Assembly: GCA_034669905.1 (NCBI GenBank)
Contig: JAXMOL010000001.1
Location: 192,001 to 256,000 of the forward strand
Source of the DNA: Candidatus Hydrogenedentota bacterium
Lineage (GTDB): Bacteria > Hydrogenedentota > Hydrogenedentia > Hydrogenedentales > JAEUWI01
Length of the DNA stretch: 64,000 nucleotides
Reading direction: 5' to 3'
Shown here piece by piece: positions 1-64,000 of this stretch. Each line of letters opens with the position of its first letter. The stretch's first letter is position 1. Both the position numbers and the translations under genes were made by a program. The notes under the pieces were generated by a model that made no database searches, was not told where the DNA came from, and was given only the letters and a program-made list of their open reading frames with translations.

Positions 1-321
1 GACCTTCGGCTCTTTCAGCATCATCTTATGGTGATAGTGATAGACCTCGCCCCCCAGCAGTTGCTCCATGGGGATAACCATTTTCTCTGAACGGACGATG
101 GCACTGTACATGTCGTCTTCGAGGGTGTTGCAGACCGTCAGCCGGGTGGTAAACCCATCGGCATCCACCCGATCGATGGCGCCACTGGCGATGGCCTGAT
201 CGGTTTTGGCGATGTTATAGAGCAGCCCTACTTCTTCGGAATCGAAATAGCCCTTCTTGAGCAAACATCCGGTTTCCTCGAACTCCGCCACCTCTTCGGC
301 ACTCAACCTCGCGTCACGCAT
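1..321 (-). CDS. Phytanoyl-CoA dioxygenase (PhyH) family Fe(II)/2OG dioxygenase, 5' part only (runs off window start)
   Basis: Manual translation from ATG at 321: MRDARLSAEEVAEFEETGCLLKKGYF...LLGGEVYHYHHKMMLKEPKV; GAGGTG RBS upstream; missing from ORF track because it is truncated. Confidence 0.8.
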   Translation of the reverse strand, partial: MRDARLSAEEVAEFEETGCLLKKGYFDSEEVGLLYNIAKTDQAIASGAIDRVDADGFTTRLTVCNTLEDDMYSAIVRSEKMVIPMEQLLGGEVYHYHHKMMLKEPKV

Positions 322-497
322 ACTGTCACCTCACTGTTAGCTTCGGGGGATTTTCCATAGTATTGACGAATCGGCTGGAGAACTTCCAGCAGTAGTCTTA
401 GTTTACTTCATTGGCTCAGTTTCGTATCATAACCCGCTGTGGGAGTAACGGGGTGGAATGTAGTGGTGCTCCCTGGACCTCTTTGCAGGGGAGTGCA

Positions 498-3293
498 ATG
501 CGATCGGTACGAGTTCTTTTGCCCATAGCCCTCATGGCCTTGATAACGGGGGCCCTGGGCACGGTATGGATCCTCTCAGACTACTACAATCGAAAGAATA
601 CCGAGCAGCTCGCAACACGCATTCAGCAGGAGCTCGCCCACCGCATCCATGCGCGGGTCAGCGCGGTCATGGCCACTCCCCATCGGCTGAACGCGACCAT
701 GGCCCAAATCCTTCGCCCGGAATCCATCGACGCCTCACGGGCCGACACCCTCAACCATTACTTTCGCGCTGTGCTCAGTTCCTACCCCTACCAGAACGCC
801 GTCTTCCTGGGGGCGCCCGATGGGGCCATGTATGGCGCCCGCTGGTCCACGGATCACCAGCATTGCGAAGTGATGATCGGCAATGCAGATACAGATGGAA
901 CGCTGTCGTACTACCAGGTCGATCGTGACGGCAAACCGACCACCCTGGTGGAGCGTGCCGAAAACTACGACCCCCGGAAACGGACGTGGTATCAGGAGGC
1001 CCTCGCGGCGGATAAACCCGTGTGGAGCCCCATTTACCTCGATTTCGTCACGGAAAACCTGGTGATGACGGCGGCCCAACCCCTCTACACGTCGGACGGG
1101 GTCTGTTTGGGGGTGCTGGGCACGGGCATCCAGTTTCAGCAAATCGATCAGTTTCTCCATGCGCTGGAAGTGGGCACAACGGGCATCGCGTACCTCATGG
1201 AACGGGATGGCACCCTGATCAGCGCCTCGACGCCCGACCCATCGGTGCGCCTTGCGGGAACGCCCCCCCAACGATTGGCCGCCCACGAAAGTCCCAATGC
1301 CCTGATTCGGCAGAGTGCAACGCAACTCGCCGAGCGTTTTGGCGCCATCGGGAATATTACCCGCACCGAAGCGGTGCCCATCTCCTTGGCAGATGGTATG
1401 GCCCTGGGCAGTGTCTTTCTCATTGGGGACGGCGCCGGCCTGGACTGGCTCGGGGTTATTGTCGTTCCCGAGTCGGACTACATGGCGGGCGTGGCGGAAA
1501 AGAATAAGGCCGCCCTTCTTGCGGTGTTGATGGTCGCATTGAGTGCCCTGCTGGCAGGTCTGGTATCCGCGCGCTTCCTGACGGGTCCCCTTACCCAACT
1601 GGCCCGAGCCACGGAGGGGATTGCCCGCGGGTCCTGGGACGCCCCCCTGGATGTACACCGCCGGGATGAATTTGGTGCCCTGGCCCGGGCTTTCGACGCG
1701 ATGCGGAACCAGCTCCGGCGGCGTATCGACGAACTCCAATCAACTCGCAACGCCCTCATAGAGAGCGAGGCCCGCTATGCCCGGGCCCAGGAAGCGGCAC
1801 GGGTGGTCACGTGGTACTGGAGTCTGGAACAAGAAACAATCCGCTGGACCGAGCAGGTGAACCCCATCCTGGTGGAGAATCCCGGGGAACACTGCATGTC
1901 CCCCCAGGAATACCTGGAAATTATCCATCCGGAAGATCGGGATTATGTGGCGACCTGTGCGGAAGAGGCCATCGCCGGGGCCTCTGAGTTCGATGTCGAG
2001 TATCGGCTGAACCGTGACGACGGTGCCACCCGCTGGGTCACCTCGAAGGGCGACGTGCTTCGCTCGGAAGACAACATTCCCATTGCGTTTACCGGGGTCT
2101 TGCTCGACATTTCCGAACGAAAGCGGCTGGAAGCCCAGTTGCGGGAAGCGCAAAAAATGGATGCGGTCGGCCGGCTGGCGGGCGGTGTCGCCCATGACTT
2201 TAACAATCTGCTGCAGGCCATCCTTGGATTCGCGGAGCTCGCTCGGGATGCCACGCCAGAATCCGATCCCGTCCATCAGGACCTGTCGGAAATCATCCAG
2301 GCGGGCAATCGGGCAACGGAACTCGTGGGCCAGTTGCTCGCCTTCAGCCGACGGCAGATGCTGAAGTTGGGCAACATCGAGCTGCGGGACGTGGTGCGGG
2401 ACATGGGCAAACTGCTCGGACGTCTCATTGACGAGACGATTGTACTTCGGGTGGAATTTGAGGCCCAGGACGCCGTGATTCGTGCCGACCGAAGTCAGGT
2501 CGAACAGGTGCTCATTAATTTGTGTATCAATGCGCGGGATGCCATGCCCGATGGGGGCACCCTGACGATTGCCATCAGCTCCCGGGCCCTGAGTGTCGAC
2601 GATTGCGCCACCCGGCCCTGGGCGCAGCCGGGAGACTACCACATTCTACGAGTCACCGATTCGGGCTGCGGGATGAGCCCCGAGATTCAGGCCGTCGTGT
2701 TTGAGCCCTTTTTCACCACCAAAGACGTGGGCAAGGGCACGGGACTTGGGCTGGCCACCGTGTACGGCATCGTGGAGCAGCACAAAGGGCTTCTCCACGT
2801 CACGAGCGCGCCGGGTGAAGGCACCACCTTTGAAATCTATTTTCCCGCCGCGGAAGGGCTGCCCACTACGAGCGTTGACGAAGCCCCCATCGCTGTTCCC
2901 CGCGGCGGAGAGACCATCCTCATCGCGGAAGACGACAGCGCGGTGCGCCAGCTGGCCAGCCGTATTCTTACCCAGGCCGGCTACACCGTGATGGCGGCAC
3001 GAGACGGACTCGACGCCGTCACGCTATTCGACGCGCACCGCGACGAAATCGGAGCGGCCTTTCTCGACGTCGTCATGCCCGGAAAAAGTGGCCGGGCCGT
3101 ATTCGAGCACATCCGCAAGGTCGCGCCGGAACTCCCCATCATGTTCGCCAGCGGCTATGCCGAAGGCCCGGTACACACGGACTTCATCCTCGAGAACGAC
3201 CTGAAGCTCATCAAGAAGCCCTACACGCCGCAGATTGTGCTCGCATCGCTCTATGAGATTCTGCATATCAACGACGACGGACCGCGGCGCTAA
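498..3293 (+). CDS. Hybrid sensor histidine kinase (TM-Cache-TM-HAMP-PAS-HisKA-HATPase-REC)
   Basis: YDPRKRTWY Cache motif, HAMP (RRDEFGALARAF), H-box AGGVAHDFNNLL, N-box NLCINARDAM, FEPFFTTK, GTGLGL, C-terminal REC (DVVMPG); ATG 498 follows GGGGAG. Confidence 0.93.
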   Translation: MRSVRVLLPIALMALITGALGTVWILSDYYNRKNTEQLATRIQQELAHRIHARVSAVMATPHRLNATMAQILRPESIDASRADTLNHYFRAVLSSYPYQNAVFLGAPDGAMYGARWSTDHQHCEVMIGNADTDGTLSYYQVDRDGKPTTLVERAENYDPRKRTWYQEALAADKPVWSPIYLDFVTENLVMTAAQPLYTSDGVCLGVLGTGIQFQQIDQFLHALEVGTTGIAYLMERDGTLISASTPDPSVRLAGTPPQRLAAHESPNALIRQSATQLAERFGAIGNITRTEAVPISLADGMALGSVFLIGDGAGLDWLGVIVVPESDYMAGVAEKNKAALLAVLMVALSALLAGLVSARFLTGPLTQLARATEGIARGSWDAPLDVHRRDEFGALARAFDAMRNQLRRRIDELQSTRNALIESEARYARAQEAARVVTWYWSLEQETIRWTEQVNPILVENPGEHCMSPQEYLEIIHPEDRDYVATCAEEAIAGASEFDVEYRLNRDDGATRWVTSKGDVLRSEDNIPIAFTGVLLDISERKRLEAQLREAQKMDAVGRLAGGVAHDFNNLLQAILGFAELARDATPESDPVHQDLSEIIQAGNRATELVGQLLAFSRRQMLKLGNIELRDVVRDMGKLLGRLIDETIVLRVEFEAQDAVIRADRSQVEQVLINLCINARDAMPDGGTLTIAISSRALSVDDCATRPWAQPGDYHILRVTDSGCGMSPEIQAVVFEPFFTTKDVGKGTGLGLATVYGIVEQHKGLLHVTSAPGEGTTFEIYFPAAEGLPTTSVDEAPIAVPRGGETILIAEDDSAVRQLASRILTQAGYTVMAARDGLDAVTLFDAHRDEIGAAFLDVVMPGKSGRAVFEHIRKVAPELPIMFASGYAEGPVHTDFILENDLKLIKKPYTPQIVLASLYEILHINDDGPRR

Positions 3294-3296
3294 CAA

Positions 3297-3340
3297 GAAA
3301 AGCCCCGCATCTTGCTCAGGTGCAACATACGGGGCTTTTC
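3297..3340. terminator. Probable bidirectional intrinsic terminator
   Basis: GAAAAGCCCCG...CGGGGCTTTTC inverted repeat between convergent genes. Confidence 0.75.
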
Positions 3341-3354
3341 GGTGACTCAGCATA

Positions 3355-4311
3355 TCAGTTACATTCGGGCTCCAGCGGACCGGCAAGATCCTCCAGGTAG
3401 AACAGACGTCCCGGCAGCGTCGGCATATAGGTACTCGGGATCCAGGAGGTGGGCTTGTGGTGGAGGCTCATCCAGAGCGACATGCCCTGCCACATCATTC
3501 CCCGGCCCAGCGTGCCGTCGCAGCCGCCAATAATGCGGTTGGACATGAGGAAGAGTCCCGGCCCCACGGTGTTCGCGCGGGTGGGCACGAGGGTCGTCCG
3601 GCTCTTGAAGCTGGTGATGGCATTTTGCTCCACCGTCAAGGCACATAATTGGGCACCCAGGCGGTAGTCGGCTTTCTTCCATGCCGCCTCCGTCTTGTAT
3701 TCGGCGGCAAAGTGGGGTTCCCAGAAAGCGATGTGGCAGGCGCGCCCAATGCCAAACACGGTAACGAGATCGGCTCCCTTCTTTTTCAGGGCGCGGATTT
3801 TCTCACCGTACTTCGGGAGGTTCTGCTTCGTCGCGAAGTTCCGTTGCTTTTTCGGCACCGTCAACTTGCCAAGGGGACCATAGAAGGCCGCTTCCATCGC
3901 GTTTTGGAAGGCACCCGGATCGTTGGAGGGTAAGGTCTTCCCTTTTTCGTCGCTCCACTCGTCCATATTGAATCCGTGGACGTGTTTACAATCGACTTTC
4001 CATTCTTTCAGAAAGTAGACCGCCCAGCGATACATTCCCATGGGCCCGACCGGAAGAATAAAGGCGATTTGTTTCTTCTTCATCTTCGCTTCGAGAATCG
4101 CCAAGGCGATTTCGTGGCCCATCATGGTGTCGAAGTCTTCGAGCGTTGCACAAGGCACAGGCTCAAACTTCTTGTTCCACCACTTTTCCGGTTTGGTCAA
4201 CGTCTCCGGTTTTCTGCCACACAATTTGTCGATAGCGGCAAGATCCCACCCTTCCGGGAAAAATCCTTCCAGCAGCGACCCTTTAATGGTGCTCATAAGA
4301 TTGATAGCCAT
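3355..4311 (-). CDS. Glucosamine-6-phosphate isomerase/deaminase (NagB-like) family protein
   Basis: [14 protein letters not shown] and [14 protein letters not shown] motifs; start chosen at MAINL after GGAAGGA. Confidence 0.8.
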
Positions 4312-4554
4312 ACGCGTCAAGTCCTTCCGCATTCTGCACTCTGCTTCGATTCCTTCGAAGGCGCACGCATCGTCGAGCGCGCCCGAATACCTCCATCATA
4401 ATGAATGCAATGCCCTGTTTAAAACTTGTGTTGCAGGGACGAAACGAAGGCCCGCTGGAGAATCCAACGGGCCTCGCTCAAAAACGCGCAAACGATCCGA
4501 TGGCTGATACACCAACCACCTGAATCGATTACGGTACAGGACCTATATAACGGG

Positions 4555-5124
4555 CTACTTTTTCTTAGAAGCGGCCTTCTTCTTGGCAGCCTTCTTTTTA
4601 GCAGCAGGCTTCTTCGTAGCGGCCTTCTTCTTGGCAGCAGGCTTCTTCGCGGCCGCCTTCTTCTTGGCAGCAGGTTTCTTCGCAGCGGCCTTCTTCTTGG
4701 CAGCAGGCTTCTTCGCGGCCGCCTTCTTCTTGGCAGCAGGTTTCTTCGCGGCGGCCTTCTTCTTAGCAGCAGGCTTCTTCGCGGCGGCCTTCTTCTTAGC
4801 AGCAGGTTTCTTCGCAGCGGCCTTCTTCTTGGCAGCAGGCTTCTTCGCGGCGGCCTTCTTCTTAGCAGCGGGCTTCTTCGCGGCCGCCTTCTTCTTGGCA
4901 GCAGGCTTCTTCGCGGCGGCCTTCTTCTTAGCAGCGGGCTTCTTCGCGGCCGCCTTCTTCTTGGCAGCAGGCTTCTTCGCGGCCGCCTTCTTCTTCGCGG
5001 CGGGCTTCTTCGCAGCCGCCTTCTTCTTCGCGGCGGGCTTCTTCGCCGCTACCTTCTTCTTGGCAGCAGGCTTCTTCTTCGCTGCTGCCTTCTTCTTGGC
5101 AGCAGGCTTCTTCGCAGCGACCAT
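4555..5124 (-). CDS. Histone H1-like Lys/Ala/Pro repeat protein ([11 protein letters not shown])n
   Basis: 189 aa almost entirely K/A/P; AAGGAG RBS; synonymous third-position variation between repeats preserves the minus-strand protein. Confidence 0.85.
4563..5118. repeat. Coding tandem repeat, 33-bp unit, about 16-17 copies
   Basis: Unit GCCTTCTTCTTGGCAGCAGGCTTCTTCGCGGCC with wobble variants. Confidence 0.95.
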
Positions 5125-5164
5125 GTCATTTCTCCTTTTCTTACTTCACCGTAGTACCACTTAA

Positions 5165-5480
5165 TCGATGGCAAATACCGTTCGGCAACGGGCCGAATCG
5201 TGCCAGCCTTCCGGTTTCCGCGAAGCGGAAGGACATTTGAGCAGGCGCACGTCCTGCGGTAGTGACTGTTGGTGGGCAGCACGAATTCAAGGGGAAGAAT
5301 TCTGTCTGCCGATTAGATGAAAAGAATGTGCTAGCGAACTGCTTGAATCGCTTTGGCACCGGGCTCTCCCAGCCCTTTCGAAACATGGTCCGTAGTTCTG
5401 CTCCGTTGTAAGTTCATCGCCGATCGGCGCGGTAACGATGACCGGTTGCGATGGAGTAACACGAAACGAACCATGTTCTA
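5165..5480 (-). other. Long, multi-hairpin 5' leader or candidate structured RNA upstream of the histone-like gene
   Basis: Stems: 5382-5393/5466-5477, 5361-5375, 5275-5310, 5207-5232, 5169-5205. Confidence 0.45.
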
Positions 5481-6643
5481 ACGTTGCGAATTCAAATTTC
5501 CTCTTACGATTGTGTAACAGACAACGGGCGAAAAGGCAAGTGTTTTTTCAAAAGAGATCGAAAATTTTCATTCGAAACACGCCGTAACATGCCCGCAATA
5601 CCGTTACCTACGTGCTGCCTTGCTATCCCATTTGTATACTGTGGCACGCCACGATCCGCCCACAGAAACGTCGCGCTACTCCGGTGCGATGACGCCGTCG
5701 CGGGCACCCGGCAAGGACGCTCCTGGTACGGGGCCGCCCCCCGTTTCCAGCGACTATTCCCTGCTTCTTCTCCGTGTTTGCTGGAAGACTCCACGCCTTC
5801 AAGAAAGGTTTAGCCGCCCAACGCATGCGCCGCTTTTGGTCAATCCAATCTCGCCAACACCCTTTATTTACAGGCCTTTTGCAACAATCCATCGCAACAA
5901 TTTAATCTCACCTTCGTGCAGGGCCACTGCATGTCCGCGTGCCACGGTCGCCTTTTCACTGGTTGTTTTCTTGCGATGCAAAGCGCGGGTCCATTCGGTG
6001 CGAAACGCCCTCAAGCGCGATGGGCAGTGCTGAAAAACAGGTCGTGCACGACACCAACGTGCAAGGCTGGTTCTTACCTTTTCGATGCGTTGCCGAAGCA
6101 CGTCACAGGACGCGCCGCGCAACAATAAAAACTTCCTGAAAAATATTTTTTCGCCGAAGCTGTGCGATGACGCAAATCGGACCCGAGAACGCAGAAGCGA
6201 TACGAAGGAAACGAAGCATTCGAAACCGTGGAGAGACAGACCACACGCAGATTGATGCGGCACCTGTGTCCCCCCTTCGACCGCGATGATGAAGCCCCGT
6301 CAGTCGTCCGAGAAAAAGAAGATACACGTCTTCCATCGTCCTGATTGGCACCGTGAACGGTCACTCCGCGGACCAGGTGTTTTCTCGCTGGTCACGGTCA
6401 CGTGCAACGCGGAAGTGCGGTCGGCAGAAATGACACCCCTGGCCACACTGCCCGCCGATCAGCATTCGAAAATCCGTGGCGTCCTGGTAAAGGCGGGACT
6501 GCCAGCCCGGCGGGCAATTTTGCAGCCCGGGAAGGGTTTGGAGGCCGCCCCGCATGAAGAACGCGACGTGGTGCACTACCACGCCGCGTTCGATGGACAT
6601 CAGGGCTATTGGTCGGGCGATACTACCCGTTGGATGGGCCAAT

Positions 6644-8839
6644 TCAGGCCGTGGAAAGGACCTCCTGCTCCCGCAGCAAGCCGTAGTGTTCCAGGCCCTC
6701 CATGATTCCTGCGGCATATTCCGCCTTCGCAAAGTAGACCCGGGTACCGTTCTTACGGAGGGTATCGAGTTCTTTCGCGTAGTTACCCACCGCGATGCCG
6801 CAGGTACGCCCTTTCAGCATATCGAGGTCATTTCCGGAATCACCTGCGGTGGCGATGTTTTCCAGGGGGATATTCCACTTATTGGAGAGAAAGCGCACCG
6901 CTTTTCCCTTGGAAGCACGAAGGGGAAGCACATCGACAAAGACGTCGTGGGAAAAAATTACCGTATGGGGCACACCACTCCGTCCCAGCGCGTCATAGAT
7001 TTTCGGCAAGGCCACCTCTGAGGGGGTACCTTTGTCGAGATCGTAGCTGATTTTAAATTCACGTTGGGTCTCGGCGTCTTCCTGCATGGTCAAGAACGGC
7101 AGGGATTCCAGGGCCGCGCGCACCCGTTCCGGTTTCCACTTGTTGCGCAGGTGGCTGGCCCATCCCTTATCCCGCGTCAGGTTTTTGCCATAGTAAATCT
7201 CGGCACCAACGGACGCGATGACCACATCGAGCCCTTCTATCTGGTGCTCCTCCACCACCTCCGTAATCATATCGAGGTGACGGCCCGATGCCACCCCAAA
7301 GCCAATGCGGTGGCGATGCTCCTTCATGAAGGCCAACAGGCGTGCCATGGCGTCATCATCACCCAACAGGGTATTGTCGATGTCGGTAATCAACAGGGCC
7401 TCCAGCTCGGCGAGGCGGCGGCCCGGTGCGTTCCGGCTGTGCTTCTTGGGAAAGCTGGTCTCGGGGGTGGCTTCTACCAGTTTCCCCACGGCAGCAAGGT
7501 AGTCTTCGCAGTGTTTCTGCCAGGAATAGTGCTCGCGCACGCGATTCACCCCGTTGTCACTGAATTGCTGCCACTTTTCCCGGTCCGTGAGAATCGTTTT
7601 GATGGCCTGCCCGATTTCCTCGGGTTTGTGCACATCAACGAGGAGACCACACTCGCAGTTTTCGATAATATCCTGGGGACCACCGTTTTCCGTCCCGACA
7701 ATCGGAAGCCCACAGGCGGCCGCTTCGATGTAGGTCAGGCCAAAGGGCTCCACGAAGGCACTGTTCACAAAAACTCCGTGCTTGGAGGCCGCCAGGCGGT
7801 AGAGTTCGGGCACATCCACCTCCGACTCATGGTTCTTCGGCACGGCCATCTTTCCGTAGAGGTCGTAACGATCCATCATGAGCAACATGTCGGTCAGTAC
7901 CTGTTGCTCCGCTTCGGGCATGTCGGTGATGGACTTTCGAATACCGGCGAAAATCGCGAGGTTGGCCAGGGCCTGCAGTTCTTTGTCCTGTCCGTAGGCC
8001 TCCACCAGGGCGTTGATATTCTTTCGCTTATCCGGACGGCAAAGCGCGAGGATAATCGGACGGTCGGCATTGAAATGGAAGCGCTCCAACTCGCCCTGCA
8101 TCCGCATGCGGGCCTGTTTCCAGTATTCGCCCACGTTGTCGGGTGCCACTTCGTATTCGTAGTAGGGAAAGAAGCGCTCCAACTCCGTTCCCGGGGGTAT
8201 GACGGCGAATTCCGGGGCCTCGCCGTTGTAGTAATGCTTGTACTGGGTGTCTCGCTCGTGCCGCGTGCTGGTAACGACCAGATCGGCGCTGGCGAGGGAC
8301 TTTTCCTCGGCATCGATCCGGCGGTCGATATTGAATTCCTTATTCATCTGCTCACTGCTCCAGCCCTGAGAGACAAGATAGTTTTTCTTGTCCCTTCCCA
8401 GGCTGTGCCCCGTGAAGACAAAGGGCACGCCAAAGGCAGATGACACTTCCGTGGCGATGTAGCCGGCGTCGGCATAGTGACCGTGAACCAGGTCGGGCAC
8501 CCGGCCTTCTTTCCGAATGAAGGTAATCATGGCGTCGGCAAAGTCGTCGAGAAAAGGCCAGAGCCGTTCCTTGCGCATGTAGCGCCCCCCGCCACAGGGC
8601 AGGCGAACGATGCGGCAATTGGGACCAATCTCCTCAATGTCTTCACCGTATTCGGGCTCTACCCGCTTGTCACGAATGCGGCGGGTAAAGAGGTCGACTT
8701 TGGTCACCCCGTCCATCTTACCGAGGGTTCGGGCCAGTTCGAGCACATAGCGGACCTGCCCACCGGTGTCGGAGTCCCGCCCCATCTCGATCTTTTCACC
8801 GCGGATGAGGCCATGGATGCTGATTAACTGAATATACAT
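6644..8839 (-). CDS. sps: Sucrose-phosphate synthase with C-terminal HAD (SPP-like) domain
   Basis: ISIHGLIRG, GRDSDTGGQVRYV, HGHYADAG, TGHSLG, EPFGLT; HAD motifs DIDNTL, KGKA, GDSGND. Confidence 0.95.
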   Translation of the reverse strand: MYIQLISIHGLIRGEKIEMGRDSDTGGQVRYVLELARTLGKMDGVTKVDLFTRRIRDKRVEPEYGEDIEEIGPNCRIVRLPCGGGRYMRKERLWPFLDDFADAMITFIRKEGRVPDLVHGHYADAGYIATEVSSAFGVPFVFTGHSLGRDKKNYLVSQGWSSEQMNKEFNIDRRIDAEEKSLASADLVVTSTRHERDTQYKHYYNGEAPEFAVIPPGTELERFFPYYEYEVAPDNVGEYWKQARMRMQGELERFHFNADRPIILALCRPDKRKNINALVEAYGQDKELQALANLAIFAGIRKSITDMPEAEQQVLTDMLLMMDRYDLYGKMAVPKNHESEVDVPELYRLAASKHGVFVNSAFVEPFGLTYIEAAACGLPIVGTENGGPQDIIENCECGLLVDVHKPEEIGQAIKTILTDREKWQQFSDNGVNRVREHYSWQKHCEDYLAAVGKLVEATPETSFPKKHSRNAPGRRLAELEALLITDIDNTLLGDDDAMARLLAFMKEHRHRIGFGVASGRHLDMITEVVEEHQIEGLDVVIASVGAEIYYGKNLTRDKGWASHLRNKWKPERVRAALESLPFLTMQEDAETQREFKISYDLDKGTPSEVALPKIYDALGRSGVPHTVIFSHDVFVDVLPLRASKGKAVRFLSNKWNIPLENIATAGDSGNDLDMLKGRTCGIAVGNYAKELDTLRKNGTRVYFAKAEYAAGIMEGLEHYGLLREQEVLSTA

Positions 8840-8851
8840 TGAGGGTTCCCT

Positions 8852-11326
8852 TTACTTCTTCAACGCTTCGATTGCACGGGGCCGAAATACGGTGTGGTAG
8901 AGCGTGTGGATATATTGGTCCAGGGCCCCACGATTCATAACGTCCAGATGGTCCCAGAAAGAATAGGTATTGGCCAGTCGAAGGACCTTGGCCGCGTGGG
9001 AACTCCAGAGGAAGGCGGCGCGCACCCGCGCGATACCTTCCCGACTGTAGTGCTCCCACCGGTCCCCGTTGGTCAGGACGCCGTAAAGCGCCTCGGCCAT
9101 ACGTTCATGATCATTGGGATTAACCACTTCGCCCGACTTCTTGTCTTCCACGATTTCTGCCGGGCCACCGAAACAGGTGACCACCACGGGCACGCTGCAG
9201 GCCATGGCTTCGATGACCGTGAGGCCGAAGGTCTCCATGAAGGCCGGCTGAGAGAAGACCCCGCGGCGGTCCGCGACCAGCCGGTAAATTTCGCCCGTCT
9301 CCACCTTGTCGAGTCGGGCGGCGCACCAGCGCAGGGAGCCTTCCAACTGATAGTGATCAATCAAGTCATACATACGTTGCAACTGATCGATTTCCTCCTG
9401 GTCACTGGAATCTTCAATGCGGGTGATAGAGGACATAATAACAAGATTGGCCACCTTTCGCAGCGCGTCGGATTTTCCGAACGCTTCGATGATACCCGGG
9501 AGGTTCTTTACCTTGTCCACCCGTGACATGGCGAAGATGGGGGGCAAGTCGGGATTCGTCAGGTGGCCGATGCAGTTTTCGGCCGGTTGGGGCGCAAAGA
9601 GAAGCTTCTCCAGGCGTTCGCAGACACCAGTAAGACGCCGCGTCGTCTCCGATGCAGGGAAAAAGTGCTCTTCACTGACCCCGGGCGGCACAATGTTGTA
9701 TCGGGCCAGGGTCAGGTCCATGCCCGACGTCACGCGGTACAACCCGGGCATGGAAAAGGTTTCGTAGCTTTCGAACATACCCATCTCATTGTCCGTGCCG
9801 CCTATCTCGCGGTAGGAACTGCTGATAATAAAGTCGGCGGCGTTGTAGGCAATCATATCCGCTGTGAACTGGCAGGAGAAATGATACTCTGCTTCCATAT
9901 CGGCCCAGTAAAGATCGCTCAAGAGGTATTTTGTCTTTTCCAGGGCATGGACTGCCGCGCAGTGGGTCGTTCCCAGATCTTCGGCGAGGCGATGGGCCAC
10001 CAGATTGCCATCGCTGTAGTGGCCGATGATGAGATCGGGCACCGACATGAACTCCCCCACCACCGTTTCCCGCGCCTGCAGGGCGAAGTCCTCCAGGTAG
10101 GGCCAGATGTGGAACCGGGAAATCCAGGACGGATGAATGCTTTCATCGGGGTTTCGAAAGGGGACCCGTACGATCCAGCAGTGATCACTCCCGATTACTT
10201 TCTCCCGCGCCTGGTTGCAGGTCGTGCCTTCGGCATCGGGGATCAGGCGGGTCAGAATGGCGATGTGGGGGATCATTTCTTCCAGGCCACTCTCGTAGAA
10301 GCGCGCCTTCAGCTCCCGCTCAATGGCACGGGCCTGATCGAGCACATAGGTCACCTGGCCACCCGTGTCTGGCTTGCCGAGGACATCGTGTTGGGCGAAC
10401 CAGCCATGGGGGCTTACCATCACCACTGTACGGGTCAAGGGCAACGCCGCCAGCAGGCGCTCCAGGCGATCGGGGTCGGCGGATTCCAGGACCTGGGACA
10501 GGGTGCTCAGCCGTTCACGGACGCCTTCCAGGCTTCGCCCCCATCCCGGCTCAAAACCATGAATGCGCAGCAGGTGGGTCACGCCATCGTCGATGATTCC
10601 GTCGCCCCGGTCGGCCAAATCCTGTAATACGGCCTCGATCTGTTCCACCAACACTTCGTGGGAGGTAATATAGTCGTTGAGGAAGAGGTTGTGATTCTCG
10701 AGTCGAAACTTTCGCAGGAAATCGGTGAGTGCCGCGCGAAAATGATCGGGCTGCTGATATGTGGTGCCCGCGAGGTGGCGGTTGAGCACCGAAATACCCG
10801 CGCCCATGGCCCGGGCTTCCTGCGTCTTGGGATAGTTGAGAAAGAACGGTCGGAAATCGATGGTGAGTCCGGTGCGGCTGGCTTCCGATTGCCCCTGGAT
10901 AAAGGCGTCTTTCACCCGCAGGTATTCGCCCCGTTCCACCGCTTCGAAGCGCCCCAACTCCGGATGAGAACGGACGATCCGTTTCTGGCCGATCCTGGGT
11001 CGCAGCAAGAGGTAATCATAGATGTCGCCAAAGAATATCTCCTGACAACCTCGAAGCAATTTACGCAGGCCGCGCTCCGTCGCTTCTTCCAGGGCGGCAT
11101 CCGTTTCGATAAAACTGTCCAACGCTTCCTGTACCCGGTCGCGCAGGACGATGGTATCGCCCACTTCGCGGAGTTGGGACAGAAAACGCAGGGCCGCCAC
11201 CGCCGCCAGGTCTACCTCTGGCTGGAGCGCGCGGGAAAAGCCCAACGCGGCCGCGCCTGCGGGGCGAGCTGGATTCCCGCCATCGGGGTCCAAAATGGGC
11301 TGTATGGTATCTCGTCTAACAGACAC
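8852..11326 (-). CDS. sus: Sucrose synthase (GT4)
   Basis: FEPGWG, SPHGWFAQHDVLGKPDTGGQVTYVLDQ, HALEKTKY, ETFGLTVIEAM; GTG 11326 follows AAGGAGG (ORF-track extension to 11527 overlaps the upstream gene). Confidence 0.93.
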   Translation of the reverse strand: MSVRRDTIQPILDPDGGNPARPAGAAALGFSRALQPEVDLAAVAALRFLSQLREVGDTIVLRDRVQEALDSFIETDAALEEATERGLRKLLRGCQEIFFGDIYDYLLLRPRIGQKRIVRSHPELGRFEAVERGEYLRVKDAFIQGQSEASRTGLTIDFRPFFLNYPKTQEARAMGAGISVLNRHLAGTTYQQPDHFRAALTDFLRKFRLENHNLFLNDYITSHEVLVEQIEAVLQDLADRGDGIIDDGVTHLLRIHGFEPGWGRSLEGVRERLSTLSQVLESADPDRLERLLAALPLTRTVVMVSPHGWFAQHDVLGKPDTGGQVTYVLDQARAIERELKARFYESGLEEMIPHIAILTRLIPDAEGTTCNQAREKVIGSDHCWIVRVPFRNPDESIHPSWISRFHIWPYLEDFALQARETVVGEFMSVPDLIIGHYSDGNLVAHRLAEDLGTTHCAAVHALEKTKYLLSDLYWADMEAEYHFSCQFTADMIAYNAADFIISSSYREIGGTDNEMGMFESYETFSMPGLYRVTSGMDLTLARYNIVPPGVSEEHFFPASETTRRLTGVCERLEKLLFAPQPAENCIGHLTNPDLPPIFAMSRVDKVKNLPGIIEAFGKSDALRKVANLVIMSSITRIEDSSDQEEIDQLQRMYDLIDHYQLEGSLRWCAARLDKVETGEIYRLVADRRGVFSQPAFMETFGLTVIEAMACSVPVVVTCFGGPAEIVEDKKSGEVVNPNDHERMAEALYGVLTNGDRWEHYSREGIARVRAAFLWSSHAAKVLRLANTYSFWDHLDVMNRGALDQYIHTLYHTVFRPRAIEALKK

Positions 11327-11465
11327 TTCAACCTCCTTCGTTTGGCATCTCGTTTCTGTATCGTTCGATGAGGCCCCGGCCCTGGGACCAGAACCGGTAG
11401 TCCCCCGCACCCACGGGCTGCGGACTCCCCGAAAGTACGGTGAGGGCCCGGGTAAGGTTATCCGT

Positions 11466-12449
11466 TTATTCCGCGTCGTAGCGCAGGCCCCACTGACTGC
11501 GGACACGATCCAAGGTCTGGATAACACGCTGGCTCATGGACCAGGGCACGGTCGCGCAATGGGTGTGACCTGCCAGGATACCTTCCGTTACCGCCTGCGC
11601 CTCCAGATGGTAACCATACCCCTGGCGCTCGTAACGGCGGGTCACCGGACGACCTTCCCGGGTAACGATATAGTAATCCGGTTGGGAAAATTGTTCAGGG
11701 ATTTCGATGACCCCCTCGTCCCCGATGATAGTCGCCCCCTGGGAGGGCGCTTCATCCAGCGAAAAGTGCACGCTGGCATGTTGGCCTTCGCCGTAATCCA
11801 GGGCGAGCGAAGCGGTCATATCGACCCCCGTAGGTGCCGGTCGCCATTCCGACTGGATAGCACGGGGTTCCCGGCCGAAAATCATATCGGCAAAGGCCAC
11901 GGTGTAAATCCCGATATCCAGAAGCGCACCGCCCCCCAGGGCCGGGTCAAAAATCCGGCTGGCGGGATCCGGGGTCGCCGGGTAGGAAAAACCCGCGCGC
12001 ACTTCACGAGGCACACCGATTTCGCCCCGTGCGATGTGATTCCTCAACGACCGAATGGCGGGAAAAAAGGCAGTCCAGAAGGCCTCCATGAGAAACTGGC
12101 CTGTCTCCTCGGCCGTGGCCACCATGCGATCCACCTGTTGACGGTTCATCGCGAGGGGCTTCTCACACAGGACCCCTTTGCCCGCTTCCAGGCACAGCAA
12201 GGTATCCTCACAGTGTCGGATGTTGGGCGTGGCCACATAGACCACATCGATCGCGGGGTCATTGGCCAGGGATTGGTAGTCCCCATAGCGGACGGGAATA
12301 CCATGATGGTCGCCGAAGGATTCGGCACGAAGGGCGGTACGGGAGGCGACGGCACGCAATTCGGCACGGGGAACAAGACGTAGGTCTTCGGCCATCTGGC
12401 GGGCGATATCACCCGTACCCAGGATTCCCCATGTCACCGTGCGGTCCAT
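11466..12449 (-). CDS. Gfo/Idh/MocA family oxidoreductase
   Basis: WGILGTGDIA, DVVYVATP, VLCEKP, GGGALLDIGIY. Confidence 0.92.
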   Translation of the reverse strand: MDRTVTWGILGTGDIARQMAEDLRLVPRAELRAVASRTALRAESFGDHHGIPVRYGDYQSLANDPAIDVVYVATPNIRHCEDTLLCLEAGKGVLCEKPLAMNRQQVDRMVATAEETGQFLMEAFWTAFFPAIRSLRNHIARGEIGVPREVRAGFSYPATPDPASRIFDPALGGGALLDIGIYTVAFADMIFGREPRAIQSEWRPAPTGVDMTASLALDYGEGQHASVHFSLDEAPSQGATIIGDEGVIEIPEQFSQPDYYIVTREGRPVTRRYERQGYGYHLEAQAVTEGILAGHTHCATVPWSMSQRVIQTLDRVRSQWGLRYDAE

Positions 12450-12555
12450 ATCACAGCAGCGGCTTCAACCCGAAGGCTGAAAACGTCGCGATGCCTCCTT
12501 TCCGTTGACTCAATCTGCGGCGCATTCGCGTCGAACAGAAATCATTCTTGTAGAA

Positions 12556-12588
12556 ACTATCTTAGCATGCGAAGATAGTATTGTTCAA
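12556..12588 (-). promoter_or_regulatory. Candidate sigma70 promoter (TTGAAC-N18-TAAGAT) overlapped by a 24-bp palindrome
   Basis: ACTATCTT-A-GCATGC-G-AAGATAGT at 12556-12579; -35 at 12583-12588 and -10 at 12559-12564 on the minus strand. Confidence 0.5.
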
Positions 12589-12920
12589 ATTTGTACGCGA
12601 CAATGTAAAGAATGAATTGCCTCGCCGGCTCGGGATGAACGGTTTTTCCCGTCACTTACATCTTCCTTTTCAGACGTGCATTTCTGCCAAGCCCACGCAT
12701 CAACAAATGGGCCGACGACTTCACGAATTCCGTGTACCGAGTCATAACCCTATCGCTTCTCGTCCGCCCCTGGGTCTGCAGACGCACGGTCTCAAGATGT
12801 TCTTCAAGTATGTCCCCCATGAAATCATAGACCCACCTCAATTATCTACTTGTTCACCCGCTCAATTATCTACTAGACTCCTACGCAGCGTTGGTTGCCC
12901 ACAGCGGGAGGGAAATTTCT

Positions 12921-14105
12921 GTGAAGCGAGGACATGTACCGCGTCGTGCGGCTCAGTTGGCCAATCTGGGTCTTTTCCTGGTGATTGTGGGGGTGTGCGG
13001 ATTCGTGGCGTGGCGGGCGAGTCAACTGCAGGTATTCGTCGTCCCGGAAAACTATATAGCGGGCTACGTCGAAGAAAGCGGGTTTCTGTGGAAGAAAAAA
13101 CAGGTGCGTGTCTTTTCGGCCGGGTCCCACCCAGTACTCGAAAATGAAACTGCGGCCGCTTCGCCTGCCTACCGGGTGGGCGATCAGGCCTTCGTCTTCG
13201 ACGCAACCGCGCCCATCAACGTCGCGTTGTGGAAGGATGCGAAGAATCTGCTGACCCGTAAGAAAGCGCCCATTATTCGCGTCTGCGGCGTAATCGAAGC
13301 TTCCGTAACAGCCCAAACCGTGGAAGCCCATTTGTTGTCCGACACGCCCATGTACCGCACCCTGCAAGGTGCTGTGGAGACGGTGCTCGCACACGCTGCC
13401 AAAGAGAATACCTCCGACAAAGATTCACTGGAGGGAGCCCTCCTCAATGGCCTCGAAGGGGAACTTCGGGGAGCGACGCACCTCGCAATCACCCGCGTTC
13501 GAATTGACACCATCGCCGAAGTCGATGCCATGACACCGACCCGCATCATCCATCCCCCTGATTTCGTGGTCGAGACGAATATCGTGAAGGAGACGCCGCC
13601 GTCTGCCTACACATCGGTCGGTCTGGCCCTGCTGGTGGGCGCGTCCATCTTTGTGGTCGTGCGGGCCCTGTTTGCCGATGTTATCGCCCTGATTCTGCTC
13701 ACGCCCTTTCAGTGGGTGGGTATGGTGGATAGCGTTCACTGGCGCGTGCCGGAAGACGCAGAGCGGACCAAAGAAAAAGGGGGATTTGTTCTGGATGGGA
13801 TAGGCGCACCCTCCCCTTCTTCCAGGGGACCCGAAAATGCTGCGCCCACCGCCGAGTCCGACCCCGTCGTGGGCCCCATAATGGACGCGGTGCCGTCCCC
13901 CGATGTTTCCGGTGGCGCCGTCGAGGGCCTGGGGGTTGGTGCGGAAGCCGCCGGAGAGCTCGCAGGCGGGGCGGCCGATGTCGCCACGGAAAGCGCCGCC
14001 GCGGCCGTGGAGGGAGTCTCTGAACTGGCGGGCGGCCTGGCAGAAGGCCTCGCCGGGGGATTAGCAGAAGGCCTCGGTGGTTGTCTTGGCGGAATTTTTG
14101 GTTGA
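12921..14105 (+). CDS. Hypothetical membrane protein; possible divergent SPFH/band-7-like N-domain and Gly/Ala/Glu-rich tail
   Basis: GTG after GGGAGG; two hydrophobic segments; VFVVPENY and AITRVRIDTI resemble SPFH edges; low-complexity C-terminus. Confidence 0.6.
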   Translation: MKRGHVPRRAAQLANLGLFLVIVGVCGFVAWRASQLQVFVVPENYIAGYVEESGFLWKKKQVRVFSAGSHPVLENETAAASPAYRVGDQAFVFDATAPINVALWKDAKNLLTRKKAPIIRVCGVIEASVTAQTVEAHLLSDTPMYRTLQGAVETVLAHAAKENTSDKDSLEGALLNGLEGELRGATHLAITRVRIDTIAEVDAMTPTRIIHPPDFVVETNIVKETPPSAYTSVGLALLVGASIFVVVRALFADVIALILLTPFQWVGMVDSVHWRVPEDAERTKEKGGFVLDGIGAPSPSSRGPENAAPTAESDPVVGPIMDAVPSPDVSGGAVEGLGVGAEAAGELAGGAADVATESAAAAVEGVSELAGGLAEGLAGGLAEGLGGCLGGIFG

Positions 14106-14217
14106 ATCGCTACGGCACGGGTGGCGTGAATACGATCGTGCCCTTGGTTTCGACCTGACCGCAGCGGGTCCGTGGAGGGAGTGGTCCATCTCCTTGGTTC
14201 TTTTGTGCAGTGACACG

Positions 14218-14252
14218 AAAAAGCCCGCGTCAAAACAAGGTTCGACGCGGGC
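14218..14252 (-). terminator. Intrinsic terminator downstream of tRNA-Lys
   Basis: GCCCGCGTC...GACGCGGGC stem followed by a T-run on the minus strand. Confidence 0.75.
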
Positions 14253-14264
14253 CGGAATGTAGAA

Positions 14265-14340
14265 TGGTGAACGGGGTGGGGCTCGAACCCACGACCACCG
14301 GATTAAAAGTCCGATGCTCTACCAACTGAGCTACCCGTTC
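14265..14340 (-). tRNA. tRNA-Lys(UUU)
   Basis: Reverse complement GAACGGGTAGCTCAGTTGGTAGAGCATCGGACTTTTAATCCGGTGGTCGTGGGTTCGAGCCCCACCCCGTTCACCA: 76 nt, cloverleaf, TTT anticodon, TTCGA loop, encoded CCA. Confidence 0.98.
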
Positions 14341-14392
14341 AAGAGATAGGAATCGACGTAGGGGCAGATTACCCCGTCGACTTGGGAGCGCT

Positions 14393-14422
14393 ATTGTACG
14401 TGAAGCAGGGGGAAAGAATCAA
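14393..14422 (-). promoter_or_regulatory. Candidate sigma70 promoter of tRNA-Lys
   Basis: TTGATT-N18-TACAAT about 50 nt upstream of the tRNA. Confidence 0.55.
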
Positions 14423-14738
14423 ATTGGGGCGCAAACTTTTTCGGAGGGTGCGTCGCTGAGGGCCTTCGTGTACCCGCTGAGAGCAGGGACCCCGGGGCCG
14501 GGCGGGGCCACGCGCCCCCTGGTTAGATGGGGCAATCGTTCAACATGTTGTCACCGCTGAACATTTTAGACCGAAATCGGGAGGGGGCTTCCGTGTCGGG
14601 TGCCGGGTTGCAGATTTCGGTCTCCGAAGTCCCCTGAGATGAATCCCCACTCTAACACCCTACTCTAGAGAGAGTTACAGACACCACCACCCCAATCCGG
14701 TAGATTCTTCGGGTGCCCTCATAGCCTGCGGCAAAATT

Positions 14739-14754
14739 TGGCGCGCTTCCTGCT
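14739..14754 (+). promoter_or_regulatory. Candidate sigma54 (-24/-12) promoter
   Basis: TGGCGCGCTTCCTGCT vs consensus TGGCACG-N4-TTGCW; GG/GC spacing correct. Confidence 0.6.
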
Positions 14755-14764
14755 CTATACCAGT

Positions 14765-14899
14765 CAGATGTTTCGCTGGCATCTTGGGAAAACATGCGGA
14801 ATCAGGGCGAAACAATCTTGTGTGTGAATGATGCGTTGTGCTGCGTCGTGTGCGAATTGGGACCTTTCCCCTTACGGGGGAAAGGTCCCAACTTATTTT
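14765..14899 (+). ncRNA. Candidate sigma54-dependent small RNA (~135 nt)
   Basis: Begins at the predicted TSS; 5' stem 14766-14776/14807-14818; GU-rich middle; 15-bp perfect terminal hairpin 14857-14891 followed by CTTATTTT. Confidence 0.5.
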
Positions 14900-14948
14900 C
14901 GGGGTATCGGGGCCAAGCCCTGACGGGGCGTTGGGAGTGGGGGTGCGC

Positions 14949-15977
14949 CTAACCGGCGACTTCGAAGAGGCCCTCAAGGGTATCGCTGAGATCGACCCGC
15001 AGGGTGGCGAGCTTGATGTCGGAGAGGGAAAGGTAGACCGACGAGGGGTGGGAGGCCAGATAGACGTCTTCGGTTACTTCATACACCCCATACCCTTCCA
15101 TGTTTGCGAGGGTGTTGGCGAGGCAAACGGTGTGGACGGCGCCGAGCCAATCTTTCACGGGGCACAGGGCGGGATTGTGGTGGAAGTAGACGGCGGCACG
15201 AAAGAGCGGGGGCATCTCCCAGGCCTGGCAGATAAGGAGCCCGATATGGGCGTGCAATCCGGCAATGATTTCCCGCATCAAGTCGGGATTACGTTGCAAA
15301 TCCTGGATGATCTTTTCCCGGGGGCTGGCAATCATTTCCAGGAGCAACACCTTACCAATATCGTGGACCAGCCCTGCGAGGAAGATGGCTTCCGAATCGG
15401 GGGCGAGGGTACTTCGGGCGATTTCATTGGCGCAGTGGGCGGTGGCAATGGAGTGACGCCATAACCGGGACATACTATTTTTGAGTCCCGTGTTGCCGGT
15501 GATAAAGAGGCTTCGGTTGGCCACCAGTTGTACCGTGTTGGCAATCGTCCGCATACCGAGGCGCGAACAGGCGGAATTGAGGTCGGTGATTTCCTGGAGC
15601 CCGCCGAAGGCCGCGCTGTTGGCCTGTTTCATGATAGCCAGTGCGACCACCGGATCTTCCCGGATCATCTCGGTGAGCTGGCTCATTTCGAAATCGGGGT
15701 CGCGGAGCAACTTCAGAATCCGCTGTGATACTTCGGGAAGTATGGGCAGCTCCTTCACGCCTTCGACGACCTGGGTAAGAAAGGCGGAGGCAATCGACCC
15801 CGGAGGGGCCACGCGGCGCATATCCGCGGCACCGGGCACCAGTTTGGCCTGCTCGGCCCCTTCGCGCCACTCGGTGAGCAAGGGATTGAAGCACGCGGAA
15901 CAAACGGATAGACCTGTGGTGTCGCCACCGGAAAAGGCTTCGCCTAGCGCGGCCTTACAAATCGGGCATTCGGGCAT
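14949..15977 (-). CDS. HDOD-domain protein with N-terminal CxxC...CxxC zinc ribbon
   Basis: LPILP, DPVVA...ANSA, LWRHS, AGLVHDIGK, HHNP; CPIC/CSAC; CAGGAG RBS. Confidence 0.9.
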   Translation of the reverse strand: MPECPICKAALGEAFSGGDTTGLSVCSACFNPLLTEWREGAEQAKLVPGAADMRRVAPPGSIASAFLTQVVEGVKELPILPEVSQRILKLLRDPDFEMSQLTEMIREDPVVALAIMKQANSAAFGGLQEITDLNSACSRLGMRTIANTVQLVANRSLFITGNTGLKNSMSRLWRHSIATAHCANEIARSTLAPDSEAIFLAGLVHDIGKVLLLEMIASPREKIIQDLQRNPDLMREIIAGLHAHIGLLICQAWEMPPLFRAAVYFHHNPALCPVKDWLGAVHTVCLANTLANMEGYGVYEVTEDVYLASHPSSVYLSLSDIKLATLRVDLSDTLEGLFEVAG

Positions 15978-16013
15978 GATAAACTCCTGTGCCGTATGCG
16001 GGTGCACGGGTAA

Positions 16014-17900
16014 TTATTCGGACAATGCGAGGACTTGTCGCAGGGGCCGCATTTCAAAGGTTCGGGGAGTATGTCGGAACACTTCATCAAATGTGGTGAG
16101 GCCGCGCACCACCTTGGCGCAGGCGTCTTCCCGCATACTGATGAGTCCCGTTGTCTCCACACTGAGTTGTCGTATCACGTGCGCCGACTTTTTCGCGAGG
16201 ATGGCCTCTTTTACCGGCTCGTTGAGCACCAGCAATTCGTAGGCACCCACGCGGCCCCGGTAGCCGGTATAGGCACAGTGATTGCACCCCCGTCCACGCT
16301 GGTACTCATATTGCCGCAGTTCATCGAGGGAAAGGCCGATGGTCTGGGCTTCCTTTCCGGTAGGCACATAGGGCGAGGTGCAGTGGGTGCAGATTCTTCT
16401 CAACAGACGCTGGGCCACCACGGAAACCACGGTGGACGAAATGAGGAAGGTCTCAATATCCATATCGATGAGCCGCAGCAGGCCACCGATGGTATCTTCG
16501 GTGTGAAAGGTGGAATAGACCTTGTGTCCGGTGAGGGCCGCTTGAATGGCCACCTGGGCGGACTCTTTATCCCGGATCTCGCCCATCACAATAATATCGG
16601 GGTCCTGACGCACAATCTCTCGTAAGGTCGAGTGAAAGGTACGCCCGATTTTCTCGTGAATGGAGCACTGGATAATACCCTCGATGGTAAACTCGACGGG
16701 GTCTTCTGCCGTGATAATCTTGGTGTTAATATCGTTGCAATAGGCAATGCTGCTGTAGAGGGTGGTCGTTTTACCGGAACCCGTGGGCCCGGTGTAGAGC
16801 ACGACCCCCGTGGGCGTATGCAACACATCTTCGCGGTAACGGGCAAGCATATTGGGCGCCATGCCCAGGTGATCCAGGGTCACCAGTGCCATCTCACGAT
16901 TGAGAATTCGCATGACCGCCGATTCACCGTAGACGGTGACATAGATGGAAATCCGCAAATCAACTTCGCGTTCGTCAAAGGAAAACTGGAATCGTCCGCC
17001 CTGGTGCCGCTGGTGCTCCGCAATATTCAGCTCAGACAAAATCTTCAGGCGTGAAATCAGCTTTACGAGCAGCTCTTTGGGCAAGTCGGTCTTGTACACC
17101 AACACGCCGTCAATCCGATAGCGGATGCGAACCACTTCCTCCATAGGCTCGATATGGATGTCGCTGGCCCCCTCTTGAATCGCTTCCTGAATAATATGGT
17201 TCAGGATGGGGACGATCGTATCTTCGGCTTCGCTGCCCCCTTGCCCCCCCCGGGCACCGCTGGGCACCCGTGTATTGTAGAAATCGCGAAGGCTCTGGTT
17301 GATGGTTTCTTTGGGGCCCAGAGCCAGTTTGAACTTGTCGCGATAGAGCTCCCGAATGGCCTGAAGGACACTGCGGTTATCCAATTCCGAAACGACGACC
17401 ATGACGGTACCCTCTTCGTTACGCGAAAAGGGCAAGAATCCATTCGTCATCAGAAATTCGGGAGAGGCACCACCCAGCACGTCTTTGTCGAGCATACTGG
17501 CGCTGGGCTCGATATAAGGAACTCCGGACTGGTGCGCCACGTTACGGAGGAGCGTGCGTTCATTGATGGCACCGAGACTGAGCAGGGCCTCGCCAAGGCG
17601 GATTCCTTGCTCTTGCTGGGTCTTGAGGGCGATGGAGAGCGTGTCGGCCGTAATGATGCCCTGCTCCACCAGCAGGTCACCCAATCGGAGGTTCCCCCCC
17701 TGGCTCGCGATGGCTTCCGTAAGGGCCTTGCGTTCGCCATAACCCAGATCGACCAGCACCTCCACGAGTTGCTTGGGATCTTCCAGCATGGATTGGACGC
17801 GGAGGGCCCGGGTTAATTGCTCTTTCGTTATGGCACCGGCCGCAACGAGGGCATCCCCTATGGCGGAATGAAGGGAATCATTGGGGGTACTGGATGCCAT
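16014..17900 (-). CDS. GspE/PilB-family assembly ATPase with MshEN-like N-terminus
   Basis: ASDIHIEP, Walker A GPTGSGKTT, EDPVE, RQDPDII.GEIRD, CTHC/CNHC, GYRGR. Confidence 0.95.
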   Translation of the reverse strand: MASSTPNDSLHSAIGDALVAAGAITKEQLTRALRVQSMLEDPKQLVEVLVDLGYGERKALTEAIASQGGNLRLGDLLVEQGIITADTLSIALKTQQEQGIRLGEALLSLGAINERTLLRNVAHQSGVPYIEPSASMLDKDVLGGASPEFLMTNGFLPFSRNEEGTVMVVVSELDNRSVLQAIRELYRDKFKLALGPKETINQSLRDFYNTRVPSGARGGQGGSEAEDTIVPILNHIIQEAIQEGASDIHIEPMEEVVRIRYRIDGVLVYKTDLPKELLVKLISRLKILSELNIAEHQRHQGGRFQFSFDEREVDLRISIYVTVYGESAVMRILNREMALVTLDHLGMAPNMLARYREDVLHTPTGVVLYTGPTGSGKTTTLYSSIAYCNDINTKIITAEDPVEFTIEGIIQCSIHEKIGRTFHSTLREIVRQDPDIIVMGEIRDKESAQVAIQAALTGHKVYSTFHTEDTIGGLLRLIDMDIETFLISSTVVSVVAQRLLRRICTHCTSPYVPTGKEAQTIGLSLDELRQYEYQRGRGCNHCAYTGYRGRVGAYELLVLNEPVKEAILAKKSAHVIRQLSVETTGLISMREDACAKVVRGLTTFDEVFRHTPRTFEMRPLRQVLALSE

Positions 17901-17981
17901 AGTTAGAACCTCTTTCCATGAGACAAGCGATGAATTCCGCACGAAATCCTGCCCGTGCCGTAGCCCCCGTCACGGGTCACG

Positions 17982-18872
17982 TCATATGCGGCGTCGAGCG
18001 GCTTCCACCGTATTTTTCATGAGCATGGCAATGGTCATCGGACCTACACCACCGGGTACGGGCGTAATCGCGCGGGCCTTCTTACTCACATTCTTAAAAT
18101 CAACATCGCCCACGAGGCGACTACCGGACTTGCGGGTCTTGTCGGCAATACGATTAATGCCCACATCGATGACCACCACGCCCTCCTTCACCATGCGGCT
18201 CTTCACAAACTCGGGAATCCCAATGGCGGCCACGAGGATATCGGCCTGCTTGGTGATGGACGCGAGATTTTTTGTACGCGAGTGGCACACCGTCACGGTC
18301 GCGTTGCCACCGAGGGCCTTTTGCATCAAGAGGGCCGCTACGGGTTTGCCGACAATATTCGAGCGGCCCAGGACGACCACATGCTTGCCGGCCGGGTCAT
18401 AGCCGCTGCGCAGGAGCATCTCAATACAGCCTGCGGGTGTACAGGGCACAAAGCCCTTCTCACCGTTGAGCAATTTCCCGACATTGACCGGATGAAAGCC
18501 ATCCACATCCTTTGCAGGGTCAACCGCATTAAGCACCTTTTGTTCGTCGATATGCTTGGGCAGGGGCATCTGAACCAGGATCCCGTGGACCTTCGGGTCG
18601 CTGTTCAACTTGGCAATAATACCCAGCAGACGGCGTTCCGTGCAGGAAGCAGGCAAATCGTGGGCGTAGGAATTGATGCCCAGCTCTTCGCAGGTCCGAC
18701 GCTTACTGGCCACGTAAACCTGGCTGGCGGGGTCTTCGCCTACCAGGACGACGGCGAGCCCCGGCGTCCGTTTGGCCTTGGCAATTGCGGCGACATCGAC
18801 CTTCAATTCTGCCCGAATTTCCGCCGAGAGTGCTGTACCGGAGATAATCTTGGGTTTCCGAACTGAAGCCAT
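17982..18872 (-). CDS. folD: Methylenetetrahydrofolate dehydrogenase/cyclohydrolase
   Basis: YVASK, KDVDGFHP, PCTP, GRSNIVGKP, DVGINR, TPVPGGVGPMT. Confidence 0.97.
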   Translation of the reverse strand: MASVRKPKIISGTALSAEIRAELKVDVAAIAKAKRTPGLAVVLVGEDPASQVYVASKRRTCEELGINSYAHDLPASCTERRLLGIIAKLNSDPKVHGILVQMPLPKHIDEQKVLNAVDPAKDVDGFHPVNVGKLLNGEKGFVPCTPAGCIEMLLRSGYDPAGKHVVVLGRSNIVGKPVAALLMQKALGGNATVTVCHSRTKNLASITKQADILVAAIGIPEFVKSRMVKEGVVVIDVGINRIADKTRKSGSRLVGDVDFKNVSKKARAITPVPGGVGPMTIAMLMKNTVEAARRRI

Positions 18873-18972
18873 GTGAACCGTGTCCTTCCAAGGGGTGCGG
18901 GGGTGACAAATCATCGTAAACGCTACTATGAAAAGGAGATGGAGCACCTGGTCACCACTCCTGCCTGCGGCT

Positions 18973-19001
18973 ATTCTAGCGTGTAGGTACGTACAGTGCA
19001 A
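18973..19001 (-). promoter_or_regulatory. Candidate sigma70 promoter of folD
   Basis: TTGCAC-N17-TAGAAT. Confidence 0.6.
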
Positions 19002-19142
19002 AAAAACGGCTGTGATTACCCCGCACCTGCCCGCCGGAATACTTCCGACCAATCTGGCTCACCCGTGCAGGGGCTTTCCCTTTCCTGACCGATGCCGTAG
19101 TATAGACAAGATTCTAAGACCCGACCAAAAGGAAGCTCTCCG

Positions 19143-21512
19143 ATGCGCGCTGCGAAGGCCCTGTTGTTTTCGACCCTCACTGTGCTTTGTTCCCTGGCCC
19201 ACAGCGCCGATGCATCGAAGGGCATTGTCCTGTGTCGAGATGGCCAACCCACGGCCACCCTCGTGCTGGGTGCCGACGCCACCCCGCAGGCACAGGAAGC
19301 GGCCCGGTCCCTCCAGACCTATCTCGCCCGCATCAGCGGGGCCACCCTGCCCATTGCGGCGGAAGGAGATGCCCTCACAGGCACCCGTGTCTTCATCGGA
19401 CCGAGCGCGACGGTGAGTGCCTTGGGCGTAAACATTCCCGCAGGGGTCACCTACCAGATGAAGGAAGAGGGATTTGTCATCAAGACGGTAGGCCAGGACC
19501 TGATCCTGGCGGGCAATGAAGACTGGAATTACCAGGGCACAACCTACGCCGTGTTCCATCTCCTGGAGCAACTGGGCTGTCGCTGGTTCTTTCCGGGGGA
19601 GTTCGGGGAGGTCATCCCTTCGAAGCCGTCCCTTACCGTGCCGCCTATGGACCTGGTCTCCCGCCCCGACTTTCGCTTTCGCAATCTCTGGTATGCCGGG
19701 TGGATGCCCGCCGAAGCGCCGGATCAGGAGCGGCTTCGCGTCTGGTATGCGCGCAACAAGTTGATGGGCCTGTCGATGAGCCTGCCGGGGGATGGCAGTA
19801 TCTCCCAGTTAGCCCCGGCGGCCACTTATTTCGAGTCTCACCCCCACCTCTATGCCCTGGGAAAGGATGGGGAACGTCACCAGGAAATGCTCTGCATGAC
19901 GGAGCCGGAGGCAGTGCGTATCGGGGTGGAAACCATTCTCACCTATTTCCGGGAACATCCCGATGCCTTTACCTTTGGCTTTGCCCCTCCGGATGGGTAC
20001 CCCCTCTGCTATTGTGAGCGCTGCACGGCGGCCCTGCCTGGCTTCATGGGGAAGGGCTATGGAGATCCCAGCCTGAGCGACCTGTGGTTCCGTTTCGCCA
20101 ACGCCGTGGCCACCGAAGTCTATAAAGAATTTCCCGAACGCTGGATCCTGACCAATGGCTATTCCAACCGGGTGCGCCTGCCCGAGAGCATCCGGGAATT
20201 CAGCCCCAACCTGGGCATTCAGTCGGCGGTCATCCAGGCGTGCAGCATCCACCGCATCGGCGACCCCAAATGCTGGCAGCGCCAGACCTACCAGCAAATC
20301 CTCAATCGCTGGACCGACGCCCTCGACTTCGTCTTTGTCTATGACTACGACCCGGGTAAGGCGGTGGACAATCTGCCCTTCCCCGCGCTTCACAACCTGC
20401 GCCATGACATGCCCTATTTCAAGGAGCGGGGCCTGGCGGGATTCTGGACGGAGGGCAGTAATTCGTGGATGGTCACCCACCTGAATTACTACGTGCGCGC
20501 CAAACTCATGTGGGATGTGGAAGCGGATGTGGACGCCCTCGTCCGGGATTATTGCGAGCACTTCTATGGACTGGCGGCCAAGCCCATGGAGCAGTATATC
20601 TGGACCCTGGAAGACGCCGTGGAATCCACGTCCATACACACGACCTGGGGGCGTCTCGTACCCTGGAAGACCATCCTCGCTCCCGTGCAGGATCGGCTGG
20701 AACGCCTGCTCCTAAAAGCCGAGTCCCGTGCAGAATCCCCGGTCTACGCGGCGCGGATTGCCATCATGCGGCAGGTTCACGATCACATGATGGCCTACGT
20801 GGCCATGGAATCCGCGCTGGAGGAAGCGGACTGGCAGGGCGCCATCGCCGCCATAGATCAGATGCTCGCCCTGCGCGATGCCGTGACGGCGGTGGAACCC
20901 GGACTCCTGCCCAACACCCCGGACTGGGCGAAAGATTTCCGCAGTACGATGGAGTGGCACCGCAATCTCTATGCGGGATTGGCTGCCAAGGCCGACGGTG
21001 CGGAGGGTGAATTGATTGGGGTATTGCCCCGGGAATGGTCCTTTAAGAAAGACCCAAAGGACCTGGGGGTGATTTACCAATGGTACCTGCCGGAAAACAC
21101 CATGGGTTGGGAACCCATCGACACCACCCGTTACTGGGAAGCCCAGGGACACGCCGATGAAACGGGCTGGGGCTATTGGGGTAAGGCCTGGTACCGCACC
21201 GCCTTTGACGTCCCGAAGGACCGTGCCGATGACACCGTCATGCTGACCATCGGGCCCGCCTACAATGGCGCCGACCACGACCGGGGTATCTGGGTGTGGG
21301 TCAATGGCCGCCTGGTCGATTGGGAGATGGACCGCCACCATCGCCTCGGTTACCACGATGTGCGCACACCCATCCATGTGGATATCACGGCGGACATGAA
21401 GCCGGGCGAAGAAAACACGGTGGCGGTGTTGGTACACACCAACACGCCCGGCCGAAACCCTCGGGGCGGTCTGCACGGGCGCTCGTTTCTCTGGACGCCA
21501 AAGGCGAATTAG
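19143..21512 (+). CDS. Secreted DUF4838-type protein with C-terminal sugar-binding-like domain
   Basis: Signal peptide; GTTYAVFHLLEQLGCRWF, PDFRFR, LCMTEP, AKLMWD; C-terminal WSFKKDP...GKAWYR...WVWVNG. Confidence 0.75.
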   Translation: MRAAKALLFSTLTVLCSLAHSADASKGIVLCRDGQPTATLVLGADATPQAQEAARSLQTYLARISGATLPIAAEGDALTGTRVFIGPSATVSALGVNIPAGVTYQMKEEGFVIKTVGQDLILAGNEDWNYQGTTYAVFHLLEQLGCRWFFPGEFGEVIPSKPSLTVPPMDLVSRPDFRFRNLWYAGWMPAEAPDQERLRVWYARNKLMGLSMSLPGDGSISQLAPAATYFESHPHLYALGKDGERHQEMLCMTEPEAVRIGVETILTYFREHPDAFTFGFAPPDGYPLCYCERCTAALPGFMGKGYGDPSLSDLWFRFANAVATEVYKEFPERWILTNGYSNRVRLPESIREFSPNLGIQSAVIQACSIHRIGDPKCWQRQTYQQILNRWTDALDFVFVYDYDPGKAVDNLPFPALHNLRHDMPYFKERGLAGFWTEGSNSWMVTHLNYYVRAKLMWDVEADVDALVRDYCEHFYGLAAKPMEQYIWTLEDAVESTSIHTTWGRLVPWKTILAPVQDRLERLLLKAESRAESPVYAARIAIMRQVHDHMMAYVAMESALEEADWQGAIAAIDQMLALRDAVTAVEPGLLPNTPDWAKDFRSTMEWHRNLYAGLAAKADGAEGELIGVLPREWSFKKDPKDLGVIYQWYLPENTMGWEPIDTTRYWEAQGHADETGWGYWGKAWYRTAFDVPKDRADDTVMLTIGPAYNGADHDRGIWVWVNGRLVDWEMDRHHRLGYHDVRTPIHVDITADMKPGEENTVAVLVHTNTPGRNPRGGLHGRSFLWTPKAN

Positions 21513-21928
21513 GGACGGTATCGCGCCGATGAACGGGACCTACCCGAAGAGACGAGAACCTTACCGCACATGAGATGGATTCCTGAGGGACGACGCGCGT
21601 TTCTGTCCCGGAGGTGTTTGTGAAGGGCTCATCATCTCCAGATGAATTGGCTTCCACCCCGTGTGTGCGGAAGAGCCCACCGGGACATGTTGCCGCGTTG
21701 GGGTGCCCTTCGCTAATCCGACGCGGCTAAGGGTGGCACCAAGCTTCCACCCCTAAACAGCGTGTGTCGGCGGCAATACGTCCCTGAATAAAATCCCCTC
21801 ACTACTGTATTTATCACTGCGGCCCACTGGCCCCACGCCAATTTGAATACCTCAACCCACCACAGGTAGGGTTGCAGCGTTCCGGGCGGGTCCGGGAACA
21901 ACCGCCTCATCCAACAGGGGAGCACACT

Positions 21929-23149
21929 ATGCCGGTATATTCCTACCGTGCCGTCAATGGGGACGGAGAAGCCTTTGAAGACACTGTCGAAGCCATATCG
22001 GCCTACGACCTGACCCAGTCGCTGGAGGCCCAGGGACTTCGGGTCACGTCTATCGACTTTGCCGGCCAGGCACCGGGCACCATGGTCAATGCGAAACAAC
22101 TCAGCTGGGAGGAACTACGCCTCTTCACGGAGCAACTGGGGTCTATCGCACGCAGCGGCTATCCCCTCGTGCCCTCCCTGGCGGCCCTGTCGGACGAGTT
22201 GGAACAGCCCCGCCTCCGTGCCGCCACGGAACAACTCCAGAGCGATTTGGCACGGGGCACCTCGTTGGGGGAGGCCTTTCGCCATCAGGAGTCCCGTTTC
22301 CCACCCCTCTTTGGCGCACTGGTCCGTGCAGGCGAATTAACCGGTGACCTGCCCACCGTGCTCGACATGATGAACGATCATGCGACCCGCATGGCGTCGG
22401 TAAAACACCGCGTGAAGATGGCCCTGGCCTATCCCCTTTTACTCGCCATTTGTGCCGTTTCGGTCATCCTCTATCAACTACTCTATATCGTGCCGGTGTT
22501 TTCCGATATCTTTCTCGAAATGGGAGGCCCGCTACCGGTCCCCACCCAGTTTCTCCTCGTGGTATCGGATGTACTGCGCCATCATTGGTCCGTCGTATTG
22601 ATCGGTGCCGCCCTTGTCGCGCTGGGCCTTGTCGCTGTCTATGTGCTGCTGAAACGTCAACCGGAGGGCCGCCGCTTTCTGGACCGCTGCACGCTCTATT
22701 TCCCCGGCATTGGCATGGCCTATCAGGGCGTGGTACAGGCACGCTTCTGCCGTACCTTTGCGCTGCTCCTGGGGGCGCGCGTGCCCCTTATTGATGCCTT
22801 GCTTCTTTCCGGGACGGCTTCGGGAAGTGCGGTGCTGGAGAAGGCCGTGTCCCATGCCAGCGATGTGGTGGCCCAGGGCGGTCGGCTCGTGGACGGCCTG
22901 CGGGTATCCCGCTTTTTCGGGCCGAGCTTTTACTGGCTACTGGGTACGGCGGAAGAGCGGGGCCAGGTGGAATATGCGTTGAACAACCTCGCGGAAAGTG
23001 CAGAGCGGACGGTCCGCACCCGGGAACAATTGCTCGGTTCGGTCATTACGCCCGCCCTGACAATTTTTCTCGGGCTTATCATAGGTTTCATGGTCGTCGC
23101 CCTCTATATGCCCATCTTCACCTTGGGTGATCAGTTGGGGGTGAACTGA
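21929..23149 (+). CDS. GspF/PilC-family inner-membrane platform protein (A1)
   Basis: MPVYSYRA; FTEQL..IARSG.PL; AGELTGDL; ALAYP; ALYMPIF. Confidence 0.9.
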   Translation: MPVYSYRAVNGDGEAFEDTVEAISAYDLTQSLEAQGLRVTSIDFAGQAPGTMVNAKQLSWEELRLFTEQLGSIARSGYPLVPSLAALSDELEQPRLRAATEQLQSDLARGTSLGEAFRHQESRFPPLFGALVRAGELTGDLPTVLDMMNDHATRMASVKHRVKMALAYPLLLAICAVSVILYQLLYIVPVFSDIFLEMGGPLPVPTQFLLVVSDVLRHHWSVVLIGAALVALGLVAVYVLLKRQPEGRRFLDRCTLYFPGIGMAYQGVVQARFCRTFALLLGARVPLIDALLLSGTASGSAVLEKAVSHASDVVAQGGRLVDGLRVSRFFGPSFYWLLGTAEERGQVEYALNNLAESAERTVRTREQLLGSVITPALTIFLGLIIGFMVVALYMPIFTLGDQLGVN

Positions 23150-24582
23150 TGGCAACCTTACCTTCCTGGCGCTCCCTCTTTATTTTCGGCGAATGGCTTC
23201 GGCGCATGAATCGGGAGGGCAAGGGCGACTCCAACTATCCCCGGGCCGTCCTCAAGAAGGCGCGCAATCCCAAGTGGGAAGGCCCCTATTATTTCAATAC
23301 CAACCGCTGGCGACATGATCTCCTCCTCGTGCTGGAACAGGTGCGCCTCCATGTGAAGTCGAACGTGGCACTGGGACCCGCCTTTGCCATGGCCGCCCGG
23401 GACCACCTCGATACAGGACGGGGCCTGACGCCCCAGCATGTTTCCTATATGGCCAAGCTTGCGGGACTCGGCATCCTCCTCCTCATCAGTCTGGTGGGTG
23501 CCCTCGCGGCCCTGGCGGAAGGGGGGAGTGAAGCGCTGCCCGAACTACTGGAGCCGGGCATCATCGGCATCTGGCTTATCGCAGTGGCGCGCCATAGTGG
23601 CACAAAGCCCGTGGCGGTATTTGCGGCCCTGGAGGCCCACGCGGAACGGGGCCTTTCTCTCTCGGAATCCATGGCACGGCTGCCTCGCTTCTTCCCCAAA
23701 GACCTGGTGACCCTGGTGGCCACGGCCGAACGGACGGGAAAGCTCGATCCCGTTTTGGACAGCTTCAGCCAGGAAACCATCGTGCAGTGGACGGCCCAGC
23801 GGGCGCTTACGCGGGTCTACCGCTATCTGTACTTCGGGTTTATTGTACAGGCCAGTATCTTCGCCTTTATGGCGGTGAAGGTTTTGCCCGTCTACGAAGA
23901 GACGCTCCAGGAAACGGGGACAGCGATTGACCATCCCACGACCATCCCCGGCATTCCGCTGCCCCTCCCTTCCCTGACGGATCTCTATGGGGTGGCCAAC
24001 TTCGCCAGCGTGTACCGCTATCACATCGCCGGATTCTGCTGGCTGATTGCCTTCTGGTTCTGGATTCGCCCCCTGCGCACCCGACGCCATTGGGCCAGCC
24101 GCGTGGAGTCCACACTCCTCCTCGCTGTCCCCGGCATCCGGGGTATGGTGGCGCGGCAAAACCTCGGCACCATCGCCTTTCTGCTCCACCAACTCCTGCG
24201 CGCCGGAGTACCCCTCGAACGGGCGCTGGGTACAGTGGCCGAGGGGGATCTCCATCCCGTCTATCGCCGGTGGGTGGCCCATGTGCGCCAGGGCATCCTC
24301 AATGGCAAGAGTTTCCGGGACGCGTGCACCGGGTTTCGTATGGCCGCCCCCCTGCCCCGCTCCTTTCGGGCCATGGTCAGCATGGGCGAGTTACACGGCC
24401 ACATGGAAAAGGCCCTGGCCTATCTTGCCGAGCAATACCACGGTCAAGTGATACGACGTCAGCAATTGCTCCGGGCCAGCCTCCTTCCGCTGGGCGTTTT
24501 CCTGATGGGCTATTTTGTATTGGCCATCGAGGCGGCGGTCTTTCAGGCCCTGGTCGATTTGGCCGATGCCATGCTCGTGTGA
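23149..24582 (+). CDS. Atypical GspF-family protein (B1)
   Basis: G.SLSESM...FFP, AERTGKL, LLRAGVPL, GELHGHM; extra N-terminal PKWEGP..WRHD block. Confidence 0.75.
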   Translation: MATLPSWRSLFIFGEWLRRMNREGKGDSNYPRAVLKKARNPKWEGPYYFNTNRWRHDLLLVLEQVRLHVKSNVALGPAFAMAARDHLDTGRGLTPQHVSYMAKLAGLGILLLISLVGALAALAEGGSEALPELLEPGIIGIWLIAVARHSGTKPVAVFAALEAHAERGLSLSESMARLPRFFPKDLVTLVATAERTGKLDPVLDSFSQETIVQWTAQRALTRVYRYLYFGFIVQASIFAFMAVKVLPVYEETLQETGTAIDHPTTIPGIPLPLPSLTDLYGVANFASVYRYHIAGFCWLIAFWFWIRPLRTRRHWASRVESTLLLAVPGIRGMVARQNLGTIAFLLHQLLRAGVPLERALGTVAEGDLHPVYRRWVAHVRQGILNGKSFRDACTGFRMAAPLPRSFRAMVSMGELHGHMEKALAYLAEQYHGQVIRRQQLLRASLLPLGVFLMGYFVLAIEAAVFQALVDLADAMLV

Positions 24583-24643
24583 TCGTTTTGCACCGCCCAG
24601 GCCATTATCCCGACAGGTGTCGAATGGACCAAGGGAACAGACT

Positions 24644-25861
24644 ATGACCAAATTTGTATATCGGGCGTTGGACCCCCACGGTAACGCCGTCGAAGATACG
24701 ATGGATGCGCCGTCGGCCCATGCCGCCACGCGAAAGCTGCAGGAACGGGGCCTCACGGTGAATTCCGTCGAAGAGGCCTTCCCCGAGAAAGGGCTGCTCC
24801 GGGTTTCCGGACGGCTCCATTGGGAAGATCTCCAGCTCCTCTCCGAGCAGTTGGCTTCCATCATTCGCAGCGGGCTACCTTTGGTGCCGTCCCTGCAGGC
24901 CCTCGCCAAGGATCTCCGCCACCCCCGGCTCAAGCCCGTGCTCGAAGGATTGCACCAGGACCTCGACCGGGGCATCGCGCTGGAGGATGCCATCGCCCGT
25001 CAGCATGACCACTTCCCCCCCATGTACCCGGTCCTGATTCGTGCCGGGGAGGCCTCGGGCGATCTGCCGGGCGTGCTGGGGCTCATCAGTGAGCATGCGA
25101 CCCGGATTGTGGACCTGAAACACCGGGTGCAGGCGGCCATGGTCTATCCCCTGATACTGGCCGTCATCTCGCTGACTATCCTGACCTTCCTTCTGGTAAA
25201 GGTCGTGCCCGTCTTTGAGAGCATATTCGCGGAACTGGGAGGCTCTCTTCCGGCACCCACGCGGTTGCTGGTGACCTTGAGCCACGGGGTGCAGAGCGCC
25301 GGCCCCACCATCGCCATCGCCGTCCTGATTGCCCTCATCGGAGGGGTGGTGCTGTGGAGCCGACTCCTGCGCTCCCAACGGGGCCGTTGCCAACTGGAAC
25401 TCTTCCGACTCTACGCACCGTGGGTTGGTCCGGCGTATCACGTGGCCGTGCAGGCCCGTTTCTTCCGTATGATGTCCCTCCTGCTGGCTTCCCGCGTCCC
25501 CGTATTGGATGCCATCGAGCTGTCCGCCGCCGGCTCCGGCAGTGCTGTGTTGGAGCGGGCCAGCGAAGAATCCGTTCTCAGCGTGGCCGCAGGCGAAAAT
25601 CTCTCCGATGCCCTGAAGGGCACCGGATTCTTTGGCCACGATGCCCTGTGGCTCATGGCAACCAGTGAAGCCCGGGGGCGCATCGACGAGGCCTTCGAAA
25701 GTCTGGCCAACCGCTATGAGCGGGAGGTGGCGACCCAGGATCAGATGGCGGGCGCGGTGCTGGGACCGGCTTTTGTCATCGGACTGGGCTGCATGGTGGC
25801 CTTCATCGCCATATCGCTTTACTTACCCATCTTCACGCTGGGCGACCAGATTAATGGATAG
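24644..25861 (+). CDS. GspF/PilC-family protein (A2), paralog of 21929-23149
   Basis: MTKFVYRA; EQLASIIRSGLPL; AGEASGDL; SLYLPIFTLGDQ. Confidence 0.9.
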   Translation: MTKFVYRALDPHGNAVEDTMDAPSAHAATRKLQERGLTVNSVEEAFPEKGLLRVSGRLHWEDLQLLSEQLASIIRSGLPLVPSLQALAKDLRHPRLKPVLEGLHQDLDRGIALEDAIARQHDHFPPMYPVLIRAGEASGDLPGVLGLISEHATRIVDLKHRVQAAMVYPLILAVISLTILTFLLVKVVPVFESIFAELGGSLPAPTRLLVTLSHGVQSAGPTIAIAVLIALIGGVVLWSRLLRSQRGRCQLELFRLYAPWVGPAYHVAVQARFFRMMSLLLASRVPVLDAIELSAAGSGSAVLERASEESVLSVAAGENLSDALKGTGFFGHDALWLMATSEARGRIDEAFESLANRYEREVATQDQMAGAVLGPAFVIGLGCMVAFIAISLYLPIFTLGDQING

Positions 25862-25864
25862 GCC

Positions 25865-27370
25865 ATGAACTGGAAAAAACTCCTGACATCCAACCTGGGC
25901 CAGCTCTTCTCCCGCAAAAGCGAAGAGGATGTGTTGCCCTCGACCCCGCGCTATTTCTGGAGCGTCTTGCTCGACTTCGTGCTGCGACGTACGCCCCGAG
26001 ACGTGGCCGATGCGTTGGACACGATTCCCTACCCCACCTCGCTCGTCCGGAAAGTTGGGAACCCCCGTTGGCGGGGTCCCGTCTATCGCAGTGGGCGCGC
26101 GTGGCGGCACGACGTGCTGTCGGTGGCGGAGTATATCCGCAGCCTCATAGCCAGCAATGTGCCACTGGCGGAGGGGATGGCGGCGGCCGCCCAGGAGGAA
26201 TACCGCAAGCGCACCCGTTGGACACCCCAGCAAATGACCCGTCTCAGCACCGTGCTTATGCTGCTCGTGGCGGGGGTCTTTTTCGCCGTCAACATCGCGC
26301 AGAACATCAACGGGCTCGCCAGCCTTTCCACCGTGTTGCAGGCCGTCATTCTGGTGGGGCTCGTCCTCCTGTTGGTTCGGCACTTGTTCCTTTCCAAAAA
26401 TCGCCGACTCGCGGTATTTCTTGCCCTCCAGACCCGTCTCGATGCCGGTGCGGGTATTGCCGAGGCCATGGAAAGCCTCCCCCGTTTTTTCCCCCGGCAT
26501 TTAGCCGACCTGGTGCGGGTGGGTGAAGAGACGGGCGAGCTCGATGACGCCTTTGCACAGTTCAACGGCACGACCCTCCGCGCTATGGAGCGCCACCGCC
26601 AATTGCACTGGGTCCTCCGTTACCTGGGTGCCGTGGTGATGTTGCAAGGCCTGATTCTGGTCTTCCTGGGCATCAAGGTCTTGCCCGTCTTCATCGAGAT
26701 CACCGAAGAAATTTACGAAGACCATAGCACCGCCGTGGAGACACCCACCTACCTGAATACGGCGTATGGAGCCGCTTCCCTGGTCGATCATGCCATCTAT
26801 CACTGGCCTCAATGGGCCATGGGCGGGGCCGTCTTCCTCCTCTGTTTTGCCGCGCTGCGCTTTCGGAGTCGCCGGGGCTGGGCCAGTGGTCCGGCCGCCT
26901 TCCCCCTCCTCTTTGTGCCGTGGATTCGGGGGCTCATCGTGCGACAGAATCTTTCACAGATCGCCCTCATGCTCCATGGGCTCCTCCGCTGTGGGGTCCC
27001 CCTGGACCGTGCCCTGGGCATGTGTAGCAGTACGGACGTCCATCCGGCCTACCGGGATTGGTTATCGGCGCTCCGCGAATCCCTCCGGGGTGGGGCGTCC
27101 TTACGGGAAGGCCTGGCGCATACACGGCGGAAGGGCCTGATCCCCGACACCTTTGTGGGGCAAGTGGAAGCCGGTGAATACTCGGGGCAACTTCCCACCA
27201 TGCTGGAACGGATTTCCACCATTTATGCCATGGAGGCGGAGAAACGAATGCAGATACTGGTGGCCATTGTGTTGCCGGTGGGTATCCTGTGCCTGGGTTA
27301 TATCACGGCTTCGGCTCAGATACTGGCCTTTCAATTACTCATCGGGCTTGCCGAATCGCTCTTGGTTTAG
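25865..27370 (+). CDS. Atypical GspF-family protein (B2), paralog of 23149-24582
   Basis: PRWRGP..WRHD block; LPRFFP; GEETGEL; GEYSGQL. Confidence 0.75.
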   Translation: MNWKKLLTSNLGQLFSRKSEEDVLPSTPRYFWSVLLDFVLRRTPRDVADALDTIPYPTSLVRKVGNPRWRGPVYRSGRAWRHDVLSVAEYIRSLIASNVPLAEGMAAAAQEEYRKRTRWTPQQMTRLSTVLMLLVAGVFFAVNIAQNINGLASLSTVLQAVILVGLVLLLVRHLFLSKNRRLAVFLALQTRLDAGAGIAEAMESLPRFFPRHLADLVRVGEETGELDDAFAQFNGTTLRAMERHRQLHWVLRYLGAVVMLQGLILVFLGIKVLPVFIEITEEIYEDHSTAVETPTYLNTAYGAASLVDHAIYHWPQWAMGGAVFLLCFAALRFRSRRGWASGPAAFPLLFVPWIRGLIVRQNLSQIALMLHGLLRCGVPLDRALGMCSSTDVHPAYRDWLSALRESLRGGASLREGLAHTRRKGLIPDTFVGQVEAGEYSGQLPTMLERISTIYAMEAEKRMQILVAIVLPVGILCLGYITASAQILAFQLLIGLAESLLV

Positions 27371-27419
27371 CGGCCCCGAGGCACTTGAATGCCGGAAGCC
27401 TATTGAAGGATTACAACGC

Positions 27420-27821
27420 GTGCAACAGAAGCAAAACAAGAATCGGGGATTCACCCTGCTGGAATTGACCTGCGCCCTCTTCATCATTACGGTGGCGGGT
27501 TTTGGGACGATCCAGCTCTACAACGTGGGAGTCAATAAAATCCTGGTCATGCAGGAGCTCGACGTGGCATCGGAATTGCTCCGCAATGAGATGGAAGCCC
27601 TTCGCGCCCGGCCCTTCGACACCGTCACGTCGGGAGACACCTTGGCCAATCCATCGGCGGCCCTCACCGCCCTGCACCGTCCGGAGGCGACGGTAGAGGT
27701 GGTCGAGCTGGCGCCCGGCCTGAAGGAAGTCTCCGTCACCCTGAAATGGCAGTCCCGCCATGGTCGGTGGATTGAGCGGGCCCTGGTGACACGGGTCGCC
27801 CGGAAGGGAGAAGGCGCATGA
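27420..27821 (+). CDS. Prepilin-type protein (minor pilin/pseudopilin, PilV/GspI-like)
   Basis: GTG start after GAAGGA; RG|FTLLE class III cleavage motif. Confidence 0.85.
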   Translation: MQQKQNKNRGFTLLELTCALFIITVAGFGTIQLYNVGVNKILVMQELDVASELLRNEMEALRARPFDTVTSGDTLANPSAALTALHRPEATVEVVELAPGLKEVSVTLKWQSRHGRWIERALVTRVARKGEGA

Positions 27822-28375
27822 AACGACGCATGGGAGCTTGCCCGGGCTATTCACTGCTGGAACTGCTGGTCTACTTGACAGTGCTCGCCATCGGCATCAA
27901 TCTCTTTATCTCGGCTATGGGCACGGGCTCACGGCTTTCGGCCACGACCACCCTCCAGATGGGCCGCCTGGAAGGTATCCGCGAGGTACAACAGACGTTT
28001 GTGCACTACGTGCGCCGGGCAGCGACCGTAGTCCCTTCTATCGGGCGCTACCGCACCGGCGATTCGGTGGTCGTGCTGAAAATGCCCGCCCTGCAACCCG
28101 AAGGCTTTGACTATCTGGTAGTCGGTGCCGTGCAACGACCCGACGCCTTCACGGTGTTGGGATTGACACAGATCGACGGCCAATGGCAGGAGACCTATAT
28201 GAAAACCCTGCGACAAGCCCTGGGACAGCAGACCTTCACGGTACGTGAGGACGGCCCGCGTCCCCTGATCCAGATGACGGTGCAGGTCAAGCAGGAGACC
28301 GGCGAACGGGAGCGGCCCTTTCTCGTACACAGCTGCCATGCCACGCCCCGGGGCTACGGGAGCGCCACCCCATGA
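27818..28375 (+). CDS. Prepilin-type protein (PilW/GspJ-like)
   Basis: G|YSLLELL; ATGA overlap with the previous gene. Confidence 0.8.
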   Translation: MKRRMGACPGYSLLELLVYLTVLAIGINLFISAMGTGSRLSATTTLQMGRLEGIREVQQTFVHYVRRAATVVPSIGRYRTGDSVVVLKMPALQPEGFDYLVVGAVQRPDAFTVLGLTQIDGQWQETYMKTLRQALGQQTFTVREDGPRPLIQMTVQVKQETGERERPFLVHSCHATPRGYGSATP

Positions 28376-28803
28376 AGCAGCGAACGCGAAACGAGGGAAC
28401 AGCACTCATCTTTGCGATTATGGTCCTCGCCATTCTGAGCATCGGCACATCGGTGTTGTGGAAGCAACTGCATCAAAACCTGGAACAACACCGCATGGCC
28501 TGGCATCAGGAACAGGTATTCCTGGTCGCGGAAGCAGGATTGGATACGGCCATCGCCCGCTTACGACAACCCAACGCGAACTACGCCGGGGAAGAGGACG
28601 TGGTGGTCGGGCCGGGTCGCTTCACGGTGGTGGTGACGCCCGATGGCGCAGCGAGGAGTTATCGCCTGCGTTCAACGGCACGGCTGGACCACGTGACGTC
28701 TCGCTATAGCGCGGTCACCCTCGCGGCTACCCTGCGACTTTCCCCCACGGGAGAGGTTATCGCCTACGCCTGGCACATTGATCGAGAAGGAGGGGCCTCA
28801 TGA
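28372..28803 (+). CDS. PilX/GspK-like minor pilin
   Basis: G|TALIF lacking E5, as is typical of K/X pilins; AEAG motif; ATGA overlap. Confidence 0.75.
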
Positions 28804-29591
28804 AGAGCGCCACCAGTAAACGGGGATTTACCCTCTTTGAATTGCTCACCGTCATCGCCACCATCGGCATCCTGGCCGCCATCTTGTTACCCGCACTCGC
28901 ACGGTCGCGAGAAGCGGCCCGTCGGGCAAGCTGTCTGAGTAACCTGGCCCAGTTGGGGCTGGCCTTGCGCATGTATGCCGAAGAGCATGAACGTCAACTT
29001 CCCTGGAGCGGCGGCGGCGGCAATGCCGATTGCCTCCTGCCCCTGCGGGGGGACTACTTACCAAAATCGGGCAATCTCTTCTGCCCGTCGGATGCCCAGA
29101 ATAGTTACCGCGACGTAGAGGAGCTCGACGGGGGCGATGTCGTCTGGACCACAGACATTGATTTTATCAGTTCCGGCAGGAACCAGAATACGGCTCCCAG
29201 CATGCGGGCGAGCTACGACTATTTCGGAGCCTACACCAAGGCCCCCCTGGCCTACCCCCACCCCTCACGACCGGTCCCGCGCACCCAGCTCATGTGGGAT
29301 ATCACCATCAAAAGTGTCGACAACAATCTGGGCTATTCACCCGGGGCCTCGAGCAATCATGTGCCATCGGGCGGTAACGTGTTATACCTCGACGGCTCGG
29401 TGGCCTTTCTCAAAACCCTGGATTGGTTCGCCAACGACCTGCCCCATGAGACACCGAGAATCGTCTATGACACACCCGACGCCATTGTCGCGACCCAGCA
29501 GGCGGAGGAAGAGGAAGCCCAGCCCGCAGCACGATCGGGATTGGGTGGTTTCTCGTCGGACCCCATATTCCCCCGCCGCGGAAATCGCTAG
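28800..29591 (+). CDS. DUF1559-type prepilin with H-X9/10-DG C-terminal motif
   Basis: [52 protein letters not shown]. Confidence 0.88.
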
Positions 29592-29600
29592 GCGGCGCGA

Positions 29601-29637
29601 AAGGACATAACGGACGAAAAAGACTTAAGGGACGTTA
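29601..29637 (+). repeat. 9-bp-period (G/A)GAC-N5 intergenic repeat
   Basis: GGAC/AGAC at 29603, 29612, 29621, 29630; near-identical to 44653-44677. Confidence 0.7.
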
Positions 29638-29741
29638 CGAAGCCTGGCGCCGGGGAGGCAAAGCCTGCGCTCCGATTTGGCGGCGGATCGGGGGGAACTA
29701 CCGTAATCCTCGGCATTTGCTGGCCCGCCGGGGAAATGCCG

Positions 29742-29770
29742 TTGCATTCGCCCCCTTTGTGCGATATTAT
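29742..29770 (+). promoter_or_regulatory. Candidate sigma70 promoter of the PilZ gene
   Basis: TTGCAT-N17-TATTAT. Confidence 0.55.
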
Positions 29771-29815
29771 AAGGGCTTGTTGGAGGCGTTATCGCACTAC
29801 GGAGAGGCAATTACT

Positions 29816-30181
29816 ATGCGCATCGAGGGAGATGAACGACGGCGTTACCCACGGAGCCGCCGTGGCCTGCCCATGGCCGTGGACGAAGCGGGTCCGGGCG
29901 TATTGAATCATGTGGACAACATCAGCGCCAACGGCGTGCTGTGCCATACCATCAAACCGGTCCCCCTCATGACCAAAATGCGTATTGCCCTCGATCTGCC
30001 TGCTCCCTATGGTCGGCGTGTGGATGCGGAAGGCATTGTGGTGCGCTGTGATGCCGATGACCGGGGTGACGACCACTTCAAGGTGGCCATCCTTTTCACC
30101 AAGATCGACGCCGATGAACACGAAGCCGTCCGCCAGTTTGTCGAAGAAGACATTGCGGTACAGGATGGTGTAAGCGACTAG
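29816..30181 (+). CDS. PilZ-domain protein
   Basis: RRYPR (RxxxR) and NISANG motifs; GGAGAGG RBS. Confidence 0.88.
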   Translation: MRIEGDERRRYPRSRRGLPMAVDEAGPGVLNHVDNISANGVLCHTIKPVPLMTKMRIALDLPAPYGRRVDAEGIVVRCDADDRGDDHFKVAILFTKIDADEHEAVRQFVEEDIAVQDGVSD

Positions 30182-30183
30182 TT

Positions 30184-31803
30184 TTGTCCGCTGAATCTTC
30201 CCATGCCCCCCGCATTTCCTTTGACCGCTGGCTCCTCCTTGCCTGCGCAGCGGTGCTGGGTCTCACGGTGTTATACCCGACCCTCCGTCTTCTGGGGGAA
30301 GCCTATCTCGCGTGGGATTCGACCGCCCTCCAAGGGAGCCACGCCTGGCTCACCATCCGCAACACGCTGATTATCGGATTCGGTTCGGTGGCGGGTGCGG
30401 GCGTGTGTGGCACGGCCCTTTCGATTGTGCTCACCCGCTTTACCTTCCCCGGCTCCCGGGTTCTGGCGGCCCTGGCGTATCTGCCCTTTACCCTGCCGCC
30501 CCTGGTCGGTGTGCTCAGTTTTTACTACCTCATCGGAAAAAGTGGGTTCATCGCCCGCTTCGCTGAACAGGTGCTGGGCGTTGAGGATGCGGTCCTCCCG
30601 GGGGTCTGGGCCATCCTACTCATCCACACTTATTCCTTCTACGTCTTCTTCTACGCCATGGTGGCCCCCGCCCTGGCCAACCTGGACCGCTACCAACTGG
30701 AGGCGGCCCGCACCCTGGGGGCCAGTCGTGCCCGGGTCTTTTTCCGCGTCACCCTGCCCCTGCTGCGCCCGTCCCTGACCGGAGCGTCGCTGCTGACCTT
30801 CATGTCTTCCTGCGCCTCCTTCAGTGCACCCTATTTCTTTGCCGACAAATTCCCCGTGTTGAGTGTCGCCGTCTATACGGAGCGCAGCCAGGACAATCAC
30901 GGGGCGGCGGTTACGCTCACGGTTATCCTCGCCATCGTATCGTTGTTGGGCATCCTGCTTTTTCGTTCCAACCTGAGTAGTGGGAAGTCGGGTTCCAAGG
31001 GCACGCCCCGGCCCATTGGCAGCACTTCGGGACGGCTCCTCGCAGGGATGGGCGCCTGGTCCGTGATTGCCCTGCTTTTGCTGCCCCATGCCACGATCCT
31101 CTGGCTTTCCTTTGCGGATTACCGGGCCTGGAACACGGAACTCATTCCCACCGTCATGACGGTGCAGAATTACACGGAACTTTTCACCAACCGCAATGCC
31201 TTCGGGCCCATCCGGAACAGCCTTTGGATGAGTGGCGTGGCCACGGCGGCGACTCTCTTGATTGCTTTGCCAGCGGCCTATCTGATTGCACGGCGCCGAC
31301 CCGGCGGGGCGTGGCTCAACGTGTTGGTCATGATTCCCTGGGCCCTGCCGGGCACGGTGATTGCCATCAACCTCATTGTGGCCTTCAACGACCGCTGGTT
31401 GCCCCTCTATGGCACGGTGTGGCTCTTGCCCCTGGCCTATTTCGTCCGCAACATCCCCATGCTCACCCGCATGGTGGGCGCCTCCTTCGAAACCTTCGAC
31501 GCGACCCTGATTGAAGCGGGCCGCACTCTGGGCGCATCGCCCCGCCATTGTTTCTGGCGCATCATCCTCCCGCTGGTAGCCCCGGCGGTGGTGGCGGGCG
31601 CGGCGCTGGTCTTTGCCACCTGCCTCGGCGAGTTTGTAGCCTCCATTCTGCTCTATCAGACCGGTAACATCCCCATCGCCGTCAAAATTAATATGGAGTG
31701 GCGGGCCTCGGTGGGTGCCGCCTTCGCCTATAGCGTGTTGCTCATGCTCATGGTGGCGGCCACCTTCCTCCTCTCCCGAAAATTCGCAGCACGAATCCTT
31801 TAG
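30184..31803 (+). CDS. Fe3+/thiamine-type ABC transporter permease (two EAA loops)
   Basis: EAARTLGA and EAGRTLGA; many TM segments. Confidence 0.9.
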   Translation: MSAESSHAPRISFDRWLLLACAAVLGLTVLYPTLRLLGEAYLAWDSTALQGSHAWLTIRNTLIIGFGSVAGAGVCGTALSIVLTRFTFPGSRVLAALAYLPFTLPPLVGVLSFYYLIGKSGFIARFAEQVLGVEDAVLPGVWAILLIHTYSFYVFFYAMVAPALANLDRYQLEAARTLGASRARVFFRVTLPLLRPSLTGASLLTFMSSCASFSAPYFFADKFPVLSVAVYTERSQDNHGAAVTLTVILAIVSLLGILLFRSNLSSGKSGSKGTPRPIGSTSGRLLAGMGAWSVIALLLLPHATILWLSFADYRAWNTELIPTVMTVQNYTELFTNRNAFGPIRNSLWMSGVATAATLLIALPAAYLIARRRPGGAWLNVLVMIPWALPGTVIAINLIVAFNDRWLPLYGTVWLLPLAYFVRNIPMLTRMVGASFETFDATLIEAGRTLGASPRHCFWRIILPLVAPAVVAGAALVFATCLGEFVASILLYQTGNIPIAVKINMEWRASVGAAFAYSVLLMLMVAATFLLSRKFAARIL

Positions 31804-31937
31804 TTTCATGCTATACTCACCCTGATGGTCGCGCGGTGTGACGCCCGTCTTCCGATTTTTACGGTAATGGCCGCCTTGCGGTCTCTAATCTTGCCACGGC
31901 AACAGCAGCTTTCCCGGAAAGCGTTGGAATTACGTTC

Positions 31938-32711
31938 ATGGGTATACCTACGCAGGCCCGCAGCATCAATCAGCCCGCTCGACTTCTCCTATTCGGCTCT
32001 CATGCGGACAGCCTTATCCCCACGGTGCAGCAGTATGGGGCGCTGAGTCTGGTGGAAAAAGATCCCGACTATATCGTCTGCTACGGGGGCGATGGCACCC
32101 TGCTGGCCGCCGAATTACGCTGGCCCGGCATCCCCAAGTTGCCCGTGCGCAACAGCCGCAGAGGCCACCGCTGTATCCCTCACCCCGCCGATGAGGTCTT
32201 CGAAGGACTCATTGCCGGTGCCCTGGTCGAAAACCACTACACCAAGATCGAGGGTGAAATTCTGCGGGAAGGCAAGCGCCTTTATCCCGACACCATCGTT
32301 GCCCTCAATGAATTTAACGTGCACATGGGGCTCATCAACAGCGCGGTTCGTTTTCAGCTCTGGCTCAACGGCGACCCCTACGAAGAAGGACTCGAAGTCC
32401 TCGGTGACGGCTTTGTCGTGTGCACTCCCTTTGGCAGCACGGCCTACTTTGCCCAGATTACCCGGGGCATCTTTACCCGAGGCATTGGTATCGCCTTTAA
32501 GTCTACCAATGCCCACGTAGACCATCTGGTCCTGCCCGATGACACGGAATGCCGCATCCAGATTACCCGGGGGCCGGCGGTGCTCGCCTTCGACAGCGCG
32601 GATGAATATGTCCATATGGAAGAGGGCGACGAGTTGATGGTCCGAAAGCATGCCCTGGGGGCTACGATTCTGACCTGTGGCCCGCCGAAACAGTTGGAAC
32701 AGCCCTTTTAG
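31938..32711 (+). CDS. NAD(+) kinase family protein
   Basis: GGDGT, ALNEF, DGFVVCTPFGSTAY. Confidence 0.85.
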   Translation: MGIPTQARSINQPARLLLFGSHADSLIPTVQQYGALSLVEKDPDYIVCYGGDGTLLAAELRWPGIPKLPVRNSRRGHRCIPHPADEVFEGLIAGALVENHYTKIEGEILREGKRLYPDTIVALNEFNVHMGLINSAVRFQLWLNGDPYEEGLEVLGDGFVVCTPFGSTAYFAQITRGIFTRGIGIAFKSTNAHVDHLVLPDDTECRIQITRGPAVLAFDSADEYVHMEEGDELMVRKHALGATILTCGPPKQLEQPF

Positions 32712-32716
32712 CGGGT

Positions 32717-32768
32717 GGACGATTAGAAGGACCAAAAGGACGGAAACGACCTGAAGGACCTGTAGGGC
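32717..32768 (+). repeat. 9-bp-period GGAC-N5 intergenic repeat
   Basis: GGAC/CGAC at 32729, 32738, 32747, 32756, just after the stop codon. Confidence 0.65.
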
Positions 32769-32899
32769 TTGCAGTCCCGATCGCGGGCCTGTCCGATTCG
32801 CGAGGCCCCCTTCTGCCCCAGTTTGGACGTGGCCCTCCCATTCCGTATACTGCCTGTCAGTGGGCTGCGCGTGTGTGCGCCCGGTGGAAAGGTGGATTC

Positions 32900-33397
32900 A
32901 TGACCGAAGAATATGTGCGCCCCTCGTGGGACGATTATTTCATGGAAGTAGCCAACACGATTGCGAAGCGGGCGACCTGCGACCGGGGCCGCAGTGGCTG
33001 TGTGATTGCGCGGGAACAACAGCTGCTGGTCACCGGCTATGTGGGATCTCCCACGGGCCTCCCCCACTGCGACGAAGTGGGACACTTTTTCAAGAAAGTC
33101 GAGCATGACGACGGCAGTGTAACCCAGCACTGTGTGCGCACGGTGCACGCGGAACAGAATGCCATTTGCCAGGCGGCAAAGCTTGGGGTGTCCCTGCGCG
33201 GCGCGACCCTCTATTGCCGGATGACCCCCTGTCGCGTCTGTGCCATGCTCATCATCAACTGTGGCATCAAACGCGTTGTGTGCGAGAAGAAGTACCACGC
33301 CGGCTCGGAATCGGAAGCCATGTTCGCCGAGGTGGGCATTGCGCTGGAATATAAGAACAATGAGGTACTGAGTTACGAAGGACAGAACGTCACCTGA
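32900..33397 (+). CDS. dCMP deaminase/ComEB-family zinc deaminase
   Basis: RPSWDDYFM, RATC, HAEQNAI, PCRVC. Confidence 0.93.
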   Translation: MTEEYVRPSWDDYFMEVANTIAKRATCDRGRSGCVIAREQQLLVTGYVGSPTGLPHCDEVGHFFKKVEHDDGSVTQHCVRTVHAEQNAICQAAKLGVSLRGATLYCRMTPCRVCAMLIINCGIKRVVCEKKYHAGSESEAMFAEVGIALEYKNNEVLSYEGQNVT

Positions 33398-33490
33398 GGG
33401 ACCTTCGCCGTCTTGCACCTACCCCCGCAAGCCAGTACACTAATCTATTCGACCTTTGACCCCTACGATACGAACAAGGAGTATTGCATC

Positions 33491-34453
33491 ATGGCCGACC
33501 ACTTGAGCCGCCGTGGATTTATAAAGTCAACGACCGCCGCGGGTGCCGCACTGGGTGCCGCCGGTATGGCGGCCACTCCGACCGCCTCGGCTAAGCCCGC
33601 CGCCGCCCGCTACCAGGACGGCCTGAGCCCCTGGCCCCTTTCCATGAACACGAGCACCATCCGACCGGCCTCCTTGCAGGACAAGATCAAGGTCACGGCG
33701 GAAGCGGGCTGGGATGCCATCGAGCCCTGGATCGACGACATCAACAAGTATGAAGAAGAGGGCGGCGACCTGAAGGCCCTGGGGAAAGAAATCAAGGATC
33801 GCGGACTCTATGTGCCCAACGTCATCGGCCTGTGGGGCTGCATGCCGGGCACCCAGGAAGAATGGGACGCCTCCCTGGAAGCCACCCGCAAGCGCATGCG
33901 TCAGTGCGCGGACATTGGCTCCCAGCACGTGGCCGCCATCCCCGCGCCCGACCGGGCCGATTTCGACATCAAATGGGGCGCCGAGCGCTACCGCGACCTG
34001 CTCAAGATTGGCCGCGAAGAATATGGCATTACGGTGGCCTTTGAATTCATCGGATTCCTGAAAGGCATCTACCGCTTTGGACAGGCCTGTGCCATTGCGC
34101 TCGACTCCAACGACCCGACGGCCTGCCTGATCAATGACACCTTCCACCTGTGGCGCGGCGGCTCGGGCTTCAACAATCTTGGAAAGATTGATGGCTGCCT
34201 CATTGCCAATTTCCACTGGAACGATGTGCCGGCCAGCACGGAGCGTGAAGGCGCGGGTGATGACGTCCGGGTCTATCCGGGTGATGGCGACCTGCCGCTG
34301 GAACAGGCCCTCCGTGACCTCAAGCGAATCGGCTACGACAAGACCCTGTCGCTCGAAGTCTTTAACCGCGAGTACTGGAAACAGGACCCCAAGGTGGTCT
34401 CTGAAACCGGGCTGCGCAAGATGCGGGAATGCATCGAGCGTGCGCAGGTCTAG
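33491..34453 (+). CDS. Tat-exported sugar phosphate isomerase/epimerase (xylose isomerase-like TIM barrel)
   Basis: SRRGFIK Tat motif; FEF, DTFH, H.ND, PGDG, SLEVF. Confidence 0.88.
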   Translation: MADHLSRRGFIKSTTAAGAALGAAGMAATPTASAKPAAARYQDGLSPWPLSMNTSTIRPASLQDKIKVTAEAGWDAIEPWIDDINKYEEEGGDLKALGKEIKDRGLYVPNVIGLWGCMPGTQEEWDASLEATRKRMRQCADIGSQHVAAIPAPDRADFDIKWGAERYRDLLKIGREEYGITVAFEFIGFLKGIYRFGQACAIALDSNDPTACLINDTFHLWRGGSGFNNLGKIDGCLIANFHWNDVPASTEREGAGDDVRVYPGDGDLPLEQALRDLKRIGYDKTLSLEVFNREYWKQDPKVVSETGLRKMRECIERAQV

Positions 34454-34589
34454 AGCACCGCACGCCGAAATCCTATCTACCATCATACGCGGGTGGGTTA
34501 GTCCAATCGGGATTAGCCCACCCCCGTTGTATACTACCCGCCAAGACACCCGACAACCCCACGCATTATGACCCTCCAGGAGGTGCTCC

Positions 34590-35522
34590 ATGCCCAAATG
34601 GCTGAAAATCCTACTCGCAATTCCCCTCCTCCTGGTGGCCCTGCCCGTCACCGCCCTGATTGTACTGGCCCTCTTCAACGGCCGCATTGGCATCGAAACC
34701 AACTACCGCACGAGCGCTTCCCTGGCCGAGCCGCCCGCCCCCTTAGCGGCGCCGCTCACGCTGAAGGTCGTTACCTTCAACATCCAGGATCTCCCCTGGG
34801 TCAGTGAAGAGCGGCCCCGGCGCATGCGGGGTATTGGGGCCGTGCTGAACATCCTCGACCCCGACATCGTGGGCTTTCAGGAATCCTTCGTGGAGGAGGA
34901 CCGGGACATCCTGTTGAAGGAGCTGGCCAACACGCGCCTCCAACACCATCAGTATTATCCCAGCGCCACGGGCGGCAGCGGACTGCTCATTTCGAGTGCC
35001 TTTCCCATCGCCGAGGTCTACTTCCACCGTTTCTCCGTCTCCAATCCCGCCTACAAACTCTGGGAAGGCGACTGGTGGGCCGGTAAGGGCGTTGCCTTGG
35101 CCCGGGTCACCCTGCCCGAAGGAGGCCAGCTCGACTTTTACAACACCCACGCCCAGGCCGGTTATGGCAACCCCGACTATGACATCGTCCGCACGCAGCA
35201 AATGACTGAGCTCGCCGATTTCGTCACGAAGAGCCAGGTCCCCACAACCCCCACGCTGGTCGTCGGTGATATGAATTGCCGACCGGGCGACGCGGATTAT
35301 GAAACGGCCGTGAGGGGTGCCGGGCTGGAGCGCATGATGGCGGAGGATTCGCGGATTGATCACATTTTCGCGATGAAGAACCGCCACTATACCTTTCGAG
35401 TCGTAGAAACAACGCCCATTGAACAGACGGTCAAATTGGGCGAGAAGACGCTTTCCCTGAGCGACCACACGGGCTGGATGAGCACGATTGAGATAGTGCC
35501 TGCTGGAGATACCCCGCAATAA
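34590..35522 (+). CDS. Endonuclease/exonuclease/phosphatase family (sphingomyelinase-like), membrane-anchored
   Basis: TFN, FQE, SGL, NTH, GDMN, IDHI, SDH motifs. Confidence 0.88.
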   Translation: MPKWLKILLAIPLLLVALPVTALIVLALFNGRIGIETNYRTSASLAEPPAPLAAPLTLKVVTFNIQDLPWVSEERPRRMRGIGAVLNILDPDIVGFQESFVEEDRDILLKELANTRLQHHQYYPSATGGSGLLISSAFPIAEVYFHRFSVSNPAYKLWEGDWWAGKGVALARVTLPEGGQLDFYNTHAQAGYGNPDYDIVRTQQMTELADFVTKSQVPTTPTLVVGDMNCRPGDADYETAVRGAGLERMMAEDSRIDHIFAMKNRHYTFRVVETTPIEQTVKLGEKTLSLSDHTGWMSTIEIVPAGDTPQ

Positions 35523-35581
35523 GGGAAAGCACCAATCTACCGCCAAGCATGAAGCCAATCCCGTCGGCACCCCCGTTGTGG

Positions 35582-36190
35582 CTACATGTTGTTCCGAATA
35601 CCCCAGAACCCCGAGAGCACCTTGAGCGACAAAACTGCCACGCAGGCCCAGAGCAGGTAATCAATCGTGCCGGGCCACCACCAGGTCTCCACGATGAACC
35701 ATCCATAGACGTAGAAGCGGGGACGGAAGAGCCAGGAGTAGGGGGCCTTCAACGCGTTGCGCGCCATGGCGAAGAGCACGACGACCGTGTAGGTCGTGAT
35801 GTATAACACGCCCGGCAACATGGCCACCACATCGAGGTGCATGAGGGTAATGGTGGAGGCGGCGATGACGGCCTGGTCAGCCATACTGTCGGTAAAAGAA
35901 CCCATCCGGGAATCGGTGCCCAGATAACGAGCCAGGGGGCCGTCCAGTCCGTCTATCACCACGTGGAGCACCAGGCAGACCATCGCCCAGACCGGAAAGC
36001 TCACATAGATCGGACAAAAGGCGAGCCCTGCCAGCAGGGAAAGAATGGTCAGGTGGTCGGGGGTGATCTTGCAGGCCGCAAGGAGACGCAAGAGGGGCGC
36101 GAAGAGCCCTGCACGCCATTGCTGGGTGCGCACCATCCACGCCCGCTCCCGTGCGGCATAGACATCAGCCTTGTCTTGGTTATCGCTCAT
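35582..36190 (-). CDS. CDP-alcohol phosphatidyltransferase family protein
   Basis: DGLDGPLAR...GSFTDSMAD signature. Confidence 0.9.
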   Translation of the reverse strand: MSDNQDKADVYAARERAWMVRTQQWRAGLFAPLLRLLAACKITPDHLTILSLLAGLAFCPIYVSFPVWAMVCLVLHVVIDGLDGPLARYLGTDSRMGSFTDSMADQAVIAASTITLMHLDVVAMLPGVLYITTYTVVVLFAMARNALKAPYSWLFRPRFYVYGWFIVETWWWPGTIDYLLWACVAVLSLKVLSGFWGIRNNM

Positions 36191-36201
36191 TGCTGGTCCT
36201 T

Positions 36202-37059
36202 CTACCGCCTGAGAGCACGGACAAGCCGGTTAAAATTATTCTTGACCAGGAGCGAGTAACGGTTTCCCCGTTGATAGGGCAGGGCCTCAACAATCATGAA
36301 GGTCACATCATCCTGCATGTCGTCCGCGTTCCCCGTGTGCGCTGCCAGGACGCGTTGGATGGTCCCCAGACAGCCATCTATCGACACATTGCTTCCGGGT
36401 AGCCCTTCCGAAGTCCAAAGGGACGCACCCAACTGGGTCCGCTGCTCATTAAACGCCTCGGTCAGGCCATCGGTATGAATCAACAGGCGGTCTCCGGGTC
36501 TTAATTGGGTTCGTCCCATAGTGAAGTCGGCGGTGCCATCGACGGCCAGCGGAACATTGCTCAACCGGTTGCTGCTGTCCCGCTCCAGGCGCAAGGGTTC
36601 CCAGGTGTCTCTCCCGGCCCGGCATATCCGTATCGGCGGATGGCCTGCGTTGCAATAGGCCAATCGCCCATTGAGTGAGTTATAGCTGAGGCAAATGGCG
36701 GTGGACATAACCTCCAGCCCGCGAGAGGCGGCCCGCTCATTGACTTTGCGAAGGACGGCCGAAGGGTTGGCCCGGTGGATATGGCTCGAAAACACTTCCT
36801 CGAGCCAGGCGCTGAAGGTAGCCACCGAAGAGCCGTGGCCCGTCACATCGGCCACACACATACGCGCAAGGGCACCGGAACCACACGCCGAGAGATAGTA
36901 CAAATCGCCCCCTTGATCGCTCTCCGCCGGTCGGGAATAGAGGCGGCCCCGCAAGCCGGGTATGGCGATGGGCACATCTACCTGACCGTTGCCCCCCCAC
37001 ACTTTCCAGCACACCAGTTCCTGCGCCGGGCGGGCTGTCGTTCCTTGCGATTCGGGCAC
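36202..37059 (-). CDS. PP2C/SpoIIE-type Ser/Thr phosphatase
   Basis: GGDLY, ADVTGHG, NAGHPP, TDGLTE, DDVT. Confidence 0.9.
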   Translation of the reverse strand: MPESQGTTARPAQELVCWKVWGGNGQVDVPIAIPGLRGRLYSRPAESDQGGDLYYLSACGSGALARMCVADVTGHGSSVATFSAWLEEVFSSHIHRANPSAVLRKVNERAASRGLEVMSTAICLSYNSLNGRLAYCNAGHPPIRICRAGRDTWEPLRLERDSSNRLSNVPLAVDGTADFTMGRTQLRPGDRLLIHTDGLTEAFNEQRTQLGASLWTSEGLPGSNVSIDGCLGTIQRVLAAHTGNADDMQDDVTFMIVEALPYQRGNRYSLLVKNNFNRLVRALRR

Positions 37060-37230
37060 GGACCATTACTCCCTGGGATTCGTAGCTTCGGTGATGAACT
37101 GCGATGGCCCCGTGAGCCACCGGACCACTTCGCAGTGCATAGTTACCATAGCACATTGATTCAGCAGGTGCCGAAGCCATTTGCAGGTGCATGCCCCCCT
37201 TGTTAGAATGCCCAGAGAGAGGGATCCACC

Positions 37231-37863
37231 ATGCTGAATGACCTTAAGAAGATTATAGAAGCCCTGGATGATGACGATGCCGGCTGGGTAGGCCGACGGG
37301 ATGCCGCCGATGCCCTGGGTGAAATCGCGGCCAATGCACTCGCCGCACTGCACGCCCATGCCGATGAAAAAGATGTGGATGTCCGCACGGCCGTCCAAAA
37401 GAGCCTTGCCCGCGCCGGTGTGGGTTCAGGAGGCGCCGCGCCCATCCCCTCGGCAGCCCGCCCGACCCTGAAGGAACTGGCCCAGGCCTGTGAGAAAAAA
37501 ATGAAGCGCGCGGTGAAAGCCAAGGGAAACGGCTTTGTGGTGCGCGTGCAGATGAAAGCCGGGCGCACGCAGGACGTCCTCATCGCCCCGCAGAAGCGAG
37601 AAGATGGCCGGGAACTGCTCCGGGTCTCGACCCAATGCGGTGTGGCCGATGACGAGACCCTCGCCTGGGCCATCCGCCGAAACAGCCAACTCATGTATTG
37701 CGCCTTCAGCGTGGAGCCCCACGGCGAGGTGGAGCACCTGGTCATCGTGAAAAACTTTAACCCCGACTATGTGACGCCCGCTATGGTGAAAGACGCCGTG
37801 AAGGAGATTGCCTTCTACGGCGATTGGCTCGAGAAGAAGCTCTCGGGCGAAGACAACTTTTGA
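37231..37863 (+). CDS. HEAT-repeat + YbjN/T3SS-chaperone-like domain protein
   Basis: RRDAADALG...DVDVR.AV HEAT; C-terminal GRTQDV...GDWLEKKLSGEDNF. Confidence 0.6.
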   Translation: MLNDLKKIIEALDDDDAGWVGRRDAADALGEIAANALAALHAHADEKDVDVRTAVQKSLARAGVGSGGAAPIPSAARPTLKELAQACEKKMKRAVKAKGNGFVVRVQMKAGRTQDVLIAPQKREDGRELLRVSTQCGVADDETLAWAIRRNSQLMYCAFSVEPHGEVEHLVIVKNFNPDYVTPAMVKDAVKEIAFYGDWLEKKLSGEDNF

Positions 37864-37961
37864 CGGATTGGGTACGGGTCTTCCGGGGCACAACCCGTAA
37901 TCTCATTCACGGTTCAGGGAACTTATTCAGCCCGTTCTATTCCGACTAACCCGCCAGCCAA

Positions 37962-38043
37962 TTCCCCTCCTGGGAGGGGTTAGGGGTGGGTTTGCGGCGT
38001 TCTTCGTGACTTGACCCACCCCCAGCCCCTCCGAGGAGGGGAG
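37962..38043. repeat. REP/REPIN-like inverted doublet
   Basis: TTCCCCTCCTGGGAGGGGTTAGGGGTGGGT ... ACCCACCCCCAGCCCCTCCGAGGAGGGGAG; each arm has its own hairpin. Confidence 0.75.
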
Positions 38044-38299
38044 TGCTATCGGATATTCGTCGAGGAACCCGCTGTAGATTTAAAGGCCTATCTGCGTGCA
38101 TCAGCCCACCACGAACGTCGGGTGCCACGGTCAAGCCCGGTAGGGTTTGCCCATGAGAAGTCGCGAAAGATGGCCCGCGCGCGCACCGCTCCCCGACGTA
38201 CCCGCACCCATAGGGCCGCTCGTACCTCACGTCCGTATAGGTGGCACCCCTACCGTTTCCTTATTGGCGGGAGGGGATTGAGATGAACACGCAGGCGGC

Positions 38300-39031
38300 C
38301 TATTTCAACGGCTCCAGGCGGATGTTTCGGTAGGCCACGGGACCGTGGTCACCCTGAAACATGAGGGGGCCGGTGGCTTGCTCGTCGGTATAGGTCCCGG
38401 AACGGGTCGGCCCTGTCACAGGCTCGTTCTCGTGGATAACCTCGCCATTCAAGACCACTTTCACGAACTCGGCGTCTTTAATCTTCTTGCCGTTTTCGTC
38501 AAAGCGAGGGGCACGAAAAGTAATATCGAAGGCCTGCCATTCGCCGGGTTTCTTTGACGCATTCACCTTGGGGGCCACCCCACCGAAAGAGGGCGCACCG
38601 TTTTTGCCGTTCTGCTCGTAGATGCCGCCACAATCGCTGTACTTCAGTTCTGTCTTGCCCCAGCTGTCAAGGACCTGAATCTCATAGCGGCTCATGAGAT
38701 AGATGCCCGAGTTGGAGCCCTTGGCCACCGCGAACTCCACATGAAGTTGCACGTCGCCATGCTCCACCGCCGAATGGAGATCTGCCGTCTTCCCCTTGTC
38801 CCCATTCACCGCCACCGCCTTGCCCTCGGTCCAGACCAGCCGCTTTTCATCATCGGGCGCGAGGGATACGTCGCCCGCCATGAGCCAATCACCCAGGGGA
38901 GCACGGCATTGGGTCAAGTCCCCCGTGGAGAAGAGATCGACGGGGGCGGCCAGTGTTTCCGCCGATACGAAAGTCGGTGCAATGACCAGCGTGAGAACCC
39001 CGAGAATGGTTGAACGAAAGCGTGAATGCAT
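38300..39031 (-). CDS. Secreted DUF1080 (3-keto-disaccharide hydrolase-like) protein
   Basis: Signal peptide; NSGIY, YEIQVLDS, GEWQ.FDITF, FQGDHGPVAYRNI. Confidence 0.9.
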   Translation of the reverse strand: MHSRFRSTILGVLTLVIAPTFVSAETLAAPVDLFSTGDLTQCRAPLGDWLMAGDVSLAPDDEKRLVWTEGKAVAVNGDKGKTADLHSAVEHGDVQLHVEFAVAKGSNSGIYLMSRYEIQVLDSWGKTELKYSDCGGIYEQNGKNGAPSFGGVAPKVNASKKPGEWQAFDITFRAPRFDENGKKIKDAEFVKVVLNGEVIHENEPVTGPTRSGTYTDEQATGPLMFQGDHGPVAYRNIRLEPLK

Positions 39032-39149
39032 GAGCGTGCCCTTTTTGCGATGTACTACCGGTTTGGTTGATGTGCTGGTTAGTTATCAAGACCCGAGTCT
39101 ACCACGAACAGAGATGACATGTGCACGTATCCGCCTCGGTATTTTGATT

Positions 39150-39265
39150 AACCACAGAGAACGCAAAGAGCACAGAGAAGGTAATGTAGGGGACCCCCAA
39201 TTTGGGCCCTTTCATCAATGAACTTCTGCTATCTCCTTTTTGTGTTCTCTGCGTTCTCTGTGGTT
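39150..39265. repeat. Inverted-repeat (MITE-like) element with 9-bp-period C(A/G)CAGAGAA arms
   Basis: AACCACAGAGAACGCAAAGAGCACAGAG ... TGTGTTCTCTGCGTTCTCTGTGGTT. Confidence 0.8.
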
Positions 39266-39273
39266 CAAAAAAC

Positions 39274-42200
39274 CTACTTAACCAGCTCCAAGGCCGTCAC
39301 ACACTTCTTCACATGTAAGTCCTGCGCATCGTTAACATTAATATACGGCTGCTTGGGCGAATCTTTCGTGGGCTGTGCCGCGCCGATTTCCCACGCGGCC
39401 CGCGCCTCCTCCGCCTTGCCCAGCTTCGCCAGGGTCTTGCCCTGCCAGTAGCGGAGTTCGGCATCGGTCAACACATAGCGAGCACCCACTTCCAGATACT
39501 CGGGGTAGGTCAACGCCTCGCTAAAATCGGACAGCGCGCCGTCAAGATCTCCCGCTTTAAAGCGGAGCTTCCCCCGACCCAGGAGGGCATCCTCAAAAAT
39601 ATCGTGGGGACGGGTGGAACCTTCAAAGTTGGTAAAAGTCGAGTTCTTCAGCAGGCTCAGACAGTCGTCAAAACGCCCTTCATCGACGTAGGCCCGGGCA
39701 CGCCACAGCACGATATCAAAGCGTGCGGGTACGGCTTCGGGCATCCCTTCGAGCAGGGCGATGGCCTCCCCTTTTTTCTCATCCGCCGCTAAAATCTGGG
39801 ACAGGTCCCGATAGAGCATCTGATCTTCCGGGCTTGCTGCGATGGCCTTACGATAGCGGGCCGCCGCCGTGACGAGGTCTTTTTCCACCTTCCACGCATC
39901 GAGTCCCAGCAGGCGCTCGGGGATACTTCCACCGCCCTGGGCGACCGCAGTCTTCCAATGGGCCACCGCATCACTGCGGTTGTAGAGGCCCGCCTCGAGC
40001 ATCCCCTGCAGGGTTGCGACCAGCGCACTGTCGGGTTGCTGTTTCGCAGCCCATGCAAGCACGGGGCGCATCTCAGGCCGCGCAGGGAAGTCCAGCCCCA
40101 AGGCCATTCCTTCGAGTTGCGAAAGGGTCGTCGCCCCGCCCGATTCGTCCCCGGCCCTGGCCTGACACCAGGCATGGGCCAACAGTGGAATGGGGCCATA
40201 TCCTGTGTCGGTCTGACGCGCCCCTTCCAGTATCGTGGCGGCTTCTTCGTAGAGCCCAAGGTTAGTGAAAAAGGTGACGACCTCCATCAGGGTGAAGACG
40301 CGCTCGCCACTTTCCTGCTCCCAGAAGGCCAATGCCCCTTCTCCCTCCGCCGGGTCCGCCACGGCCGCGAGGGCGTGGAGCATGAAGTCCGTTGGGTCCA
40401 CCGCATCACGGAGGGGTTCCAGGTCGGCGATGATCGCTTCTCCGTTGGCGTAGCGGGCAGCCAACCACCAGTCGCGGTATCGGCTGTTTTCTGGTGCAAG
40501 ATGATGGGCCTCGGCAAAGGCTGCCACGGCCGCCGAAGATTCTTTCTGCAACATCTTCGCCCGCCCCACGAGACTATAGCCCCGCGCGATGTCTTCCGAA
40601 CCCTGCACCACCTTGTAACCACTCACGATGGCGTCATCCGCCTGGCCCAAAGCCAATTGGGCAGCCCCTTGCAGATACCACGCGTCGGAAGATTCTTCAT
40701 CCACCCGGATGGCCTTTTTCGTTTGCCCGATGCAGCCATCATAATCGCCCCGCTCCAACAAAAGGGTCGCGAGGGCATTCAAGGCGTCCACATGGCCCGG
40801 CGAAACGGCCAGCACTTCTTCGTACTTCTCCCGCGCAGCCTCGGGACGATTCTTGCGGTCGAGCAATTGGGCGCCCATGAAGAGCTGGGTGTCCTCGGGC
40901 AGGGTCTTCTGCCAGGCGGCTTCCCCTTCGAGATCGGGCGCATCCACCGGCGTGATGGCGAGGGGCGTGGCATAGGCGAGAAGGGTGTTGCCCGCGCTGT
41001 CCCTGACGGTGATATCAATGGGACCGTCGGGCACATCCGCGAGGGATTCCATGTGGGAATCCAGGGGCGACAGGTCGAGGGTCTTTTCGGCCAACACCCG
41101 TTCACCCTGAGACAGGGTCAATCGCGCACCGGTAAATTCGGCGGTAGCGATGAGGGCCAGATTGAGCGCGCCCCCTTCTCGTTTGGCGTTGACGGCCACA
41201 TCGCGGTTGGCAAACTCGAAACCATCGCCCAGGCCATGAACAGGATACCAGTATTCCCGCCAGCTGATTTCCTCGTGGGGCTTGAGGAAGCCATAGTCCG
41301 CCTGGGTCAGGAGGGGCCCGGTCTGGACTTCGATATAGGGCGCTTCCTCCCGGTTGCCATCGGTGAGGCCCATCTGGCTCATGACGCCAAAGTCGTCCTC
41401 GCCCCAGGTCCACGCTTTTTTACCCTGCACAATGTGGTGGTTGGCGTGGGAAACAATGCCCCGATCGAGGTCCACGTCATAGGCCCCGAAGAAATCCTGG
41501 TCGCAACCATAGGCGAAAACCGAGGCCATGGTGGGGTAGTTTTTCAGATAGGTCATGTCCACGCCGTCGTTCACGGGCCATGTAAAAAACTCATCCCCGT
41601 TGTGATTGCTCCCGAGGGACATGGGATAGATGAAACGGGTGCTGTCGAGGTTGAGGAAGGCCGTGTTGTTCCAGAAATAATAGGTGTGGGTACCGTCCGT
41701 CGGATTAAACATGCGGATGGATTCATCGAGGTAGGCCTTGCCGGGGTGGAGCGTCACGCGCACGGTCCAGCGGGTGCGAAACATCTTTTCTGTGTTACCG
41801 ATGACCAGGGTGGCGGAGCCGTCATCATTTTTCACGATCGTGGCATCCACCGGCGACACGATGGTGACGGTGTGCCCCTGGGGCCCCACGTTCCACTCGA
41901 TGCCCCCGGCAATCCACGCGCCCCGCATGGCAATGAGCGCGGGCTTGATCACACCGGGATTGTGAAACATCTCTTCGTTGGTGGTCTTGTCCCACACCGA
42001 GTGGATACGCCCGCCCAGCTCGGGGAGGCAGGTAATTTTGAGGTATTCGTTTTCCAGGTAAAGGGCCCGATAGGTACGCATCACTTTCTCGTCGAGAAGG
42101 TGATCCTGTCGGGTGTAGGGATAATAGATGCGGCCTTCGTATTCCTGGTAGACCGGGTTGGGGTCGTCAATCCAGGGATAGGTCGGGAGGTCGAGGGTGC

Positions 42201-42282
42201 CTTCCCAGGCGCGGACCGGCTCGGCTTGGGTTGGCGCGGCCACGGCGAAGACTACAAGTAACACGGCAAGTAAACGAGTCAT
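39274..42282 (-). CDS. Secreted DUF5107-domain + TPR protein
   Basis: LENEYL...LPELGGRI, GGIEWN, GKKAWTWG, YIEVQTG; C-terminal TPR helices. Confidence 0.85.
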   Translation of the reverse strand: MTRLLAVLLVVFAVAAPTQAEPVRAWEGTLDLPTYPWIDDPNPVYQEYEGRIYYPYTRQDHLLDEKVMRTYRALYLENEYLKITCLPELGGRIHSVWDKTTNEEMFHNPGVIKPALIAMRGAWIAGGIEWNVGPQGHTVTIVSPVDATIVKNDDGSATLVIGNTEKMFRTRWTVRVTLHPGKAYLDESIRMFNPTDGTHTYYFWNNTAFLNLDSTRFIYPMSLGSNHNGDEFFTWPVNDGVDMTYLKNYPTMASVFAYGCDQDFFGAYDVDLDRGIVSHANHHIVQGKKAWTWGEDDFGVMSQMGLTDGNREEAPYIEVQTGPLLTQADYGFLKPHEEISWREYWYPVHGLGDGFEFANRDVAVNAKREGGALNLALIATAEFTGARLTLSQGERVLAEKTLDLSPLDSHMESLADVPDGPIDITVRDSAGNTLLAYATPLAITPVDAPDLEGEAAWQKTLPEDTQLFMGAQLLDRKNRPEAAREKYEEVLAVSPGHVDALNALATLLLERGDYDGCIGQTKKAIRVDEESSDAWYLQGAAQLALGQADDAIVSGYKVVQGSEDIARGYSLVGRAKMLQKESSAAVAAFAEAHHLAPENSRYRDWWLAARYANGEAIIADLEPLRDAVDPTDFMLHALAAVADPAEGEGALAFWEQESGERVFTLMEVVTFFTNLGLYEEAATILEGARQTDTGYGPIPLLAHAWCQARAGDESGGATTLSQLEGMALGLDFPARPEMRPVLAWAAKQQPDSALVATLQGMLEAGLYNRSDAVAHWKTAVAQGGGSIPERLLGLDAWKVEKDLVTAAARYRKAIAASPEDQMLYRDLSQILAADEKKGEAIALLEGMPEAVPARFDIVLWRARAYVDEGRFDDCLSLLKNSTFTNFEGSTRPHDIFEDALLGRGKLRFKAGDLDGALSDFSEALTYPEYLEVGARYVLTDAELRYWQGKTLAKLGKAEEARAAWEIGAAQPTKDSPKQPYINVNDAQDLHVKKCVTALELVK

Positions 42283-42367
42283 TACGATTCCCCTGTTTTG
42301 GTTTCACGATTCCCGACGAGTTTTTATTGTAGAGACGGGGGGACGTTGGTACAAGGTTGATTCTTGT

Positions 42368-42430
42368 GGGACCTGTGCGGCCGGCGAACAACGTCCCACA
42401 GGTCTCACCGGTCCCACGCGTCCCACAAAC
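42368..42430 (-). repeat. 9-bp-period GTCC-N5 repeat (reverse-orientation variant)
   Basis: GTCC/GTCT at 42393, 42402, 42411, 42420, opposite GGGAC at 42368. Confidence 0.55.
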
Positions 42431-42540
42431 TCCCCACACTCTATAGCCCGCCCGCCCAACTATGATAAGCTGGACCCAGCAGCAATTGAGGCCCGCGCCT
42501 CGCACACCACAGCCCATACAACTTCTCCGGGAGCACCGCC

Positions 42541-44634
42541 GTGTCTGACGACCAGCCCGTTTACATTAATCATCTCATCCACGAAACCAGTCCCTACCTC
42601 CTCCAGCATGCCCACAATCCCGTGGAATGGTATCCCTGGGGGGAGGAGGCCTTCACCAAAGCCCGGGAAGAGGACAAGCCCATTTTTCTTTCCATCGGCT
42701 ACGCGGCCTGTCACTGGTGCCACGTGATGGAGCATGAATCCTTCGAAAACGAGTCGGTCGCCAAGTTTCTCTCGGAGTACTTTGTCAGCATCAAGGTGGA
42801 CCGGGAAGAGCGCCCCGATCTCGACGACATCTATATGAGCGCGGTGATGGGCCTTACGGGCCATGGCGGATGGCCCATGACGGTCTTTCTCACGCCAGAC
42901 CTTGAGCCCTTCTATGGCGGTACCTACTACCCGCCGGAAGACCGCCACGGGCACCCGAGCTTTATGACCATCCTCCGCGGCATTGCCCAAAGCTGGCAGG
43001 ACAAGCGGGAAGACATCGCCAAGGGCGCGGAGAACATCACCCAGTTTCTTGCGGAGCAGTCCCGCAAGCCGGTGAATGATAAGACGGTCATGGCCTCCAG
43101 TGTGATCACCCAGGCCGCCCAGCAGCTGACCGAAAACTACGATGCCACCCATGGCGGTTGGGGCGGTGCCCCCAAGTTTCCTTCCAGCGGCGGCATCGGA
43201 TTCTTGCTGCGGGCCTACCGCACGACGGGGGACCGCGAACTCCTCGACATGGCCACGGAGACCCTCGACAAGATGGCCCGGGGCGGCATGTATGATCAGC
43301 TCGGCGGCGGCTTTCACCGCTATTCGGTAGACGCCGAATGGTTGGTGCCCCACTTTGAAAAAATGCTCTATGACAACGGACAGCTCGCCCAGGTCTATCT
43401 GGAAGCCTGGCAGGCCACGGGCAACGCCTTTTATAAACAGGTGGTCTGTGAAATCATCGACTACGAACTCCGGGACATGACCGACTCCCTTGGTGGCTTC
43501 CACAGCACGGAAGACGCCGACAGCGAAGGGGAAGAGGGCAAGTTCTATATCTGGTCCCATGGGGAAATCATGAAAACCCTCGGCGAAGAAGATGGCGCGC
43601 TCTTTTGTGCCTACTACGCCATCAAAGAGCGGGGTAACTTCCAATCCCACGAGCCCTATCACACCGGACTCAACATCCCCCACGTCACCCGTCCGCCCGA
43701 ACAGATTGCATCGGAGCAGGGCCTCGAGCCGGAAGCCCTGGAAGCGCGCATGGCCCCCTTACGTGCCAAACTCATGGCCGTCCGCGAAGGCCGCGTGCGC
43801 CCCGGGTTGGATGACAAGGTCTTAACCTCGTGGAACGCCCTCATGATTGGTCCCATGGCCCAGGCGGGGGTAGCCTTTGGCGAGCCCCGCTATGTGGAAG
43901 CGGCGGTGAAAGCGGCCGAGTTCCTCATGGCACACATGTGGAAAGACGACGGCCTCCTGCGCACCCACCGCCATGGCGAGAGCCGTCTGCCGGGGTACCT
44001 CGATGACTACGCCTTTACGGCGAACGCCTTTGTGGACCTCTATGAAGCCACGCTGGACGCCCGGTGGCTGGAACATGCCCGGACGATTACCGAGCAGATG
44101 ATTGCCCGATTTGGGGATGAGGATGGGACGAGTTTTTACTTCACCGAAGCGGCCCACCAGAATCTCATCGTCCGCACCCGGCCGACGTACGACGGGGCCG
44201 AGCCTTCGGGCAATTCCGTGGCGGCGCTGGTTCTGTTGCGGCTGGGCCATATGCTGGACCATAAGGATTTTCAGCATTGGGGACGGAAGGTCGTGGAAAC
44301 GACGCTCCCCCTCGTGGCCCGTGCGCCCCAGGGATACCTGCGCATGCTGTGGACCGTGGACTTCCTGTTGCACCCGCCGGTGGAGATTACGCTCGTGGGT
44401 AAAGGCGATGATGCCGGCGTGGCCGCCTTACATGAGACGCTCATGCAGCGATACCTGCCAAACAAATGCGTGTTGTTGGTAAATCCCGAGACCTATGCCT
44501 TCACGGATGAGTTGCCCATGGCCGTAAGCAAGACCATGGTGGATGAAACCGCCGCGGCCTATGTCTGTCGCGAGCAGGTCTGTCAGGCCCCGGTGACGAC
44601 GGTGGAGGCGTTGGCGGAGCTATTGGCGGGGTAG
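42541..44634 (+). CDS. Thioredoxin-domain YyaL/SPATA20 (DUF255) family protein
   Basis: [46 protein letters not shown]. Confidence 0.93.
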
Positions 44635-44866
44635 GGACGGCAAGGACCTCAAAGACGAAAAAGACCTAAGGGACGTTGTGAAAAATTCGCGGGCACTCGC
44701 AAGACTATTGGAGCAGAGCTCCACGGACTGCATTCCCAAGCAGAGCTTGGGAACGAGGGAAAGCCAACATTTCTTGCTCCGAGGATCAGCCTGGGAATGA
44801 GGGCCCTGAAAGCGTGTGCGCAATAGGTCCCTGTCCTTTACGTCCTTTCCGTCGTTTAGGTCCTTT
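44635..44866. repeat. Composite element: 9-bp GGAC arms in inverted orientation enclosing a REP-like hairpin
   Basis: (G/A)GAC at 44635/44/53/62/71; GTC(C/G) at 44833/42/51/60; inner TGCATTCCCAAGCAGAGCTTGGGAACGAG 44729-44757. Confidence 0.75.
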
Positions 44867-44869
44867 CAC

Positions 44870-44909
44870 AAAAAAACGCCCGGGTCAGCCGAAGCCAACC
44901 CGGGCGTTT
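44870..44909. terminator. Intrinsic terminator (ileS, possibly bidirectional)
   Basis: AAACGCCCGGG...CCCGGGCGTTT with a 7-A run. Confidence 0.8.
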
Positions 44910-44925
44910 GTCGTCTCTATCTAGT

Positions 44926-47900
44926 TCACCCCACTGCCACCAGCAGCCGCAACTCGCTGCCTTCCACCGTCACCACCTTGGCATCTCCGTCCGCCGCACC
45001 GCTCACCAGCGAATTGGCCAACACTTCCTGGGCGATATACTCGCGGAAGCCATCAATCGCCTCGTTCAACGATGCATCGTCGGTCGCATAGGTCACGGCG
45101 ATGCGCGCGTCGTAGGCGAGGTTTTGCTCTTTGCGGATGTCCTGCAGGGCGCGGACCACTTCGCGAACCAAACCCTCTTTCCGCAGTTCGTCGGTGATTT
45201 CTGTGGCGATGACCACCACCAACTGCTTGCCCTGGGCGGCGGCGAAACCTTCCTTCGGCGTGAGGCGCACGTCCACTTCATCGGCGGTGAGCACTTCCGG
45301 CTTACCATTCACTTCGATGGTGATGCCGCCATCCTGCACCTGGGCCGCAAGGGCCGCCCCATCGGCACCGGCGAGGGCCTTGCGGACCTGCTGGACGTTC
45401 TTCCCGAAGCGGGGTCCGAGGACCTTGAAGTTGGGCCGCACTTCGTAGGAAACGTATTCTTCCGGGCTGTCCGTGAAGGCCACTTCCTTGATGTTCAATT
45501 CTTCCTGGATAAGGTCGAGGTGTTTCTCGAGGGCAGCGCGCTGGTCGGCATTGGCCACGACGAGTTCGCAGAGCCCCAGGGGCTGACGCACCTTGATGTT
45601 TTCTACACGGCGGGCACTGAGTCCCAGCGTCACGGCCTCGCGGGTGAGGGCCATCTGGTCCAGCAGCCCATGGTCAATGGTGGCCCCGTCGGCTACCGGG
45701 TAGGTCGCCAGGTGGACACTGTCCGCCGCACCAGCCACGGGTTTCGCCAGGTTGCGCCACGTCACTTCTGCGAAGAAGGGCGTGAAAGGCGCGGCCAGAC
45801 GGGCCAGCTTGATGAGGCATTCGTAGAGCGTCCAATAGGCATCGGCCTTGTCTTCGCTCCAGCCACTCGCCCAGAAGCGCGCACGACTCCGGCGCACATA
45901 CCAGTTGGAGAGGCTGTCCACAAAGCCGGAAACTTCACGGGCTGCCGGGTAGGTTTCGTAGGTATCCAGGGCACCCCGGGCATCGACGATAACCCGGTCG
46001 AGCTCGTTGAGGATCCACTGATCCAACTCAGCGCGTTCGGCCACCGGGCGATAGACCGCATCGCCCCCGGTGCCCCCGGCAGGTGCGGCGGCGGGGTCGG
46101 CGAAGAGTTCTTTCAACACGGCCTGGGGCGCACTGGACGGATCAAAGCCATCCAGGTTCGCATAGATCACGAAGAAACTGTAGACGTTGTACCAGCGCAT
46201 CAACAGTTCGCGCTGGGACTCTTCCACGATGCGCTCGGAAAGGCGGCTGCTGTTCGTGGGCGGGTTCTTGGCGATAAAGCTCCAGCGCAACGCGTCGGCA
46301 CTGAACTTTTCGAAAAGGAGGCCCGGCTCGCTGTAATTCTTCAGACGCTTCGACAACTTGAGGCCGTCTTCCCCGAGGATGTGTCCGAGGCAAATGCAGT
46401 TTTTGAAGGGATGGGGCCAGGGGCCTTTTTCTTTTCCATGAACCACCGTGCTGATGGCCAGCAGGGCATAGAACCAACCCCGCGTCTGGTCAATGGCTTC
46501 ACTGATAAAGTCGGCCGGGAAGCGCTCGTTGAACTTTTCCGCAGAACCTTCCACGTGGGGATAGCCCCACTGGGCGAAGGGCATGGAGCCCGCGTCAAAC
46601 CACACGTCGATGACTTCCGTCACACGGCGCATGCGCCCTTCAGGATCCTTGGGACTCTGGAAGGTTACGGCATCGATATAGGGCTTGTGGACCTTGAGGT
46701 GCTCACTGAGTTCGGGTGTTTCGGCCTTGGCCTGCTCCCAGACCTCGGTGCCTTCGAGGCCGGGCTTGGCGAGCAACTCGTCGTAGGAGCTGATGCATTC
46801 CATGTGGCCCGTCTTGTCGCAAATCCACACGGGCAGGGGCGTACCCCAATAGCGCTCGCGGGACAGGGCCCAGTCCACGTTGTTTTCGAGGAAGTTACCA
46901 AAGCGGCCATCGCGGATGTGCTGGGGCTGCCAAGTGATCTCCTTATTATTCGCCACGAAATCGTCTTTGAACTGGGAGGTCTTGATAAACCAGCTCTTCC
47001 GCGCGTATTGGATGAGGGGATCATTCTCCGCACGGGGACAGAAGGGATAGGAGTGTTTGTATTGCTCGTGTTTAAAGAGGTGTCCCCGCTCTTTCAAGAC
47101 ACGGAGAATGCCCTTGTCCGCGGCCTTACAGAACTGGCCCGCAATGGGGCTCTGGTCGTAGGGGTCCACATCGGTGACGCGCTCGTCGAAGGTGCCATCG
47201 GGCTTCACATAACAAAGGAATCCAATGCCGCTTTCCTTGCAGACGCGGTAATCGTCTTCACCGAAGGCCGGGGCCATATGGACGATGCCCGTACCGGTTT
47301 CGAGGTCCACAAAATCACCCGCGATAACCATCCAGTGTTTTTCGGAAACCGCGTCGGGATTTTCCATGGCGGCCGGGGTGCCGTAGTTAAAGAGGGGCTC
47401 GTAGCGCACACCCAGGAGATCGCTCCCCTTGAGCGTCTGAACAATCTCCGCCTCTTCGCCGAAATACTTGCTGACGAGGGCCTGGGCGAGAATCAGCATC
47501 TCGTGGCCGGATTCGGTCGCGTGCTTTACCACGGCGTAGTCCGTCTCGGGGCCCACGCACGCCGCGCAGTTGCTCGACAGGGTCCAGGGGGTCGTCGTCC
47601 AAATGAGGAGACCCGCGTCTTCCCCTTCCAGGTTGAGGGCTTGCTTGCCATCCTCCGTGAGGGAGAGTTTAATCGTGACCGCGGGGTCGTCCACGTCGCG
47701 GTAGCCTTCACCCACTTCGCCCGCCGAAAGGGCTGTGCCGCCCTGGGCCCACCACCACACGACCTTATGGCCCTGATAGAGGAGGCCCCGGTCGAAAAGT
47801 TGCTTCAGGGCCCACCACACACTCTCCACATAACTCTGGTGGAAGGTGACATAGGCCTCGTCCAGGTCTACCCAGAAACCAATACGGTCCGTGAGTTGTT

Positions 47901-48312
47901 CCCATTCCTGCTTATAGCGGAAGACCGACTCAATGCAGGTGCGGTTGAACTTCTCCACGCCGAATTCTTCGATGGCTTCTTTACCGCCATCGATGATACC
48001 CAGCTCTTTGCAGACCTCGATTTCCACGGGCAGTCCGTGGGTATCCCAGCCGGCTTTGCGCTCGCAGAAATTGCCCGACATAGTCTTGTAACGGGGGAAG
48101 ATGTCTTTGATGGTGCGCGTCAGGCAGTGGCCCGGGTGGGGCATCCCGTTGGCCGTGGGAGGCCCTTCGTAGAACACGAAACGGGGCGCATCTTTCCGCT
48201 GTTCCAGACTTTTTTTATAGGTCTGGTGTTCTTTCCAGAACGCGATGGTCTCCTTTTCCGCCTCGGCAAAGTTAAAGGGGGACGGGACCGGTTCAAAGGC
48301 ATCGTTAGACAT
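44926..48312 (-). CDS. ileS: Isoleucyl-tRNA synthetase, type 2 (IleRS2)
   Basis: YEGPPTANG, GWDTHGLP, WTTTPWTL, GTGIVH.APAFGEDD, DW.LSR.RYWGTP, DQTRGWF; long type-2 C-terminus. Confidence 0.96.
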   Translation of the reverse strand: MSNDAFEPVPSPFNFAEAEKETIAFWKEHQTYKKSLEQRKDAPRFVFYEGPPTANGMPHPGHCLTRTIKDIFPRYKTMSGNFCERKAGWDTHGLPVEIEVCKELGIIDGGKEAIEEFGVEKFNRTCIESVFRYKQEWEQLTDRIGFWVDLDEAYVTFHQSYVESVWWALKQLFDRGLLYQGHKVVWWWAQGGTALSAGEVGEGYRDVDDPAVTIKLSLTEDGKQALNLEGEDAGLLIWTTTPWTLSSNCAACVGPETDYAVVKHATESGHEMLILAQALVSKYFGEEAEIVQTLKGSDLLGVRYEPLFNYGTPAAMENPDAVSEKHWMVIAGDFVDLETGTGIVHMAPAFGEDDYRVCKESGIGFLCYVKPDGTFDERVTDVDPYDQSPIAGQFCKAADKGILRVLKERGHLFKHEQYKHSYPFCPRAENDPLIQYARKSWFIKTSQFKDDFVANNKEITWQPQHIRDGRFGNFLENNVDWALSRERYWGTPLPVWICDKTGHMECISSYDELLAKPGLEGTEVWEQAKAETPELSEHLKVHKPYIDAVTFQSPKDPEGRMRRVTEVIDVWFDAGSMPFAQWGYPHVEGSAEKFNERFPADFISEAIDQTRGWFYALLAISTVVHGKEKGPWPHPFKNCICLGHILGEDGLKLSKRLKNYSEPGLLFEKFSADALRWSFIAKNPPTNSSRLSERIVEESQRELLMRWYNVYSFFVIYANLDGFDPSSAPQAVLKELFADPAAAPAGGTGGDAVYRPVAERAELDQWILNELDRVIVDARGALDTYETYPAAREVSGFVDSLSNWYVRRSRARFWASGWSEDKADAYWTLYECLIKLARLAAPFTPFFAEVTWRNLAKPVAGAADSVHLATYPVADGATIDHGLLDQMALTREAVTLGLSARRVENIKVRQPLGLCELVVANADQRAALEKHLDLIQEELNIKEVAFTDSPEEYVSYEVRPNFKVLGPRFGKNVQQVRKALAGADGAALAAQVQDGGITIEVNGKPEVLTADEVDVRLTPKEGFAAAQGKQLVVVIATEITDELRKEGLVREVVRALQDIRKEQNLAYDARIAVTYATDDASLNEAIDGFREYIAQEVLANSLVSGAADGDAKVVTVEGSELRLLVAVG

Positions 48313-48828
48313 GGAGCAGGCTTCCTTCGCTAGGGGCGACGGGTTGTTGTGTTTATACCGGGAGCAATACGCACTTTCCGCCCCGAAAACAGGTTCCGGC
48401 ACCACAGAAAGGGATTAAACGGCCGAAAATGGCGTACCAAGCCCAATATGATCGCTTTTCAGGGCCAGATCATGCAACTTTTGGACGAATTTGGGGAATT
48501 GGGCGGTGTGAAGCGGGGCGATAGCGTGGCACGGTCGGGTTACTGCTATTCGTCACGGCACCATGTGGCACCGGTCACAGGGCAGGCCTTTCAATATCAT
48601 GAGCAGTCAACCAAGAAATAAAACGACAAGCCTTCGTGCCACGCGTTCCGGTATATCGCAACGTGTGTAGGGCGCAAGGCTGGGCGGTGCATGGTAGCGA
48701 TCTGAACCCTCTGTATCTCAACACGAGACCATCACGAGAGTGGAAGAGCGCGGATTGCCGCGACGAAGGCGGGAGGTGCGTGGCGTAAGTTGTGGCAATC
48801 TAATGGTGTTAGGACAATCACACGTTTT

Positions 48829-48844
48829 TGGCACGGTGCTGGCT
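48829..48844 (+). promoter_or_regulatory. sigma54 (-24/-12) promoter, cassette 1
   Basis: TGGCACGGTGCTGGCT; conserved in the second copy. Confidence 0.72.
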
Positions 48845-48940
48845 TCACACTCCCATACGCCGTGTGGCGTACGAACAATTGAACGTAAACGTCGATGAAT
48901 CCATCCGCGATTTGCAGGGAAAAGCCAGGAGGAATTTACT

Positions 48941-49075
48941 ATGAACACTATCGAACTCAACGAACTGAACCATGAAGTGACTGTCGAAGAAGCCAACAAC
49001 GTTGTCGGCGGCTACAAACTCAAGAACGTCGTGGTTTCCAGTTACAAGCTCAAAAACGTCGTTGTATCCAGTTAA
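48941..49075 (+). CDS. 44-aa double-glycine-leader peptide MNTIELNELNHEVTVEEANNVVGG|YKLKNVVVSSYKLKNVVVSS
   Basis: AGGAGG RBS; GG-leader consensus; 10-aa core duplicated with synonymous codon differences; below the ORF-track size cut-off. Confidence 0.85.
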   Translation: MNTIELNELNHEVTVEEANNVVGGYKLKNVVVSSYKLKNVVVSS

Positions 49076-49157
49076 GGTGCCTGCGGCCTGTTCGGTGGCC
49101 CGCGCCACCTGATAGTAGTCCGAGACGGCCCAATACGGATACGAGATTAACGACCAC

Positions 49158-49206
49158 AAAAACGGCTGGTGCCCCGCACATCGTGGGCGCACCGCCGTTT
49201 TTTTTT
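49158..49206 (+). terminator. Intrinsic terminator, cassette 1
   Basis: AAAACGGC-TGGTGC...GCACC-GCCGTTTTTTTTT. Confidence 0.85.
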
Positions 49207-49491
49207 GTATGGGTGGCCCGCGAATCGACAAATCGGCATTGTGCGCCTCGAATCCCGATTGGACCAAGCACCAGCCCAAAGGATGTCCCCAAGGGTCGTG
49301 CCGCACGAACCGGTATCTCGGTATCATTCGCCCCGTGCAAGGATGGGCGTTGCATAGTATCGAACTGAGGCCACCGTGTCTGAACACGAGACCATTGTAA
49401 GAATACGATACCCCGGCCTGGCCCGTCGGAGACGGGAAGTTCGCGGCGTAAGCCGCTGAATTATATGGGTGTTATGACAATCATACGTTTT

Positions 49492-49507
49492 TGGCACGGC
49501 GCTGGCG
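49492..49507 (+). promoter_or_regulatory. sigma54 (-24/-12) promoter, cassette 2
   Basis: TGGCACGGCGCTGGCG. Confidence 0.7.
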
Positions 49508-49603
49508 CTACATTCCTATACGCCGTGGGGCGTGCGAGCAATTGAACGTAAACGTCGATGAATCCATCCGCGATTTGCAGGGAAGAACCAGGAGGAATTT
49601 ACT

Positions 49604-49774
49604 ATGAACACTATCAAAATCAAAGAACTGAACCATGAAGTGACCGTTGAAGAAGCCAACAACGTCGTCGGTGGCTACAAATACAAACTCACCAACGTCG
49701 TAGTTTCCAGTTACGATACCTCCGGTCAAGCCGACGCTACTCGCCGCAACCCATCGCTCAAAACGAGTCGTTGA
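49604..49774 (+). CDS. 56-aa double-glycine-leader peptide MNTIKIKELNHEVTVEEANNVVGG|YKYKLTNVVVSSYDTSGQADATRRNPSLKTSR
   Basis: AGGAGG RBS; leader paralogous to 48941 with several synonymous changes. Confidence 0.85.
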   Translation: MNTIKIKELNHEVTVEEANNVVGGYKYKLTNVVVSSYDTSGQADATRRNPSLKTSR

Positions 49775-49808
49775 CACCGTTCAGGAGCGTAACGGGGTTA
49801 CGGATGAC

Positions 49809-49854
49809 AAGAACGGCAGGTGCCTGCACAATGTGCATGCGCCGCCGTCTTTTT
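49809..49854 (+). terminator. Intrinsic terminator, cassette 2
   Basis: ACGGCAGGTGCCTGCACAATGTGCATGCGCCGCCGTCTTTTT, homologous to the copy-1 terminator. Confidence 0.75.
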
Positions 49855-50025
49855 GTTCGGAAGAACAGACCGACGTCCGGCAACTTTGGTGGGTCTTGAT
49901 TCCTCTTGGAACTAGATCTGGGGGACTCTTTTGCCGATGGCCATTCGTATTTCAGTATCTAATTCGCAAGTTAAACCACCCCGAGATTCCAGCCGCAACC
50001 AGATAACCCCCACTCGGTGACGCCC

Positions 50026-51978
50026 TCAGGGCACCACGTGGTAGAGGTTATAGGGCTGACTTTTCAGCACGGGCTCCAACTGCAGCCTCATCTCACTCGG
50101 GGCCAGGATATAGTCAAACCCATAGGCCTCGGCGAGGACGTGCCACTCCTCTTTCGTCCGACTGGGCCAGCTGGCAAGGGGTTCCTCCGTCATATCCCCA
50201 TCCACAGGAAAGCCGTAGACATCGGCGTGCATCTTCTTGAGGCTCGGGGCCAGATAACGCAGGTAGGTCATGTGGTGAGCGGCCTGGTAGTCCGCGAAAA
50301 TCGGATGGCGGGTTTTGGCGAGCCAGGCCACGTCCCAATAGGGCGGTACAAGCATGGCATCCGACTCGCCCCGTTCGGCGAGATAATCTACCACCTCCTG
50401 CTGCAAGGGGTGGACGGGCAGCTGTTCCCGATGGGCGAGTTGGCCCACGAGGAGTTGGGCTCCCAGGGTCAGTAAGAGGATTCCCTGGTAGGCACCTACC
50501 GGCCCGGCAAGCTCGCCCAACTTCTCGAAGCGAATAAGCACCGCTGCCACGACCAATCCCGCAACCAGAGCGGCCAGCGCAAAGGGCGATAGTCCCGCGA
50601 GGAGAAAAGCGCCGCACACGGCAAAAAGCAGCGGGAGGAAGAGCGAGCGCCCGTGCACCATGCGTGCATAACCCAGGGCGGCCAAAGCACCGCCACACAG
50701 GAGCCACAGGGCCGTGTCGGGATTGTTGAAGTAGCGGGTCGCCAAGCCTTCGGGGAGTATCACTTGCCAAAGAGGACCGAGGGACACCCACAACAAGATC
50801 AGGCACACAAAGATGCGGGAAGCAAAGGGGGGCCAATCGTTGGTGCCTGGCGTCCGCGCCAGCAATCCCAGGGCCAGGGGCACCAACAGAATGGCCAGGT
50901 GATTGGTCAGGCGGTAGGGCATCCAACCCAACAGCAAGAAGGGTATCTCCCCGCCGACCACCTGATGCACCAGCCAGATGAGTCCCACAACGGTGGCGAG
51001 AATGCCCGCATAGAGCGTGACCCAGCCTCGGTCCCGTTCTCCCATGGCCTGTCCCCGCTCCAGGGCGAGGCTGCCGCCGGCCATCAACAAGACCAGCGCC
51101 ACCCCCACTCCACTTTTCCAGAAGGGATTGAGCCGGGCGAAACCGCGATGGAGATCATAGCGCTCCGTGTAGGCCGCCCAGATGGCGTGGGTATCACCCG
51201 TGGCCGCGTAGGCCCCTTCGGTGGGCAAGGGCACGTGAAGACGCGACTGGATGGCGTAGAAAATCACGCAGGGCACCAATCCCAAAGCGAAATAGCCCAA
51301 GGCCTGCACGACCCGCCTATGGTCCCGCTGATAGCAATAGATAAGCCACTGCACCCCGGCCACGGCCCCAATAACGGGTAGTTGTCCGATATGGATGGCC
51401 ACCATGAGCCCCAGGAGAAGCCAGACGGTCCGCCAGCAATCATAGAGCAACAGGGCAAAGACCAGTAGCGCGTAGCCCGTGCCGATTTGTCCGATGGCAT
51501 ACATGTGGGGCCAGGATTCGATAGGGTAGTAACTCTGCAGGCCCTGATGAATGCCCAACAAAACCAATACGACAGCGATATGGCCATACCACGTCTTTCC
51601 GGAAAAACGGGTGCCCAGCAAGAAGACCGGTACGGTGCAGAAAACAAGCTGGAGCACGTTGCGGTAGCCATTCACGAGAAGGGGCGAATCCACGAAGTGC
51701 AGCACCAGCGCCGACAGGTAGCTCTGCCCACTGAAGACATTCCGGCAATATTGATAGCAGGGATGGCCCTCGGGATAGGGCACGAGGCCCGTGATCAGGA
51801 GGGCGTGCTCATAGGTCTCTTCCCAGCGAACGCCGCGTAGTGCGACGGCGAAAAGTGAAAAAGCGACCCAGCCGAGGCTGCCATACCACAATGATCGAAA
51901 GTCGATGGACTGCTTTTCTTGTTGACGTGCCGAGGAAATAGCGATGGCTCCCGTAGTGCGTTGGAAGGAAGGCCCCAT
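50026..51978 (-). CDS. Polytopic membrane protein, possibly GT-C-like; start uncertain
   Basis: Many TM segments and a soluble C-terminal domain ending LAEAYGFDYIL. Confidence 0.6.
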   Translation of the reverse strand: MGPSFQRTTGAIAISSARQQEKQSIDFRSLWYGSLGWVAFSLFAVALRGVRWEETYEHALLITGLVPYPEGHPCYQYCRNVFSGQSYLSALVLHFVDSPLLVNGYRNVLQLVFCTVPVFLLGTRFSGKTWYGHIAVVLVLLGIHQGLQSYYPIESWPHMYAIGQIGTGYALLVFALLLYDCWRTVWLLLGLMVAIHIGQLPVIGAVAGVQWLIYCYQRDHRRVVQALGYFALGLVPCVIFYAIQSRLHVPLPTEGAYAATGDTHAIWAAYTERYDLHRGFARLNPFWKSGVGVALVLLMAGGSLALERGQAMGERDRGWVTLYAGILATVVGLIWLVHQVVGGEIPFLLLGWMPYRLTNHLAILLVPLALGLLARTPGTNDWPPFASRIFVCLILLWVSLGPLWQVILPEGLATRYFNNPDTALWLLCGGALAALGYARMVHGRSLFLPLLFAVCGAFLLAGLSPFALAALVAGLVVAAVLIRFEKLGELAGPVGAYQGILLLTLGAQLLVGQLAHREQLPVHPLQQEVVDYLAERGESDAMLVPPYWDVAWLAKTRHPIFADYQAAHHMTYLRYLAPSLKKMHADVYGFPVDGDMTEEPLASWPSRTKEEWHVLAEAYGFDYILAPSEMRLQLEPVLKSQPYNLYHVVP

Positions 51979-52060
51979 TATAGACGGGAGCACGTGCAAA
52001 TTATAGGCAGAAAAATGGGCCTTTGCAGCGCATCGGGCAGGAGCGCGGGGTAGTTGCAAT

Positions 52061-52089
52061 CTCGTTCCCAAGCGCTGCCTGGGAATGCA
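52061..52089. repeat. REP-like hairpin, same family as 44729-44757
   Basis: CTCGTTCCCAAGCGCTGCCTGGGAATGCA vs reverse complement of 44729-44757 CTCGTTCCCAAGCTCTGCTTGGGAATGCA (2 mismatches). Confidence 0.8.
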
Positions 52090-52093
52090 GCCC

Positions 52094-52543
52094 CTATAGC
52101 GCCTTTACCAGAAAAAACTTGCTGTTCCCCTGGGAATCCCAATCGGCCAACTCGCCCCTGACCACATAGCCCGCCGCCTGGTAGAATTCCGGCGCCTGAT
52201 AGGCCATCGTGTCCACATAAGCATGGCAACAACCCCGCGCCACCGCAATGGCCTCCGCCATTTCGAGAAGCGCACGGCCGATGCCCTGCCCGCGCAAGGC
52301 TTCCTCCACGGCCATGACGTCGGTCTTGAGCCACGTGAATTGGGTCGTTCCGAATAGCCCACCCACCACTGAGCCTTTGCCGTCATAGGCAAGCAATTGG
52401 ATAGGTACCGCCTCGTTCTCTGTGCGCTCCCGGGCTTCCCAGAACGCCGGGTTGGCCCGTTGGTTGTGGTTGCGAAGGATCGTAAAGACCGTTTCCTGGT
52501 CGGCGTCGTGCATGTCATCGATGGATTCAATCTGAAAACGCAT
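52094..52543 (-). CDS. GNAT family N-acetyltransferase
   Basis: V.EALRGQGIGRALL, DTMAYQAPEFY..AGY. Confidence 0.9.
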   Translation of the reverse strand: MRFQIESIDDMHDADQETVFTILRNHNQRANPAFWEARERTENEAVPIQLLAYDGKGSVVGGLFGTTQFTWLKTDVMAVEEALRGQGIGRALLEMAEAIAVARGCCHAYVDTMAYQAPEFYQAAGYVVRGELADWDSQGNSKFFLVKAL

Positions 52544-52681
52544 GGTGTATCGATTCCCTTTTTACGCGACCGCCCTGCGTCGCATGACTCCATTGTAGTC
52601 ACGGCACGGGGCAAATCACAGGGGCGGCGGGCGCGGTGGCTATGCTATAGTGCCGGGCGTTACCGGTATGAAGGAATCTGC

Positions 52682-54811
52682 ATGGACGCACCCGAAGAAT
52701 CGAATCCCCCCACCGCCCGCTGGGCCACCCTACGTGGCTGGTTCCGCCCGTGCGTGCCCGATGTTCGTCGTGCCCTGGCCCTCTTCGGGATGGCCTTTGT
52801 TATGGGGGTCGTCTATGTAAGCACCTGGGGCGGCCCACCCGAATTCTGGCAGCAGATCTTCGGCCCCTCGGTCATGATGGCCTGTGGTGAAGGCTTCACC
52901 AATCCCCACCTCGACGACGTGCCGGGCCTCGAAGACTTCCTCTATCTACGCGCCGAGTCCTTCCCCTGTGAAAACATCCCCGCCGACGTCCGGCGCTTGC
53001 CGTCCGACACGAGTGCGATGGATTACGATACGGTCCAGGAATTCCACCCCGAGCCCCAATTCAAGGGGTGGACCCAGTGGCAGCGTTTTCACCGCTATCT
53101 CTTGATGAGCGTGGCCCTGTGTTTCTACCTCTTCGGCGTGGCGTGGCAGTCCCTCGTGCCCCTCTATGGCCTCCTCTACGGCCTCACCAACGCCTTGGGC
53201 TATGGCCTCTTTCGGCTGGCCATGGGCAGGCGCTGGGCGACCGGCTTTGCCCTCCTCCTCATGACCTCGCCGGTGCATTTGCAGCAACTCCCCCAGCTCC
53301 GGGACTACAGCAAGGCCCCCTTCTTCTTCCTGATCATGCTGATTATGGGTTGCTTACTGACACGCCCCTTGCCCCTCCGCCTTCAGGTGCCCCTGGCGGC
53401 AATGGCGGGATTCGTGGGGGGACTCGGCCTGGGCTTCCGTCAGGATATTGCCTTTGCGGCCGCCGTCTTCTGCCTCTTGGTGGCCCTCTTTTCGCCGGGG
53501 CATATCAAGAAAACGTGGTGGCGACGGGGCCTGATTATCACCGTATTCTTGGCAGCCGTTGCCGTGCTGGGAACGCCCATCGTGCGGGTGCTTTCCGGCG
53601 TCAACAACTCCACCCACGACACGATTATCGGCTTCACCCACTATTGTGACGAGCGCCTGGGCGTGGAAGCTCCGCTCTATGATTTCGGCGACCCCTTTCT
53701 CGATGAATACGTGCGCGCTATCCTCATGGGCTATGCCCACCGCACCGAAGGGCGCACCGAAGTTTTCCGCCACTACTCGCCGGACTATGATGCCGCCGGA
53801 AAAGCCTACTTTCGCGACATCGCCACCACCTTCCCCGCCGATCTCATCGTGCGCGGCTACGCCTCGGTGCTCCGCATCGTCGACGAGCTCCAGATCAGCT
53901 CCGCCAACAACGCGCCCCGGGGTATCACGAATCAGTTCGTGGCCCGACTCTATCAGTGGCGACAGGCCCTCCTCGATGGCATACCCGGCGGCGGACGTTA
54001 TTACGTGGCCGCCATGCTGCTGGTGCTGGGCGCGATCAATCCCCGACTGGCCCTCGCCCTCTTTATCGCCATCATGATACTGGCGGGCTATCCGGCCCTG
54101 CGCTTCAGCGAGCGTCACGCCTTCCACATGGAAATCGTGTCTCTATTTGCCCTGGGTTTTCTCCTCCACGGCCTCTATCTCGCAGCGACCACGGGCTGGA
54201 AACGACGTCATGAATTCACCTGGACGGCGGGCCTCCATGCGACCAAGGGCTACGTCCTCCGTGGTGCGGTCGTCGCCACCACCCTGGTCGCGCTCTTGCT
54301 GGTTCCCCTCTACACCGCACGACTCTGGCAATCCCGCCAGGTACCGCCCCTCCTCGCCGCTTACGCCCAGGCCGAGCGGGAACTCGTGCGGACGGAAGTG
54401 ACCCCGGTAGACGACACGACCGTGCAGATGGCCCTCCCCACCCTGGTCTCCCGGATGGGAGACGAAGGTCCCCTTCCCATGTATACCGAAGTGCTGGTCC
54501 TGGAATTTGCGCCGGGGGACACAGCGGTACCTGTCGATTTCACCTACGAAGCCGATCACCCCAACTTCTTGTTCAATCGGAGTATGACCGTGCCTGCCCG
54601 TTCGCAGGACACGGAACCCACCCATCTCTACTATCCCCTCTACCACGGATTGGACGCGCGCTTTCAGGCCATTCGGCTTTCGAAGGCGGGACATGAACGT
54701 CTTCGGGGAGTCTATCGGCTCGTGGATCTCAGCGACCGGGGCATCTTGCTCAATGCCGTCTTGCCACCGGACTGGGAACGCGGCCCCTTCTACCAGAAGT
54801 TTTCACGATAA
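52682..54811 (+). CDS. Polytopic membrane protein, possibly GT-C-like
   Basis: ATG after GAAGGA; alternating TM and periplasmic segments; RDYSKAPF, GFRQD. Confidence 0.6.
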   Translation: MDAPEESNPPTARWATLRGWFRPCVPDVRRALALFGMAFVMGVVYVSTWGGPPEFWQQIFGPSVMMACGEGFTNPHLDDVPGLEDFLYLRAESFPCENIPADVRRLPSDTSAMDYDTVQEFHPEPQFKGWTQWQRFHRYLLMSVALCFYLFGVAWQSLVPLYGLLYGLTNALGYGLFRLAMGRRWATGFALLLMTSPVHLQQLPQLRDYSKAPFFFLIMLIMGCLLTRPLPLRLQVPLAAMAGFVGGLGLGFRQDIAFAAAVFCLLVALFSPGHIKKTWWRRGLIITVFLAAVAVLGTPIVRVLSGVNNSTHDTIIGFTHYCDERLGVEAPLYDFGDPFLDEYVRAILMGYAHRTEGRTEVFRHYSPDYDAAGKAYFRDIATTFPADLIVRGYASVLRIVDELQISSANNAPRGITNQFVARLYQWRQALLDGIPGGGRYYVAAMLLVLGAINPRLALALFIAIMILAGYPALRFSERHAFHMEIVSLFALGFLLHGLYLAATTGWKRRHEFTWTAGLHATKGYVLRGAVVATTLVALLLVPLYTARLWQSRQVPPLLAAYAQAERELVRTEVTPVDDTTVQMALPTLVSRMGDEGPLPMYTEVLVLEFAPGDTAVPVDFTYEADHPNFLFNRSMTVPARSQDTEPTHLYYPLYHGLDARFQAIRLSKAGHERLRGVYRLVDLSDRGILLNAVLPPDWERGPFYQKFSR

Positions 54812-54901
54812 GCGCCTCGGTCAAACTTGCCTGAAGTGCCCCTTATGTCTCACAATGCCCTTTGTAAAATGAAGGTCACTTTACTAATCGGGAGTAAGCG
54901 C

Positions 54902-56038
54902 ATGCTGTACGGACTACGGGGCCTCGCCCTCTCCATCTTTTTGGGTTTGGCTTTCACCGCCTCCGCCGGGGACAAGGTCATGGAAACGTGGCATCTTGCA
55001 CCCTTCTGGCAATCCGACACGATGCACGGCGAAAGCCTCTTTTTCCTGGAGCCGGAAGCAGGCGCTCCCGCAACCGCGCCCCTGCTCTTCACCCCCATCA
55101 AGGTCCTCTCCCTCATTCACCCCCCTACGGGCACGACCTATGAAGTGGGCCGGGATTATATTGTGGACGTCGAGAAAAAGCGCATCACCCTGACGGACGA
55201 TTCCCGTATCCCTTTCACCACCCGCAAAGACTTTGAGCCACCACTTGGCGCGAGCGGTCAACTGTACAAAGACGAAACACGGGATATCTTTTTTGGCGCC
55301 GGCCCCTACTTTCATAACCGGCAGGTTGAAATCAGCTACACCCACGCGCCCGATGCCTGGGCGGCCATGAAGGGACCCCAGCCCGAGGCGACGGCCCACC
55401 TGCCCCGCACGGCTGCGATTTTAAAATCGGGCAAGCCCCTGTCTCTGTGCCTGTTGGGCGACAGCATTTCCACTGGACTGGACGCCTCGTCGACCTCCGA
55501 CACGGCCCCCCACGCCCCTGGCTACGGGATGCTGGTCGCCCATGGCCTGGAAGAAATCTTCGGAAGCCCCGTGGCCTTCACCAATTTCTCCGTGAGCGGT
55601 ATGGCCGCACCCTGGGGCGCCAAACAGGCACCGGCCGTGGCCGCCAAGAAGCCCGACCTGGTCCTTATCGCCTTTGGGATGAATGACGCCTCCTCCCGCC
55701 GTGCGCCCGATGTATTTCGCGCCGACATCGAGGGCATCATGGCCGGCATCCGCAGTGCCCACCCGGACTCCGAGTTTCTACTCGTATCCACGATGCGGGG
55801 CAACCCCGACTGGAAACACACGGCCCCCGAACTCTACCCCCAGTATCGTGATGCGCTCCTGACCCTGGAAAAACCCGGCGTGGCCGTCGCGGATCTGACG
55901 GCCTTCTGGACTACCCTGCTGGCCCACAAGCAATTTGTCGACATCACGGGCAACGGGGTCAACCATCCCAATGACTTTGGCCACCGGGTCTACGCGCAGG
56001 TCATTCTGGCCCGTCTTGGATTCAGCCCCACGGAGTAA
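54902..56038 (+). CDS. Secreted SGNH/GDSL hydrolase
   Basis: Signal peptide; GDSIS, FGMND, NHPNDFGH. Confidence 0.88.
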   Translation: MLYGLRGLALSIFLGLAFTASAGDKVMETWHLAPFWQSDTMHGESLFFLEPEAGAPATAPLLFTPIKVLSLIHPPTGTTYEVGRDYIVDVEKKRITLTDDSRIPFTTRKDFEPPLGASGQLYKDETRDIFFGAGPYFHNRQVEISYTHAPDAWAAMKGPQPEATAHLPRTAAILKSGKPLSLCLLGDSISTGLDASSTSDTAPHAPGYGMLVAHGLEEIFGSPVAFTNFSVSGMAAPWGAKQAPAVAAKKPDLVLIAFGMNDASSRRAPDVFRADIEGIMAGIRSAHPDSEFLLVSTMRGNPDWKHTAPELYPQYRDALLTLEKPGVAVADLTAFWTTLLAHKQFVDITGNGVNHPNDFGHRVYAQVILARLGFSPTE

Positions 56039-56041
56039 CAC

Positions 56042-57541
56042 GTGTCGTCTCCAGAAAACAAGGAGCCTGTACTCGATTCCATCGCCTTTCGGGCGCTGGG
56101 CGAATTAAGTATGGGTATTGTCATCACCCGGGACAACAAGGTGGTCTACAGCAATGCGGCCTTCACGTCCATGACCGGGCTCGAGGCGGATGCCATTGCG
56201 GATTCCCGCCATCCCTTCCTGGGCCCCCCACTGGTCACCACCGCCACGGCCCAGTTGATGCAATCCTACCTGGACGAACCCAGCCCCTCCACACCGCTAC
56301 GCCTGGACTACGTCCGTGCCGACAGTTTATCCGCCTGGAACGAGGTTCAGCTTTTTCGGGAAGGCGCCTATGTCACCTGGATGCATCGAGACGTCACCCA
56401 GCAAATGGGTACCCACGAGCTCTGGCAACGCTATGAATTCCTGGTGGACACCTCCCATCAGTTTATGGCGCTTGTGAATCCGGAATATGCCTATGAACTG
56501 GTCAACCGCTCCTTTGCGGCCGCCTTCGATACAACGCCCCAGGAAGTCTATGGGGTCCATGCCGCCACCGTCTGGGGAAAGAGCATGTTCTCCAACGTGG
56601 TCGCCCCCCACCTCGACCACTCCTTTCAGGGCAAGGAAGTCCGGGTCATTCACGAAGTCGATCTGCCGGTTGGCGGACGCCGTTACCTCGACATGATCTA
56701 TACGCCCTACAAGAATCAGGAGGGGGCTGTTGTCCACGTCGTGTTCGTGGCGTGGGATGTTACCAAAGAAAAGACTGCCACCGATGCGGTGCGCGACGTC
56801 AATCGCGCGCTGGAGCAGCGGGTGGCCTCCCGCACGGCGGAGCTGCAGGACACGCTGCAAGAGTTGGAAGCCTTCAACTATACGATTGCCCACGATTTGC
56901 GATCGCCCCTTCGCTTTCTCAAAACCTTCACCAAAATGCTCGACGAAACCTGCGATGAAAGTCTGGGCGATCCCGGCCGTTACTATGTCTCCATGATTTC
57001 CCAGGGCGTGGCGGAAATGCAGCACATGATCGATCGGCTGCTCGACTTCTCCCGCCTGAGCCGAAAACCGCTGTGCCTCGAAAAGTGCAACTTGAACGAC
57101 GTGGTGTTTCGGGCGAAACAGTCGGTCTTCTTCGAAGGAAACACCCAGGTCGAGATCAGAGAACTACCCCAGTGTCTGGGCGACGCCGATCTGCTCAAGC
57201 AGGTCTTTGTGAATCTCCTCCAGAACGCGGGCAAATTCAGCCAGAAGAACCCGTCTCCGAAAATCGAAGTCTTCGCCGAGCCATCGGAGCCATCGAAGGT
57301 CCGCATTTGTGTGCGGGACAATGGGGAAGGCTTTCACATGACCCACGCAGAAGCGATGTTTGCGCCCTTCAAACAAATCCACGAACACACCGACGACCAG
57401 GGGAGTGGCCTGGGGCTTGCCATTGTGCGGCGGATTGTGGAGCGCCATGGCGGACGGGTCTGGGCGGAGAGCGAAGAGGGGCTGGAAGCACGCTTTTACG
57501 TTGAACTGCGTAGCATGGGCACACCAACCCCCCAAAATTGA
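56042..57541 (+). CDS. PAS-PAS sensor histidine kinase
   Basis: AHDLRSPL, NLLQNAGKF, DNGEGF, GSGLGLAIV. Confidence 0.92.
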   Translation: MSSPENKEPVLDSIAFRALGELSMGIVITRDNKVVYSNAAFTSMTGLEADAIADSRHPFLGPPLVTTATAQLMQSYLDEPSPSTPLRLDYVRADSLSAWNEVQLFREGAYVTWMHRDVTQQMGTHELWQRYEFLVDTSHQFMALVNPEYAYELVNRSFAAAFDTTPQEVYGVHAATVWGKSMFSNVVAPHLDHSFQGKEVRVIHEVDLPVGGRRYLDMIYTPYKNQEGAVVHVVFVAWDVTKEKTATDAVRDVNRALEQRVASRTAELQDTLQELEAFNYTIAHDLRSPLRFLKTFTKMLDETCDESLGDPGRYYVSMISQGVAEMQHMIDRLLDFSRLSRKPLCLEKCNLNDVVFRAKQSVFFEGNTQVEIRELPQCLGDADLLKQVFVNLLQNAGKFSQKNPSPKIEVFAEPSEPSKVRICVRDNGEGFHMTHAEAMFAPFKQIHEHTDDQGSGLGLAIVRRIVERHGGRVWAESEEGLEARFYVELRSMGTPTPQN

Positions 57542-57884
57542 ACTCCGCAGGCTAATTCACCGGATGGGACCCACCCGAAAAAGTACGTCGCGCCCTCCCG
57601 ACAATCGATTCCGCCCAGCCCCCCGTTACGATTGTGCTAGATAGTTGGTGTATTTTTCGATACAATGAGGGTGTGTGTAGCGTTGGCAATGCAGGTGTCT
57701 CGGGATCGTCACCTGAATCGGGGAGCAACTGACTCTCGTATTGGCCATAGCGTGCAATACGTTCGTACACGCCTACATACCGAACGGTTACGATTGGGAA
57801 GATCGAAACCGCGCTGACACGGGCAGTTTCTTTGCTGCCCGGTGTGGTTTCGAGTAACAGTTATTGCAGGAATTCGAGGCATAA

Positions 57885-58607
57885 ATGCGAACCGAAAAAA
57901 TCCTGGTTGTCGAAGACGAAGATGATGCGCTTACCCGCACCCGTCAGGTTCTGGAAGACGACGGGTATACGGTCACCACAGCGAAAAACGGATTGGATGC
58001 GTTGATGCAGATTGCCGACCACCAGCCGGACCTGGTGGTGCTGGATATCAATCTTGATGAGGGGGAAGGCAATTCCCCGACCATGGACGGCATTGAAGTA
58101 CTACGGGAAATGCGGAAGGAGTCGGACGCTTGCGTCCTCATGCTGACGACAACGTCCATCAGCTATGTGAAGGTCGCCGCACTGACCATGGGTGCCGACG
58201 ACTACCTCACCAAACCCTTCGACCCCAAAGAACTCACCGCCCGCGTTCAGGCCATCTTGCGACGTGCCAAAGGAACCGCACGCGGTTCAGACACCCTGGA
58301 GTTTCAGGGACTCAGCATTGATCCGGGCGCGCGCATTGTCTTGAAGCATGGCGAAGATGTAAAGCTCACGCCCATCGAATTTGATTTGCTGCTCGCACTC
58401 GCGCGACGTCCCGGACAGGTCATCGGGCGCAGCCAGCTCATCAGCCAGGCCTGGAATTTCAAGTATGCTGGCGACGAGCGTCTGGTGGATGTGCACATGG
58501 GACGCTTGCGCAAGAAGCTGGAAGACGATACCTCCAATCCACGTTTGATCATGACCGTCTGGGGCAAGGGCTATCGCTTCGAGGGGGTTGCGGCCAACTC
58601 CGACTAA
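57885..58607 (+). CDS. OmpR/PhoB-family response regulator
   Basis: VVEDE, LDINL, GADDYLTKPF, VDVHMGRLRKKL, TVWGKGYR. Confidence 0.95.
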   Translation: MRTEKILVVEDEDDALTRTRQVLEDDGYTVTTAKNGLDALMQIADHQPDLVVLDINLDEGEGNSPTMDGIEVLREMRKESDACVLMLTTTSISYVKVAALTMGADDYLTKPFDPKELTARVQAILRRAKGTARGSDTLEFQGLSIDPGARIVLKHGEDVKLTPIEFDLLLALARRPGQVIGRSQLISQAWNFKYAGDERLVDVHMGRLRKKLEDDTSNPRLIMTVWGKGYRFEGVAANSD

Positions 58608-58622
58608 AGGGGAAGCATCGCA

Positions 58623-58976
58623 ATGATTACTGCGCCAGAAATGGAAAATGGTATTGCCATCGTGGCCTTTACCCAGGACAGCCTGGATGCGAGCAACACC
58701 AAGGTTTTCCGTGAAGCCATTCAGCCCGTGCTGGAAAACAACAAGAGCGTACTCCTGGATCTCTATGCCCTGCAGTTTGTCGACAGCTCCGGGCTGGGCG
58801 CCCTGCTCTCCTGTCTACGTGCCGTCAACGATGGCGGCGGCACCCTCGCCCTCTGCAACATGAGCAAACCGGTGCGCACCCTTTTCGAGTTGGTGCGCAT
58901 GTTTCGCATCTTCGATATCTACGCATCCCGCTTCGAAGCCCTCACGGCGATGAACGTGGGCACTACGCCAGAATAG
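58623..58976 (+). CDS. STAS anti-sigma-factor antagonist
   Basis: LDASN, FVDSSGLGAL. Confidence 0.92.
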   Translation: MITAPEMENGIAIVAFTQDSLDASNTKVFREAIQPVLENNKSVLLDLYALQFVDSSGLGALLSCLRAVNDGGGTLALCNMSKPVRTLFELVRMFRIFDIYASRFEALTAMNVGTTPE

Positions 58977-60405
58977 GCTTCACCACGTGACCCGCCACAT
59001 CGGTCAGGCGGAAATCACGTCCCTGAAACCGAAACGTCATCTTGGTGTGCTCAATGCCCAGCAGGTGTAGAAGCGTCGCGTGGAAATCATGGACGTGGAC
59101 GACGTCCTCCACCGCGTTGTATCCAAAGTCGTCGGTCGCGCCGTGGGTGATCCCCCCCTGGACACCCCCTCCGGCCATCCACAGGGAAAAGCCCTTGATG
59201 TGGTGGTCGCGCCCGGAGCCCTGGGCCATCGGTGTGCGGCCAAATTCGCCGCCCCAGATGATCAGCGTATCTTCCAACATTCCCCGCTGGGCGAGATCCT
59301 TGACGAGTGCCGCCGAAGCCTGGTCCACCAGTTTTGCGGTGGTTTCCACCCCGCCCTTAATTCCCCCGTGGTGATCCCACCCGCGGTGATAAAGCTGGAT
59401 AAAGCGCACGCCCCGTTCCGCCATTCGCCGGGCCAACAGACAGTTCGCCGCAAAGCTGCCATCGGCCCCTTCCGTGCCATACATTTCGCGGATGTATTGC
59501 GGTTCGCTGGAAAAGTCCACCAGCTCCGGCACACTGGTCTGCATCTTGAACGCCATTTCGTACTGGCTGATGCGGGTCTGAATTTCCGGATCTTCGACCA
59601 CCCCATCCCGATGTTGGTTTAAGGTCTGCACGGCATCCACCACATCCCGTTGACGGGTCCTATTGATGCCTTCAGGATTACTCAGATACAGCACCGGGTC
59701 GCCCTGCGAATGAAACTGAACTCCCTGGTATTTGCTCGGGAGAAATCCGCTGTGCCACTGACGGGCCGCGATGGGCTGGCTTTGCCCACCCCCGACGGAA
59801 GTCAAGACCACGAAGCCGGGCAGGTTGTCCGCTTCGTTCCCCAGCCCATAGGTAATCCAACTCCCCATACTCGGGCGACCGGAGATGGAGGTGCCCGTAT
59901 TCATAAAGGTGTGGGCGGGATCATGGTTAATCTGTTCTGTCTTCATGGACCGGATAATGCAGATGTCATCGGCGATACTGCCGATGTGTGGAAACACGGT
60001 CGCGATTTCCTGCTGCGACTTTCCGTACCGTGCGAAAGGATGCTGGGGGGCCAGACATTTGAGCTCTTTCCCCTGCAGCTGGGCAATAGGCTGGCCGGCC
60101 GTAATAGATTCCGGCATGACCTGTCCGTCGAGCTCGGCCAACTTCGGCTTGTAATCGAAAGACTCCAGATGGGATGGCCCACCCGCCATATAGAGGTAAA
60201 TGACCCGCTTGGCCTTGGGCACCTGATGGCGTGGCGTAACCAGCCCGTAGCGCAACGATTCCTCGAGGGAGGGCTTCGCGACGGCCGACGCGCTCTGCTG
60301 CATCAGGCCCGCCAGCGCAACCGAACCAATGCCCCGGGCCGCCTTACCGAAAAACTGCCGCCGTGTCTGCTTCAGTTGAAGATCGTGGTAATTCATGGGA
60401 TTCAC
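58963..60405 (-). CDS. DUF1501 family Tat-exported protein
   Basis: TRRQFF, AKRVIYLYMAGGPSH, CLLARR..ERGVRF, GWDHH, GEFGRTP, GRDH. Confidence 0.92.
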   Translation of the reverse strand: MNPMNYHDLQLKQTRRQFFGKAARGIGSVALAGLMQQSASAVAKPSLEESLRYGLVTPRHQVPKAKRVIYLYMAGGPSHLESFDYKPKLAELDGQVMPESITAGQPIAQLQGKELKCLAPQHPFARYGKSQQEIATVFPHIGSIADDICIIRSMKTEQINHDPAHTFMNTGTSISGRPSMGSWITYGLGNEADNLPGFVVLTSVGGGQSQPIAARQWHSGFLPSKYQGVQFHSQGDPVLYLSNPEGINRTRQRDVVDAVQTLNQHRDGVVEDPEIQTRISQYEMAFKMQTSVPELVDFSSEPQYIREMYGTEGADGSFAANCLLARRMAERGVRFIQLYHRGWDHHGGIKGGVETTAKLVDQASAALVKDLAQRGMLEDTLIIWGGEFGRTPMAQGSGRDHHIKGFSLWMAGGGVQGGITHGATDDFGYNAVEDVVHVHDFHATLLHLLGIEHTKMTFRFQGRDFRLTDVAGHVVKPILA

Positions 60406-60421
60406 CTGATTGAGCCGTTTT

Positions 60422-63400
60422 TCAGCTGCGGGTTATGGTTTCGTGGAGATTCAGTATCACCCGGGTCACGGAGGTCCAGGCCGCCACATCGGCCGGCTCC
60501 AGGGCCTCAGCTGCCGGGGCGAGGCCCGCGCGGGTCACCGCCGTGGCGGACGCCTCGTCTGCCGTATATTCCATCAGATGTTTTTGATAGAGGGCACGAA
60601 GTACTTCCAACTCCTGCGCATCGGGTTCACGAGACAAGGCATAGCGAAACGCCAGGGCAATACGGTCGTCGCTTCGCTCACCCGCTTCGACCATGATACG
60701 TTGGGCAAAGACCCGGGCCGTCTCCACATAGGTCGGATCATTGAGGAGCACGAGGGCCTGCAGGGGCGTGTTGGAGATGGTGCGTTCGGCCGTGCACTCT
60801 TCCCGGTTGGGCGCGTCGAAGGCGAGTAAACTCGGGTGTAGAAAAGAGCGCTTCCAGAAGGTATAGAGGCCCCGGCGGTATTGGTTTTCTCCCTTGTCGA
60901 TGTCATAGGCCAATACCCCGCCAAAGGTGTTGCAGTTGGCATAATAGCCTTCCGGCTGATAGGGAAAAACGGAGCGGCCACCAATATGGGGCGCAAGTAG
61001 TCCGCTCATGGCCAGCGCTCCATCGCGAATTAATTCCGCCTCGACCCGGTAGCGGGATTGGCGCGCATAGAGTCGATTGTAGGGATCTTTCGCCCGGAGC
61101 ACGTCATTGCTTGCACTCGATTGACGGTAGGTCTTCGAGGTGACCAGGACCCGCACCATGTGTTTCAAATCCCAGCCGCTACCCACGAATTCGGTGGCGA
61201 GCCAGTCAAGCAATTGGGGATGGGTGGGCCACTCCCCCTGGGCACCGAGATCGTCGAGCACCTTGGAAATCCCAACGCCATAGAACCGCTTCCACAGCCG
61301 GTTCATCGTGACCCGTGCCGTGAGCGGGTTGTCTTCCCGCACCAGCCAGTTCGCCAAATCGAGGCGGGTCGCACGGCGCTCAGAGACACCCAGCTCCGGC
61401 AAGACGCCGGGCGTGTCTGGCAACACCACTTCGCCACTCTCGTCGAGCCAATTACCCCGCGGCAGGACGCGTACTACGCGTGGCTCGGGAAGGGATTTGG
61501 CAATCAGTGTGGTCGCCATACCGGCTTTCAGGGCATCGAGCTCGGCCTGCCTGGAATCCCGGGCCACCCGTTCAGACTGCAAATGAGGGGTAATCCCTCG
61601 AAAATAGTCCCCCAGGGCCTTCGCCTGCTCCGGGCTGCGCTCCGCCCGGGCCACGGCCAGGGTACTGCGAATCGCTTCTGGTAGGACCGGCCAGGGGGTG
61701 ACCTCCGTCCCATCGCTGGTATACCGAAGTCGAAAACAATCGCTCTGGTGGAACTTGTGGCCGGATTCGAAATGGAGCTTGACCTCAAGCATGCCGCCCG
61801 GCGCTGTCGACAGCGCCTCACGAAGCGCGAATACCGCCAGGTGGTCTTCTTTCTTGAGGTGACCGTCCACCGCCCAGCCGCGGTTTTTGTCTTCGTTAAG
61901 CGCATCGCTCACGGGGAAACGATCCTGCGCGTAGTCTGCCAACGCATAGGCCAGGGCAAGGGGCTGGGCTTCCTGCCCATCGGGGGCACGATACGCCACC
62001 GCAAACTGGGTCAGCACAAAATTACTGCCGCCCCGGGAAAGCCCATTGAGATCGGGGTGATTAAACACTTCGAGCATGAGGGATTGTATCGTCGCCCCGT
62101 CGGTGGGTAGCTGCAGGGCATAGACATCCCGCGCCTGGGCCTTGCCTTCCGCCAGGATGCGCCCATCTTCCAGCACGCGAAAGGTAGTTCCGCCATTGGC
62201 CTTTGTTTCGGTCGGCGTCATCACCTGCCAGCCTGTTGCTTCAAGCCCCTGTTTGCTCAAAGCGGTCTGAGACTCCCAGGCAGACTGGGCGACTTCCAGG
62301 GCCGGTGTCGTTTGGGAAAGCGTGGTGTCGAGCCCCGCGATGGCTGCCGTGAGCGCCGCCTCCCGTTCCGACTCCTCGGGTGTCGGCAGGTACATGAAGG
62401 GCGCCCACTTGGCGCCGGAGCGGTACACGCCATCTTCTTCGATGTCGGCAAAGAAAGCGGAAAACGCATAAAAGTCTTTGGTGCTGATGGGATCAAACTT
62501 GTGATCATGGCATTCGGCACAGCCCATGGTCGCCCCGAGCCAGACGGCCGTGGTGGTCCGCACCCGGTCTGCCGCGTACTTGGCGATATACTCTTTGGCC
62601 TGGGCACCGCCCTCGGCCGTGATCTGATTCAACCGGTTGTAACCCGAGGCAATGAGTTGCTCCCGCGTGGGGTCGGGCAGCAGGTCGCCCGCCAATTGTT
62701 CGCGGGTGAACTGGTCGAAGGGCATGTTGGTGTTGAAGGCGTTGATCACGTAATCGCGGTAGGCCGAGATGCTGCGAAACTCATCGCTGTGGTAGCCATT
62801 GGAGTCGGCATAGCGCACCACATCGAGCCATTCCATCGCCATGCGCTCCCCGTAGTGGGGCGATTGAAGCAGGCCATCTACCAGGCGCTCATAGGCATCG
62901 GGCGCGGCGTCATTGACATAGGCCTCCACGGCTTCCGGTGTCGGAGGCACACCGAGCAGATCCCAATAGAGGCGACGAATCACCGTACGTCGGTCGGCTT
63001 CCGGCATGGGGGTCAGACCCTGCCGCGACAGTTTGCGACCAACGAACGTATCGATGGGGTTCTGATCCGGCTCCAGGGCAGAGCGAGGGTCAACCGGCGG
63101 AAGATAGGCCCAGTGGGGTTCATAGGAAGCACCCTGGGCTATCCAGCGACGCAAGACCGCTTTCTCATCGTCCGTGAGTTGCTTCTTCTGGTCCACCGGC
63201 GGCATCTGGTCGTCTGGGTCCACCGCAAAAATCCGATGGATCAACTCGCTGGCGTCAGGATCCCCCGCGACGATGGCCGCTACCGTTTCGCCCTCGGGCG
63301 GTGGAATATCGAGGCGCAGATCGCCTTTGCGTGTGTTGGCGTCCGGCCCGTGACAGGCGTAGCATTTATCTGAAAGAATGGGGCGCACGTCGCGGTTAAA

Positions 63401-63496
63401 ACCTACCGCGTCCGACGTATGGTCTTCTCCGGCTCCAGCGACACCGGGCAGAAGGACCGCCAATCCGGCCCCCAGAACAAGTCGTTGCCAATTCAT
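60422..63496 (-). CDS. Planctomycete cytochrome c + DUF1549/DUF1553 protein
   Basis: FNRDVRPILSDKCYACHGPD, YGERMA..WLD, CAECHDHKFDP, HPQLLDWLA, NTPLQAL. Confidence 0.93.
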   Translation of the reverse strand: MNWQRLVLGAGLAVLLPGVAGAGEDHTSDAVGFNRDVRPILSDKCYACHGPDANTRKGDLRLDIPPPEGETVAAIVAGDPDASELIHRIFAVDPDDQMPPVDQKKQLTDDEKAVLRRWIAQGASYEPHWAYLPPVDPRSALEPDQNPIDTFVGRKLSRQGLTPMPEADRRTVIRRLYWDLLGVPPTPEAVEAYVNDAAPDAYERLVDGLLQSPHYGERMAMEWLDVVRYADSNGYHSDEFRSISAYRDYVINAFNTNMPFDQFTREQLAGDLLPDPTREQLIASGYNRLNQITAEGGAQAKEYIAKYAADRVRTTTAVWLGATMGCAECHDHKFDPISTKDFYAFSAFFADIEEDGVYRSGAKWAPFMYLPTPEESEREAALTAAIAGLDTTLSQTTPALEVAQSAWESQTALSKQGLEATGWQVMTPTETKANGGTTFRVLEDGRILAEGKAQARDVYALQLPTDGATIQSLMLEVFNHPDLNGLSRGGSNFVLTQFAVAYRAPDGQEAQPLALAYALADYAQDRFPVSDALNEDKNRGWAVDGHLKKEDHLAVFALREALSTAPGGMLEVKLHFESGHKFHQSDCFRLRYTSDGTEVTPWPVLPEAIRSTLAVARAERSPEQAKALGDYFRGITPHLQSERVARDSRQAELDALKAGMATTLIAKSLPEPRVVRVLPRGNWLDESGEVVLPDTPGVLPELGVSERRATRLDLANWLVREDNPLTARVTMNRLWKRFYGVGISKVLDDLGAQGEWPTHPQLLDWLATEFVGSGWDLKHMVRVLVTSKTYRQSSASNDVLRAKDPYNRLYARQSRYRVEAELIRDGALAMSGLLAPHIGGRSVFPYQPEGYYANCNTFGGVLAYDIDKGENQYRRGLYTFWKRSFLHPSLLAFDAPNREECTAERTISNTPLQALVLLNDPTYVETARVFAQRIMVEAGERSDDRIALAFRYALSREPDAQELEVLRALYQKHLMEYTADEASATAVTRAGLAPAAEALEPADVAAWTSVTRVILNLHETITRS

Positions 63497-63537
63497 GCTA
63501 CTACGCTCCGCTTATGGTCACTCCGGGCTCAAGACAC

Positions 63538-63577
63538 AAAAAAGGGTGCTGCCGACCCCTATGTGGCGGCAGCACCC
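63538..63577 (-). terminator. Intrinsic terminator after the Cys-rich gene
   Basis: GGGTGCTGCCG...CGGCAGCACCC with a T6 run on the minus strand. Confidence 0.8.
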
Positions 63578-63590
63578 ATTATACCCTTAA

Positions 63591-64000
63591 TCAGGCGGTA
63601 CCGGGATTGCACTTTTTGCAAACGGCGGCCAATTTCTGTGCTTCCACACAGCAGGGGTGATCACAGTCTTTACCGTCGGCCTGGGCCTTGGCACAGCAGC
63701 TGCCCTCATCAAAGGTCAAGGCTACTTTCGCCGGGGCACCCGCTTTGGGGTTGCACTTGGCGCAAACCTTGCCCGCCGCCTTGGCTTCCACACAGCAGGG
63801 GTGGTCACAGTCTTTGCCTTCGGCTTGCGCCTTGGCGCAGCAGCTGCCTTCGTCGAAGCTCAGCTTCGGTGCGCCTGCTTTGGGGTTGCACTTGGCGCAG
63901 ACGTTACCGGCTGCCTTGGCTTCCACACAGCAGGGGTGGTCACAATCTTTGCCTTCGGCCTTGGCCTTGGCACAACAGCTGCCTTCATCGAAAGCCAACT
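63591..64000 (-). CDS. Cys-rich tandem-repeat protein, 3' part (5' end probably outside window)
   Basis: Three repeats FDEGSCCAKAxAxGKDCDHPCCVEAxxxxxVCxKCNP. Confidence 0.8.
   Translation of the reverse strand, partial: LAFDEGSCCAKAKAEGKDCDHPCCVEAKAAGNVCAKCNPKAGAPKLSFDEGSCCAKAQAEGKDCDHPCCVEAKAAGKVCAKCNPKAGAPAKVALTFDEGSCCAKAQADGKDCDHPCCVEAQKLAAVCKKCNPGTA

Follow-up and report, generated by a model that had tools for sequence, protein, structure and literature searches.

Double-glycine peptides exported by C39 transporters, such as class II bacteriocins, microcins and ComC-type pheromones, share a short N-terminal leader ending in Gly-Gly and a C39 transporter with catalytic Cys and His, accompanied by an HlyD-type adaptor. 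The same set exists in the genome of a Candidatus Hydrogenedentota bacterium, in which a stretch of 64,000 nt (assembly GCA_034669905.1, contig JAXMOL010000001.1, positions 192,001 to 256,000; hereafter the window) contains two tandem peptide genes. However, the cores here, as judged by alignment, reproduce conserved stretches of Hcp and, in sister genes, of DUF1559 proteins. The genes lie dispersed, at a distance from the transporter, as self-contained sigma-54-type cassettes. No immunity gene was found, and neither window peptide scores above cut-off against a curated leader or bacteriocin model (best in Pfam, L_biotic_typeA, E 0.13; no match in NCBIfam).

In the accessible text of two papers, the cyanobacterial group I/II bacteriocin clusters and HetC of Nostoc PCC 7120 utilize a long-type CAP_ED-C39 ABC transporter together with HlyD and a SurA-like protein (PMC3140520, PMC10986499). 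As far as that text goes, the transporter here has the same domain order, with cNMP-type domains before C39 and 1039 aa versus 1044 aa, and it is likewise adjoined by HlyD and an accessory gene of ~320 aa; however, it contains two cNMP domains, its host is not a cyanobacterium, and its accessory protein is without a rotamase domain in Pfam. Furthermore, precursors are evident here, whereas the group I clusters average 0.35 precursors and the substrate of HetC is given as unknown in the same text (PMC3140520, PMC10986499).

In the case of Hcp (TssD, T6SS_HCP), which forms the tube of the type VI secretion weapon, the window core aligns to residues 101-120 of the genome's own Hcp, and the sister peptides correspond to other parts of the profile. 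The differences lie in size and in the export leader: cores of 20-32 residues, compared with a domain of ~130-160, are too short to form a barrel or ring on their own.

Layout of the tandem cassettes

The preliminary description read the region as two homologous units of ~663 bp, each with a sigma-54 box, a near-identical 5' UTR, an AGGAGG, a short ORF and a terminator, and the repeats, the alignment and the folding agree with it (Table 1). The tandem units, 663 bp each, contain a 300-nt direct repeat (48674-48973 versus 49337-49636, 81% identity, spacing 663), and an alignment of both units extends the homology from ~48634/49297 through to the strong terminators. In the promoter and leader RNA, 101 of 112 positions are identical. 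ORF A (48941-49075) encodes 44 aa and ORF B (49604-49774) 56 aa; a 33-nt repeat, present in three copies at 49013, 49043 and 49682, encodes the core unit. The cassettes stand alone, with housekeeping genes on either side. A 1549-nt contig of a public run, possibly the window's own source sample, matches 48914-50100 without any difference.

Table 1. Features of the two cassettes, in positions of the window
Feature	Position	Strand	Details
Upstream region, unit A	48634..48828	+	homologous to 49297-49491; candidate activator-binding region (binding inferred); GTATC at -116 from the box
Sigma-54-type box, unit A	48829..48844	+	TGGCACGGTGCTGGCT; TGGCAC-N5-TGGCT; GG-N10-GC
Leader RNA, unit A	48845..48940	+	two small hairpins; AGGAGG at 48927-48932
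ORF A leader, 24 codons, double-glycine	48941..49012	+	MNTIELNELNHEVTVEEANNVVGG
ORF A core and stop	49013..49075	+	YKLKNVVVSS in two copies
Intrinsic terminator, unit A	49158..49206	+	fold -30.4 kcal/mol, z -4.86, then U run
Upstream region, unit B	49297..49491	+	GTATCG (49357) and CGATAC (49406), candidate activator sites (binding inferred)
Sigma-54-type box, unit B	49492..49507	+	TGGCACGGCGCTGGCG; TGGCAC-N5-TGGCG
Leader RNA, unit B	49508..49603	+	AGGAGG at 49590-49595
ORF B leader, 24 codons, double-glycine	49604..49675	+	MNTIKIKELNHEVTVEEANNVVGG
ORF B core and stop	49676..49774	+	YKYKLTNVVVSSYDTSGQADATRRNPSLKTSR; residues 25-44 align with own Hcp 101-120
Intrinsic terminator, unit B	49807..49857	+	fold -27.9 kcal/mol, z -3.49, then U run

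The fold of terminator A (49155-49212) is equalled by none of 200 shuffles and that of terminator B (49806-49860) by 2 of 200. A simple consensus terminator scan lists neither of them, and its sites are no commoner than in shuffles. The folds of the leader RNA are not better than those of shuffles (z -1.1 in unit A, with further values of -0.5 and -1.7). No Rfam family is matched at E <= 1 between 47500 and 51000, which means that no known riboswitch accounts for the conserved leader RNA. Antisense ORFs of 180 and 89 aa over the cassettes were rejected, because they are not conserved from one unit to the other, and it is in the plus-strand frames that the changes prove synonymous.

Synonymous changes in the leaders and in the core repeats were claimed at the outset and are confirmed by the codon counts. 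Between the core repeats of ORF A four codons differ, all synonymously (0 non-synonymous), and leaders A and B differ by four synonymous and three non-synonymous codons. An ortholog in a congener, at the matching site beside IleRS, keeps the box, the leader RNA and the leader peptide, with conservative changes in the core. These comparisons indicate that purifying selection is acting on the peptides.

Likeness to Hcp and the peptide family

The cores correspond to a single conserved strand late in Hcp. The hhalign comparison of the core alignment with 14 Hcp sequences of the phylum yields a score of 27.3 (P 5.3e-5), whereas 200 column shuffles average 8.7 +/- 1.8, peak at 15.9 and never reach 27.3; a second run, with the core only versus Hcp 101-120, gives P 3.3e-4. 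Both Hcp alignments are shallow (14 and 11 sequences), and a protein search with the genome's own Hcp returned 2 matches. By these controls the likeness is order-specific and goes beyond composition, as the preliminary description had supposed, and an unbiased profile search over 1.84 billion protein representatives finds it again, returning 63 matches and likewise landing on Hcp domains. All eight of the large proteins scanned, out of ~18 matches of that search longer than 130 aa, carry 4-6 T6SS_HCP stretches.

In Pfam, ORF B matches T6SS_HCP (PF05638) at profile positions 78-111 with E 0.021 and 15.6 bits, below the cut-off of 23.5, and ORF A has no match to it. T6SS_HCP is the first Pfam match of three of six members of the window's class, at the same part of the profile (E 0.021, 0.056 and 0.19). 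Among sister peptides the matches fall at profile positions 1-30 and 107-129, and small peptides running from the late strand into the next one reach up to E 3.7e-10. Along the aligned strand, the cores are 35-37% identical to the genome's own Hcp and are closer to the general Hcp profile. On this evidence, the window peptides are copies of an Hcp segment, not T6SS_HCP members. A phmmer search of ORF B against solved structures gives nothing at E <= 10.

A leader HMM identifies 11 family genes at five loci of the genome. The leader of the window peptides comprises 24 residues and ends in VVGG, and M1, V21, G23 and G24 are invariant in 11 of 11 members, which upholds the assignment of a double-glycine leader to both ORFs. 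The two window genes are outliers within the family; the remaining cores copy the N-terminus of Hcp or a DUF1559 pilin-like helix, and both kinds co-occur in one genome under sigma-54-type promoters, with one activator alongside. One sister gene repeats three core units, compared with two in ORF A. The cores are Cys-free, and inspection of the translations gives a net positive charge for both window cores. Two sister peptides have weak bacteriocin-type leader matches in NCBIfam, and the Atlas leads for ORF B are weak, with scores below 0.9 (ComC, type-A lantibiotic, GRASP target). The neighbourhoods of the satellite loci have no partner gene in common. Two unnamed Cys-rich paralogs, 44% identical, adjoin peptide genes (the Atlas places the Cys-rich protein in unnamed clusters), and a PP2C phosphatase adjoins a four-gene peptide operon.

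Homologs with a conserved double-glycine leader, which had been predicted, exist well beyond these 11 genes and the congener ortholog: 153 were found in a large protein collection, and the window's own class has 63 cluster representatives. Relatives occur in at least three further phyla; the related-loci search used a narrower alignment than the 11-member family, and its single pattern samples only one sub-class. Among the 120 homologs listed, T6SS_HCP is matched by 13 (7 over cut-off) and DUF1559 by 5 (4 over cut-off), and motifs of our own definition classify 86 as Hcp-type, 39 as pilin-type and 6 as both. Cores with only the late strand, as in the window, are rare (5 of the 120 listed), and 4 of the 120 listed have Nif11-type leaders. 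The N-terminal Hcp motif is nearly identical in Hydrogenedentota, Acidobacteriota and Gammaproteobacteria. A literature search found no description of this peptide family.

The genome itself carries one Hcp, within a type VI locus, along with at least 46 DUF1559 genes. Within the phylum, Hcp is also present in 9 of 10 peptide-bearing genomes, a count that is weak among such close kin. In 4 of 5 producer genomes of other phyla, as assembled, no Hcp is matched at E <= 0.001, and the peptides therefore probably act on other cells.

Promoters and the transporter locus

In both units the box sits 112 nt before the ATG with GG-N10-GC spacing, and its -12 element, TGGC, differs by one base from the consensus, TTGC. 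A sigma-54-type box lies 53-140 nt before the ATG in six of the seven transcription units of the family, compared with a genome-wide expectation, for a loose pattern, of 0.006 per 100-nt upstream segment. The genome encodes rpoN, and an activator gene (Sigma54_activat, 1.4e-59) is situated within the locus on contig C6, a contig other than that of the window. Among the hexamers upstream of the six boxes, GTATCG/CGATAC ranks first, with 8 occurrences spread over 5 of 6 regions where 0.80 would be expected; it is a post-hoc candidate binding site. Sigma-54 would thus transcribe the cassettes under the C6 activator, via the shared GTATCG-like sites; since the genome has 25 sigma-54 activators, naming this one rests on adjacency and the post-hoc hexamer. 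The upstream region of the genome's own hcp has no sigma-54 box, and a co-transcriptional coupling with hcp was rejected for that reason.

The C6 locus comprises the activator, peptide genes, HlyD (HlyD_3, 1.6e-18) and the transporter of 1039 aa. This HetC-type protein contains two cNMP domains (cNMP_binding, two stretches, 1.5e-49), followed by C39, ABC_membrane and ABC_tran. Its peptidase (Peptidase_C39, 5.2e-38) has Cys338 of the DCG motif and His411, and the Walker and signature motifs are in place; the same domain layout exists in loci of three other lineages. A C39 transporter acting in trans had been proposed, and with HlyD and both catalytic residues present, export in trans by the C6 transporter is plausible from its domain content. 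Cleavage is predicted after Gly24, which would release a peptide of 20 residues with two copies of the strand from ORF A and one of 32 residues, the strand and the following loop, from ORF B.

Next to the transporter is a 326-aa protein with a partial match to TIGR04500, 'putative peptide maturation system protein' (E 6e-13, 48.8 bits versus a cut-off of 180). It has no Pfam match, and hence no rotamase domain there, and its AlphaFold2 model, with a pLDDT of 41.4, is too low for use. Known maturases (LanM, YcaO, radical SAM and ATP-grasp in Pfam) are absent from the window flanks, the C6 locus and the satellite loci; the peptides could still be modified by unnamed proteins that are conserved next to the transporter and peptide genes.

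Proposed function and its alternatives

The reading that we tentatively prefer is that the sigma-54-type cassettes encode double-glycine peptides copying the late Hcp strand, that the C6 transporter exports them, and that outside the producer they mimic buried Hcp segments and bind, in other cells, to structures built from Hcp or to the partners of such structures; as a whole it is a serious possibility, somewhat short of probable. Mimicry directed at other cells is suggested because the copied segments correspond to the buried, best-conserved regions of Hcp and DUF1559 pilin-like proteins, because these segments are nearly alike across phyla and are strung as independent short modules, and because most producers sampled outside the phylum are without an Hcp gene of their own. 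Hcp is cytoplasmic in type VI-bearing cells, so an exported peptide would need entry, and exported Hcp-domain proteins or incoming tubes are alternative targets. A bolder form of the idea is doubtful: several phyla would secrete, in short tiled copies, those buried segments of Hcp and DUF1559 pseudopilins that are best conserved, as dominant-negative decoys that disarm the type VI weapons or pili of rivals or, equivalently, as alarm epitopes of the flg22 type, and the single sigma-54 regulon with a HetC-type exporter found here would name the cargo of that exporter class.

The same peptides could instead be signals, sensed as Hcp- or pilin-like pieces by a receptor that evolved to detect Hcp debris and serving to warn kin or to measure density. 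C39-exported double-glycine peptides are classic pheromones, the accessible text of PMC10986499 has HetC as the proposed exporter of a signalling peptide, and the regulon appears to have its own activator. The copied segments are freely combinable short linear modules, with at least 6 hybrids among the 120 homologs listed. The PP2C phosphatase beside the four-gene operon would also fit, as would Ser/Thr kinases fused to PD40 propellers, which adjoin peptide genes at three of the eight loci annotated outside this genome (L049, L050 and L051, the latter two in one genome), but kinases are common in such genomes and their adjacency is weak. However, the loci of this genome have no conserved receptor. 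Pheromones as a rule differ from one lineage to the next, and the near-constancy of the N-terminal Hcp motif over three groups runs against that habit, making a signal rather unlikely. Ordinary unmodified bacteriocins of the class II microcin type, killing relatives through a membrane target, are unlikely as well. The leader, the C39 ABC transporter and HlyD form the standard bacteriocin export set, and the leader matches of the two sister peptides and the positive charge of both window cores point the same way; but no immunity-type small membrane gene adjoins the cassettes, and Hcp- and DUF1559-like motifs that are conserved across phyla and tiled over several segments of both proteins would be unexpected had the cores merely originated from Hcp as raw material.

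A role on the producer's own machines, in which perhaps periplasmic peptides tune the assembly of the type VI tube or of DUF1559 pseudopili, is conceivable from the Hcp and the many DUF1559 genes of this genome and from the frequency of Hcp in the peptide-bearing genomes of the phylum, weak as that count is among close kin. It becomes improbable with the lack of an Hcp match in most producers of other phyla, the lack of a sigma-54 box before the genome's own hcp, and cores that are nearer to the general Hcp profile than to that protein. HlyD-type adaptors suggest export past both membranes, which likewise speaks against it. Repeated Val/Ser-rich strand units, in ORF A and the sister gene, might also be cross-linked as RiPP precursors or stacked as subunits of amyloid-like fibres, and the Nif11-type leaders of some relatives, the partial TIGR04500 match and the Cys-rich paralogs agree with modification. 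However, the absence of known maturases, the Cys-free cores and the pilin-helix cores of the sister peptides, which are not strand-like, make this quite improbable; a mimic is better supported than a RiPP or an amyloid, with none of them proven. The isolation of the cassettes amid housekeeping genes would suit decaying or silent, unexpressed duplicates, but neither copy, nor the congener ortholog, has lost its box, ribosome site, frame or terminator, and all changes in the core repeats are synonymous, so that silence is very improbable.

Small scattered genes can thus be tied into one regulon by the leader, promoter type and upstream motif that they have in common, a connection that ordinary annotation would miss. 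The window links Hcp-derived and pilin-derived peptides within one genome and, through hybrids, within single peptides. Meanwhile, the HetC-type C39 exporters with cNMP domains gain clear candidate cargos, the substrate of their characterised member being unknown in the accessible text of PMC10986499. If the mimicry is true, the peptides would be natural secreted inhibitors or signals with type VI secretion and pilus-like machines as their targets, a class that was not found in the literature, and they would provide ready-made short peptides for trials on Hcp assembly in laboratory strains.

Anatomy and maintenance of the two cassettes

The two units stand in tandem in the window with a start-to-start distance of 663 bp, and alignment of the units extends their homology from approximately 48634 and 49297 through to the terminators (table). 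ORF A encodes MNTIELNELNHEVTVEEANNVVGG followed by two copies of YKLKNVVVSS, and ORF B encodes MNTIKIKELNHEVTVEEANNVVGG followed by YKYKLTNVVVSSYDTSGQADATRRNPSLKTSR. Two minus-strand genes flank the cassettes, one for an isoleucyl-tRNA synthetase (IleRS) and one for an unnamed membrane protein, and the two adjoining polytopic-looking proteins contain no Pfam family at E <= 1e-5. In addition, a public-run contig of 1549 nt, which may derive from the source sample, covers 48914–50100 with zero differences.

Features of the tandem cassettes and adjoining genes (window positions)
Feature	Unit	Position	Strand	Details
Repeat block	A	48674–48973		300 nt, 81% identity between units (repeat comparison)
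Repeat block	B	49337–49636
GG-N10-GC box	A	48829	+	TGGCACGGTGCTGGCT; ATG 112 nt downstream
GG-N10-GC box	B	49492	+	TGGCACGGCGCTGGCG; ATG 112 nt downstream
Leader RNA	A	48845–48940
Leader RNA	B	49508–49603
AGGAGG	A, B			8 nt upstream of ATG
ORF A	A	48941–49075	+	44 aa
ORF B	B	49604–49774	+	56 aa
Terminator hairpin and U run	A			dG -30.4, z -4.86 (RNA folding)
Terminator hairpin and U run	B			dG -27.9, z -3.49 (RNA folding)
Polytopic-looking protein		50029–52071	-	681 aa
Polytopic-looking protein		52397–54808	+	804 aa

Between the units, 101 of 112 positions of box plus leader RNA agree, and the leader RNA is more conserved than the coding part; it has no Rfam match, and its folds are not better than those of shuffled sequences. 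In the ORF A core, four of the ten codons differ between the repeats and every change is synonymous, and the leaders of ORF A and ORF B differ by four synonymous and three non-synonymous codons. These mostly synonymous changes argue that the plus-strand frames of both ORFs are translated and maintained by selection. In the congener G069, just one cassette occupies the matching site beside IleRS and retains the box, the leader, the core and the leader RNA (L024:1524-1636), the last with a 20-nt insertion within the second hairpin; its core, YRYKLKDVIVTSYSVNGSSGATRG, has 7 synonymous differences from ORF B and another 12 that are mostly conservative.

Likeness of the cores to conserved Hcp segments

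The preliminary description had proposed a likeness between the cores and Hcp, which is borne out by profile alignment, column shuffles and an unbiased database search. In Pfam scans, T6SS_HCP ranks first in three of six members of the class of peptides carrying this strand, all below cut-off: ORF B (E 0.021, profile 78–111 of 129), its congener ortholog (E 0.056, 84–110) and the hybrid relative P0039 (E 0.19, 90–108). When the class-core alignment is compared by hhalign with 14 Hcp of the phylum, using Hcp alignments that are shallow, it matches residues 101–119 of the Hcp encoded in the host genome (FRITLTNSIIASINTSGSD; score 27.3, P 5.3e-5), a score attained by 0 of 200 column shuffles (mean 8.7, sd 1.8, max 15.9), and in a second run core residues 25–44 alone align to Hcp 101–120 (P 3.3e-4). 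We term the matched segment the 'late strand', following the presumed strand order in the Hcp topology.

The decisive result for this likeness is the unbiased search, in which a profile of six class members compared with 1.84 billion cluster representatives (E <= 0.001) gives 63 matches. Approximately 45 are small double-glycine peptides sharing the class core, and the others are large proteins, each matched repeatedly and solely in the core portion of the profile; all eight large matches scanned carry four to six T6SS_HCP stretches (E 1e-89 to 1e-213). Furthermore, small relatives that continue from the class strand into the next match T6SS_HCP at E 3.7e-10 (P0134), 2.5e-5, 8.5e-5 and 6.7e-4. 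At the level of sequence, the window peptides are copies of an Hcp segment and not members of the Hcp family.

Seven large proteins (P0125, P0127-P0130, P0137 and P0140; 1048–1442 aa) possess six tandem T6SS_HCP stretches apiece by Pfam, and some add a 'Planctomycete extracellular' N-terminal motif, a dockerin, or RTX and cadherin-like domains. The Hcp ring has six subunits, and a chain with six Hcp domains would match one such ring, apparently made for export.

A broader search, with an 11-member alignment as query among proteins of 24–130 aa (E <= 0.01), gives 153 matches. Among the 120 listed, 13 match T6SS_HCP at E <= 0.01 (seven over cut-off), 11 of them at profile positions 1–30 and two at 107/112–129; five match DUF1559 (SBP_bac_10), a pilin-like family (four over cut-off), four of them at positions 1–28 and one at 240–260; and four have Nif11-type leaders. 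Sorted by short motifs defined post hoc, the 120 listed homologs comprise 86 of Hcp type and 39 of DUF1559 type, with both within one core in six and neither in one, and by our own motifs the late strand of the window occurs in only five. When 23 N-terminal-type members are made into a profile, it aligns with residues 3–36 of the host Hcp (P 2.8e-5). In P0135, a match of the unbiased search, one chain joins the window's strand, present twice, to a DUF1559 helix and another Hcp strand. The cores appear to be assembled from short copies, in free combination, of the best-conserved segments of two proteins.

Regulation and export in the host genome

A leader HMM applied to all small frames of the host genome (7.44 Mb, 102 contigs) finds 11 family genes, with M1, V21, G23 and G24 invariant in all 11: two in the window, three at the C6 locus, one each on contigs C28 and C3, and four in an operon split across the contig ends C47:63321-63819 and C38:80855-81366. 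Read from the C47 end onto the reverse strand of C38, the operon has a single sigma-54 promoter and then four near-identical peptide genes, and the assembly break falls within this tandem array. The satellite cassettes adjoin housekeeping genes (ArgJ, KARI, DNA polymerase III delta and IleRS), and no partner gene common to the satellite neighbourhoods was found.

The host genome contains rpoN, and a sigma-54-type box lies 53–140 nt upstream of the ATG in six of seven family transcription units (five of six when the window's duplicated units are taken as one), with 0.006 expected per unit from the 884 occurrences of a loose box pattern in 14.9 million oriented positions. On C3, the remaining unit carries a sigma-70-like TTGCAA-17-TATAAT. 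In the loci of relatives, a box of this kind lies no more than 220 nt from 11 of 34 peptide genes, mostly operon-first, several of these loci being duplicates. GTATCG/CGATAC shows the strongest enrichment of any hexamer over the 210 nt preceding the six boxes (8 occurrences vs 0.80 expected) and is present in five of the six regions, 84–135 nt ahead of the box. An activator (Sigma54_activat 1.4e-59, HTH_8) adjoins the C6 peptide genes, probably starting just after the preceding gene and hence lacking a sensor domain. Because this hexamer emerged post hoc and 25 sigma-54 activators are encoded in the genome, we only infer that the C6 activator controls the family's sigma-54-type cassettes.

The C6 locus also encodes, beside the peptide genes, an HlyD protein, a 326-aa protein with a partial match, below cut-off, to the 'putative peptide maturation system protein' model TIGR04500 (E 6e-13), and a transporter of 1039 aa with two cNMP-binding domains, Peptidase_C39 (5.2e-38), an ABC membrane domain and an ATPase. 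The C39 domain retains the DCG cysteine (338) and a histidine (411), and the transporter also has its Walker and signature motifs. Export would follow the scheme of double-glycine peptide/C39 transporter systems. In type, the transporter corresponds to the long CAP_ED form known from cyanobacterial group I/II clusters and from HetC (PMC3140520, PMC10986499). HetC has C347 and H420 as the corresponding catalytic residues and a cNMP-type domain that binds ppGpp (PMC10986499).

Two Cys-rich paralogs (L006:7568-8707, + strand, 379 aa; L009:4112-5335, + strand, 408 aa; 44% identical) lie directly upstream of the sigma-54 activator and of the C3 peptide gene, respectively. They have no Pfam family and fall in unnamed Atlas clusters that are most frequent in Myxococcota, with a weak lead to YkgJ CxxCxxCC (0.82); they may regulate the sensor-less activator or act as a maturase. 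Nearby, a small frame on the minus strand (L006:6522-6800) has a Gly-Gly leader-like start and a repeated Arg/Ile/Gly-rich core; it adjoins a 350-aa ORF (L006:5446-6498, -) with no Pfam match, whose C-terminal Cys motif is reminiscent of guanidino-group-modifying enzymes. A second Peptidase_C39 match (G000:C24:50182-50577, E 2.9e-14) lies in a 297-aa frame without a full ABC transporter.

Distribution and possible role

The peptides occur in 10 of 135 genomes of the phylum, all from one family, and in seven of eight congeners of the window genome with 3–11 genes each. Hcp is present in 15 of the 135 genomes and in nine of the ten peptide bearers, all close kin; the tenth, without an Hcp match, is merely 60% complete. 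Outside the phylum, sampled by one narrow search pattern, loci occur in Acidobacteriota, Rhodanobacteraceae and a Xanthomonas MAG, where the peptide genes adjoin the same module as at C6, with a two-cNMP C39 ABC transporter, HlyD and an unnamed protein of ~320 aa; in four of five such producer genomes, which may be incomplete, no Hcp is found at E <= 0.001. Ser/Thr kinases fused to PD40/WD40-type propellers adjoin peptide genes in Rhodanobacteraceae and Blastocatellia (L049:2705-5494, L050:8171-11146, L051:1098-4064). In the host genome, a PP2C phosphatase (L010:3763-4692) abuts the four-gene operon and a kinase (L008:10487-12001) lies 4.6 kb away from the C28 peptide gene. A sensing link is possible.

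In the proposed mechanism, the C6 activator would switch on the dispersed cassettes at their sigma-54 promoters, and the cytoplasmic C39 domain would cleave after Gly24. The transporter, HlyD and a putative outer-membrane channel would then release a 20-residue double-strand and a 32-residue strand-plus-loop, with export possibly gated by the cNMP domains. Judged from sequence comparison, the role we favour is mimicry aimed at other cells, because the peptides reproduce conserved core segments, which are nearly invariant across phyla and act like independent linear modules, and because most sampled producers outside the phylum lack Hcp. The target may be rivals' Hcp during folding or ring/tube assembly, or else secreted multi-Hcp proteins or proteins binding these segments. 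The main difficulty for mimicry is topology, since type VI Hcp is cytoplasmic.

Peptides acting as a signal or alarm are an unlikely but serious alternative, and ordinary bacteriocins we also consider unlikely. Self-regulation of the producer is improbable, and a RiPP or fibre role slightly more so.

In full-text literature, with subscription journals outside its coverage, no paper on such peptides was found, the few matches being all unrelated; as far as searched there, the peptide family is new to print. New here are the sigma-54 cassette form with its candidate regulon, the presence of both core kinds, Hcp and DUF1559, within one genome, the rare late-strand class, and the profile link to secreted six-Hcp-domain proteins.
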